This document shows, piece after piece, positions 1 through 64,000 of a stretch of 64,000 nucleotides of DNA. Source of the stretch: Trichosphaerium sp. ATCC 40318 (Eukaryota; Protista; Tubulinea); assembly GCA_038496445.1 (NCBI GenBank), contig JALMLS010000411.1:147906-211905 (forward strand), given 5' to 3'. Numbering within the stretch: position 1 is the stretch's first letter; the number at the start of each line of letters is the position of its first letter. The notes under the pieces were generated by a model. The model was given only the letters and a program-made list of their open reading frames with translations. It had not been told where the DNA came from and ran no database searches. The position numbers and the translations under genes are program-made.

Positions 1-1081
1 TTGTGCTTGCCATTCTGCTTTCCGTTCTTGTACATAGCACTTATAATCTTACGCCCATCTTCATAGATGATGGTCTTGCCATCCGTTACCTCAACACAAG
101 ATGTAATTTGGCCATCTTCGTTCCACTGTTTTACAGTGCCGTAAGGCTTACCATTGCAACAGAATTTTTCTAATTTTCTTGTTCCATTTTCGTGGTAGTA
201 CGTTTCTTTTAGACATTGTTTGCCATTGATAATTTTAATGTTACCTTCTTTGATCATTTCTTGGTTATACAAGTCATCTGTGCTATCTTCGAAGAACAAA
301 CAAGATTTAAGGTTTCCATTCTCAAAATATTCTTTCCTAAACCTCGCCACTTTTTTGCATTGACGAAAGTAGTGTATCTTTAGTTTGCCATTTTCATACC
401 ACTCTTTCACTTCACCTTCTTTTATTCCATCTGTGGCGCTCATATATGCTTTCATATTACCATTTTCATACCACTTTTGGAGTATTCCTTCCACCTTGTC
501 GTTTTTTAGCATTCCTTGTACTGCTACCTGTCCGTTTTCGTGCCACTCTTGATGCTTTCCTGTCCCCTTTCCATTTTCAAAGAAGCATTGTTCAGCAATC
601 TGCCCATTCGAGTGCCACTTCTTTCTCTCACCATGAGTTTTGCCTTGTAAATAGAATGATTGATACTGCAGCTGCCCGTTCTCATACCACTGCAATGCCT
701 TTCCATTTGTCTTTCCGTATTTATGATAGTAATGCGCCTGAAGTTGTTCGTTTTTATACCATTGTTTTATCTCGCCAACAGGTAGTTGAATCATGGCCTT
801 TAACTCTCCTGTTGAAAACCACCGCTTCCAGATACCCTTTTTTCTAAAATCATTCGTAAAGTGAGTGTTTTTAGCAGCTGCAGCAGACAGTAGGTGATAT
901 TTTATGTAAACTTCTTTATCGAGCGAGCATATGTAACGTTGAACATCATTTGGTAATGTCAGCAGACCACGTGATACCGAGCGAGCTAAAGAATAAAAGT
1001 TAGCCGCTAAAAATACGAGAAAGGTTATATCACTTGCTACTACGCACCGTCTAGTCTAATTTGCTTTTGTGAGGTTCGCAT
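1..1081 (-). CDS. F-box-like + MORN-variant repeat protein, paralog copy 1 (3' end runs off the window)
   Basis: Inverted near-identical copy of 29640-30730. ATG at 1081, intron 1047-986 (GTGCGT...CTAAC...TAG), then LLTLPNDVQRYICSL and W[YH]ENG repeats; frame stays open to position 1. Confidence 0.85.
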
Positions 1082-1675
1082 AAGCAGTACCAAGAATTGT
1101 TCCAACGTGTCAACAAACTCGTTGGTTTGAATTTTTGCACTTACGTAACATATTGGCTATAAGTGTTGTGCACATTTCTTAAACACCCTATCTGCTGTAG
1201 GCCCTAGTCATGCATAAACACCTTATGAGTGCTCTACTCCACTAAAAACGCAATTCTCTAGCGGTAGCACATGTCCTGTTACACAGTTATCCTTTGCTAT
1301 TCTTAGAATACATGTATTTAGTTACGCATTCGTCAATCAGAGCTATTTCCTGAAGCTACTTAGACGTTGTACGTTTTTAGAAGAAAAATACTACACGTTT
1401 CTTCGGAGTTGACTTAAGTCTCACTAATTCACGTGTTCCAATCATTTCGCCTGGGTATAAAACTCCACTGAACTACACTTTCTTAGATTGATTGCAAGTT
1501 GCAATGTGAAATTTGTTGAACACATGTGCCCATTGATATAACCAAAACTCTTAATTGACTTAAAAGAGTGAGATGCTGAGAACTATCCCTAAATGTTGGA
1601 CAGAACGCCATTTATTAATGTGGTAGAGTGTACTTGTATTTTTAGTGAGATCTATGTTAGATCATCACAGAGAGC

Positions 1676-1775
1676 ATGGATTGATTGACCCATGGCACGG
1701 GTTTTATTCGCAAGATATTTTTTATGCGAGAAGACGCAGACACATGTCGTTGGTACAATCTGTACTATTCGAAAG
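1676..1775 (+). pseudogene. Remnant of the 5' end of the OAS-like gene (MSLVQSVLF then diverges)
   Basis: ATGTCGTTGGTACAATCTGTA matches exon 1 of the gene at 29053; no GSx..DxD exon follows. Confidence 0.6.
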
Positions 1776-2460
1776 CTTTACACATCTCATTCTATCAAAT
1801 CTGCATCCAAAATACAAGTTCCTACAATTGTAAATGTCTTTGGCATCCAGCCACTTCACTATGCTTACAATATAAATACTAACTCATAGGTTTTTTGTTT
1901 TAGGTATTCTATTCAGTAATAGGAAAGGTGCGAAATGTGTTGAGTAATGGAGAAGAAACATTTGACAGAAGGCAATAAATTTACTTTCACGATTTCGTGA
2001 TTTTTTTTTTCTTTGTTCAAATACTTTGTTTGAAACTTGTACAGTGTTACAAAAGTGCTATTCTACAAATACGTGCGTTGGGTTTTTTTTTAGTGTCAAT
2101 CAACTCAACAAAAAAGAGTTGGTTTTTTTTCCAGGAATAAAGTGTTTCTACTACACTATGCCATTTAGCCCTGACCTAACATTGGCAACTAGTTTTCCAA
2201 CAGATAGAAGTACTCGCCCTTGAAGCGAGTCTAAACCAGCAGAGACTTCGTCTAAACACAAAAAAGTATCAGCAAAAAAATATTGGAAATGCATTTTGTC
2301 AGCAGTAGAAAACATACCGACGCGCATTTTGGCGTTGCTGATTTCGAAAACAAGCAAAGCTTGAGCTATAGCAAGTTTATCAGATGTAATAGGTTGTACG
2401 AATACAGGGAAAGGTTCACAAGGTACAATCTCTTGAGCATTAACAAGCTCCTATTAAAGT

Positions 2461-5400
2461 TTAAAAAAAGTCAGCTATTTTCTTTCTTCTTTTGTCAAAG
2501 TTAAAGACAAAAAACAACGAACCTTTTTGATCTGTTTTACAGCAGGAATAAGAGACATAAGCTGAGTAGTTTCAGAAGCATTATTAACTTTCTCTTGTAG
2601 TATAACAATACTATGATTAACTTCTTCAATTATCTCTCTAATACGATTCCTAAGCTTAACCTCAGCTGGTGATGGAGCAGCCTTAGCTGCAGCTGCAGCT
2701 CTAGTAGAAGAATGTAAGTAATGTACTTAGTGACATGTCAAATAAACTTGAACGTACTCTTCCTCTTCACGAAGTCGCTGCTCTTCTGCTTCTTTTTCAG
2801 CAGCTTCCTTTTCTTGCCTTTCCCTCTCTTCTTGTTCAAGACGTTCCTTTTCTTCCTGTTCAAGTCTCTCTTTCTCTTCCTGCTCAAGACGTTCCTTTTC
2901 TTCCTGTTCAAGTCTTTCTTGCTCACGTTGTTCCTCTTCACGTTGTTCTTTTTCGATACGTTCACGTTCTATACGCTCACGTTCAATGCGCTCAAGCTCT
3001 TCACGTTCTTCCTGTTCGCGTTGTTCTTTTTCTACACGTTCACGTTCTTCACGTTCCTCACGCTCCTCACGCTCTCGAAGTTCTTTACGCTCTTGTTCTT
3101 CTCGTTCTTCTTTTTCTTTTCGTTCTTGTTCCTCTTTCCAAATACGCTTTCTTTCACGCTCTTGTTCTTCCTCTTGTTCAAGACGTCTACGCTCTTCAGC
3201 TGCTGCTCTCTCAGCTGCTAATGCAGCTTCACGTTCTTTTTGTTCTATTTCAAGTCGTAGAGCTTCCTCTTCTTTTCTAAGAGCTTCTCTTTCAATCTCT
3301 TCCTCTATTCTGAGTTCTTCGAGTCTCCTTCTTTCTTCCTTAATACGTTCCTCTTCTCTACGTTTAATCTCTTCTTTATGCTTTCTACGCTCTTCTTCAA
3401 GCATCCTTCTCTCTTCTTCAGCAGCACGCCTTGCTGCTTCATGACGTTTTTGTTCCTCAGCTATTTTGCGGCGAAGTTCTTCGAGTTCTTGTTGCTCTTC
3501 CTTTAAATGACGCCTTGTAGATGCAGCACGTTTCCTCGCCTCTACAAGGTTCTAAAATAACACTTATAAGCAACATACTAACAAACATAAAAAGGCGCTC
3601 AGCACATACATTTTGCTCTTCTTCACGTGCTTGTCTTTCGGCCTCTTCTTTTTTACGATTTTCTTCACGAATGAGGTCTTGTTCTATTTGCCTACGCTCT
3701 TCTTCAGCTTCCCTCTTTTCATCTTCAATCTTGCGTCTTGCAAGCTCTATTTGCCGTTTCTCTTCTTCTATTTTACGTCTCTCTTCAGCACGCTTAGCTT
3801 GTTCCTAAATAATGTCAATCCATTGCTGTCATATGCAAAAAAATAAAGATTGAAAGAAAGATTGAAAGAACTCAACACGTGCCCTACGCCTCTCTTCTTC
3901 GAGTTTTAACTTTTCGATTTCAAGACGCCTTACTGCTTCCTCTTGCTTTTGCTTAGACCTCTCTGCTTCAAGTTTAGCTTTTTCAGCTTCAAGCTTTGCT
4001 TTTCTTTCATCAGCTTGTTTCTGTCTCTTCTCTACTCTTTCTTTTCGAAGCTTTTCTTCCATTTCTTGTTGACGAAGTCTAGCTTCTCTTCGTTCTTCCT
4101 CTCGCTTCCTTTGTGCAGCACGTCTTTGTTCATGCCTACGCTGTACTACCTCTCTTTTCTTCTGTTCTTCCTTCTCTTGCCGCTAAGCAAATTGTTTGTA
4201 AGCACAAGATTATATCAAGTTTATAATTTTTTGTTCTTACTTCACGTTGCCGTTGTTCAGCAAGAACATCCAGTTCCCTGAGCTTTGCTTCTTCTTCAGC
4301 AATAAATCTTGCTAAATCCTCTTCATCTTCAACATTGCAACCAACAGACTCTCTGTTAGGCTAGAAACAAAAAGATGAGCAAACAAGCAACAAAACAATA
4401 AAACTACCTCCTTTATGCTGAGAGCACTCTTTGCACTGACACTACTTGTGGCACTCACTCCGCTCTTTGTACTCAAAGAGCTAGCAGAGCTAGATACACT
4501 ACTTTCATCGTCTGAATCTATATCACTTACTTAGTGCTTTCCAAAGGAAGTTACAATTAGCGCTAGTTAACATACCAGACAACGGCGGTAATGCTCTCCC
4601 TGGACGCTTTCCAGGCCGACCAAATCCAAACTTTGCATTTTGTTTACCTTTGCCCATAACACGTCTAGCACTTGATGCTTTCTTGAGACCCTTAGGTCCC
4701 ATACGCTTAACACCAGGACTACCACCTGTCCTATTCTTTACATAACCAGGACGCTTTCCCTTTGGAGATCTAGCATCTAAGAAAAAGAGTTACTAAGCAA
4801 ACAACCAAAACCTAAAGTCATTGTATAACCTACTTTTAGCTCTAAACATATTTTTCTTGTTTGGTTTCTTAAAAGGCAACTCTGGACCAGATGCCTTTCT
4901 TGAAAGAGGACCAGATCGTTTGCCTTAAGGAAAGTATTAGAAACATACAACTAGGAATATAGCATACCAGCAAAGCCCTTTTTAAGTGGACGAGGACCTT
5001 TCTTTAAGCTTCTCTCACTATTCTGCCTTACACCAAAGCGTCCTTTAACAGGTGTCTTTGGAGGCATCTTCTTTGGTGTCTTTGTAGGTGTTTTCTTTAA
5101 TGCATTACGTAATCTCTTAGGAGAACTAACTACAGGCATCTTGCCTTTCAAAGCAGCTTTTCTTGGTGCCTTTGTAGGAGCACGTTTAACGCCTATGCCT
5201 TTACCTTTCCACATTGGTCTTTTTTTACCAAAACCAGCATTAGAAGGGCCACGACCGGCACCAAATTTAGCGCCCTTGCCCTTTGGTCTACCATAAGGCC
5301 TCTTGGCAAACGTTTTCTTTGGACCACCAAACCTTTTCTTTGGTGCAAATGCATATTTTGGTTTTTTACCAACAGGTGCTCTCTGTTTTGAAGGAATAAG

Positions 5401-7689
5401 TGATAAGTTCGTTTATACTAATGACATTTTGTAGTGAGTACTTACTTTACGTTGTCCAAATGGCTTTCGTGTTGGTAAACGTCTCTTAGGACCTTTAGAA
5501 CGCCGTGGACGCTTAGCAGTTGGCTAAAATGCAAGGTTAATTATTAGTATAGAGGTTCAAAGACAAAGTTGTACATGTGATAGTTTGGGTGCTGTAGGTT
5601 TTTTGTTAAATTCAGAAACGGCTTCAGAAGCATTTGTAGCTATTCTTTGCCTTTGTGAAACATTCCTACTCTGCCAACTAGTGGAACCTTAAACTATGTT
5701 AAAACAAGAATTATTTGTTGATAATTAAACTACTTACTCGTTGAAGGAGGTGCTCTTGTAAACGAAGGTGCAGATCTAAAAATAAAGTGACAAGTTAGGT
5801 TCTCATGTTCAAAGATGCAGGTTTTTAAAACATACTTGGAAGTTGTTGAAGCCGTGTCTTTAGGGCTACTAGGTCCGTCACTCTTTTCGTCTTTTATAAA
5901 TTTTTTGAACCCTCTAAGCTTCCTCATCTTGCGTAAAACCATTTTTGTACCAAGTCCTTTGAAGATTGTTAGTATCCCATTTCAAAAAAAAAAAGTTTGT
6001 ATTTTTTTACCTTTCTTTTCGCGCTTGGAGAGTGTTGGGGCATCTGAAGCAGGTGTAGACCCAGCAAATTTACCATTTACTGTAAAAACGAATTTATCAT
6101 CAGTAGACATATTTGTTTGAGCCTTTGTGATTAGTGTATGTACATTAAGCTCAATAAGTTCTACAAGAAAAATCCAATTAAAAAAACAAGAATAAAAAAG
6201 GAAAAATACATACGCCCAGCTGGTGTTGTTCTATATATGCTATGACTTGATGTATCCGAGCCACGTTGTTTTGACATCATATAGTCAAGTACACTCTTTA
6301 CAGTAGCTGTAGAAAAATCTATAGGTATCATTTTAGATGTACCATCTTGTAAGTACACCTTAAGTGTTCCCTGAAAATAAGTCAGCAAATTATAACAAAA
6401 TAAAACTTGTGCCTTTGTCTTTTGTGTGTGCGGCTCAATATACTGTAGCCACAACTTTTTTAAGGTACTAGAAGCTGCTTTCAGATTATAAGCACGTCCT
6501 GTGCCAACAGATTGTAACGCAAATGTCCTCTTGAGAAAGTTAAAAATAGTTTAAAATAGCAACTTTTTTTTTTGAGAAATCGATTTTGTGCGCACTTCGT
6601 TGCTGTAGCCACTGATTAATTTGAAGTTACTTAGAGCTATTTTATCGAGAGATACCACTTTACGCTATAAATAATGAGTATATTTTGTAAAGAACATAAA
6701 TAAATTACTAAGAAGGGAAAGCGTTGTACCTCAGAAACATAAATAATTAATTCATTATTTTCTTTTGATAGAAAACAATATCTGTCAAGCCAAATTCCTG
6801 AGTCTTGTACTTTCATTAAACTTCCTTGTACAATATCAACCTCTTTGGTATCTATAGATCCCCCTTTTGATAGTATAAATAAGATAAAACTACGAGTGTT
6901 ATAATTCAAAAATGACGTACAAGAAGTTGAGAGTTCACTTTTTGATGACATCTCGGAATTTGTTGAAAAACTCGAGTCAGTTTTACGTAAGCGACTTGGT
7001 ACAGCAGATGCATTTCTAAGAGATCCTGTACTCTCTGAGAGCTTTGATGTTGTTTCACTATCTGTTTGCGACTCAGATTCAGCTTACAAAATAGTTAGTA
7101 AGGCGTAAATAATTCGCAAAAAAAAAGAGCTCAGTCAGTTTATCGAAACTACCAAAAAAAGTGCAAGACAAAAGTTTTCGATAAAAAAAAACCACCAACT
7201 AAAAGGCGTATTGGCCGAACTTTGCAACGTTCAAGACGGAAGCTAACAGATTACAGATTTAATTTACGTACTATTTAGAAACTCTAACAAGTCATTATAA
7301 CTCTCTCCACCTTCTTCTTTAAGCGGTACAGCATCTAAAAGTTTGTTACTAATAAAATAAAACAAATACGAAAACAGCAACAAATACACGCAATTTTGTC
7401 AAAACAGGAAATACGATGCGTGGTTACCGCTAGTTTGGTATTAAAAGCGTTTTATTTTCTCGTACCATTTGTTGCGGAATCAGGCGCAAGTAAGCTTGCT
7501 GCTATAGAGTCTAGGCACGGTTAGACGCTCGCGGATTAACAAAAACGATTGTTTGTTTTTAGTTTACAAAAACGGATTACTCAAAGCGTTCGAAACTGAG
7601 TGTGACTCGTAAAACGTACCGAATTCTTCGCCTGCTGCGTCAGTTGAATTCATCAGAGCCTCAAAGTCAGCCACATACGACTGGTCCAT
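2461..7689 (-). CDS. Large multi-exon protein: PH-like domain, RA/ubiquitin-like domain, K/R/G/P-rich basic region, long ER/K single-alpha-helix tail
   Basis: ATG 7689 (MDQSYVADFEAL); ORF 6637-6951 QGSLMKVQDSGIWLDRYCFL (PH-like); ORF 6161-6454 LKVYLQDGTSKMIPID (RA/FERM-N-like); ORF 2727-3404 E/R/K/Q-rich. A single-gene model is inferred, and the exact stop (2461 or 2471) is uncertain. Confidence 0.65.
2829..2905 (-). repeat. 24-bp tandem repeat encoding (QEEKERLE)x3
   Basis: Visible in the sequence and in the translation of ORF 2727-3404. Confidence 0.85.
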
Positions 7690-8311
7690 ATTTTACAGCA
7701 AATTGTTGATACAGAGACCTAAATTAAGGTCAGGAGCGCTTTACTTTTAAACCAGCTCAAGATCTTGTCGAATGAATCAAAATACGTCACAATGCGCTCA
7801 AATCGCTCAAAAACACCAGAACAAATATTATGTGATGCGCTAGTAACAGTTTCGGTACAAAAATAAACGTACTCGGCTATAACATGTACAGTAACAATTT
7901 ACAACGCCACCAAGTGTCAACCAACCGAATAGTTAAACTTCTTACAAAAGGAAACTTTTTGACAAAACGAGGTTAAAAAATGATGTTTCGTTTTTCTCTG
8001 GTTTTCAGAAAGTTTCCTAGCTGTGAAGCCAGTCTACCACCAAGAGTAAGACAAAAATACGAAAATACGCGCCTTCGCAACCTTCTGGCGCTCTATTGGA
8101 GCTCCACAATTGCAAATTGTTTTAGCTGAAAACTAAGTTCTGACAAAATCTTCACACCTAGATCAAGTTTGTATGAGCGCTATAAGCCTTGTGCTTGCTA
8201 CATCAATATTGTACTCGCTTAACGTAGCTTTCAGTGACTCAGCGCTAACTGTTAATTTCTCAAAAAAAGTACCACTGTCTACACCAATAAACAAAAGTAA
8301 CGCTACAAAGC

Positions 8312-10025
8312 ATGGCAGCTCAACCGTTAAAAAAAGAGCGTATTGAATCAGTTATCCTTGGTTTAGCAGTTGGAGGTACGTTATATATAGCTAAAACGCA
8401 GAGCTAACGCATAAAGTAGACGCACTAGGCTCCACAAGGTACAAACTCAGCGAAATAATTCGCTAAAATAGCTAACCGAACAAACAGCGAATTTCAAATA
8501 CCCTGGGAAGTCCCAAAGCTATTTACAACAGTAAGCATCCCCAACGAATTAAAAATTGTGAATAACATGAAGTAGTACCCTGGATGGCCTCGAAAGGTAC
8601 TCTTAGAATACTCAATACTTGTACCAACGTGTACGTAGCAAGTAGGAGGCGGAAAAGGGCGCTGGAAAGTCGGACAAGCCACGGACGATACAGTATGTGC
8701 TTCCACGTGTTTGCAAGTATTTCTAATCTGTCCAAACAAGATAATGGCAATGTGCATCCTTCGTGCTATTGAGAAGAAACATGGCTTTGATCCTTCAGAG
8801 ATAGCCAGCAATTTCGTTAAATGGAAGCAGTCTGGTCCTCCTGATATTGGTATGTTTAAAATCCTATTCAGAACACGTGCTGATATTGTTTTCAAGGATG
8901 TACAACTGCTTTATCACTTCAAGTTGCATCCTCCCATTTACCTGAAGGATGGTTTGAAGGTGGCCTGGATAGGTATAACCATAACAAAAGTGGTGCAGCA
9001 AATGGATCCCTTATGCGGAACGGACCCATCCCAGCACGTTCGTGACTACACTTAGTTGCTTTGTTCTTATTAACGGTATGCTAACGTTTGCAGTTTACTA
9101 CCTGGAGCCAATACATGTGCTTATAGAGTACACTGTCAAACATGGCATGATAACACATTGGGGTCCCTTACCTACTTTATGGTAAACACTAGTTTTCAAA
9201 GAAGTTGTAATCGACTAACTTTGTTTTAAATAGTTGTGTCATTCATTCTGTGTTGATAGCTAGTGCTATGACAAAAGATGTCAAAGACTTAAAGCCTCCA
9301 ACGCTTAGCGATATTCAAGGTATTCTTGATGGACCTTGGAAAGATTGGAAAGAACAAACTAAAGATCCAATATGCAAAAAGTGGCTTGCAAGCATGGGCA
9401 AAAGTCTAGGTAACACCTAGTCGGTATTTTATCTTCTCTTATACCTTGGTTAGTAAACAAAGAAATACAGCTGATGAAAGAGTTGAAAGACTTTGAAAAA
9501 TACGACCCTTGGCACCAGGTGAACAATTGTTTGAAAACTTTACTTGTTTATTTATTTATTAATATCCTTTAGGACTACCGTGGTAGGTCAGGGTATTGTG
9601 TTCTTACTTTGAGGATTTCATTGTGGTCGCTTTATTGGAGTTTTCAGGTACAGGATTACTAGTGATGCTTACTAAACTTATACAAGACTACACATCCAAA
9701 AATTGCCGAATGGCTTCCTGAAGATATTTTCAACGAGCACGGTTTCAACGCAATCATGTGGGTTGTGACTATTGGCGCAGATGCAGATACTTACGGCGCA
9801 ACAGCAGGTAGTAATAAATACTGATGTAATGCACTAACTTTCGCTTCAACAAGGTGCTCTCTTAGGTGCATTCCAACCGAACGTTCCATCTAACTTCACA
9901 GACAATCTTGAAGTACTTGACGAGGTTGGTTTACGGAACTTTCTTTTTCAGTTGGTTATCTTAACAACCTTTTTTTTCAGGTGAAAACACTTGTTCGGAA
10001 GATTTTGGGGAACAGCAAAAACTGA
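8312..10025 (+). CDS. ADP-ribosylglycohydrolase (DraG/ARH family)
   Basis: Spliced motifs GLAVG-DALG, GQATDDT, PDIG, AANGSLMR and GADADTYGATAGALLGA. Confidence 0.92.
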
Positions 10026-10141
10026 ATATTTGAGGCTCGTTTTGGTATATATCATATCACGTGATAAATCATGTGAACAAAATAAATTCAGAAAATGGAA
10101 ACACATTTATTAAACAGTTATTTTTGGTTTTATTTATTTGT

Positions 10142-11539
10142 TTATTCGCATACAGCGCACATACAACGGTCGTTTTGAATAGGACCAAAGCAACCAAGTG
10201 GGTTAACAAATCCGAGTTCATTTAGGATCTCAAGACATTGTTGGTCGTGACAACCGCTTGCGCTTGTAGAATCACGCTCACATGTGCTGTCAGTGATATC
10301 AGGGTCTTCAGTAACACACATACACTTGCTCATTTCGTTACCTGTTACAACAAATAAGCATCACAAAAACACGTGTTTGTTGAATTTGTTCGAAATAAAA
10401 CGTACCTGCTGCGTCGAATGTAAAGACTTGTTTACAGAAAGTAGACATTAGAGGTGTTCCTCTTTTTTCGCAATTTCTGTCTTCACAGCCGTCTGGAGTT
10501 GCTACACAGCAAGGCTCCTCCTTTGGTCTACTATCACATAGTGTACAATAGCAGTTTTCTTCTGGAGCGTCGGTCTTGCAACATCCGATTGGATCAGTAA
10601 CACCGAGCATTGTCAACATTTGAAGACATTGGTTGTCCTTGCATTCTCCAGTACTTTGTTGTAATTTACAAGTGCCTTCTCGTCTATCTGGGTCCTCTGG
10701 CACACAAGCACAAACAGGGTCAAGTCCACCAGTTTCTAAAAAAAAGAACATAAGTTTTGAGTGTACTCAAGAGGAGATTGTAAAACTCAATGCGTACCCT
10801 CGTTCTTAACGTATTTCTTTATACAGAAGGTTGGCATGCCAATTGAAGCTCCCTTCAATCCACAACCGTCATCGACACATTGGCCTTGAGCAGTTAGTCT
10901 ACAACAACCCTCCTCAGGTGTTGGAGGTTTTGTTGGAGGTCTTGTTGGAGGTCTTGTTGGAGCTCTTGTTGGAGCTCTTGTTGTTGGAGGTCTTGTTGGA
11001 GGCCTGGTTGGAGGTCTTGTTGGAGGTCTGGTTGGAGCTCTCGTTGTTGGAGGTTTTGTTGGAGGCCTGGTTGGAGCTCTCGTTGGTGGATCAGTTTGAT
11101 CGCAACAACAACAGGCACATTCTACTGACGCTTTGTAAAATATATTATTAGGACAGCACTCTAACTCGAAGCGATCCGTTGTTTTCTTGCATTCGCCAAC
11201 TTCAGTTATAGGTTTACCCAAACTAGCACAAATACTGCACACAAAGTTAGAAGGGTATTGTCAAGTAAAACATCGGGCTCCCCGATCTGAAAAACAAGAA
11301 CTTGTGATAATGTTATTACGTACGCTTCGCATTCTGCTTTTGCTGCGTTTTGAGCTGTATCACATGCTTCGTTTTCATCGCAATCGCTATCAACATGAAC
11401 ACCTGAGAGGATTGGAATACAAGAGCTTGATATCTAGGAAGAAGTTTTAATAGGTGCGCTTTATGTGGCGTAATATTCGGCGTACCAAGCCTATAAATGA
11501 GAGAGCTATGAGCGACAAAAGAAGTTTTGTGTTGGTCAT
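10142..11539 (-). CDS. Secreted cysteine-rich repeat protein with Pro/Thr/Arg linker
   Basis: Signal peptide MTNTKLLLSLIALSFIGL; duplicated Cys modules (CxCVxEDPDxxxxTC...CxDxQCL; CC..CxDxxCxxxG); PPTRPPTR linker. Confidence 0.8.
10920..11090 (-). repeat. 12/15-bp tandem repeats encoding PPTR/APTR
   Basis: Repeated ttgttggaggtc units. Confidence 0.9.
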
Positions 11540-13663
11540 CGGGTAAGTTTAAAAATATGGTTTGTTCTCGCAGCGAAAAGGGTCCGAATTTACATTATCT
11601 GTACGTTCAATAAACAGAAAAAATTCATGTGAACCGACGTGGAGGTTCGATTTGGTGCCACGTAAGCGAAACTAGAGTACGGAGAGATTTTTAGACGAAG
11701 TAAAAACTGTGGTTTAATTGTGAGTTGTTACGTAACGCTTTACTGCATCACGTGGCTTGAAAAACTTCTGATTTTCGCGCATAAAACTCATTTTGCATTG
11801 AATATTGAGTCATTTCGTTAGTTTGTGAATCCTTTTTGATGAGGGCCGAAAAAGACTTTTTGAAACAACGTGCTAACCTTTTTTACAAATTGTTCCAAAT
11901 TTTTTTTTCTCGCAAAATTCAATAAAAACCCAAACAGAAACGCAAATTCACGTGCTTCACAAATTTTCGCTAGTTTATACTTTGACCTAATTTGCAGCTT
12001 AAAATTTGCGTGGCTTTGTCCAGGACGTCTTTATGATGTGGCATGAAAATTACGAGTTTCCTAGCAAGGCCAACAGTGCGAAATACAAAATTGCGAGCTA
12101 TAATTGCAAGGAGCTTCTTGTGTTTGTTGCTGTCGCAACACTCCTGAAAATCACAATACGCTTCAACTTCAGATAAAGTACTTCGTCTCAAGAAAGCATA
12201 GTTTCACTAGCTCGTTGTCAAGCTATTTTAGATGAAAAGGAAGGCATGTCTTTCAATAAAATGAGCTATTGTCGGAGGTTCACACCAGCAAGTGGTTCAT
12301 TTAACCAGCTCAAACTGAGGTCACGACAAAGCCTACAATTAATGTCATACTGGTTTTTTCGTGCAAACAGAACAAGTTAGATTCACGCGTTCTTGTTGAT
12401 CTACAATACCAGATTGGATAGACTACGTCTCACTCAGCTTCGATCCCCTGGATCACGTAGCCAGAGACCCTTCCATTTATTAAATTGGAGTTATCTCTTG
12501 TACACATACAACAAATTACATAAATCAATTGAAGCATTCAATATTCAATCCATTAACAAAAACTTTTGAATCGTAATCTGCCATTGTATAGAACTGCTAC
12601 TTGCTGATGTTGTTTTACGATACTAACGTATTTAAAGAACTACCTCTCACTTATCAAACGCCAGTAAAATACTTATTTATACTGTCATAAATGTACAGCA
12701 TCTGTACCAATAGTTTCTGCTTTTTTTCTTAATACGAACCCATTACGGGCTACTAAAACAGTTAAAGTTCTAACACTCTCATGAGTGTATTAGATCAAGA
12801 AGATTGTATGACTGTGAGAGTGTATATGTTAATAGGATCTCTTTCTTTCTTCTATCAACTAACCAAGGAACACTAACTATAAACGATGTTGGGGAAGAAA
12901 AAATGTCTTGTGGCGCTGCGATTGAAAAGGAAATTTTAGGGTGGGATGTGGGTGATTGCTGCTCCCCATGTTGTTTATACGCTTTGTAGGGCTGTTGCTG
13001 ATTTATACAAAGTCCACTGAAGTTTACCCAAACGTCTGTAGCGGAGTAAAACACGTGTACAGCCATGAGGTTTCACTGTTACTGTTTCATGGAACTGATT
13101 TTAGTAGGTATGCCAAAGCGTGTATGCTTCCTTACGCTAAAGTAGGATTGCAAATAATACACCACCAGCGAAGGTATTGTCAAGTCACGTCAAGTTAACG
13201 CTATTGCACGTGGTTTTTTTTTGTTGAGTAAGGAACAGTTACAGATTTATGTCAAACTCTGGTACAGGAACCATTTACGCCACACTCGTAACACGTTGTG
13301 CATGTTTACCAGGGTATCGGCTTGTTGAGAGCGGTTTGCATGACGCCTTTCCACGTGGTATAAAGTTACTATATTAAGAAAACCGTTAGCTTGACATGGC
13401 TTGACAATCGCTGCCCAGTAGCAGTGGAAAGAGTTCGACAATACGAAACGGCATTTTCTATATTTTTTTCATAAATGGTCAAACAATGATGTTTCATTAT
13501 TTCAGATTAATGCACTTAAAATCGCTAGGCTGCTTTACCACAAGTAGCATGTATCCGTTGTACATATTTTAAGTCGGAAAAATCCCTTGTTTATCAAAAG
13601 GGAAAGGTGTTAAAATTGAATAAAATTACTAAGTTCTAGTAAACTAGAAATTTATGTATTGTT

Positions 13664-14028
13664 TTATTTAGCATATTTTGCAAATGTCAAGTAAGTTTGT
13701 CCGTGGAATACTTCACTTATGAGCTTAAACCCTTGGTTTAAAAAGTATTCAATTAGCAGTGTCGGTAATACGAGCGAGTGCACAGTGCATTTAGCACCTT
13801 TTAGAACCAATTCACCGTCTGAAGTACTCCATTTTATCTTCTCTTTATTCTTTGTTCCTGATCTCTCTACTATCGCGTCGCGTAGTCCTTCACTATACTT
13901 CTTGACAGAGTTTGTACAGTGTATGGAACATGATTTAACCGTAATTGCTAGCACAAGTGGTGAGATAAACCGTACTTTCGAAAACAACTTTTGTGATTAC
14001 CTAAACGCATTCGAATTACTTCTGCCAT
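13664..14028 (-). CDS. Small hypothetical protein (~100 aa, one intron)
   Basis: ATG 14028 MAEVIRMRL; a phase-1 intron joins in frame to ORF 13664-13987. Confidence 0.6.
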
Positions 14029-15419
14029 CAGAGGTGTTGTTACGTGTATGTGTTGGTACTTGTTATGTTATTTTAAAATTAGATTAAGTCAATCCAACAA
14101 TCACGTGACTATAATTTTCACTCTGCTTTATAAACTACTGTACGTTACATGCTTTCTTGTTTTTCAGGTCTACCTAAAAAAGAAATATCTTGTGTGAACT
14201 GATGGCTTTTGGGTTACCCATTCAACATTACCCATATCAATCAACGCTTTCTATCGTAGCTAGAACTATTGAATTGATATTCTTTGACACTGCGCAACGC
14301 AGTTCTATTCATCAACGGTTTTTTGTCTTCGTTTTGCCAGTAAATACAGATTCAAAGCAACGTACGTACCTTCTAATACTGCCTGCTGTAGCCGTTTCGC
14401 CTGTAACACCACAGCTAATAGATGCTGATTTTACCTATAACAAGCGACACGTACTGACAACAGACAGGGAGCAGTAGTATATTACGTATGGTTTTGCTAT
14501 GGTTCCCTTAACAACCCAACTGAGCCTGTAGAGACGTTGTGATTATCTAAAATTCTTTTTGCAAAAAAAGCCAGTTTCTGCCCTATCTGACGGATTTGAC
14601 ACTTCTGACAGGTCTTTGCAAATATCATTTTTTAAATATGATAATGAATCCAACCGTTTCAACCCACGTGATTTAACAGACCTCTTGCAAAATTTTTATT
14701 TATATATTTGGACACCTGGCCGCGTTTATAAAACCTACAGTAACACTGGTGGTGTTTTGAGGAGGTTTTAACGGTTTTATTCCTGCCTTGCTGTTTGGAT
14801 GCTGCCATAGTGCTTTTGTGTGCGTGGGTAGGCGCTAGCGCTAGTAAGTTATACACGTACGTTTATTTTTTGAAGCATTACATACAGCAAACAGTGTTTG
14901 AGGCATTCATACCGTGTTTGGCGGTAGTGCTATATATTTGTAGTACATCGTACCATTTTTAATTCACTTTTAGCTCATTGAACACTTTTGTGGTATGTAA
15001 AATACTGCGATGGTTCTATTGAAAACTGACATTGACAAGTTGCTATCACTTAAGGTACGTAAGTCCTACTATGAAGGCAACAAAAATGTCAGATCTTGCT
15101 AGATCTGCTAAAAGCTCTAGACACTCACTTTCTAGAAATAAAACTTGAATGAGCCAGATAATAATTGGTAACATAACTGGCAAGTTGTGTTCCCTTCTTT
15201 TGCCATGCTTTTGAGATGACTAAAATATCATGAGATATTAATAGAGACAAAGCTTGGTGGATGCAGTTATGTCTACTTTCACATTATATCCTCATCAGTC
15301 CAATTCAACACCTCAACCAACAACAGAACCTACAATGCCAACAGCTCTATTCTTAGACTTTTTCGCCTTATTATTACACGTGCTTTGCCGTCACCATTTT
15401 TTTGGTACCGCGTTGCATT

Positions 15420-18400
15420 CTATTCTGATTCATTGGCATCATCAATAATAGATACTAAAGCCTTGAAGCTTGGTCTATCTGAAGGAAGAAATGCCCAACA
15501 TTTTTTCATCAAGGTTTTCCAGTGAGAATTAACTTGATCATCCAAGTCAGGTGTATGCCCTTCATCTCTTATACGTACTGCCAGATCTAAAAAATCTGTA
15601 ACTTTACCAAAAGGAGTTCTCTTATAAATTAGCTCCCACGTGAGCATTCCAAATGACCATACCTGCATGTATGAGTACTAGAGAGACTTATTTTGGAATA
15701 CGTACATCACTTTTAGGTTCATATACCAGTCTCATTGACTCAGGACTCATCCATCGTATTGGACCAACACTAGTCTTTGTTTTGTTCTCTGAACCTGACA
15801 TTGCAGATTTTCTAGAACATTATTAGTGGAAGAGAGGAAAATAACGAGGTCAGGCCGTACCTAGACATTCCAAAATCAGATATCTTCACTACATTGTCAC
15901 CAGATAGCTAACAAAACAATTGTAAGCCTTTAAACAACTAAGTAAACAGTACCAATATATTCCTGCAAGCTAGATCTCTAAAGGAGTAACGTTGTTAATG
16001 AGATGGAATGTTGTGTATTAGTACCTATGAATGATCCTATTTGCATGAAGAAAAGTCATTCCTGCTGCGATTGAACTCAAATACTGCTTAATTTCATCAA
16101 AAGTAAAATCAATCTTCTTCTTCTTATACATGTGCCTCAAAGTTCCATTACTCATAAATTCTAATACTAGCATTGGTTTTCCATCCGATAAACATATACC
16201 AATTGTTCCAACGATATTAGGATGAGGAGGAAGACTCATATTTACTTCAACCTAACAAAGTCAAAAAAAAGGTAAAACACAATGTACGCCTTAACCTCTC
16301 TCAAAAAATTCTGGTTTTCCTCAGGACCAAGACTAGATATTTTGACAGCAACATCTTTCCCTTTGTAAGTAGCTTTCATCACAGACCCAAAACTACCCTC
16401 ACCTGAAAGGTACGATAGAGTAAGCAAAAAAACAAGAAAGTTGTTTGTGTTGGTACCAAGTTTTTCACCAAATATTAAGTCTTCTTCTTTCACTAATGTA
16501 ACACTATCTGTAGCAATATCGTCGTAAACAACAGTCGATGAAACAGGCTCCAGCTTATTTAATACAGCACCTGCCTTTTGCACTTCTTTTTTTTTATGAA
16601 CACAAAAGAAATACCAAAGTCCAACACAAATCACAGCAAGGATTATCAATAGTACCGCAACGATAATAGCTATAAGCGCTATCAAAAGAAGTTAGTTGAG
16701 CCTATTTAGGTATTGTGTACCTGTGCTAGATGACTCAGGGCCTCCCGTAATGTTTGTGGTCGTGTTTGAAATTGGCTCTGTAGGTACAACAGTTGGAGGA
16801 AGTGTTGTAGGTGAAAGTGTTGTGGGTGAAAGTGTTGTGGGTGAAAGTGTTGTAGGTGGAAGTGTTGTTGGTATAAGAGGTATAACTTGCTGAAAACAGT
16901 TAGGATCAGGTTCGTATAGACACTCTGGATTATAGAATGTTTGGTTAGGTGCTTCGGGTATTTCAAAAGGAGCCAAATGCCAACTTGTTACACTTGAATC
17001 ATACACCATACAACTGGGTTTCCTTGACTCACAGATCTACAACCAATTATTATGCGACAACTGAAATAGATCTAACATACTTGCGCCATCTCCACACTTG
17101 CACAAGCGCCTCTATGGGGTGGAATATAGCTACTTACATCACAATACTCAATAGTAGCAGGTTCTCCTTCTTTGCAACCAAATGCAGGTGATCCAGGAAC
17201 TCTCTTTTCAACAACACAAGTTCCAGTTGCTCGGTCACAGTATGAGGGATTACAAATGTCTTCAGAGGTGCAAGTTTCGCTACAAATATTTACTGGAGCT
17301 GATTTACATCCCACATTATCATTGTAAAAGATTTCAGCTAAAGCAACTCAGTTGCAACCAAATTGTATATGACGCACATCCCATACTATAAGCAATAGGT
17401 GAAGGAATCAGGGCATCGGAATCACATAATGATGGAGAGAAACCTAACAATAAAAAGTTGGGAATTTGATTACTTTGGCGGGTGTACTTACAATGTACTT
17501 GTACAGACTCGGGTGAATTTACGAATATTTCATTTGGTCTATACGAACACCCTTCATCTGGACTGCGACATATATTTGAAGTACAAGGATTTGCATCATC
17601 ACATTTAACGTTATCACATGTACATTCTTGGTCGCAAGTACATTCTCCTTTGCACGTGTTGCCACACAAACTTCGTACTACTATCAAAGAAATAGGTTTA
17701 ATACATGTTGTATAGGCCAAGCTTAGTGTATAGAGTGTACCTTGGCATAGATTAGGAGAAATAGCCGGAAGAGCATTGGAAGAGAGGAAAATGCTGTTAG
17801 TAATGTTAACTTCGTTTGGTAGGTAATATAGATTTGTATCTGTTGATCCAATTGACACAGAGTGTATTGAAACTCCCTTTATAGTAATTAGCTGCGTTTC
17901 TTCTTTTTGTTTGTTTTTGCTACTTGTCACACATACCTCAGATTCGAGAGTACTAACAATGTTATCATTTGGATCAAATGCACCACATTTAGGGCCATGA
18001 TATTGATTGACAATTAGTACTTTGTTATTTCTCCCTGTTCTTCCATAATTATCAAAATGTTCACGTGCAAGTGAAAGACCTTAACGCAATATTGAAATTA
18101 GAGAATTTTCTTTGTATATAGAACAATGTATCATTAAACAAACTCACCCTTCGTTACATCATGACATCCACCAATGTCGTTGCGAATACGAATAATTTCA
18201 AGTTGTCGAAGAAAGTACGATTTGTCGTGGCTTCCCAGTGGTAGGACAACTTGAGCTGTGTCTCTATATAGAATAATACCAGTACGGTACCCATACTCAC
18301 CAAGCTTGAGTGGTGTTATAATATCAATAATGAACAGAAAGTATAAGTCCCAATTAAAGTGTATACAACAATCTTCAAATGAAGTTCTGTTGAAAGGACC

Positions 18401-19433
18401 AAACCCTTCACTACATTGGGACGCTTTGTTTGTAAAACATGAGCTTGTGATACACCTAAAGTAGTGGTCATACCTCCGACCTCACATGTTGCAGTATTCA
18501 ACGCATTTTCGGAAGCATCAATAACTATCACAAAATCAGAACCTTATTAATCATTTGAAGCTCACCGAATATCATGTCTGTTGTATCAACGCAAAGCACA
18601 TCTGTGCAATTTGTAAGAGTAATACTTTCGAATGGTAAATTTTGAGTATCATGAATGTCAATGATAACACCATCAGAGAAAACAACCCTAGCAGCTCTTT
18701 TGTAAAAAAATAAAACAACAATCAAACTGCGTTTTTGTACCTGACCGGCGTTCTCTTTCCTTCAACAAAATACAACTCTTGAACATCCATAAATGTGTGA
18801 GACAACCCCTGAGGAGGGCTCCTCCAATGTCGAGTCCTATATACACGTGTAAGAAACCACAAATGCGAACACATGTGTTTACGTATTTAATAGCTTGTAT
18901 TCCTGTGATTCATCAAAAGGATACTTTGTCCTATGTTTGATTATCACTCCATGTGTTTCTTCTCGATCTATCCAGAAAATAGGATCAAAGGGGTGTTCCA
19001 TTGTATCCAGCCTTTCGTTCATTACTCTCTTTTTGCACGTGTTTTCGCAGCCTGTTTTGCTTATCACTTGTTTCTTTGAATTGTTAACAAAGATATTAGG
19101 AGACATGTATTTTTCTCGGCTGTTACAAACAACACTTACTGAGGCTATGGACCAGGTGTCTACATAATGCTTTACCGCATCGTTTCTAGTGAAAAAGACC
19201 TCTACATTGTCTACTTCGTCGCCTACTGATACCTCGTAGCCGAATTCACCGTATTGTACAGGCTTTGCAGTAAGTTAAACTTTTTATCTTTAAACATTAC
19301 ATACAACGCTTGAAATATTGCCATACATCACTGAGGGCCTTCTGAATATCTCAACACCGGCGCCATTGATAAAAGTAATTATAGAGGTAATAATTAAGAG
19401 CAATAGCTTAGCCTGATCACAGCTGCAAACCAT
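15420..19433 (-). CDS. Receptor tyrosine kinase (signal peptide, large ectodomain with CDDANPCT-type Cys repeat, S/T/P stalk, TM, kinase)
   Basis: Signal peptide at 19433; TTLSP repeats; TM IALIAIIVAVLLIILAVICVGLWYFF; GEGSFG, VAVK, HRDLACRN, DFG, GPIRWMSPE, DVWSFG. Confidence 0.9.
16790..16870 (-). repeat. 15-bp tandem repeat encoding PTTL[SP] mucin-like stalk
   Basis: gtgaaagtgttgtgg units. Confidence 0.9.
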
Positions 19434-19717
19434 ATACGAATATACGTACAACTTTGCACGTGATTATATTTTTCACACGAATGAACACTTAAGTGTTCGC
19501 TGCTAAAATTTAAGGGACTAAATATTTCCACCTTGGGAAACACTTTTGCATAACTTCAAAAGCAAAGAGGAAAGAAAATTGTGGATTTCGCGATATTGCG
19601 TGATTGAACCGTTGGTTGCGTAGCACTGTTGAGTCACAATGAATTGCCTCCTTCTTAGCGACCAAGCAACGCTAGTACTCTTTAACACGTTACAAAAGTT
19701 GTTTTACCTTTTTTTGC

Positions 19718-20057
19718 AAAAAGTAATGCTTGTTTCTACACTGTAGAGAAGTCACTACTCAGGGGCACCTCGTTGTCACCTACAGGTGTGCAACGAACAC
19801 ATACTAGACTGATGTTACTAAACCGCCCTCGTACAACCAACCCGTGCTATACAAAGTTGTAAATGTCACGGATCAAACATTTACCGCGGAATTGCAATGC
19901 CAACATGCACCATCACACAGGATCCCCTGCCATCGGAATTAGGCTTTCGCACCGATAACAGATCCAACATGTTGCAAGATGACTCCCTTTAGCCTTGTTA
20001 GAAACTAGAATTTTACCATTATCTGATTTAGAGATCAAAGGTAGCAGCGATCGCTGC
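19718..20057 (-). ncRNA. Putative Pol III structured ncRNA, ~340 nt, family unidentified
   Basis: Many helices with G-U pairs on the minus strand, GC-GAAA-GC tetraloop, possible pseudoknot, no internal T4, terminal T5, upstream CCACAA (-62) and TATTTAAA (-31). Confidence 0.7.
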
Positions 20058-20080
20058 GGTTAGAAAAACAATTTTCAGAA

Positions 20081-20121
20081 TTTAAATACTCTGGATTCTA
20101 TCCCAAAATTAAATTGTGGTT
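20081..20121 (-). promoter_or_regulatory. DUSE-like element AACCACAA plus TATA box TATTTAAA (type-3-like snRNA promoter)
   Basis: Same spacing to the RNA 5' G as at 43187-43226. Confidence 0.6.
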
Positions 20122-20539
20122 TTTGTGGATTCTATAACAAAATCACAGTATAGTGTTTATGCGTGCCACGGCGATGGTTGTGAAATTCAGACCGCTACAA
20201 CTCTTTTAACGGTTTTGAATTTTTATGAAATTTCACAATTTTTTGCAATGAACCTTAACGAAAATCGCTAGCGACGTGTCTAATGGGAATGTGGCGCTAG
20301 TACAACTATTTTAGCACAGAAGGATCAGATCCAGTGGAAAACGAAAAAGGAATAAAAGTTGACCCTACCGAAACGGCGAACTTGAACGCTTTATTTACTC
20401 ACTACGTACGTCTACTTGAAAAATAGCGTCAAATGGCACATTGTATCTCTAAAAATAACTAAACTCGATATTCTCTTGTCTGACAAGTTTATTTAACAGT
20501 ACTACGCAATGTACAACTCAAAAACGAAGAAAGGTGATC

Positions 20540-22964
20540 CTACATGTAAGATGCAATCTTGGCCAGCAAAGTATTACCTTCCTCTACAAAATCAAGCTCC
20601 TTGTATCCAATAAGGTTGCATTTAACGATCTGTTCACCCTTGTACTCTTCTTCGCGTGCACGAAGTACAAGCTCGACGGGTTTAAGCGTAGCTCTTTCGA
20701 AAATATGATTATACTCGCTCTCAGGCATAGTACCAGCTGATTGGCTCTAAAGGTACGCGTAAACAATAACTACGAATGTTTTTCTCATTCTTTTTCTTGT
20801 ACCTCTTTGTAGCCTTCAACCTGGTCTGCAGGTAGACCTAGGATCTGGTTTCCTTCACGATCAAAGCATCCGAGCCATTTGTGACCTGTATGATCGGAAC
20901 AAAGAAGGGATAGGACATATCTACGCGCGTAAGTAAATTAAACAAGACTAAACTATAAAGCGACTAAACCTACCTCTTTTCGCATGTGTTGTATTGTTTA
21001 CCGCATCCACTGCAGTAAAATTGACCATTTGACTCTTCAACCTTTTTGTTGCACTTTTCAGAAGGGCAAGCATCATAGCATAGTTTGGCGTTATCTCCAT
21101 GCTTGATCTTAGTGACCATGCCTCTAACTTTGAAATAGTCTGCTTTGCCTACGCCAAGACCTTCGGCACTACAATACGTTAGACAAGTAACGTGTCGGCT
21201 ATTTTGCGTGCTCTACAGCGCTTAGTGGTTTTTCTTCAGTGTTTCTGTTGCTACTTCCGCCAGAAAAGCCGCCACTGCGTTGGGAGAGCGTAACAATAGA
21301 CGCCTCAAGTTGTGTTGCATCTAGAAGATAATTAGAATAAAAACCGCGTAAACAAAATCCTCTACGTGCCTGAACTATCCCACCACTGTCTAAGTGTTGC
21401 AGCCTCTGGTATGTTAGGATTGAATTCAATACGTGTAGATCCGATTGTTCCCAACGTTTTGCCTATCAAAGCGATCAGCAGCTAATAAGGAACACCCAAA
21501 AAACCTCCCTAACCTCTACAGCAACATACCATTAAAGTCTGATACTTTGGCCTCTTTTACAACCATCACATAGCCCACTTGACCCTCGAAATTCTCGGCA
21601 GCATCACGCCATATTGTGAGATCAATAGCTCTAAACACAACGCCGTTAGCTCTCAAGACTAACGCAATATTAACCAGGTAAACCAGTACCTGCTTGTTTG
21701 ATCTACAAGAGTAATTGCACGCTTAGAGAACTCTACAAAACCCAAGAATTAACGGCCAGAGAACAAAAGAAAGAAGTAACTAATTTAAATACCTTGTCCA
21801 CTCTTTTTACTCGTGATAGTATCAACATCTGAAACGGTTTTGATTATACCAATAACATCACAAAACTACAAAAAAGAAAGATTAACGTTGGATGCCAAAA
21901 AGGATCAAAAAAAAGCGCGTACCTCTCCTTCATTGATGTTTTGTACGCCCTCGATTGGTACGAAGGTGTAATTTTGTGTGGATGTGAGCTCTGCAGGGTT
22001 GACTGACGTATCAGCAGTAACTGTGGACTTGCTGTTAAGTGTGATTTCATATTCATGTTTTGATCGCTTGTATGCCATTCTTAATTTACCACCAGAAACA
22101 CAATACACCTATTAAACCAAACGTTAAAACAAAACCAAAACGGACTAAAAGCTAAGTAAATAAAAAACTCGCTACGCACGCCATCTTTTTGGAAAATGCT
22201 TCCCAATGTGTCGCATTCAGGCTCCCAGAGGTTAAGCCGGATCTCGCCTGATTTATCTGCAATATCAAGGTTCATTATTCTGCAATGCTTGCCGCTTTTT
22301 GCTGTAAATTCGCGTATTGCTCCTTTGTAAACGATTTTACCGCGAATCATCCTAAAACAAGTTGTTTGTACAAACAACAGATGAATTATCAATCATACCA
22401 ATTGTTCTGGAAGTTGTTCAGGCAAGAGATTGGATATACAGTCTGTCCGTCAGGACCAGGTGGCAAAGAATCATTTGAGTCATCCATCTGCATTTGGCCG
22501 CCCGTTTGTCCCTGAGCGCGTTCAATATTAGCAGGAGTACCAATAGCGCCGTCGGTTGGCCCACTGACATTCTCGCATTTGAGAATGATTACAATCCTGC
22601 GATAAAACATTTAGTTGCTGCTTTGTCGCGTTAGGGACGCGTACTTGTTACTGTGGACTTGATTACACATATATTCATTCAATCTGATCAAACCAAAGTT
22701 CTCAATGGATTTGTTCGTTACCAAAGAGTTTAATTGTGTAGTAAGCATAGCCTGTATGTAGTACTGAGAATCAGAGACGACCAACCTTTATCCGTTAGAA
22801 GAAAAACAATATGTTTTAACGTTTTACCTGTATCTCTCTGTAATTTGACTGCTGCTAGCCGGTTGAAGACGTTTTATATCAACAACTTGTAAAACAGGCT
22901 GATTTGCTTGCGTGCCGTTGTAAATTTGTTGTACTGAACCTACGGTAAGAAGTTCTTGAGCCAT
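20540..22964 (-). CDS. RPA1: Replication protein A 70 kDa subunit
   Basis: N-terminal OB fold (QPVLQVVDIKRL, RYRLVVSD), OB-A (IADKSGEIR), OB-B, zinc ribbon CYDACPSEKCNKKV...CSGC, DHTGHKWL. Confidence 0.96.
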
Positions 22965-23008
22965 TGTGTTTTAGGAGGTTTAATGAGTTTTTTATTCAGT
23001 TCCAGGTA

Positions 23009-23016
23009 TTTCCCGC
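23009..23016 (+). promoter_or_regulatory. E2F-type site TTTCCCGC in the RPA1/GINS1 bidirectional promoter
   Basis: Exact match to TTTSSCGC in the 96-bp gap between two S-phase genes. Confidence 0.7.
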
Positions 23017-23060
23017 CGAAATTCTTCAACTTTCTTCTTGCGAAAGAAACAAAGGCCACA

Positions 23061-24090
23061 ATGGCGCAACATAGAATATACAGCGATAAAGCATACAAGC
23101 TAGTGTTTGAATTCCGTAAAGCAAACCAATTTCTACCGCGTTATGATGTACTTGTTTGTTTAATCTTTTATCAGTACTGAGATATTCTGACACCCTGCAG
23201 GGTACCAAAATCAGCGATGTTGTTAACGAAACAAACAAAATGTATCAAAAGGCCGGAGCACTAATGATGCGACACCAAGAAGCGAAACAGTGCGTCAACG
23301 ATCAATTTGTAAACCCTTTCGCATTGTTAAACGTCAATAGATCAGGCATGGTTAGCAACTACACTGAGTGGATCAAAAACAACCCATCAGAAGGTAGCTC
23401 CAGTATTCTGTTGACAGAATGTATTGGCAAGAACAAGCGTTATGTCCTCGCTTATTTGTACGTCAAACAGGCAACGTTAGTTGCAAGTAATGTAGCTGTA
23501 GAATGGAACGTGTACAAAGGATAAAAAGAGTGAGATGGGAATTCGGCACGTTGTCTCCAGACAATGTAGAGAACATGTCTTCGCAAGAACAAAGATTCTT
23601 CAAAGGTTACAACAAGCACGTAGATTCTACAAATATCAAGCGCCTCACGTAGATCTAATCTTGTATCTAGACTACTGAGTGATTACATGGACAACATTGA
23701 TGATTTGGATCTCACAGCTGTACGTGAACCCTCAAGAAAGACTTTAAATTTTTTTAAACAACAACTTGTTTGTTGCCTTTTTGTAAAAGAGCTTCGCTCT
23801 GTTACGCAAGCTACAAGTCTCCAAGTCATTTTAAACTAACTTTTTTGTAGAACTTAACAGAACCGCCAACAGAACTATTTAAACGTGTATGTGTTATCAA
23901 GGATACTGAGGATATTGTGACGCAAACCGGCGAGCATCATCAATTTCTGCGTAGAGGTAATGGAGTTTTTTTAATTTTCATTTTTATTTGTTTTGATTGA
24001 TTTTTGTATAAAGGTGTTCAAATGAGTATTCCTCGCGTAGATGCTGAGCATTTGATAAAGCAGGGTATTGTCGAGGAAGTATACACATAA
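23061..24090 (+). CDS. GINS1: GINS complex subunit 1 (Psf1)
   Basis: LPRYD, KNKRYVLAYL, RWE, MSSQEQRFF, DLDLT..PP, DAEHLIKQGIVEE motifs across exons. Confidence 0.9.
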
Positions 24091-24338
24091 ATGAAGGCTA
24101 TACCATTGTGCTAACCGCACTTCTTTGTACAATAAATAATAACAAGCCCAGTTTATTCCGCGTAGCGTAAACTCCATTTAAAAAAAAAACCCAAAAAACG
24201 TGACAGATAGCACGTAATCCGCCCTGCGCTTTGGTTATTATTGTATCTCTGCCTTGCGTTCGTACATTATCCGACGTAGCAGTCAATCTATCTCTTTTTC
24301 TTAGAGAATTGAATTAAAACGCATGATTCAAACATTTC

Positions 24339-24800
24339 TAAGCGTAGATCAACCTCTCCAGGCTCCATGACGTAGCCTTCGAAGTGAACTCTTCTACAGT
24401 CAGGTGATAAGCATGTATGGATACCTAAGAATGTTATAAAGGTAGTTACAAGCGTATTTGATTATGTTACATTTTTGTCGGTCGTGTAAGGCTTCTGGTA
24501 GGCATCTTTCCGCGCAGCGATGTCTCTCTCGCCGATAGCGCATTTTCTAAAGCTGTCAGAAGCGAAATTGCGCTAATACGTACTGTTCGCTTTGAAACAA
24601 GGGCGGAACTGACGACAAGCATTATTACAAGGATAAAAAGCGCCCTCATGCTTTGCTACGTTTAGAATAGGAGAAGCGCCGTACGACTTAACCAAAAAGC
24701 GGTTGAAGCTACAATGATCAAGGGCAAGCCTCTAAACTTTTCACTAGCTTAGGAGGTATAATTCAGAAAAATGTAAAAAAGACGGCTGTCAGTTAAAAAA
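24339..24800 (-). CDS. Possible small spliced hypothetical protein
   Basis: GT-AG bounded exon-like segments (PCNNACRQFRPC...); start not resolved. Confidence 0.3.
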
Positions 24801-24986
24801 TGAACTCGTGAATCTCATTTTTGGCGTAAATTCAAGTCGTAGGGTTTAATCAGCAACTTTGCGAAAGGTGAGAATATGGAACACACTATGAATTTCTTAG
24901 GTAACTCAGAAAACTTGAAAAAATAAATCTAATAAAAACCATAGTTCAAACAACTAAACAACCAACACAACAACAACTAATACAAA

Positions 24987-25979
24987 ATGGCAAACTGGAT
25001 GGTAGCAGTAGACGAATCTGAGTACGTACAATAGAATTTTATTAGGAAAATAATAATAATAAACTGACACGTGACCTTTAGATTCGCCCAATGGGCATTC
25101 AACATTGTAAGTGGGAGAAAGGATTTAAAGTTTTAAACCACCTGTCTATTTTCTAAAGATGTTTAGGCTTTGAGTCTTATGGACGTTAAGAATGATACCT
25201 TATTCATCTACAGAGCAGCAGAGGATGTAGCTTCAGTGCACGGATATTCTTCTGTGGCATTGTCTTATCTTTCTGAATACAGAGACCAACAAGTACGCAT
25301 TTTTTAACATTTACTGAAGCTCTTGCTTACATTTTCACGCAGAAAGCGCTCTGTAAAAAGACTCTTCGCTTCTTTTACAAAAAAGCTAAAGCTGTAGGCG
25401 TTGTACCTCGCCTAGCTATGGGCTGGAGTAAGCACGTTGGAGAAGGTATCTGTCAAGTAAGTCGGCATAATGCTACAAAAAAATCGAAAATAATATTATC
25501 TTTTAGGCAGTTATAGAGAAAAAAATCCATCACTTGGTACTTGGAAGACGCGATATGAGCAGTTTCAAACGGTACACAAATCTAAAGAAAGGAAATTTTT
25601 GATCTAAGTATCCTATTAGCATGTTTGTTGGTTCCACAACAAAGTACTGCTTGGAGCACGCTGATTGCAACGTTATGATCGCTAAGAAGACCTTTGGTGC
25701 TATTGAAGAGCATGGATCATTAAACGAAGTAAAGACACAAGAAGAAAAAGAGAGAGCAAGAAGAGTACGAACCTTTTTTTTTCTTTTGTTTAGGATGTTG
25801 GTTGTTTATTGTTTTTGTAGATCAAAGAGGACGAAGAGCTCAAAACGGCCGAAGAAACTGAAAGAAAAGCTACCCTTGAAGCAGTCAAGAAGGCCGAAGA
25901 GGAAGAGAGAGCAAGACGTATGCGTGAGGAGAGTCTTGAGGATGGACAAGAAATTCGTGTCCAAATCTACACGTGGTAA
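24987..25979 (+). CDS. Universal stress protein A family protein with charged C-terminal repeats
   Basis: WMVAVDESE..AQWAF, LVLGRRD, MFVGSTTKYCLEHADCNVMIAK. Confidence 0.92.
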
Positions 25980-26316
25980 AAATTCAATTACACGCAATGT
26001 CTCATAGTCAAATAAAAAAAATTTCTTGCTAGCCTGTAGTCGCAACTTCATAGTTTTTACTCCAATAACTTTCGTTATATGTTTCCTCAGCCTGGCGTAG
26101 CCAAAAAACATAGATGATCGTGTTGTACGCTTTAATGGGATGAGCTGTAGTTCGCAAGATCCTCTTGTATTGTTTATATGTCCTCTTCGTTAAAAGAAAC
26201 AATGTGATAAAACCGCAACTATTCATTCACCTAAAATCACGTGCGTAGTTTCTCAGAGCCTTCATGCAAGAAGGAATATTTTGCAACTTTTAAGTAATTG
26301 CTTATTTACTTGTTCT

Positions 26317-27339
26317 TTATGACAACATTTTGATTTCTACTACATCGTATAACCATACATAGAATCTCCAGTCAGCTTTTCTCCTTAATCGCGTAGTAGC
26401 AGTTACATTAGATCCATCACTATCTTTGCAAGGTAAAACCAACTTTAAAGTCATTTGTGTCGAATCCAATTCCATTGATACAACATCGCCATCTCTAAGC
26501 TGGATTCTAGCGTCAATCTGTTCCTCTCCATCATAGAATACTAATCCGTGGCCCCAACCAAAGTCAGGTGTTGGTCTGATATAATCTTCTTCGGGATTTT
26601 TAGGACAATAGCTGATACCAAACATTAGAGGAAGTGCACTTGTTTGAGTTGTTGTCTTTATAATTTTAAACATCCACGTGTTTTTCTCAAATACATTAGC
26701 ACCAAGGCAAATAACACGTCTGTAAACTGAGGAAATACGAGTATTACATTCAGAAATCTTAGCTTGTCCGTGAACATGAACTGAAGAAAACCAATCATTA
26801 GTTGATGGAATGAGTCCAAGGAACTTTGTGAATGATCTGAACTCTTTGTCTTTAACACCTTGTTCAAATAATGCTTGGGCTGGAGACTCTTGATTGAGTG
26901 TAGCCAAGCGAAGGTACTTGAGAACAATAGCAAAGAATTGATGGTCATAATCGAGGAAGACATTGTCATCTTTGTCTCTCTTTAAGTTACCATCATGTCT
27001 GCCGCTGAACATACTGTAAAGCATAGAATCAACAACACAGCATAATGTTCGACGTGTTGTTGACATTATCTCTCCACCAACGTTTAATGTGAAAATGTCA
27101 TCTTGTTTTGTATGTGATGCTCTGAAAGTTGCTTTTTCAGCCTCCCATTGTTGTCTTTCTTCTTTTATTTCCTTTCTTTTTTTTTCGCAATAATCACGTG
27201 TTTCTGACTTGTATTTGTCTATTTGTAGCTTGTCGTGATTTAATTTGCGTCTTCTATCGTCCAGTTCCGCTGCCAAACTCTCGAGTATGTTACTATCATT
27301 GGCAGACGCATTTAACCGCTTTGAAGGCGGTTGGCTCAT
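26317..27339 (-). CDS. KCTD-type BTB/POZ protein with N-terminal coiled coil and C-terminal SPRY-like beta domain (intronless)
   Basis: TLNVGGEIMSTTRRTL, SMLYSMFSGR, VFLDYDHQFFAIVLKYLR; C-terminal GDVVSMELD. Confidence 0.9.
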   Translation of the reverse strand: MSQPPSKRLNASANDSNILESLAAELDDRRRKLNHDKLQIDKYKSETRDYCEKKRKEIKEERQQWEAEKATFRASHTKQDDIFTLNVGGEIMSTTRRTLCCVVDSMLYSMFSGRHDGNLKRDKDDNVFLDYDHQFFAIVLKYLRLATLNQESPAQALFEQGVKDKEFRSFTKFLGLIPSTNDWFSSVHVHGQAKISECNTRISSVYRRVICLGANVFEKNTWMFKIIKTTTQTSALPLMFGISYCPKNPEEDYIRPTPDFGWGHGLVFYDGEEQIDARIQLRDGDVVSMELDSTQMTLKLVLPCKDSDGSNVTATTRLRRKADWRFYVWLYDVVEIKMLS

Positions 27340-27598
27340 TCCTACGACAATTCAATAAGATTGCTTATACAATTAAGTCATCATTGAACAACAACCCGTG
27401 TCTGTGCTCCCAGACAATATATGCACTGCTTATTGCTTCGTACTTTAACCTTGTAACAGTGTCATAACCGAAATTAGTTTTTTTAGTAGTTGCTAGCAAA
27501 GTTCTAGCCTGATAGAATGCAGCTACATTTTCAGGTTTTAAAGCGCATTGTAAGGACTCAATTAATTGCAACTGCAATACAAATCTTTATTCATTTTG

Positions 27599-29053
27599 TC
27601 ACAAACCATGCGGCTTATGGGTGACAACAAACATAAGTAGGATACAGACAAAAGTGAAGAGAACCACGCAAACTACTTGTAAAGGAGTTGGTATTACTTT
27701 ATCATTCTTTTGTATCCGACAAACAATGTATCGAGTTCCATCCCAACAGTCTTGATGAGTAATCCACACCTTGCCATACAGAAAAGTTCGTTCTAAATGA
27801 TTTTCTTTAGTACATTCTTCAAAAGGAATAGCACGTGTGTATTCATCGCCTTTTCTAGGACATAATGAATAGTATTTTTGAAAAATCTTAAAGGCAACCT
27901 CCTTGTTACCTAATATGTTGTTCAGTCCTTGATGTCCAAAAAAAGTAATTGTCTGTACCTACTGACCTCTCTAAGACTTCATCATATCCGTCTTCATATC
28001 GTTTATATATTTGTACTGGAGGAACGTATACTGGTTTCTGAACAAAAGTTCTTGGTACCGAGGATGGAAAACCTGATTTAATAAGCCGTTTAAGTCTTTT
28101 TATATCTTTAGAGTTGTAACGTTTCATGATGTTATTAAAAGGGTCACCTATGTCTAAAACAAGTGGCCTGTATCGCGTTAACTTTGACGTTTCTATCTGA
28201 CATTGTTGTACCTTTGTTGTGCTGTGGTACTATCAATGAAGTGTTGGTAGTTCGGTTCTTTGTTTAAAATGAAAACGAGTTCATCAGGATTAGACAGTTC
28301 TCTAAGCACATGACGTGCTAGTTGCTTTAGGTTTGTATCATCGTATTTTATTGCAACTCCAATGGAAAGCAATTCAATGAGGTATGACTTTGGATAACCA
28401 ATAATACGTTTCGTCACCCGTTGTGTTTTAATTGTTCTGATAAACTTTCGTGCTACATGCATGTCTTTCAGTATCTCCCTAACAAACTGAATCCGTTTTA
28501 CTGATAGATGTGAAGAGTAGAAAGAGCGTCTTCTTTTCGATTTGTACTGAATTGCCTTCCAAACTTTAACCCAGTGGTAACCGCGATAGGCAATACCTGT
28601 TATTATTAAAACAAGAGCCTTTTTTCCGTAGTTATCACGTGCCCGGAAGCGCCGCAGTGGGTAATAAATCTATTCTAACGTTTTCCCCGTTGTACTTTCC
28701 TTCAAGTATTACAGAGTACGGTGTTACTGCCGTAACTTCAACACTAACCCCTGGAATACGTGATGATACGTTGTATATCTTCATAACGTGTTTATTTATT
28801 TCGTCCTCTGAGAGATTTTCAAAGGGAAATTGATGAAAGTACCTGGTAGGTGTTTAATAAAGAACAACCAAACCTGGTTTAGGTTCGTACAATACAAAAT
28901 CATAATCTGATGTGGGTATATCTGTTTTCTTGCCTCTTGAGCCCGCCTTTGGTGGATTTAATGACTACCAGACCTGTTGATTACTCTTACCTTGATTACA
29001 GTTGCTTTAAGCTCTTTCGCCAAGTAGAATACTACAGATTGTACCAACGACAT
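27599..29053 (-). CDS. 2'-5'-oligoadenylate synthetase-like (OAS/CD-NTase fold) nucleotidyltransferase with C-terminal TM helix
   Basis: Spliced model: KAGSRGKKTDIPTSDYDFVLY, RIDLLP, SFYSSHLS..IQFV, KFIRTIK, PKSYLIELL, RPLVLDIGDPFNN; tail LQVVCVVLFTFVCILLMFVV; AATAAA after the stop. Confidence 0.82.
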
Positions 29054-29639
29054 GTCTGCGTCTTAACACCTCGAGTTTAAAAATATCTTGCGAAGAAATA
29101 CTAAGCAAAACTTGTACACCAAAGGGTCAATCCATTGCATAGGCTTGCGATGAGCTAACATAGCTCTATCCACAAATTTGAACAATCTACCATTAATAAA
29201 CGGTGTTCCCTACATGATTTAGGAGGATAGTTTTGAGCCTCATCGAGCCAATATCAACACTAAAACAATAGGCAATGTGGTCAACAAATTTCACTTTGCA
29301 ACTTGCAATCTAAGAAAGTGTGATGAGCTCAAGTTCAGTGGTTTAATACCAGGCGAAATGACTGGCCCACGTGAATTTGCCAAAAACTTAGTCAACTCCG
29401 ATAAACATGTATTCTAAGAATAGCAAAGGATAACTGTGTAACACAGGACATGTGCTACCGCTAGAGAATTGCGTTTTTAGTGGAGTAGAGCACTCATAAG
29501 GTGTTTATGCATGACTAGGGCCTACAGCAGATAGGGTGTTTAAGAAATGTGCACAACACTTAGCCAATATGTTACTTAAGTGCAAAAATTCAAAACCAAC
29601 GAGTTTGTTGACACGTTGGAACAATTCTTGGCACTACTT

Positions 29640-31520
29640 ATGCAAACCTCACAAAAGCAAATTAAACTAGCCGGTGCGTAGCAGCAAGTGATATAACTTT
29701 CTCGTATTTTAGCGGCTAACTTTTATTCTTTAGCTCGCTCGGTATCACGTGGTCTGCTGACATTACCAAACGATATTCAACTTTACATTTGCTCGCTTGA
29801 TAAAGAAGTTTACATAAAATATCACCTACTGTCTGCTGCAGCTGCTAAAAACACTCACTTTACGAATGATTTTAGAAAAAAGGGTACCTGGAAGCAGTGG
29901 TATTCAACAGGAGAGTTAAAGGCCATGATTCAACTACCTGTTGGCGAGGCAAAACATTGGTATAAAAACGGACAACTTCAGGCGCATTACTACCATAAAT
30001 ACGGAAAGACAAATGGAAAGGCATTGCAGTGGTATGAGAACGGGCAGCTGCAGTATCAATCGTTCTATTTACAAGGCAAAACTCATGGTGAGAGAAAGAA
30101 GTGGCACTCGAATGGGCAGATTGCTGAACAATGCTTCTTTGAAAATGGAAAGGGGACAGGAAAGCATCAAGAGTGGCACGAAAACGGACAGGTAGCAGTA
30201 CAAGGAATGCTAAAAAACGACAAGTATGAAGGAATACTCCAAAAGTGGTATGAAAATGGTAATATGAAAGCATATACAAGCGTTAGAGATGGAATAAAAG
30301 AAGGTGAAGTGAAAGAGTGGTATGAAAATGGCAAACTAAAGATACACTACTTTCGTCAATGCAAAAAAGTGGCGAGGTTTAGGAAAGAATATTTTGAGAA
30401 TGGAAACCTTAAATCTTGTTTGTTCTTCGAAGATAGCACAGATGACTTGTATAACCAAGAAATGATCAAAGAAGGTAACATTAAAACTATCGATGGCAAA
30501 CAATGTCTAAAAGAAACGCACTACCACGAAAATGGAACAAGAAAATTAGAAAAATTCTGTTGCAATGGTAAGCCTTACGGCACTGCAAAACAGTGGAATG
30601 AAGATGGCCAAATTACAGCTTGTGTTGAGGTAAAGAATGGCATACTGTACGGTAAGAGTGTCATGTACAAAGGTGGGAATAAGATAAAAAGTGCTATGTT
30701 CAAGAACGGAAAGAAGAATGGTAAATACAAGGAGTGGCATGAAAATACTGAACTTTCGTTGCGTCTATGTTATATTGATGATGTGGTGGAAGGACTAGTG
30801 GAAGAATGGTATGAAAATGGACAAATGAAACAGATTTATACGATTCACAATGGCAAAAAAGAAGGAGAACGCAAATGCTGGTACAGTAATGGACAGTTGG
30901 AAACTCAACGATTTTGGAAACACGGCTTAGAACATGGAGAGAGTAGGCAATGGTATGAAAATGGTAAATTACAAGTACGGTGTGTAGCAAGGAATGGTAA
31001 AACGGCAGGAAAGTATGAAGAGTTCTACGACAATGGACAATTACACAAGCGCTTCTATGACTGGGATGATAAAGTACAAGGCGAAGTAAAACGTTGGCAC
31101 AGGAATGGACAGTTGTATTTACAGTTTTATGTAAAGGACAGTATTCTTCATGGAGAAGAAAAAGAATGGTATCCCAATGGACAAATGAAGCGATGTTTGA
31201 CTCATGTCAATGGAAAAGCTGAAGGTTTAGCTAGGATGTGGTATAAATGTGGTCAAATTCGTTGTGAGCACTCTTCAAAGAGAGGTAAGAAAGAAGGAGA
31301 GTACAAGGAATGGTACCAAAACGGGAATTTATGTACACAATGCTACTTTGTGAACTCGAAGTATGAAGGAGAGTACAAAGAATGGTATGAGAATGGGCAA
31401 ATGAAACTACAATGTATGACTAGAAATAACTTGGATAATGGTGAGTACAAAGAATGGGATCAAAATGGGAAACTAAAGCTACAATGTGTGAAGAAGAATG
31501 GCAAAAAAGTACTCCAATAA
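29640..31520 (+). CDS. F-box-like + MORN-variant (YwqK-like) repeat protein
   Basis: Exon 1 29640-29673, intron 29674-29733, then LLTLPNDIQLYICSL (F-box-like) in frame with many G..KEWYENGQL repeats (ORF 29925-31520). Confidence 0.88.
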
Positions 31521-32265
31521 ATAAATAATAAAGAAGCAATTCGTCGATAAATAAACTACCAATTTCTTATGTCAGGAGTGAACCACTACGCTATAAAACG
31601 TATACACTCTATTTAATGGCTATGATGCCGTAAAAATCAACAATTGTGTAGCTGTAGCAAAATTTGTTCTAAGAAAAAAGTTAATCATTCGCTTATTCAC
31701 TGATTGTAAACTGATTTCTTATTGACCACAACTGATATTGAGAGCATTAGTCATCATTACTAATACGCCAGTGGCGATACTATGCTTCCCAGTGCCTCAA
31801 AGCGTTTGTAAAATCGACAGTAACCCTAGCACGAGTTTGTTGCAGCTACCGACAGAGATGTACTAACCGATAAAGTGTCAAAGCGCTTGCAGGTGTTGAT
31901 TGCACACACCTTAATAGCACCGTGGTAACTGATGAAGGTAAGAAATCATTGTAACACTGCCCTACAAAGCTTGGTCAATATAGCACCCTCATAGCATAGT
32001 TATAATTTGCTCAATGTATGGTTTTATCTTATGTTGTCATGTATACACGAGGTATTGCAAGAAACTTAACTGCAGTTAAGGCAATGTTAGCACTGTTACA
32101 AAGCAGAGCTATACTCACCTATGTTATTACTTACGCACACCAACTCCACTTGCTTCAACAGAAGCGAATCAAGAAAGAAAGTATTGTATCAACCGATGAC
32201 ACGGCAACGAACATGATTATTCTTTCAAAGTCAAGCGCAATAAAGCCGTGATTACTTGTAACGTA

Positions 32266-33261
32266 ATGGCTGGTTGTTGTAGTACGTTTTTTGGGGCATT
32301 AGCGCTCGCGTTAGTTGGTAGTTATCTTTATTTCTTAAATATTTACCTAAACGATGTTCCTACGCCCGTAAACACTGATGACATCATCGCTGATGGTGGA
32401 AAATTCCTTAAACTTAAAAATGGCCACGTCCTCGAGTATTTCGAGTTTGGAGACCACGAATCAACTGATACGGTGCTATTCATACACGGATACGGCCAAA
32501 CAGGCCGATACATAAAAACACACTCAGAAACGTTCAAAAAAGCAAAACTTCGAGTCATCTCTCCGACTTATCCTGGTTCTGGCTTATCTGAGTTCTTTCC
32601 TTACGAATTCACAGAGTTCCCTAGTATAATGGCTGAACTAATGGATCATGTTGGTATAGAATCATTCTACTGTATGGGTATATCTAATGGAGGACCACAT
32701 GTTATATCTGTTTCTTCTATTCTTGGAAAACGTGTCAAGGATGTTGTTCTGGTTGTACCTCTCTCTGAGACTACAGAGGATAATGATCCTTTTGAGAATG
32801 TACCTGTAGCTTTGAAGGTGTTCATGAAGATACTTATGCTGCCAACATTAAGCGAGATGATGAATTATTATGCAACAGGACCTTCTATAAGAAAAGATCC
32901 ACATCATCATTTTTCTGTTATGCTTCCTGAAGAATGGACTGAGTTTCTACAAGTTTGTAGTAAAGAAGTTGTTGATAATTTCGCTTATGATCATTCAAGA
33001 GGTGTTAAGAGAACTGTTGAGAGTTTAGTACATTTGTTCAGGATCAATAATTTGCCTTGGCATTTAGATTATAAAAAAGTAAGTCAAGGAAGAAATGTCT
33101 ATATTTATTCAGGTATTCGAGACACTTTATGCCCTCCTTCTGGTCAAACATACTTGTCAAAGATTATACCAAATAGTCAACTTATTAGAAAGAATAGTAC
33201 TCACACTACAATAATGATGAGTCATCTTCCAGAAATGTTAGAAAAACTAACACAAAAATAA
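32266..33261 (+). CDS. Alpha/beta hydrolase with N-terminal membrane anchor (intronless)
   Basis: VLFIHG, YPGSGLS, nucleophile GISNG, D in SGIRDTLCP, late His. Confidence 0.92.
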   Translation: MAGCCSTFFGALALALVGSYLYFLNIYLNDVPTPVNTDDIIADGGKFLKLKNGHVLEYFEFGDHESTDTVLFIHGYGQTGRYIKTHSETFKKAKLRVISPTYPGSGLSEFFPYEFTEFPSIMAELMDHVGIESFYCMGISNGGPHVISVSSILGKRVKDVVLVVPLSETTEDNDPFENVPVALKVFMKILMLPTLSEMMNYYATGPSIRKDPHHHFSVMLPEEWTEFLQVCSKEVVDNFAYDHSRGVKRTVESLVHLFRINNLPWHLDYKKVSQGRNVYIYSGIRDTLCPPSGQTYLSKIIPNSQLIRKNSTHTTIMMSHLPEMLEKLTQK

Positions 33262-33445
33262 ATCGATCTATTGTTCCACCTACCTCTAAGCAACACTTAT
33301 TAACAACTTCTGTCGATTGTTAAAATTACATGCTTTTATCAATTGAAAGCCCCAACAAAATCATTTTGTATGACTTCCTCACCACTCATGTGACGAGTGC
33401 GAAGAAAAAGAGAATGTTTAATTTTTTATTTAACAAGTATTGAGT

Positions 33446-36400
33446 TTAACCACTGTGTAGATCAGCTGACATTAAAGGCATCTCCTTATATGTGCAGAAT
33501 GCTACTGTACCATTCTTACAACCAATACCTATACGTCCTCCCTTCACAGCAACACAAGTAGGCTCACGTGGAGAAACCGAAAACTCGCATATTTTTTCTC
33601 CTAAACGGAAAAAAATAAGAAAAAGAAAAGATCAGGTATCTGCATTCGTACCGTTTTCAATATGCCAAACTTGATATGCATCTTTCGATACAGTAATAGC
33701 TTTTGTTTCATCAGGGAATACAGCAATACTAGCAGTCAAGAAAGTTCTTTCACCGTAGAAAGTGAACAAGTACTCGCCAGTGTCTAAATCGCGAATATGA
33801 AATTCCCCTTTGCTAAAAAGGACAGTGAGCAACAAAGGGAGAAGAACAATAATAGGTTTTGTTGATTTTATAAGGCACAGTGAAACACGTACTGTAAGCA
33901 CATGGCTTTCTTTCCGCTAGGAAACAAGGCGATAGAATCACAAGGGAATTGTGTAATTTCTTCCATAGTTTGAAGATTATACAGAATGCAATTTCCATAC
34001 CATCCTGTACAAAACAATTAGTTTTAAATACACTCAGAGCGTCTTATGATAGTAAACAATACACCAAAAATAACCTACCAGAAGTAGAAACAAGTCTGCT
34101 CTTATCTTTGTTGACAGCAACTCTCTCAACGTTGATTCTTGGGTGGAATGTTTTGATGCACTTATTGTTAACAAGATCCCATATCTTGATTGTACGATCA
34201 CATGATGCTACGAGGAAATAAATCAGAAATAAATGTGTCTATAGGTTGTGTATTTCGTACCTGATACTCCTAGTTTACCATCCAGAGATACAGTAACACA
34301 AATGACTGCATTTTCGTGTTCTCTGAAAGTTTGCAAACATTTTCCTGTTTTTAGACTCCATATACGAACAGTCTTATCTTTACCGCCAGTGATGATTCTA
34401 TCACCTCTAGGGAACAAGCAAGAAACACTATGGCCCTTTTGAAAACGATGTAAGTTACTGCTACAAGTACTATTGTTCGAAAAAAAAAGAAAAACAAGCT
34501 TACTTCTAAGGTTGAAACGCTCTCGGGTTTGCGCGCATCCCATAGTTTCAAATCCTTTGGACCAGATGTAACAGCGTATTTACCACCGTAAAATAGCGAA
34601 ATGTCGGTGACTGGTCCCTGATAAAGATTGTAAGAGAACACTTTCATTCGAACTGTTTTTCCGTTACCTTAAGATGTTGCTTTTTAGGTTCCTTCCAACG
34701 ACCAAACTCCCATACGACCATAGGCGAAGCCTGTTCGTATATAGCTCTATTACCTATTACAGAGAAAGCTCCAGTTCTTGTTCGACTATAATGAAGTTAT
34801 TAGTTTCTAAAATTTACGATGTATTGGAAGAGCTTTTTTTTTTAAGTCTACCCTTTCCCAAATGCGTTTGGAGCATAAGGGTTAAGAACATTCTTGTTGT
34901 CGGGAACTGGTGTGAACCTAAAATCAAGAGAAGGTACAGGAGGCTGTTTTGTCTCTGTGTGACGTCTACTCTTATGACTGCTAGTAGAACCAGCAGCGAC
35001 TGTTTGGCTTCTCTTTGCTCTGCTATTTCTTCTAGCCTTCTTCATCATCGACGATGCTTTTTTCTTCAAAGCAGAGGCTTTAGATCTATCCCGTTTATGT
35101 TTCCTCTTTGGAGGCTTTGGTTGTCCCATAGGTGGACTATAAAGAAAGTGTGTTAAAAATAGAAACAATGAAATCAAATCACGTGATAAATTTCGAACAA
35201 GGTTTTTGATGTTTTTGATTGATTGACAAAAAAAACAACGTACGCTGGTATGTTCTTTACTAATTCTGTTCCTTGAGCCATTTGAGCTTCAATAGCATCC
35301 CATTCACTTTCCTCTTCCTCTTTCTGTTTTTTCCTCTTCTTATCTTCCTCCTCTACTTTCTCTTGAATGATCATTTGACTCTTTCTTCTGTTCAGATCAT
35401 TCTTTTTCAGCTTTTTAACCCTCTTGTTCTTTTTTGGATCTGGCTTGATTGTATCAAAAGGTGTATCTAAGTTTTCTGCTGGTTCAAGCAAAATAGCTTC
35501 ACTTTGTTTTCGAGGCATTTCAGGCGTATCAAAGAGGTAGACACCTTGAATTTCGTGATTCTGTGTTACCCTGACAGGATCTTCTTCAAGTAACTTCAAA
35601 GTCTCTTCCAATAAGTTCTGAGAAGCATAACCAAGAGCTCTCTTTTCGTGACTATCTTCACTCATCTCTTCTTCAATCTAAGGAAAGAAACATGTCAGAC
35701 ACACTAATATTAACTGATGTATGACGCACAGCTCGAAGTGTCTCTTCTAGAAGACCACCACTAGATTTAGACCTTGTTTCACTGCTTTGTTCGCTAACAT
35801 CTCCGCTTCCTGAAGTATCCGTTGGAGGATTATCATATTCGTCAGCTGCCGATATCTCTGCTAACAACCTCTTTTCGTCTCGTTTGAAAGAGCCTTCTTC
35901 TTGTTCAATTTGAATTTCTTTCATAACAACAACTGTATGTGCTCCAGCGAGAGCAGCTTCATGCACTTTCAACCTATCTTGGACCTCCTGAAGAGCTTTT
36001 TGAGCTGCTTCTCTTTCTTCTAAGGCCTTCTGATCGTTCTCAGCTGCTTCTTGTGCAATCAAGGCCGCAGCTTCTTCAGCGTCTTTCATAGCTCGTTTTT
36101 GAGCTTCCAACTCTTGTTCAAGACGTTGTCTCTCTTCCTCTGCGATTCTTTCAGCTTCAAGGCGCTCTTCTTCCTCTTTTCTTAACCGCTCTTCTTCTTC
36201 TCGTCGAAGTCTCTCCTCTTCCTCACGTTTAAGACGTTCTTCTTCCTCACGTCGTTTCCTCTCAGCTTCTTCTCGCTTTCTACGTTTCTCTTCTTTGCGA
36301 CGCCTTCGCTCTTCCTCCTCACGTTTTTGCTTCTCCTAAAAGAGTCCAGTTAAGAATCTTTGTTCTCAAGTTTCAGCGTGTTACTTACAATCATGAGTTG

Positions 36401-39400
36401 GACAGCTATAGCTCTGTCTCGTCTTCCACGCCATACTTTTTGAAATACTATCGCTGCAGCAACTCTCTTACGCTCTTCTTTGATACGTTTTCTAGTAAGA
36501 AATCCACGAACAGTTTTTTGCATTTTGATGACGTAAGGAAGCATGACTTCACCAAGTTTATCATCAATCTGTTGCATCTATTTCAAAGTTATTTTTAGAT
36601 GGAAGGAAAGATTAGATTAATGTACGTACAGTTTCACTTCTTAGGAAGACTTTAGCAGTACCCAACTGACACTGTTTTTTGTCCAAACCCAAGAACTCAA
36701 CAATAGCCTTACATTTTTGTTTTGGTTTTCCTGTTGCTTTAGGTTGCATAATAGAATACCTGTCACGTGTTATGTTAGATATTTCGTATTTATGTTGTAG
36801 GCGTACCTTTCAAGGAAATGAGCGAACTCCAATCGTACAGGGTATCCAGATTGACGGATTTTTATTGTTTCCAATACACCTGAACAATTTAGTTGTTGAA
36901 GTACTTGGCCTCCGTTGAAGACATTAGGCTGTCTCAACAGGTTAGGTTTGATACACCTAAGGTTACATTAATACCTCATCAAAGCAAACTTAAAAAGCTA
37001 CCTAATCCAGTGCGGATCAGTCATGTTGATACGTTCCATCAAACTGGTGAGTTGCATCTAAGGATATTAAGTTTAAGCTCTTTAGAATTTTTCTAATATC
37101 ATACCCTGAATTGTGTACCGACTGTCACAGGTTTACCACGGAATACTTTCGCTTTCTGAAGCAGATTTTGGATCATTGGATCCTTACTTTTACGCATCAT
37201 ATCAACGAGACTATCTTTTAAGGCGTCCTTGTTCTTATCCAAGAACTTTGTAACAGTGTACATAACCTGTAATACAACATTTTAGTTAAAAAACACTTAT
37301 CGCTACTAGCGTATTCTAAAAATAGATAACAAAAAATATGAAAATAAGCACGTGCTAGATGTATAAAATACCTTTTCTGCGTAATGCTCAATACCAAATT
37401 GTTCTCTACTAATTCTTGGAGAATTGAATGCAGTATGTTTTGAATGTTGATTCTTTATCTTCTGAAGGAAATTCTCATCTGAGCCTTTTGGGAAATTACA
37501 CTCTTCATCAAGGAGTGATAAGATACTCATGCGTTTCTAAGTAGTCATGTTATTAACAAATAACAGCATTATCTAGAATCGTACTCCTCCAATAAGATCA
37601 AGCGTTGACTGATTGTCTTCGAACTCAATTGCTTCATAATCAATTCCTTCCGATGCACAAGCTTCCAACTCCCACTTGAAATTATGTCTATTGTAATGCT
37701 GTTGGAGTGTTTCATTGGCGTAGTTGATACAAAACTGTTCAAAAAAGTTGTGCTACAGAGTCATTAGATCAAACAACAGTGTGATATTTAAAAAAGAACA
37801 AACCTTGAAGCTTTCAAATCCAAAAATATCCAATAAACTAATAAACAAATCCGCTCTTGGGTCGTTAATAGTGTAGTTAATCTTCTGAACTATCCAGTCG
37901 AATAAAGATCCATATAGAGCCTTTGCAAGAGCATCACGTGTATCTATGGCCTAAAGAGTGTCAGAACACATTTGTTTCATACAAGAACGTACTTGTGAAA
38001 CTGTGTAAGGAACAACATAATATTCTTTTGCTATTTTGTTTTTTCTTGTAAGCAAATCATTTGACAGCTTCTCAGCGTCTACTTTTAAGTTGTCCGCTAC
38101 AGCTTTTACAACTTTAGGATTATCAATATGAGCTTCATCGCTATTATTAGCTATTATGTTGACATTGCCAAGGAGCAATACAGCATTAACAATACGGAAT
38201 ACTGAATCACGTTCTTCGTCGTTTATATCTATCAAAGACATAGACTCAATTACAGCTTTGAGCTCTTTCTAAAGTCCGTTTGAGAACGACTTTGATCCCT
38301 TATACTATGACGTACTTCCTCATCAAGGCCAACTACACTCGTACAGCCACTCTTGTTCAAGTAGTTATAATGTGAAGGTGATTTAAGGTCATATTTGGCT
38401 CTACAGTTGCGTTAATATTTAAAACAATCCAGTTCCGCCGGAGATTGTGTTATCCTGTCGTACTTTAATTCATCTGAAGATCCTTCTAATAGCATATAGA
38501 AGATATGATAATTCCTTTCTCCTTAGCTTGGCTCACTACACGACTCTAATTTAAAGATTAGTGAGGCAACAAATAATAAAACAAGATTCTCCTTTTACCT
38601 TTTCAAGCAAATAGTTATCTATACTTGCTCCAGATAATCTTCCGTTATCATCAAATAGTAATCTAATAAATTTACCCTAAAAGTTAAAATATCACGTGAG
38701 AAAAAACGTGATTTCTGAATAAAAAAATGAATCAAGAACTTTTTTTTTTTCATTTTCAATAAAAATCGTACAAAACGGCTAGAATTATCGTTTCGAAGTG
38801 TTTTAGCGTTTCCTATCAAACAATAAATGTTAGAAATCCTTATTGTAGTAAAAATAAAAACATACCAAAAGCCTCAAGAATAGGATTTGTTCCTTGTATT
38901 TGAGCACGAATTCTATTACCATGCTCTCCCTTACTACTCAAGTGTGATAAATATTTCATAGCTATCTAAATGTATAACGTCAGCGAATAGGTTACACCTA
39001 TTGGTATGGCGTCATTACCTTGGCGGTTTCTGTCTACAAGAAAATTAGTTGATGGTTTTATTAGTCAAGAATTACTTACTTTTCCCGCTCCAGATTCCCC
39101 ACTGATCAATATAGACTGGGATTTAGAGTCTACAAATATTAGAGACAGGCTATTATAGATCTTTTGTGACCTCGTAGTAAAGTAGCGTAGCACTCGTCCG
39201 CCATAGCGAAAATATGTGGTGGATTGTCTTCATATTGTTTATTCTTGTACCTAGGCTGTTTTTAGTGCCATCACGTGTCACTTGTTATCAAAAGACAATG
39301 AGAAAATAGCTAAAGACGTACGAATCCATTAGTTTATCAGTGTATATGTTAAGCTTCTTGAATGGATTGACAGCAATGATAATACGACCAGTGTATGTCT

Positions 39401-39924
39401 ATTTTAGAAAAAAACAGTATAAGGGAAACAGAAAGTTACAAGTCGCGTTGTCGCTACTACTAACGTACGTATATCTTATCTTGTGCATAGCGCTGTTTTA
39501 AATTATGTAGTAAAGTAGATGTATGCAGTTCAGGAAGGTATAACATATCACTATGATCTTCTAGAGCCTTTTCATCAAGTATAGTTCTTATTTTTTCTTT
39601 TGGCACCACGTGCTCATCCTATTTAAATTTAAACGCTTGTACATTAAACACGGGTAACCAAACTACGTACGGAATCATCATTTGCTTTAATCTGAAACAA
39701 TGTAACTCCTTTCTCTCCCTTCATGACAAATTCAATCTTACCAGGTAGCCAACCCTCCTCGTCATCGTTAAAAAACACTAGGGTGCCCTAAAACAAAAAA
39801 ATGTATTCATCAGCCAAAAAGCCACTTTGCCTCTTTTTTTGTCTAAACAAAAGTACACGCTTATCGGGTGTGTATAGGAATGAATTAAATCAATATAACA
39901 TACCGGAGACAGATCAAGGGCCAT
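33446..39924 (-). CDS. Myosin heavy chain: SH3-like N-terminus, motor, IQ motifs, ER/K helix, C-terminal WD40 repeats
   Basis: GESGAGKTETAK, NDNSSRFG, DIFGFE, LLDEEC, IQ motifs MQKTVRG and FQKVWRG, WD40 [10 protein letters not shown] and [10 protein letters not shown]; splice phases checked through the tail. Confidence 0.9.
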
Positions 39925-40882
39925 TGCGTTCTTTCTTCAAGTTGAAGTTTTATGACGTCTTGTAAATGTGTACGTCGCGAAGTTCTTAACAGACGACTTG
40001 ACTTGTTTACCCAATATGACGTTTCGGAGTGCACTATTTTTATAACCAATTTTAGAGTGTTGTTGTTATCTCCGTTTTGTTCTTCTTTGTCGTTCTTGCA
40101 GGTTATGTCGGTTAAAAACTGCTTGACGTTTTGAGGAATCAGGCTGACTTTTGTTGATTTTTTGCAGAGTTTCTCCGATTAAACACTTGATTGTGGTTGA
40201 ATGTGGTTGTAGTGCGTAGGAACGGTATTGCTATAATGCACAGACGTAAGAAACAACGTAAAGTGAATAACACTCCAAGTACAGCTGATTAAATCATAAA
40301 GTCGTTTATTGTTGCTTAGAAAAGGATCCTTTTATTGAATTCTGTATTAATGGGCGCTCTAAACCAATAATACAGAATAGAATGCGTTGGGAAAGCATAA
40401 ATAAGGGTAACACATTAATTCCACTGCCATGGGACCAGCAACGCACGGTATAGCATATTTCTAGTATTCATAGCGTCTAATTCGTGGCAGGCAGATCGAT
40501 TTGACGTTAGATTGCTTGTTCAGTCCAAAGCAGATTTAAAAGGGCCTAATATGCCTCTAAGAACCGTATACTTCGAGGTACGATGGTAACGGCTATTGTA
40601 GCATAGATATTTTTATTAAAAGCTAATTATCATCCAGCACGAGTGCATGGCGCAAGTAGAACGCTTTAGAGACCTTTTTATTACAGGTAATTATTTATTC
40701 AGAAAATCATTTGCTTTTTCTCTATTTGGTCGCTTTTGTATACTGAGCGTACCTAACAGACTTAACATAGCCGGCCATAGCAAAAATGGCTTACATTAAA
40801 ACAATAACACGTGTGAAAAGGTGAAAACAACAAAAACGAACTTCAAACAATAAAATAATTCGACAAAAAACAAAAATCCCGA

Positions 40883-42506
40883 ATGGCAGACTGAACTCTC
40901 CTTTATTTTGTGTCTACCTTAGCTAATAGTACTGTATAGATATTCCTGAACGAGATGATACTCCTAGAGGCAAGTATAGCCAAGTGGCATTCACCTATGA
41001 TACCGTACGTGATGGGTTAAGTTTTTTTTTCAAAACTTTGTGGTTAGGAGGAACCAGCGAAAACACCTGATTCTGAGGATGAGGGTACGTCTCGTAAGCA
41101 TTTTTGCATGCTCTTATATATCATAGAGCCTAAAGAAACCAAAAAAGATGATGGAGTGTATAAAGTACCCTTCGATGTTCCTGTAAACATGATAACTGTA
41201 AGTGTTTGTCAGCCTTTTTTTTTCCTTGGTTAACTTTTTTGTTGCTCTCTAGCCTTCCCATGAAAATATTGTCCTTATTATACAACGTACAGCAGATTAT
41301 ATTAATGATAGTGGTCAATATAACCTTGAAAAAATACGAAAGGAGCAAGCAGATAATTCTAACTTCGGATTCTTAAAAGAAGATAACATGTTTCATCCTT
41401 TTTTTCTGTTTCTCTTAAAGTCAGAAAGAGAAAGAAGTCAAACAGTTATAATGTCAAAGATACATAAAAAGAAGGCAGAAGAACTAGAGAAAGAGCGTCG
41501 TAAAGCTGCAAAAGAGGTAGAAATGGCTCAAGAAGCGAAAAAAAAGAAAGAAGATAATATTATTAGAGTTAAGGGAGAGCTCTTGATATCCAAGTTTGTC
41601 GATTATGTTGTTGCGAATGGACTTGCTTTTGAGAAAGAAATAAGGTCTAGGAATGTTGGTAATAAGTCATTTGGTTTCTTAAACAAAGGACATGCTCTCT
41701 ATGACTTATATCAAGAAAAATTACAAGCTAGTTTCGACAAAATAAAAGCAAAACAAGCAAGAGATACAAAGCGCCAAGAAGATGAAAGAAAAAAAGCTCG
41801 TATGGCTGGTATGACACATGAAGAGAAGATAGCTGCACAAAAGTATTTAGAAGAACAGAAGAAAGCTGAAAGAAGAGATAAGGCGAAGAAAATGCTCGCT
41901 CTCCTTCGCGAAAAAGGTAAAAAGCAATTTCCAGAAGTTTTTTTCTAACACGTGCTGATAAGGTGAGATAACAAATGAAGGCAATAACTCAAGTTGTGAA
42001 GAAGAAAAAGAACATAAAGTAGTAGAAAAGAATAGTAAAAGGACATCTTCTTCAAGATATGATGATGACAGTTCAGATGAATCAAGCAGTGAAAGTTCTA
42101 GTACAAGGTTTGACAAATTTTTTTGCTTCAGTTTTTTTTTTTTTTGTTTTGATGTTCCTTTTCTTACTCTGGGCGTAGTAGTTATAGCAGGAGACGTAAG
42201 AGAAAACGATCTAGATCACGTTCATCATCTTTGTCATCAAGTTCGTCGTACTCATCACGCCAACGAAGGTACACAAGATCGATTTTTTTTCCTTGTTTTT
42301 TTTGTTGATCTCAATTTTTAGCTCCAGAAGACACAAGTCTCGTTCTTCGCGAAGAAGAATCTCGTCATAGCTCTAGATCTAGCTCCCGTCACAAATCACA
42401 CAAGCGCTCTAGATCACGTGACAGACATAGAAGTAAACGAAGGCGTTACGATAGTAAATCAAAGCGTGATAGGCATAAACGAAGATCAAGTAGCAGAAGA
42501 GACTAG
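40883..42506 (+). CDS. SURP/SWAP-domain protein with RS tail (splicing factor)
   Basis: Two SURP-like motifs (NFGFLKEDNMFHPFF; KFVDYVVANGLAFE..SFGFL..HALY) and an RS-rich C-terminus; start codon uncertain. Confidence 0.75.
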
Positions 42507-42588
42507 CAATAAAAAATGAAATAAAAAAAAGACAAAGACTCTGGTTGTTTGCAAAATCTTACAAGTTGTTGTTGTGGTAGACCAAAAC

Positions 42589-43162
42589 AAAAAGAGGTGG
42601 TAGATGCTTGAAGTTCGCAGCGTGTAATCGGATTACCAGGGCGTTGTACAATGATGGGTAGTGCCACTAGTAAGTGCTTTTTCAGACGTGAATTTTTGCA
42701 GAGTTACGTCGAATCAGCGATTTCCTGCCTAGCACCACGTGGTGTTCCCCCCACAAGCTGTGGGGCACTCATTGCGGGCTCGCATGGATATTACAAGGTA
42801 GGGTACCAGCAGCGACCTTAAAGCTTTTAACTAAAGGGTCCAATCGTGTGCTGGGGTCCTTGGGTAAGAACATAAGTTACAGCTGTAGTTCCAAGAGTAG
42901 GAGTATTTCATGGTCGGTGTCCGTCGGGCTTGACGGAAGCCTCCTCCCTATGCTACACCTCCAGGAACAGTAAACAGAAATCAGTGCTACAGGAGAACCC
43001 ACAGAAAGAGTATCTGGGGTTACTCCTGTATTAATGCAGTCTTTTTCAGTAGAGTGAATAGAAGTTGATAGTTGTTAGAGTATTTCGTTTAGATGATGTT
43101 TCGATGAAGGACATCGCCGTTTAGATTCTCATCTATGCTTCATAGACATCACATTCCACCTC
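42589..43162 (-). ncRNA. Putative Pol III structured ncRNA, ~570 nt, family unidentified
   Basis: GC-richer island without an ORF; 5' GAGGUGG pairs with 3' CCACCUC immediately followed by T5; many hairpins; no internal T4; TCCCACAA and a TATA-like box upstream. Confidence 0.72.
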
Positions 43163-43186
43163 GAAAAATAAAAACAAGTAAACGTC

Positions 43187-43226
43187 TTTTATTTACTCGT
43201 TTTTTCAAATTTTTTTTGTTGTGGGA
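43187..43226 (-). promoter_or_regulatory. DUSE-like element TCCCACAA (-64) plus TAAATAAAA (-33)
   Basis: Matches the Dictyostelium upstream sequence element consensus WCCCAYAA at its known ~-63 position. Confidence 0.7.
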
Positions 43227-43747
43227 TGTAGAATGTTTTTAAATAAGCCGTTTGAGGTATGGTTTAAGAGAAGTTGCTTTTTTTGCTAAAAATAACGAAA
43301 ATTCTGTCCTTCAGAAAAGGGACGTGTCATTTTCTGTGACTTAACAAATATTTTGATTCAAATTCAAGTTCTTGTTTAAACGCGCTGTTTAGTATACCAA
43401 CATTAAACGCTCTTATTTGATTATCACGTTGTGCACATCTTTTATTGACACGCGCAGCTTGTCACTAGTTGTTACTTGAACAATACAGGTCAGCATATTG
43501 CTATGAAACAAAAGCCGCTGGTAAAACACTTTCGGCACTGCTTGGACACGTGACGGTCTATCTTGGTGCTACGAAATAATATGTACACTAACCTTGGTAA
43601 TGCTCACACGAAAAGAATACAACGTACGTCTTCAATACTGTAAACGTTATAAATATTTTTGAATTAAGCAACAACTTGTTTGAACACTACGTTTGGTTGT
43701 TTTATGTTTAACTACTAATTAATCACTCTATTTTACAGAAAATGTTG

Positions 43748-46113
43748 TTATTCATCGAAGAGAGAACTCATATCATTTACAAGGGACCTACAAAAACCAA
43801 AATGATCAGATACATACGCCACTTATTTGAAATCAACTTTTTTTTGCAAACAAAAAAAAACCCTCTGCCTACCTTTGCACTGACCGCTTTTCTATGTCTC
43901 TGATTGCTTCTATATCCCAGTCAACTTCAGGGTATACTTCACGAATTATATAAGTCCAATAGTTAGAGATACCACCTCCGGCGTTCTTGATTTGTATCAC
44001 TGACACCTACATAGCATTATTTAGAATTGACAATTGGCAAGGTGATAAAAAAGGTGTACTCGTCGCCAATCCTCTACATCTTTTATGTTGAACTCTTTCT
44101 CCATTCCTCGAATACACTCCGATATATTATCCCAGTTTTTCCAATATCCTTTTGGCAAATTATCTGTACGATCTTAAGAGTTTTAATTAGATGTTGATTT
44201 TTTAAACTAATTAGTTCATATTACCTTCAAAACTTGCACGTGGTTTCCATTTATGGAATGGGTATATAGCTGTTAGAAATCCACTAAAGGTTCCGCCAAA
44301 GTGCCTTCAAACAAATACAGTAAGGTTTAGGAAAAATGATGACAACAACAGTTAGGGAGCTAGCTCTTAAGCTCTTGGATGTTTTCATAAAAAACGAAAC
44401 AACATGTACTGTAGAACACCGCCACCTCCAATGCGAAACATATCTTCGTATCTTACTCTATTCCAATCATTAATTTCATTGATATGTAAATCTTTCTCTG
44501 CCTGTTAAAATAACACGTTAGGTTAGGCTTCTGTTTTTTTAGAGTACTTTTAATACGAAATCAATAATATTATCACTACAGTTCCAGTATCCATAAGGCA
44601 CCTTTGCTACACTCCATAAGCATACTAATAAGTAATTAATCGGGTACCATTTGGTGCAGCAAATTCACTCTTGTCCCAAGTGTAATCAGGGTATGCTGCT
44701 CTGAGAGCTTTATACAAAGATCCTCCGAAATGACTATTTGCAAAAACAAAAAGTTAACAATTACACTCCATTACTTTATCTTTATACCCTAATAATCCTG
44801 CTCCACCAAGTTTTCTAATCATGCTTCGTGGAACATATGATAACTCACTGACATTAGATAAATCCATCTCAGACATGACCTGTTAGATATATTAAGTTAC
44901 ATTGCCTTGAAAGAAAACTTACATTACTGAAAAAACGTCTACGGGCTTCATGGGAATGCCAATAGTTTGCTGGTACAGCGCCTAGAGTAACATGTTTTAT
45001 TTTAAAGGATTGATTGTATCTAAAAGAGAGCGTACCTGCCAGCCAGTGCATATTCTTTTTGTGAAACAAGTATGTAATCATTGCATCAAAATTCTCAAAA
45101 GGTCTAAACATTTTCTGTTGTTAACCGAATAACCTTCAGAACTATAACTCATACGTTATTAGTGAGTGAGCTCCAACATTAAATATATCTTGTTCAGTTA
45201 CATCCTTCCATTGTGAGTTACGTGTAATGTCTAGATCGAACTCGAGCTATCATAGAACTCAGGTTTGAAGTCATATTTTAAAGTACCTCAGCAACACTCT
45301 CACTGTTGTCCCAAAAGTTTCGTGACGCATTGTGAGCAAACTTCCAAGTACGCCAAGATTTTTGTGGATATACAGAAGAAAGAACTTGCGATAAATCTGT
45401 CCAGTAAAACCTGATACAAACAAAAAATCAACATCTTTTTTTCACGTTTTTTTCTTACTTGAACATTTTGGCGCCATACTTTCCTACTACACGCTCATTG
45501 TAGTTATACCATCCATCTAAATCCTTTATGCTGTACTTTTCTGCTATCTATAGCATACAATGAATTGGGAGTGCAAGATGCACACATTCACGCACGTGAT
45601 CAAACAATAGACGAAGAGACTTTGGAGATTCCCAAAAGCCGACCGGCGGTTGTGCTTGTTAAAAATGTCACACGTGTATACGCTGTAATAATAATTGGCG
45701 TACAGAACTTCCATGGAAGCCATGTATAGTTAGGGTACATCGCAGAGAGTATTGTCGGTACAGAAAACTCGTATGTTCTGTAATATCGTTAGAGTATTCA
45801 TGCAGTGTTTTATTGCTTGTACGTAAGTAAGTCTCTTGCGCCAACGACTTCTAAATCCTGCCAAGTGACATTGTACCAATCTTGTCTACAATGTACTCGT
45901 AATGTTTCTTCTACCTTTTAGCCAATTAAACGACAACATTTACGCCGTCTGAGTACGTACAACGTTTAATAACTCTTTTGTTGGTGCTAACGAGTGTTTA
46001 GGCTTTTCAGTACGCTGTACAGTATGATTGCGCCTTTTTGCGCATTTTAAGCGTTTACAGCTAGCTAGTGTCCCAGAATTTAGGAATACCAACAATCCAG
46101 AGCGAGGTAACAT
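43748..46113 (-). CDS. Trp-rich helical repeat protein (W.F...P..FW / WY repeats), possibly mitochondrion-targeted
   Basis: Repeated exons such as PAGFWESP, RNFWDN, PANYWHS, PYGYW, PKGYWKN, YP...W; basic N-terminus without acidic residues; 3' end approximate. Confidence 0.7.
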
Positions 46114-46284
46114 GCATAATTTGTGTTGCAAGCCAAACTGACAACTACCACCAAATTAAAACAGTCCAACTTTTTAGTTGTAAAACGATTCAGAGAAGAT
46201 CATTAAGCACATCAACACTCGCATGAAAAACATAATATTATCATAATTCATGCAATAAGGTGGCTTACCTACACACCTATCATC

Positions 46285-48225
46285 ATGAGCAAACCAAGAC
46301 ATACCTGTAAGGTCTACTTTGGCAAGGATATACGCAAATTCGTCCTAACGGGGACTACATACGCTTTACTAGTGGATGAGGTGCTTAGAAGATACAATTT
46401 AGACGATTTACCTTCATACACCCTAAAATACGAGGATGAAGATGGAGATCGTATAACAATAGCATGGTGCGCGTTTTACGACGTTATGAAAATATAGTTG
46501 CTTATTTTGCAAAAAGCGATGACGACGTTAAAATGGCGCTTTCTGTGTCATCTCCTGCCCGCCTATGGCTTGAAGAAGAATCACCTCCAAATCGGCGAAA
46601 ACAACAGGTAAAATACTCCCTGATAGCGTCAATAACAATTGTACAGGTAGAACGACGGCGTAGAGATGTGGTAGCTTCTGAACCTGCTCCGGTTGTACCT
46701 ACAGCAACAATAACATACCCAAACCAACAACCACGCCAAATACACCCAACGCTTAATGCACCAATAATTTATAATCAACCTCAACAAATTCCCGAGTCTC
46801 TAGGTCCTCTTGGCCCTAACGTTGATGCTTCTGTGGGTTTAACAGACCAACTAGCGGATATTAGGTGCGTTGCACATAGTGGCCACTGTGGCTCATACTA
46901 GTGTGGTCGAAATCTATAAATATGATTCAACAACCATTGACACATTGTAGGGAGAAACAAATATTACTCACTATGCAGCAAAGAAACTTGAAAGCGAGCA
47001 TAAGACGTGAAGAACATAATCAACGTATATTGGATCGCTTGGCTGAAAAGAGAAGAAGAGCTGGAAAAGGAGGGCACTGGGTTGGCACTCCAGATAATCG
47101 TAATACAAGACAAAGCAGTAGTGGTGGTGTTTATGTTCCGCCACATCGTGCACAAAAACTTTCCAACAGTGAGGCTATGTATCAACGTTATGGATCAAAA
47201 CACACTCACAACGCAAGAAATGGACCCAGACAAGGTCGTGCACATGCTAATACACGTGCAGCACCACAGCATAAGGGTGGCCGCCCTAAAAGCGTTCACC
47301 ATAGCCGTCGCTGTGGACAAAACCGTGGTACACCAGAAAATCCAATACAAAGACCACAGAGACGGACAAAGTATGGCGCACGTATGGTTGAACATGTTAC
47401 AGTACCAGACGGTATACAATTTCGCGGTGGTGTAGACTTTGTTAAAACGTGGCGTATGAGGAATATAGGGGCAGAGATATGGCCCGAAGGTACGCTACTG
47501 CAATTAATCTATTAATTTTTTTGTACAATTATTTTTTTCGAAACTGACATCATCATTTTTTTCAGGTGTGAATGTGCTTCTTGTAAGTCGCGATAATGTC
47601 TTGAATGCTCCTGCATCAACGCCTTTAAATATTAAAACGTTTCCTGACCAAGAGGTAGAAGTTAGCATTCCTATGAGAGCGCCTATAGGTATGTTTCTTG
47701 TTCTCGGTTTTGGTGTTAAGATAACTCTAATTTTCACGTGAAATTTCAATTGTGATCTGACACGGTTTTTTATTTAGCTCGAGGAGACTACGAATTATTC
47801 TTCAAACTTGCTCTTCCTTCTGGTAGAAAGTTCGGGCCAAGACTTCGTATAAAAATAACGAGTAATGGTGTTGCTTGCGACGATGATTATTTGTCCGAGT
47901 CAATTTCTGATTCTGATGAAGCAGAGGCATATCTAGATGAGATTGCCAGACTTGAGGTAAGGGTCAAAACACGTTATCAAGTTAGTTGTGCCATAGTGGT
48001 ATCACGTGCAATAGTGGTAACACAGTGACCAACTATCTTGTAATACTTTCGATGTGAGTCTCATTTATACTTATAAAATTCTTTCTTAAGGAAATGGGAT
48101 TTAAGTGTAATAAAAGAGCTATACGATTGTTGGATGAACATGAAGGAAATGTACCTGCAGTTGTTAAAGTGCTCATAGCACGCAAGCTAAGAAAAGCTGG
48201 ATTGAGCAGTAAGTTGTCTGTTTAA
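46285..48225 (+). CDS. NBR1/p62-like selective autophagy receptor (PB1, FW domain, UBA)
   Basis: PB1 KVYFGKDIRKF..LKYEDEDGDRITI; FW domain VTVPDG..FVKTWRMRNIG..WPEG..FGPRL; UBA LEEMGF. Confidence 0.85.
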
Positions 48226-48561
48226 GGACTCAGGTCAACGGCTTGTAATTTATTGTATCAAATAAAAAACAGTAATTTATTCAACTTGGAATTTTACTTT
48301 GGATTGATAACCCACTGGAGATAGAGTTCGAGCACGCCTTCGTCACAAGGCATTACCTGGCTATACTGGGTTTCTGTAAAGAGGCATTCTGCCGATAAGT
48401 AGGAAAGCATAACGCAACGAAAGTGCAAAATGTTTCAAAAAAAACGAAGTTTGGTTAATGTTAAGCCACTCTTTTTTTTGATAAGCGAAACAGTGAATCG
48501 ACATTGTTAGCTAACAGGCTATAATTACCAACGCGACCAGCCTCAACACGCGTACTCGCGT

Positions 48562-51500
48562 ATGGCTCGTGTAAGTACAAGTATTATGTTATAGAATACT
48601 TTCACTGTTTATTCCATTGGATTTGGTTTCTAACATATATAAGGTTGGTGAACATCGCAAATACAAGAAACTTAGCGTAAAATCTGTGAGTCTACAAGAA
48701 ATTGCGAGCCTGAGCGGTGAAGAGCCTCGCTTGGGTAGTTTAGAAATAAATGGCGCGAGTGTATACCTGTCAAAGAACTACAAACCATTTATGGTACATA
48801 CAATGCTCCTTGTAACATTGGTAACCGGTACATAGGTGTATCACATTAAAGCAGTCGTAAGAGCTGGAATAGTTGAATGTTCAAGAAGTCTGGATCAGAT
48901 ACAAGAACTAGACAGAAATGCACGTAACGAATCAATGTTACCAATACATTGGTGAAAAATCTAATTTGGTAACTAGCTTGCTTCATTACTACCGTCGTGG
49001 CACGTTAAATACTACCTAAACGAGTCATTTTTCCCATGGCGCCAACCAACTGGCGCTGTGAGAGCGAGAATAGCGGTTTTGAAGGTATAGTACCAATATA
49101 TTCTCCTACCGACTCTAACTACGTTAGAAATACTTTAGAGTCGTAAGCGAACTTCCCTCGAATATCTCCGACACCCCACTCAATATTCTGACTTCAGGAA
49201 CTGCTGTATGTACTCAATAACTCAAAAACCGTACTCATTGCGAAAAATAATAGCCTTGCCACTATCCTTTACCTAAAAGTGATTCGGGTGGTTACCTTGA
49301 ACTCATTCAACGCAGAGTGTGGTCCAGATATTGGGCTGAATTAAGTTTCGGGACACTGTACCTATACGACGCACCAAAGGCACGTTTTGGTGATTTTCTT
49401 ACCGCATTTCTCAACTTTCTCGGTTCTTTTTTTCGATACCACCAAAAACTGCCGAAACCTTATTTGATGTGTGCAAAACAACCCAACCTACACTGAGCAT
49501 ACTTGTTTTTTCTTTTAATGTTGGCACAACCTTCCAAATCAAGCTCTCATTATCGGAGTTTCCATTTTACGCAAAAAACTTAATTTACGCAAAAAAAAAA
49601 AGGAACCAACGAAAGGTTTTTTCCCTGTTTTCCGGAAGAAGAAAATCTAGTATTATTGATTTTACCTTTAGCGGTCACATCCTTTGCGTGTTATAGAGTT
49701 TGATAAATGCACTTCTTTCGTAAGACAAGCTCCAGAAATTGGAAAAGGTGGTCGTTGCTTTATTATCAATAATAAAACAGTTTTAATGTGTTTTTGTGCG
49801 CCTACTGTGCATGAAAGCATGATTTGGCTTGATAAGCTACAATCAAACACTGGGTACAAAGAAGCGACTTTTTTTGGTTATCTAATTTCTTTAATAGGGA
49901 TCCTACAAACTATTTGACACCTACACCAGTTGAACCTTCTGTGAACTCTTGCTCATTACCGCTTATTGGTATGACAAGGTACGTGCCGATTTTTGTTGTT
50001 TTTTTTTTCCAATTTTATTCTGATTGTTTGTGACGTTTAGAGAACGCAGTGTTAAGCTCAGGCGTAAACAAGATGGTAATCTTTCGCATTCACTTGAGAC
50101 ACCACCTAAATCTGCCCCTATAAGAAGGCGACGGAAATTCTCGATGACTTTCACAGGAGGATTTACATTGAAAACTCCTACAAAACCATCCAGTCTTTCT
50201 GTTACAAAGAGTAAGGTAGATCAGGAAATAGCAAAGTAAGTTAAAATATCTATTGATTCTATAATATTTAAACATAATATCTGAACAGGTACCTTGAACA
50301 GCTAGCAAATGAGGAACCAGATATAACGTATGTCAAAACAATTTTTTTTTTGGCGTTTGTTGATAGTGTATTGTAGTAAGATGAACACCTTTGCTGAGAA
50401 TGGTCGTGCTACAATTCTAAAATTAAGGTCAATTGCCAAGAGGATTCAAAATTGTGATGCCAGTTCGTTCACAAAGAAAGAATGTAAAGAGATTACAAAA
50501 CAATTGGCGAATATGCTACAAGAAGATGACGAATCAAAAAAACACCTTGAAACAAAACTACTCTTTATATTTACAGAATTCACCAGATCAATGGAATATG
50601 CTGGTCGTAGTACGTGTCAAGAAAGAAAAAACTAATTCACAGAAAACCAGCTTTCCTGTTTTTTTTTAGTGAACATTTTGACACATTGCAATGTGTCATG
50701 TCAATTTTTTCGTATTTTTAATTTATTTTTATTGATGTTTCTTCTGTTACTGTAGTGTCTCCAGTAGTTGCCAGACGTACACCCAAAGTCCCCAATTTAA
50801 ACCTACCAAAGCCATTGATTGATGATGAAGAAGACGATATTGTAGACAATGAACTCATTGTTTGTCGTCTATGTGAAAATAAGGTAGCAAAAGATGATAT
50901 TGATACGCACACAAGGTTTGTCGGTTTTTTGTTGGTATTGTAAATAACGTTATACACTATAGTTTGTGCTCTGTATTTAGTGAACTTGACCTCAAAAGCC
51001 GAAGCTGTGATGAACGTTTGCACCATATTGTTGATATGATTTCTGATACGATTAAACAACAAGGTCCTAATATGTCAGAGCAAGAGCGAGCTTCTCTCAA
51101 AGAGTTAGCATCACACGCTTCATCGTATGTCCTCCAGGTTTCTATTTTAGTCATAATTAACTGGTTGAAATAGAGCAATGTGCTTACATTTTGATGGCTC
51201 TAAAGAGTCAAAGAAAAAAGCAGCAGATATGATATCTGAGCTTAGAAATGCTCCAGGCAATGTAATATTTGAAACGCTCGCTAATTTTGTAAGAGAAATT
51301 GTACGTAATGCTTTTCTTGCTCTACGAAAAATCTACTTGCTTTTTCTTCTTTTTTTTTATTCTTACAGTTTTTTTTCTACAGATACAAGAGAAGCTTAAG
51401 TCCCTTGTTGAGTATGGACACCTTATATCTAGTAAAGTTCTAGATGTTCCTTCTCCAAGGTCAAACCGTAAATCTACACCACAGAAGGATACTCTGACCA

Positions 51501-53455
51501 ATTTTATAAATTTGTTTGGAACTGTTAAAACAAGTGCGTTAAGAACAAGAAATTAGTTATTTTTTTCCTTTCTGACTTGTTTTTACTTTCTAGATTCACC
51601 AAAGAATTCACGAATGGTGATGACACCTAGAGGAACAAGACGTCATGTCTCAATAAGTGATTTTCATATTATTAAGTTAATTAGTCGTGGTGCTTTTGGG
51701 TGAGTGTTTGATAACCCATTTTATTTATGGGTTTTTTTATCTGATATTTATCATAGACGTGTTTATATGGCGACCAAAAAAAGTACTGGCGATTTATATG
51801 CTATCAAAGTAAGTACCTTTTAATATCTTAAATTGAATATGAAGGTGTATTAATCCGTGACTTAGGTAATCAATAAGCGTGATGTAATTACAAGAAAAAA
51901 TGGAAAAGGTATCTCATAACTCACTTGATAACAATTGTTGTGTTAATATATGTTCGCTTTAGATTATATCATTGCTGAACGTAACGCACTTGCACGTGCA
52001 AAAAATGACTTTGTTGTTAAAATGTATTACGCATTTCAGTCTGAGGTACACCAACACGCTTTATACAATAGGTGTATACATAATTCTTACTTTTTTAGAA
52101 CCATATTTATATGGTTATGGAATACTTGATAGGCGGTGATTTAGCAACATTATTGAGCAACCTTAGTTATCTCGATGAGGTACCTAATCCTTTTTTTTTG
52201 TTGGATTAAGCTCTGACGTCAAGATCTAAATATTTTTATTAGGATATGGCTCAAGTCTACGCTGCTGAGATTGTATTATCTTTAGAGTACTTACATTCTA
52301 TTGGTATCATACATAGGGATCTAGTAAGTTTTGTTATAGTGAGATAATTTAATACATTGTTAACAGTTCGTTTTTAGAAGCCAGATAATATTTTAATTGC
52401 AGATAACGGGCACTTAAAAGTATGCTATTACTGTTTATTATTTTTTACTAAATTCTTTTGCCAAGTTGACTGATTTTGGCTTGTCCTTAGTCTCTCTAAA
52501 GGCAGCGAGTAATGTTAAAGAGGTTTCAGATCCTCTTTTGCACTTGGTAATCAACCAAGAGCATGAAACCACTGATAAGAGTATGGTTGGTACTCCGGAT
52601 TATTTGTCACCTGAAATACTACTTGGATACTCTCACAGTACGTATACAAGATCTTTTGTGATGATTTATGAGCTAAATCATATTCTTTAGGTTCTGCTGT
52701 GGATTGGTGGGCACTAGGAGTACTCATATTTGAGTTCTTAGCTGGTTATCCGCCTTTTAGTGGAGATACACCAGAAGAAATATTTGGCAATATTCTTAAT
52801 AGAAAATTTTTTTTCCCAGATAGTTTCTCACCTGAAGCTCGTGATTTAATATCAAAGCTTCTTGAACGTGACCCTAAAAAGCGATTAGGTAGCACAGGTA
52901 CTAACATTGCTTTCCTTTTTGAAAGTAGGGAGGCTGAGATGGGCTCACAGTTTTGGTTTTTTTTAGGTATCGGTGAAATAAAAAATCACCAATTTTTTAA
53001 AGACATTTCATGGGATACGTTGCGCCAACAAGATCGTAACAATATTTTTGTACCAAAGCCTTCATCTAAAGAAGATACTACATATCATACTTGTAAGTCA
53101 AGATGCCTACTAAACGGCATCAAAAACAAATATTTCGGGTGTTTTTTTTTGTTAGGATTTTCTTTGACTTTGTTTTTCGCAGCTCGGACTTCCATTTATG
53201 GCACTGAAGATGCTACTCCTGATGCTCTTGCTAAAGAGGTATGTTATTTTTATACATTTGAAGCGTTTATTCATTGTTACTTAGGACAGTGAGAGCGTCC
53301 CTGGTCGAAATGTGAGCAAGTCTCATATTCCTGGCTTCGAGTTTGAAAACCTCGAATTTTTAGCTTTAAAGAATGATAGTGGGAGAAAAACTGCTCGTGG
53401 ATTACGCCGACCAAAAGCCGGTAGGCATAGACGAACAAATTCTAGTGTAACATAA
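48562..53455 (+). CDS. AGC kinase of the IRE/Rim15/Greatwall-MAST type with N-terminal PX-like and PH domains
   Basis: PH (WSRYWAELS..LYLY..WLDKLQ); C2H-type finger CRLCE...THT; SISDFHIIKLISRGAFG, HRDLKPDN, DFG, VGTPDYLSPE, DWWALG. Confidence 0.88.
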
Positions 53456-53699
53456 AGTGGCTCCTATTTCTCTTGTAGAATAAAAAAAAACAAAACAATT
53501 TTTCAAATCAAAAAACAAATAAAGAAGATGTGAAACATCACCTCATTTCACATCTCGGTAGATAATAGAGATAAGTTTTTTGAAGTACCCACAACTATGT
53601 TATTGTTCTCTTTGCACTGAGTTATTCCATCACTTCAAAGCCAGTTCGTGTTAACCGATTTCATTGAATCATTTGGAAGTTGACTTATAACACAACTGT

Positions 53700-54785
53700 T
53701 GATTACAACATTTAGAAACAAAAAAGTGTTTAAAAGAGAACAGCTATGCTATGAGAATCTTTTCCGTCTTCGATGTAGCAACTTGGGTTTCTTGATGGCG
53801 TTCTATTGTTCCAATTGGCGAACCGTGCTTCGTGGAAGAACAAATTTTGTTAACGGCTCTTTAGATAAATTAGTTCTGGTTATATTTGCTTCTCGCTGTC
53901 TCAAGTAGTAAATACAAGCAACCTCATTATTGCTGACAATAACCTGTTGTACGCGTTCATCGCCTACTACTACATCATAATCAGGAGCCAAATTCTCTTC
54001 GTATGAATGCTTAGTAGTTGTAGGGCAACCACAAATTCTAAACAAAAAAAAAAGTTACAACAAGAACGAGTGAAAGTACACAGTACAAAAACATGTAAAT
54101 GCACATACCATGCCTTGGTCGTCGCTCATAATTCTATCACCAGGACGTAAACTACTCAAGAATCTGTTACCAAGTCGTGCATAATAGCTATTATACCAGA
54201 GACTTGTATTGCGACAACCAAAATATTTCGAGTTACAATAGATAGATTTATTGGATGAGGAAACAGTAGTGGGTGCTTTAGTTATGAGTTTATGTTTAAA
54301 ATGCTTTTTTAAGACGAAATTAACGGAACTAACGGCAAAAACAACAAGTTTGCTGATTGGCAAATCCGATTAGTTCCAGAGTATTATCGAGATGCAGTAG
54401 AGACATTGCTATGCTGATTAGGGCATGAAATCACAACTGGAAAGCAGCTGTTTTGGTTTGGGAATGTATAGCCTGAAACTGCAAGCTGTTCACTGTTATA
54501 GCAGCGACACGCTATAAAAGACATGTGCCTGGTTCTTTGATAGCAGTGTCTACTTGCGCTCTTTTAAGTCGAAAACATGCTACCTTGCATTAGCACGTTG
54601 GCTCTGTATAGTGTAACGCATTTGTAAGTTTGGTCATTTTCTTGACTTATAAATTTACGCGTTGGGCATTGAACGCTATTACATCTGCACGAAAAGCCGT
54701 AAGAGCACCCATGAAAGGCGTTTGTAACAACCAAAGAGCAAAAACAAGTCAAACGACAAACGACGCTACAAATAGAAGCAAACAC
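53700..54785 (-). CDS. Hypothetical Cys-containing spliced protein
   Basis: Successive minus-strand ORFs separated by GT-AG introns; boundaries uncertain. Confidence 0.4.
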
Positions 54786-55263
54786 TGTTATACGCGTAGA
54801 AATACAGCTACAGAGTAGAAACAGGAGCTTTAGAAATTATAGCATAATAAATCTCATCATAAACCTCTACTATCTAGATAATTCTCCTTCTCTTTAATAA
54901 CATAGCACACAAAGTTGGGTCACAAGGTGAACAAAATTCCACCGCTTCGCACTGTTCCGACGAAAACCCGTAAGAAGATACCTCCGTACAAATCTTTATT
55001 GATCACCCTCTCTAGTAAAACCCTATAATTTCCCTTCGCATGTGCCTATTCAATCACGTGATACGCCCTCGACGGCAACAAGAAAAACGCACACAAACCC
55101 CGTTGGAATAGATTTTCTTTATGCTGTGCGTGCTGTAATACACCTATGGTTTAAACTACTGCAACATATGAACTTAAAAAATGTCGCCTAAGCCTACACG
55201 AAGTAAAATATCACCGACTCTCGGTACCAGGGCACAACCTCTTAAAAAACCATTATTATTAAA

Positions 55264-55872
55264 ATGGCACAAAGAAAGCGCCAACAAGTTAAAAAAGCCT
55301 GCACTAATTGTCGTGTCGCTCACGCCGCTTGTGCTGAAAACAGACCTTGCCCTAGATGCGTCTTACAAGGGCTAGAACACACTTGTATAGACAAGGCAAA
55401 CACTAAACGTGCGCCTAGAGCTTCATCAAATAAAGAATTCAAAAGTGACTATTGGAATGGCCACGATGATAAAACAGTTACTTCTCAAAGGTCTATGGGT
55501 GCGCCACTGCTACCAACGCATCGACCTACAAATAGACAAAAACAACAGCAACAGCAGCAAGCGCAGCTACAGCAACAGCAAAACAGCCTACCTAACACTC
55601 AGTGGCCAGCGACACAAAACGGTAATACCTCGCCCGACAATGCGCTCAATCAAAGCAACTTGGGGCACGATATCCATCCCTTTATACACCAAATGTTTCA
55701 TACCCTCAACCAGAAGATTAGCGCTATTGAAGAGAGTCTATATCTTCAAAGTTTAAGACTTGACAGAGTCGAAGAGTCGTTGACACCATATCACGAAAGC
55801 ACATGGAATGAGCATGGCCACGTGATGTCTGATGGGTTATATCATAATGGTGGCTATACGAACCAGTGGTAG
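55264..55872 (+). CDS. Zn(II)2Cys6 binuclear cluster transcription factor
   Basis: KKACTNCRVAHAACAENRPCPRCVLQGLEHTC, poly-Q tract, C-terminal coiled coil. Confidence 0.92.
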   Translation: MAQRKRQQVKKACTNCRVAHAACAENRPCPRCVLQGLEHTCIDKANTKRAPRASSNKEFKSDYWNGHDDKTVTSQRSMGAPLLPTHRPTNRQKQQQQQQAQLQQQQNSLPNTQWPATQNGNTSPDNALNQSNLGHDIHPFIHQMFHTLNQKISAIEESLYLQSLRLDRVEESLTPYHESTWNEHGHVMSDGLYHNGGYTNQW

Positions 55873-56743
55873 CGAAGTAATTGTAGCAATTTAGAAACGA
55901 GACTAGCGAACCTTGGGAGAAAACAACAACGCTTTAAAGTACTATAAAAATTGTAAGATAGAAAAAAAAACCTGAAGCGTGTTTTGTACATAAATAGACT
56001 AAAATTAGCGAAAATCACGTGTCATGAAATTATTTCATAAGAACCTATTAATTGTCTTTCTTTTATCTAGTATCCTTCAAAAACCAAAGTTTTGTGGCGT
56101 TCAGTTTTTTCAGGTTTTTTTTTCGGTTTTGCTTGGATTTAATTAAATCACATGGCACCTCAAAGCATAATAGTTTAACTGGGTAGTACTTCTCTTTGCC
56201 CTTTTAACTTTTTTGTTTTTCGTGAGGTATATCTTTATATTCGCGCATTGACATAAACACCCAATATAAAAAAAAAGCCCGACACGAGTGTGTACTATTG
56301 TCTGAAACAAGTAACACGGAGTTAATATCGAAATAGTTTTTCACATTATTGTTTAATTACAGGTTTCTCCGTTTGAACTGCACCTGTTTTTCGCGCTGTA
56401 ATGATATTGATCCAGCGTCCTAATTCTTTTAACTAACACAAGGCTCAATAGTATGTTGCTGTCAACACTAGAATACAGCAGACCTCGCCCATTATTAAAA
56501 GACTCACAAAAATTATCATTTTTTTTTGTTTGTAAGAAAACTTCACCAAAGAAGTAAATACAGAGACGCTCCAGTAGCATTAATGTGTTGTTTTATTATA
56601 GCGTTTACTCGTATACAAAGTCTCGTTACAACTTCGAGATAATTAAAAATAGTGATGATGACCTTGGTGACACTGACTAAAAACTAAGTTTTTCGCTTAC
56701 TGCAAAAAACAATCAAGAAAAAAAGATTGCTATTCACGTGATT

Positions 56744-57271
56744 TTAGTCTCCTCCATTTGCGAACAAAAACGTCATAGAGTCTTTCTTATAAATACATAA
56801 AGCTGCATCTCCACGAACACGAACAAAGTAGTTATAAGTACCGTTGTATCCGTCCATAAAGTTAACATCAAGGATGAAGAATCTGGCTGTTTTTTCCTCG
56901 TCAAAAGCTTCAGTTGACTCTGTAGCCAATACACTCGCTTCTTTTTCCGTTTTCCATGTTCTATAAGGACTAGCGTACTTTTCGTCTTTACCACAAAGCA
57001 TTGCAACCAGTTCTTCTTGAAATTCGCTTCTAGTTATCTCTTTCATAGTTACATTGCATCCTTTATGTACCAGAGGCTTTTTAATCTCGTTTTTGCTGAC
57101 TATGTCAAGTTCTATGCTCTTATTGGTAAAATCTTGCGTAAACCGCTCTGATGTGATGTATTCAGCGATATTGACTTGCACAGGTACTTTTTTGTTGATT
57201 GTTGTGGTATATACAATCGTATTAGAGTTTAGAGTACCGTTAAGCGCAGACACGAGTTTATCAGTTGCCAT
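56744..57271 (-). CDS. Hypothetical protein, 175 aa, intronless
   Basis: Long ORF with ATG and globular composition; no motif recognised. Confidence 0.7.
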   Translation of the reverse strand: MATDKLVSALNGTLNSNTIVYTTTINKKVPVQVNIAEYITSERFTQDFTNKSIELDIVSKNEIKKPLVHKGCNVTMKEITRSEFQEELVAMLCGKDEKYASPYRTWKTEKEASVLATESTEAFDEEKTARFFILDVNFMDGYNGTYNYFVRVRGDAALCIYKKDSMTFLFANGGD

Positions 57272-57567
57272 TGTGAAGAAAGTAACTTTATCCCTTATTC
57301 CGAGTTTCAGAAACGCAGAAAACTCGATTTTTTAGCATACAGCCGAAAAGCATGATGATTGGAACGTCTCGCCAAATACTACCATTTTTTCGGAATCAGC
57401 TGAATTAGAGTCTGTATTGCGACGCGACTACAAAAAGCAGGACAAGAAAAATTGCGTCTGGTGGATACTTTCTATCACACGTGTTTTGAAAGGTTTTTCC
57501 AACTCATTTTTTCTGTGCTTAAGTCAGTTCGCCAGCGGAGAAGTAAGTATTCGTTATAGTTGTAGAG

Positions 57568-59604
57568 ATGTACGTTATCAAGTCACTCGTTTTACTAGGC
57601 GTCGTTATAGCCTGTGCGTTAGCTGTACGGATTGTAAGTGGCCTAATTTTGAATTAACGCGATAGATAGACACGCAATTGGTATGCTATTCCTGATTTAG
57701 ACTACGAACAGTCTCAAGAACTTATTACGAGCGTATGTCAAACCCTTCAACGACTTTTTCACTTTACTTTTCTTGTAGTCGCTTCTATTACAGTTTTACC
57801 CTACCAGTGATAACACCTTGTAGGTTGACACTTACGCCATTGTTTACAGAAAAATAGCAATTGTACAAGCCTCAGCATCATTAATAGCGCGTTACCCAAC
57901 AGCAACACTTCTAAAATCTGTCTCAGGTCACTTTTCTCATCTGTTAACGCGTTGCTTAAGTTAACTTTTACTCAAGGAGATAACGAAGAGCTATTAGTTG
58001 TTCATTCTATTCAAGAAGAGGGAAAAGAGTCTCTGATAGATTTTGTAGGCGGATTAAGCTTAAACGATGTTTTACTGGCAGATGTTAAGCGTCACTACGC
58101 TGTACTACCTTCTTCAATTCCACTAGGATTATACGATGAGATCACAGCTGATCCTAGTCTTGTTTTGTTTCACACCTCTACGTTCCCAATGCGTCCTGTA
58201 AGAAGTTACGGTAAAAAGTTCAATTACACCGAAGCAGAAAAAAGGCAAGTTCGAACGTTCTCAGCGTAGAACTGGAGCCAAGGAATTGTTAACGGTAAAT
58301 AGAAGCATCAAAGATCTCGTTGAGTCTGTGGATCGTGCAGCACTTCTCTCAACAGTAACCGAACTTTCGTCTCCTGAGATCTTTTCAAGGTAAGTTGTTT
58401 CTTGTTGAATAGTGTTAAAAAAAAAAGATTAGCAACTAAATTATCTAAACAAAGTTGTTAAGGTGTTCACGTGACCCAGGTGCTAAGTTAGCTCAAGACT
58501 GGATAGAAGAGAAATTTAAATCATTTGGATTACCTACAGAAACGTTCAACTTTAGAGCTGATATGAGCGATAACGTAATCGCAGAATTGAAAGGTACCAC
58601 AAAGAATTCTTATTTTTTTCTGTATTTGAGTGAGTGTCTTAACATACTCTACTAGGCACTGAACAACCAGATTTGATTGTTGTTGTCGGTGGCCATTATG
58701 ACAGCCGTGCTGCAAATAGCGGATGCGCTAATCAAAGGTATATTCAATTAAGGAGGTTGGTTTTTTTAAAAAAACCTTTAGAGCACCAGGAGCTGACGAC
58801 AATGCTTCTGGAACTGCAACTGTTATAGAAATGGCAAGATTATTTACAGAAAAGAAGGCTAGATTCAAGTATACAATACAATTCATGGCGTTCAGTGGAG
58901 AAGAGCAAGGTCTTCTAGGATCTGCTGCAATTGCTAATTACGTATGATTTTATCTTTCTTACCAAGCCACACGAAGAGTTTAATCAGTCTTTAGATGGCT
59001 AATCAAGGAGACCGTGTTGTTGCCATGATGAACTTTGATATGACATCTCACCGCGCTTCAGGTATTTATATTTTTTGTATCACTTGCTGCCCTCAAAGTC
59101 AAATTGTAGTTTCTCTAGTCTACTAGAAGACTGCCAGTGTAAATTAACATTTTGTTGAGGTGAATCTATCCAACTTGGATTCAAACCAAACGGAACTCCC
59201 TCTCTCACTGAAGAGATGATTGAGTTAGCGAATGCGGTATGATACAAAACAAAAAAAAGGAATGTTGCTAAACTTACAATATTAGTACATTCCAAGTGGT
59301 AGCCATCGTGTTTGCTACGGATTGTCTGGTTCAAGTGATTTCAGATCTTTTATCAACGCAGGTTCGTTTCGCAAAATTTTACAGCAATGGTTTTCTGTCT
59401 TTCTTCTAAAAATGTTGTCAAGGGTACCAAGGTGTTGGTTTTTTTGAGAGATGTGGCGGAATTGTCAACCCTTGTTATCACAGAGAGTGCGATGAAATAG
59501 CTAGCAATAGTGCAAATGATTTTGATCAAGTAAAAGTTATTGCTCAAGGTGGTGTTGCCGGTGTTGCCACTACTGCTGGATTCCTTGGTTTTGGTGATGA
59601 ATAA
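57568..59604 (+). CDS. Secreted M28 family zinc aminopeptidase
   Basis: Signal MYVIKSLVLLGVVIACALA; GGHYDS, GADDNASG, FSGEEQG, MNFDM, SDF. Confidence 0.92.
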
Positions 59605-59812
59605 AAAGGCATTCGGAAAATCTTGGAATTTCTACTGGAAAATCTCCTTTGAAGTTTAATGATCCGCTCCAAACCCCACTCCACTATAATATAAATAAAC
59701 ATATGTTTCTACCAAGACTAATTCCAACAGCTTGATAGCCAAGTCAACTTCGCAAAATCAAAAATTTGAGAGCCTTCACTGAAACAATACAGATAGAAAT
59801 TAAAACACGGAA

Positions 59813-61207
59813 ATGTCACACATTGGACCTGGTGGGCGACCTGTTGAGCTACTGAAAAGCCTAAACATACGTAAAACAACCTCTGGGCGCGACAAAGATG
59901 GTAGTGCTATTTATTTCACCCTCAACAGCGAAATTCAGGTGTTTGAGAAGCCCTTACATATTATTGGCGTAATTTCTGTATCGGAAAATGAAATTGTTCT
60001 TGTTGATAACAGTTTTACAGTTTATTCGCACGACATACGCACAGAAAAGGTACAGCGTAGATGTACAGGATGTATTGTAGCTTATTCGCAAATTAGACCG
60101 AAATACTTTATAAGACCCCTAATGGAGAGCAAAATGATGTAAACGGCGTAATTTATAAACACGGGTTCCTTGCAAGTTGTTGTATGGAGGGTATAGCTGT
60201 TTTTAACATAGATACACGCCGGTACAAATTTTTTTTTGCAATTTTCTTGTTTTCTCACGTGTTTTAGATTTCGAATATTTCCGGCTAAGTATCCAACACA
60301 ATTCCATTCAATTGATATCAACATGTTGGCCTCAAGTCCTAGTCTTGTAGTAGGACAAAAACACGAGGTAAAAGGTACGTCGAAACATCAGATTTTAATC
60401 GAATCTCAGGCTGTATTGTAGTTTATGATTTGCGATCTGGAGGTCGTGTGGGTCAATCAAGGCTAGAGTGTAAATGTGTTAAGATACACCCTGGTGGTAA
60501 TAAGTTCTTGGTCGTGTCAGTAGATGGTTTATTTTCTATTTGTACAATTTCACCATCAGGTATAACTGAAACAGAGATTGGTCGGACAAATCATTCTTCC
60601 ACTATAAATTCATGTGATTGGAGGCAAGATGGTAGAACGTTTGTTATTTGTTCTCTATACAGTATTGAAATGTGGTCATTTCCGGACGTCAATTTACTTT
60701 GGTGCAAAAACAACGTGTGACTCATTTTTCTGTAGTATTTTGATAGTGTGTTTAGGGAGCTGCTAGCCTCTCTCGATTTGTGCCTTATTCAAATGTTGTT
60801 GTCGACCTAATTACCAAAGCTATTGTAATTTATTCTGGAACTGTAAGGAATAACACCAACGATAGATGCAACCGCCAAATTGTGAACAAAACACATGAAG
60901 AAAACTTCACTTTTTCAGAACTCGGAAATGAATTAATAATTGGTACGTAATTATCTTATTTTTTTCGCGTACCCGGGTCACGTGATTAACAAAAATTCAT
61001 TTTTTAGCATCAAGTCAAACTATTAAAATATGGAAAAGAGTAACAGTACCTCCTTTAATGGAATTATGTATAGCTTATATTCAAGAAAGAATGAGCGTAG
61101 AAGAAGTAAATGGTAAACTACCAGAAAGTATCTTGACAAGAATTTTTTCAGATCAATTAAAACCGATAAACAAAAGCAAGGATGAGAAGGGTTGTATAAT
61201 ACAATAG
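59813..61207 (+). CDS. WD40 protein with C-terminal BC/SOCS-box and CaaX motif
   Basis: WD-like repeats (HSSTINSCDWRQDG, IKIW); last exon VPPLMELCIAYI...LPESI...KGCIIQ*. Confidence 0.75.
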
Positions 61208-61291
61208 TAATAATTATTAATAATTTAAAAATCAAGATGCAGAAGCATCACAATAAAGTGAACTTAAAAAGAATCTCTTGCTCGCTTAAGG

Positions 61292-63312
61292 TCACCACAC
61301 AAGAGATTGTGATATTGGTGCGCTAGGTACAATTGTGCTATTAGTACTAGGCGTAAAGTGACCTTGTGCAAATATTCTTTGCACTATGTATGCTGCTATT
61401 GTAACAAAACCGTAGCCAAGACGGAAAAGTCTTGCTCTTGTTACTGTAAATCCGAATAACAAATATCCTAAAGAAACATAATTTTTAGAACAATTAAATC
61501 ACGTGACTGCTTGTAAGATAAATACCTGTCTGACCACAGTTCTGCCATATCATAAAGTAGTTGTACAGCATTTTTAAGTCTCTTGAAGATTTAGGAGGAT
61601 AGTTCTCACCCTCTTCCTCTGAGTCAATATCAAGAGTATACTCTTTATTTTTCATGAATGAAACATCAAGGAATAATTGTTGCATAGCTTGCGTTACTCC
61701 AGAAGTGAAACTAAAAATAGTCAGAAGATGTTTACCTTGTGTTGTCCGAGGCCTAGCCTTCTCAACAGTTATAAACAATAAACGCACTATAATGTATGTG
61801 CAATACACCCACCAAGCGCTGCTAGATAAAGAAAAGAACGCCAAAATCCTTTAAGCCGTGATAAGTCATGGCTTATTACGATTGCCCACAAAGCAGTGAC
61901 AAACGCTAGGCACCAAAAAACAGTAATAGTTGTCATGTAAGTTTGTACCCAGTAAGAAGATGCTACATTCTTTAGCTTTACAAAAAGTGCTTCTTTTGAA
62001 AAAATGAAGCATCAAATTACTCAATAAGTGTTCGTTGTTAAACGTACTTTCAATACGTTTACGTAGTCTTATATGTCTATTGATAGCCTCAGCAGCAGAT
62101 ATATTTGAATTCAGAGCTAGAAATGTTGGTTAAAAGAAATTGGAAGTGATTTTGGCAATAATTACCTTCTCTGTACTGCTTAACATCTGTTAAATGGCTT
62201 AAGCTCATGATATACATCAGTAACGTTGCATGGAGTAGTGATAGAAGCGCAGTGGTATGTCTAGTCAAAAACAATAAATAACAGTCACGTGTTAAAAACA
62301 ACCCTGACTACAAAAAAATAAAAAAAATGCTTGAACCAACGCACTTTAGTGTTGCTATGATTATATCCAATATTTGCCAATATATCGGTAAACCCTTCCA
62401 TGTGCCAGTAAATAAAGTACCTATGTAACGGTATTAGCATTATAAGTATGTAATTGAAGTGAATCTCTCACCTCCAACAATCTCAGCTATTGACGTTGAA
62501 AATAGTGCAACAAAAAAAACTATAAGAGTGAACGCTCTGGCGTAGCGTATACTCTTTTTATAAGACTCAATTAACTTAGCTGCATCTCCATATCCCGCAT
62601 GGACTAAAAAAAATAATTTACTATCACATGGATTAACGACTAAACAGATTTACCTTAAACAAAGAAAAAAACAAGATAAAAAAATAAAAACAACCTTTGT
62701 TCTTGTCATCACGTGCCTTCCAGTCTCTTTCTTGTACTAGTATAACATATCATTTGTACTACAGTAAATGAAACTAATCCCACAGTACTATTATTGCCGT
62801 AAACCATGGTGAAGAGTCGCTCTTTTGCCTTCAAAAAGTCTACCTACCTCAAAAGTAGTCCAACAATCAGAGAAAAGTAAGTGCCATCGTATTGAGTCGT
62901 ATCAAGGAATCTAGATAAACCCGTTATGAGCTTTAATAGGTTGTATTGCTTTACTACCCTACTACCCTGCACAGTTTCTTGTGTTTGAAGGCAAAACAAA
63001 TGAATTGCATTATAAACCCTCCTAATTAGACGTTAAGTAATAAAAATACGGTATTTATTACCTGGCGTTAGTGTAACGGATGTGGCGATAATCACAAGGT
63101 AAGTATAACGAAGTATCCAGTGTAAGTGCGTGTTTACGGATGGTACGCCTAGTACACCTGCAATCCATGATATTTTATACTGTTCGAGTATATCACACAC
63201 TCTAACTACTGTCTCCTGCTTTGTTGCTCAGTATAACACCTTCTAGATCTTAATATACCTTTTCAGGATGAAATGGAGCCTCCAGGAGAGGTTTTGAGGA
63301 CAAACGGTTCAT
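61292..63312 (-). CDS. Multi-pass membrane protein, gustatory-receptor-like / DUF3537-type 7TM candidate
   Basis: Several hydrophobic exons; C-terminal GYLLFGFTVTRARLFRLGYGFVTIAAYIVQ resembles the GRL TM7 signature. Confidence 0.65.
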
Positions 63313-64000
63313 TTTTAGGTGAACTTATTTTAACAATTTGCCATGCCTTAAACAACTCTCAAAATAGCAACAATCTATGACGAACTCTAGTCACATAACA
63401 TCTAAGTGCTTTTCGCACGTTAGAAAGCCAACTGTTAGACAAACATAAAAGCTGTGCTTTGCACATAGACTTTTTGCAACTATTTGTACAGGTTCCTCAT
63501 TGCGCCTTTATCATTGCGGAAAATTGTGACCTTTCAATTGTTGATTCATCGTGTTACAAGAGCATTACTATTGCGCTGACCACGTGACACTGAAAATTAG
63601 AGGAACAATAAAGTTTCATAGTGTGGCACAAGTTACTGTTAACATACATTGTTTCACAAAAGACCAACAAGCTAGATTCCAATGGTATTGGTGCATCTGT
63701 GTTACACAAGTACTCTTTTACGTACACCAGTACAGACATAATCAGGCTGGTTACTCTCAGAAAAGGGCAGACATTGTACTATTTACAACTTTTTTTGTTC
63801 TTTTTTTATTGGATTCGTTTAAAAACATAACTTACTTTTGTGACTTTATTGCGCCTTACGTTGACCCATACCTTTGACTATTTTAATTGGAGGTGCTTCA
63901 CGTATTTTTGGGGTCAAAGCATGGTTTGTTGCCATCCAAATAAGAATCCACTTGACGTTAGTCAACAAATACTTCAACACTTGAGTCAAAGATGTATTTT

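Follow-up and report, generated by a model that had tools for sequence, protein, structure and literature searches.

An expressed 569-nt orphan RNA with a type-3 RNA polymerase III promoter layout in Trichosphaerium

Closest described systems

Large, abundant RNAs made by RNA polymerase III (Pol III) are, to our knowledge, few: SRP RNA, RNase P/MRP RNA, 7SK, and telomerase RNA, each of which anchors an important particle. The type-3 Pol III genes (U6, 7SK, RNase P/MRP, and plant and ciliate telomerase RNA) share an upstream element at about −62, a TATA-like box at about −30, a purine start, an oligo-T end, and the absence of A and B boxes. The same features frame a locus of Trichosphaerium sp., found in a 64-kb stretch of DNA analysed as a whole (the window). 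Its 569-nt body, however, lacks the motifs of those RNAs and is longer than most of them.

The dictyostelid Class I RNAs provide an amoebozoan comparison. Their starts are preceded, at a distance of about 60 nt, by the DUSE, an element used by Pol II and Pol III genes alike (PMC7919456). They resemble the new RNA in this element, the G start, the paired ends, the downstream T run, and abundance (presumed here), whereas the new RNA is about ten times longer, multi-domain, and apparently single copy. Class I RNAs are short and defined by a terminal stem and an 11-nt motif; at 569 nt, the new RNA has no Rfam match to their model.

The RNA shares with 7SK a type-3 promoter, a length of several hundred nucleotides, presumed abundance, and repeated protein-binding motifs, here putative; the likeness proposed is a scaffold way of working. 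It differs in lacking GAUC, the sequence repeated in the 5′ hairpin of 7SK, and in pairing its 5′ end with the very 3′ end, in a terminal stem that extends to the U tail, leaving no separate 3′ LARP7 hairpin. HEXIM, moreover, is a protein found mostly in animals and the lineages related to them (bioRxiv 10.1101/2023.02.19.529146).

Plant and ciliate telomerase RNAs likewise have a type-3 promoter and an oligo-T end (PMC8287931), and a single-stranded C-rich stretch beside a helix is common to both. The 569-nt RNA, by contrast, has no TTAGGG template, is about twice as long, and carries its stretch at a great distance from the 5′ end; a search for a pseudoknot found none. Vault and Y RNAs offer paired ends with a U tail and a Pol III type of gene, but the new RNA is three to six times longer and lacks both A/B boxes and the bulged stem motif that binds Ro60, neither half of which is present. 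Searches of the literature for an amoebozoan telomerase RNA or 7SK equivalent found none.

The gene and its transcript

A first-pass annotation, made from the sequence, had proposed an unidentified structured RNA gene of about 570 nt, free of open reading frames, running on the minus strand from G43162 to C42594. These coordinates hold, and the proposal is borne out by fold, base composition, and transcript contigs. The non-coding body (42594–43162, minus strand; 569 nt plus a U tail) contains no AUG frame longer than 34 codons on that strand. Its G+C content is 46.6%, against 37.7% for the window, which places it in the top 0.01% of 569-nt windows. Relative to shuffles, its folding z is −4.4 on the minus strand and −2.8 on the plus strand. 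As had been claimed, the first seven nucleotides (GAGGUGG) pair with the last seven (CCACCUC), with a probability of at least 0.97; perfect 7-mer pairing at fixed ends is expected by chance at about 8e-5.

A T5 run (42589–42593, minus strand), the predicted Pol III terminator, directly follows the body, and a T4 run lies beyond it at 42584–42587. The body itself is free of T4 runs, as the annotation had stated, but this absence alone is insignificant, occurring in 28% of shuffles.

The island is wholly or partly present in 19 public runs from seven studies. In the best runs, the share of matching words is about 0.55 of a 1-kb query, which is the island's own share of that query. Within positions 41500–44500, contigs from three runs match the following stretches: 42600–43154 from X4 (RNA-seq), 42599–43155 from X8 (a second study), and 42619–42836, part of the island, from X16. 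In all three, the flanks and neighbouring exons are uncovered, low-complexity noise aside. (X8 carries the label 'DNA?' by guess; DNA would be expected to cover the flanks as well.) The X4 and X8 contig ends, from two studies, fall 5–8 nt from the predicted RNA ends, in agreement with the set ends of the original proposal. A fourth run, of library type not on record, lacks the island but contains the convergent neighbour's mRNA, which is spliced and ends at 42517. No diverged second copy of the island, at 80% likeness, occurs in X4 or X8.

The island is thus a discrete transcript with the predicted ends. It is probably non-polyadenylated, and in total-RNA libraries it may be more abundant than the neighbouring mRNAs, although contigs carry no level. 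Taken singly, the upstream motif, the lack of T4 runs, and a template-like 9-mer (discussed below) are each at chance level. What lies beyond chance is the joint placing of the features around a perfect terminal stem, together with the match to the transcript ends. Positions 43162–42594 almost certainly constitute a real non-coding RNA gene.

The remaining possibility, that the island is a chance structure, a neighbour's 3′ UTR, or read-through, draws on the chance level of each promoter feature singly and is most improbable: the contigs are limited to the island and their ends match it, the mRNA of the neighbour stops at 42517 in a run without the island, and G+C content and folding both stand out.

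Contigs carry no strand, and we infer transcription from the minus strand. The folding z-scores favour that strand (−4.4 against −2.8). In X4, read-1 adapter sequence directly follows 43154 on the plus strand, which fits a dUTP-type library of a minus-strand RNA; this is a single contig from a library whose strandedness is not known. Pol III transcription of the plus strand was rejected: that strand has four internal T4–T5 runs and no terminal T run. One earlier argument for the minus strand fails. The proposed long-range helix (42983–42971 with 42731–42718) has an ensemble probability of about 0.003 and costs 5 kcal/mol.

Neighbouring genes

The convergent neighbour (41388–42517, plus strand) is spliced; one of its exons is SURP-like, and its tail is rich in Arg and Ser. 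Its introns, 42106–42176 and 42267–42319, are seen in run X18. Its mRNA ends 77 nt from the 3′ end of the 569-nt RNA. A second allele or paralogue, with four changes and two 3-nt gaps, is also expressed. The upstream neighbour (43750–45600, minus strand) has many exons and encodes Trp-rich repeats of the PKGYW type; it is absent from the protein collection. Elsewhere in the window lie two plus-strand frames: an intronless 531-residue ORF of MORN-variant repeats (29925–31520), a kind common in giant viruses, and a 337-residue alpha/beta-hydrolase-like ORF (32248–33261) with no match in a word-index protein search. One protein of the window is present in the MMETSP collection.

Promoter

The DUSE/USE-like upstream element, TCCCACAA, occupies −64 to −57 (43219–43226, minus strand), where the first-pass annotation had placed it; its CCACAA lies at −62 from G43162, and the contig 5′ ends are at 43154–43155. 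The cited dictyostelid consensus, WCCCAYAA, is itself at chance level in the window (six occurrences against 6.6 expected), and only the position of the element counts. The TATA-like box noted at −33, TAAATAAAA, is present in the sequence (−33 to −25; 43187–43195, minus strand); it sits in an A+T-rich region and counts for little alone. The locus displays the type-3 layout: an upstream element near −60, a TATA-like box near −30, a terminal oligo-T run, and no internal T4. A Pol III origin is the reading that this layout suggests.

An imperfect palindrome (43170–43204) overlaps the TATA-like box, with 13-nt arms (43170–43182 and 43192–43204) around a 9-nt spacer. The 120-nt stretch containing it has a local z of −4.0 on the plus strand.

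The window also contains a second candidate Pol III-type RNA gene (19718–20121, minus strand), which would yield an RNA of about 335–340 nt with a T5 end. Relative to G20057, CCACAA lies at −62 and TATTTAAAT at −37. With the T5 end, this indicates that the promoter layout recurs in the window. The second RNA has no Rfam match, and its folding z is only −1.5. Homology between the two RNAs was considered and rejected (P 0.89); their likeness is limited to CAAGCAU near both 3′ ends.

Predicted structure

The predicted ensemble consists of four parts: an interrupted terminal stem, a 5′ domain, a stem-loop in the middle of the molecule, and, towards the 3′ end, a five-armed multiloop. The terminal stem, interrupted as 7 + 4 + 5 bp, joins a 5′ strand (43138–43162) to a 3′ strand (42594–42613) with pair probabilities of 0.97–0.99. 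All positions below are on the minus strand.

The 5′ domain is predicted to comprise a G-free single strand and a 17-bp hairpin. Ahead of these, two copies of AUCUAAACG (43126–43118 and 43094–43086) flank a small hairpin within 43086–43126; this 9-mer is found nowhere else in the 64-kb window. The G-free stretch (RNA 82–100; 43063–43081) has an unpaired probability above 0.7 throughout. It is followed by the first copy of a duplicated motif (RNA 104–122; 43041–43059): AUUCAC, four nucleotides, and CUGAAAAAG. This copy may form a small hairpin (probability 0.66); pairing with the CUGAUU at 42984–42979 reaches only 0.04. The 17-bp hairpin (42988–43030) is the most stable local element, with probabilities of 0.94–0.98 and a local z of −3.8.

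The middle of the molecule folds as an irregular stem-loop domain (RNA 195–275; 42888–42968) with a tip hairpin at 42920–42937 (probabilities 0.67–0.98). The 3′ domain is closed by a helix between 42877–42885 and 42618–42627 (0.68–0.90). Within it, a stem-loop at 42806–42854, whose closing helix (RNA 309–314 with 352–357) has a probability of 0.84, directly precedes the template-like stretch UACCCUACC (42797–42805), predicted to be single-stranded (unpaired 0.63–0.85). Then come a G+C-rich stem-loop (RNA 375–440; 42723–42788; 0.65–0.91) and a stem-loop with a GA/AA 2x2 internal loop and a bulged U (42676–42718; 0.91–0.99). The latter contains CUGAUU and the second motif copy (RNA 470–486; 42693–42677). 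Here CUGAUU pairs with GAAAAAG across the GA/AA internal loop with a probability above 0.9. A last stem-loop (RNA 490–530; 42633–42673; 0.73–1.0) completes the domain.

Three of the four hairpins first proposed recur in this ensemble: 42988–43030 (17 bp), 42749–42765, and 42920–42937. The fourth, 42733–42744, is predicted to pair with 42766–42780 and not with itself.

The island contains three internal repeats of at least 9 nt, against 0.55 expected (P 0.02). In the RNA, AUUCAC with its CUGAAAAAG occurs twice, as does AUCUAAACG; CUGAUU, AGCCCG, and CUGAAAAAG each occur twice, in agreement with the annotation. The duplicated motif does not reach significance when scored as a gapped self-alignment (P 0.135). 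In the model, copy 1 does not take the fold of copy 2, and the idea that the 5′ domain mirrors the GA/AA loop was rejected (probability 0.04).

Seven variant events distinguish the island in other samples. Five fall in unpaired positions, only a weak preference (P 0.12); of the other two, one preserves its pair, and the variant at 43026 breaks a firm G-C pair in the 17-bp hairpin. In the domain at 42888–42968, one strain variant changes G·U to G-C, and two others lie in loops. X8 has a 2-nt deletion in a G run of the stem-loop at 42723–42788, which stays intact. True covariation was absent among these near-identical strains, beyond which the searches found no homologue.

Searches for relatives

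Rfam yields no match at gathering level across the whole window, and only chance hits at E values up to 10 at the locus. This comparison, proposed with the annotation, leaves the 569-nt RNA without a family match. A tRNA scan found none.

The claim that the RNA lacks U6, SRP helix 8, RNase P/MRP P4, and U3 boxes agrees with a motif scan, in which the family motifs were short consensus patterns. The Sm site and the U6 ACAGAGA box are absent, as is any exact A or B box in the 569 nt. SRP helix 8 (GNRA loop, AGG/AGCAG internal loop) is missing from both the scan and the Rfam results.

Pattern scans for the GA/AA stem-loop returned 34 viral and 50 metagenome loci; neither blastn nor nhmmer showed homology for any of them. 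Six of the metagenome matches (L048, L049, L055, L057, L038, and L056) fold as hairpins; they are non-homologous and probably bacterial coding sequence. The exact 3′ end is absent from viral contigs, the stem-loop from GTDB, and the island from phages by blastn. Apart from near-identical strains, these searches of metagenomes, viral contigs, GTDB, and phages uncovered no homologue.

Synteny was pursued through the neighbours, with spliced genes searched by single exon. The SURP-domain exon led to no close relative, its best matches being 21–40% identical. The neighbouring ORFs are absent from the protein collection, and two other genes gave no matches or only distant ones.

A scaffold RNA and its rivals

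The best explanation, tentative and not quite reaching an even chance of being right, is that Pol III makes an RNA restricted to this lineage, which carries a duplicated motif and acts as a protein scaffold in an abundant particle. A gene-external type-3 promoter (upstream element at −62, TATA-like box at −33) would drive a single gene, and Pol III would transcribe it from G43162 to the T5 run at 42593. The product would lack a poly(A) tail, measure about 573 nt, and close on itself through a long interrupted stem between its two ends. These ends may protect the RNA, and the U tail would be left free for La-family proteins. Three arms and the long G-free single strand would display the repeated short motifs, and the duplicated motifs could bind at least two molecules of a putative partner protein. 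The RNA may be the scaffold or decoy of an abundant ribonucleoprotein. In this it would resemble 7SK, vault, or Y RNA while belonging to none of their families. The scaffold role is proposed largely by exclusion: the RNA has no template, catalytic, or guide signature.

Yeast snR30 and algal U3 are near the 569-nt RNA in length. A strongly diverged rRNA-processing guide, U3-like or snR30/U17-like, with single-stranded parts pairing to pre-rRNA, is the first rival, although an unlikely one. Besides length, it could claim four CUGA sequences, a mismatched box C at RNA 11–17, and a mismatched snR30 m1-like sequence at RNA 257–265. The details are contrary. For U3, neither GAUC nor GGAUCA is present, box C is not matched exactly, and the 3′ stem has no adjoining CUGA; where U3 has a free 5′ domain, the 5′ end here is held in a stem. 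For snR30/U17, the single m1-like stretch lies mid-molecule, and m2 and a 3′ ACA are absent. The Rfam models for U3 and snR30/U17 find nothing at E values up to 10.

Telomerase RNA is about equally unlikely. Here, single-stranded UACCCUACC, bounded 5′ by a helix, would template a TAGGG-type repeat. The promoter and oligo-T end are those of plant and ciliate telomerase RNAs (PMC8287931). UACCCUACC is predicted to be unpaired right after a stable helix, placed as a template boundary element would be (PMC4993307); a further helix encloses it, and X4, X8, and X16 all carry it unaltered. Such a 5′ helix (probability 0.84) is, however, commonplace by chance in folded RNA. The annotation had correctly located UACCCUACC at 42805–42797, but as a TAGGG template it is at chance level, a template-like 9-mer of this kind occurring in 23% of shuffles (P 0.23); the telomerase reading is weakly supported at best. 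The minimum TTAGGG template is one repeat plus at least 1 nt (PMC8287931). The RNA contains no 7-nt permutation of CCCUAA, and a template of one repeat plus at least 1 nt is present for TAGGG only. An assembly error hiding a TTAGGG template was considered and rejected, since three other samples show no indel.

Further points tell against telomerase. No U-rich pseudoknot was found downstream: U4 occurs nowhere, and only 5-bp chance helices are available, although the trypanosome telomerase RNA also lacks a pseudoknot. UACCCUACC is 420 nt from the upstream element, against the 200 nt used for known type-3 telomerase RNAs. Recovery from mixed samples without neighbour mRNAs suggests more RNA than the usual telomerase level. 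A CUAACCCUAA-type template on another TERT-binding RNA of the same genome would be incompatible with the telomerase reading.

Known vault RNAs measure about 80–190 nt and have internal A and B boxes. A much enlarged vault-associated RNA, whose terminal stem would bind a TEP1/TROVE protein and load into vaults, is therefore improbable at 569 nt, with no exact A or B box and no Rfam match. In its favour are the paired ends, the U tail, and the Pol III type of gene; TEP1 does recruit vault RNA (PMC10491885).

Equally improbable is a selfish or virus-derived Pol III transcript, either SINE-like or a VA/EBER-like decoy from a giant virus. Trichosphaerium sp. has many genes from giant viruses, in a genome with 37.69% G+C and a mean intron of 75 bp, values with which the G+C content and short introns of the window agree, as do its virus-like genes; the same report does not mention telomeres or non-coding RNA (PMC10521059). 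Against this origin, there is no copy in viral contigs or phages, and the runs contain no diverged copies. The gene is single in the window, without target-site duplication or A tail, and has an external host-type promoter in place of internal A/B boxes.

About as improbable is an RNase P or MRP RNA paralogue with an expanded and rearranged body. It would account for the long interrupted terminal stem and the type-3 promoter, and RNA 438–448 and 529–538 loosely resemble, by eye, the strands of P4. But CR-I and CR-V of MRP and CR-I of RNase P are absent even at one mismatch, CR-II and an exact CR-IV are absent as well, and Rfam has no hit.

Implications

The locus encodes an orphan RNA that is expressed; its promoter layout is of a known type, and its body lies outside the catalogued families. 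It is possible, although rather doubtful, that amoebozoans have a class of large and abundant Pol III RNAs, not described before, that scaffold a particle through duplicated motifs, and that this RNA is its first example. Less likely, it would be the first telomerase RNA from an amoebozoan, its template being of the TAGGG type. The RNA can be studied directly, since its ends are known and its host is in culture. An expressed RNA of 570 nt without a family match points to an as yet undescribed particle in the Amoebozoa.
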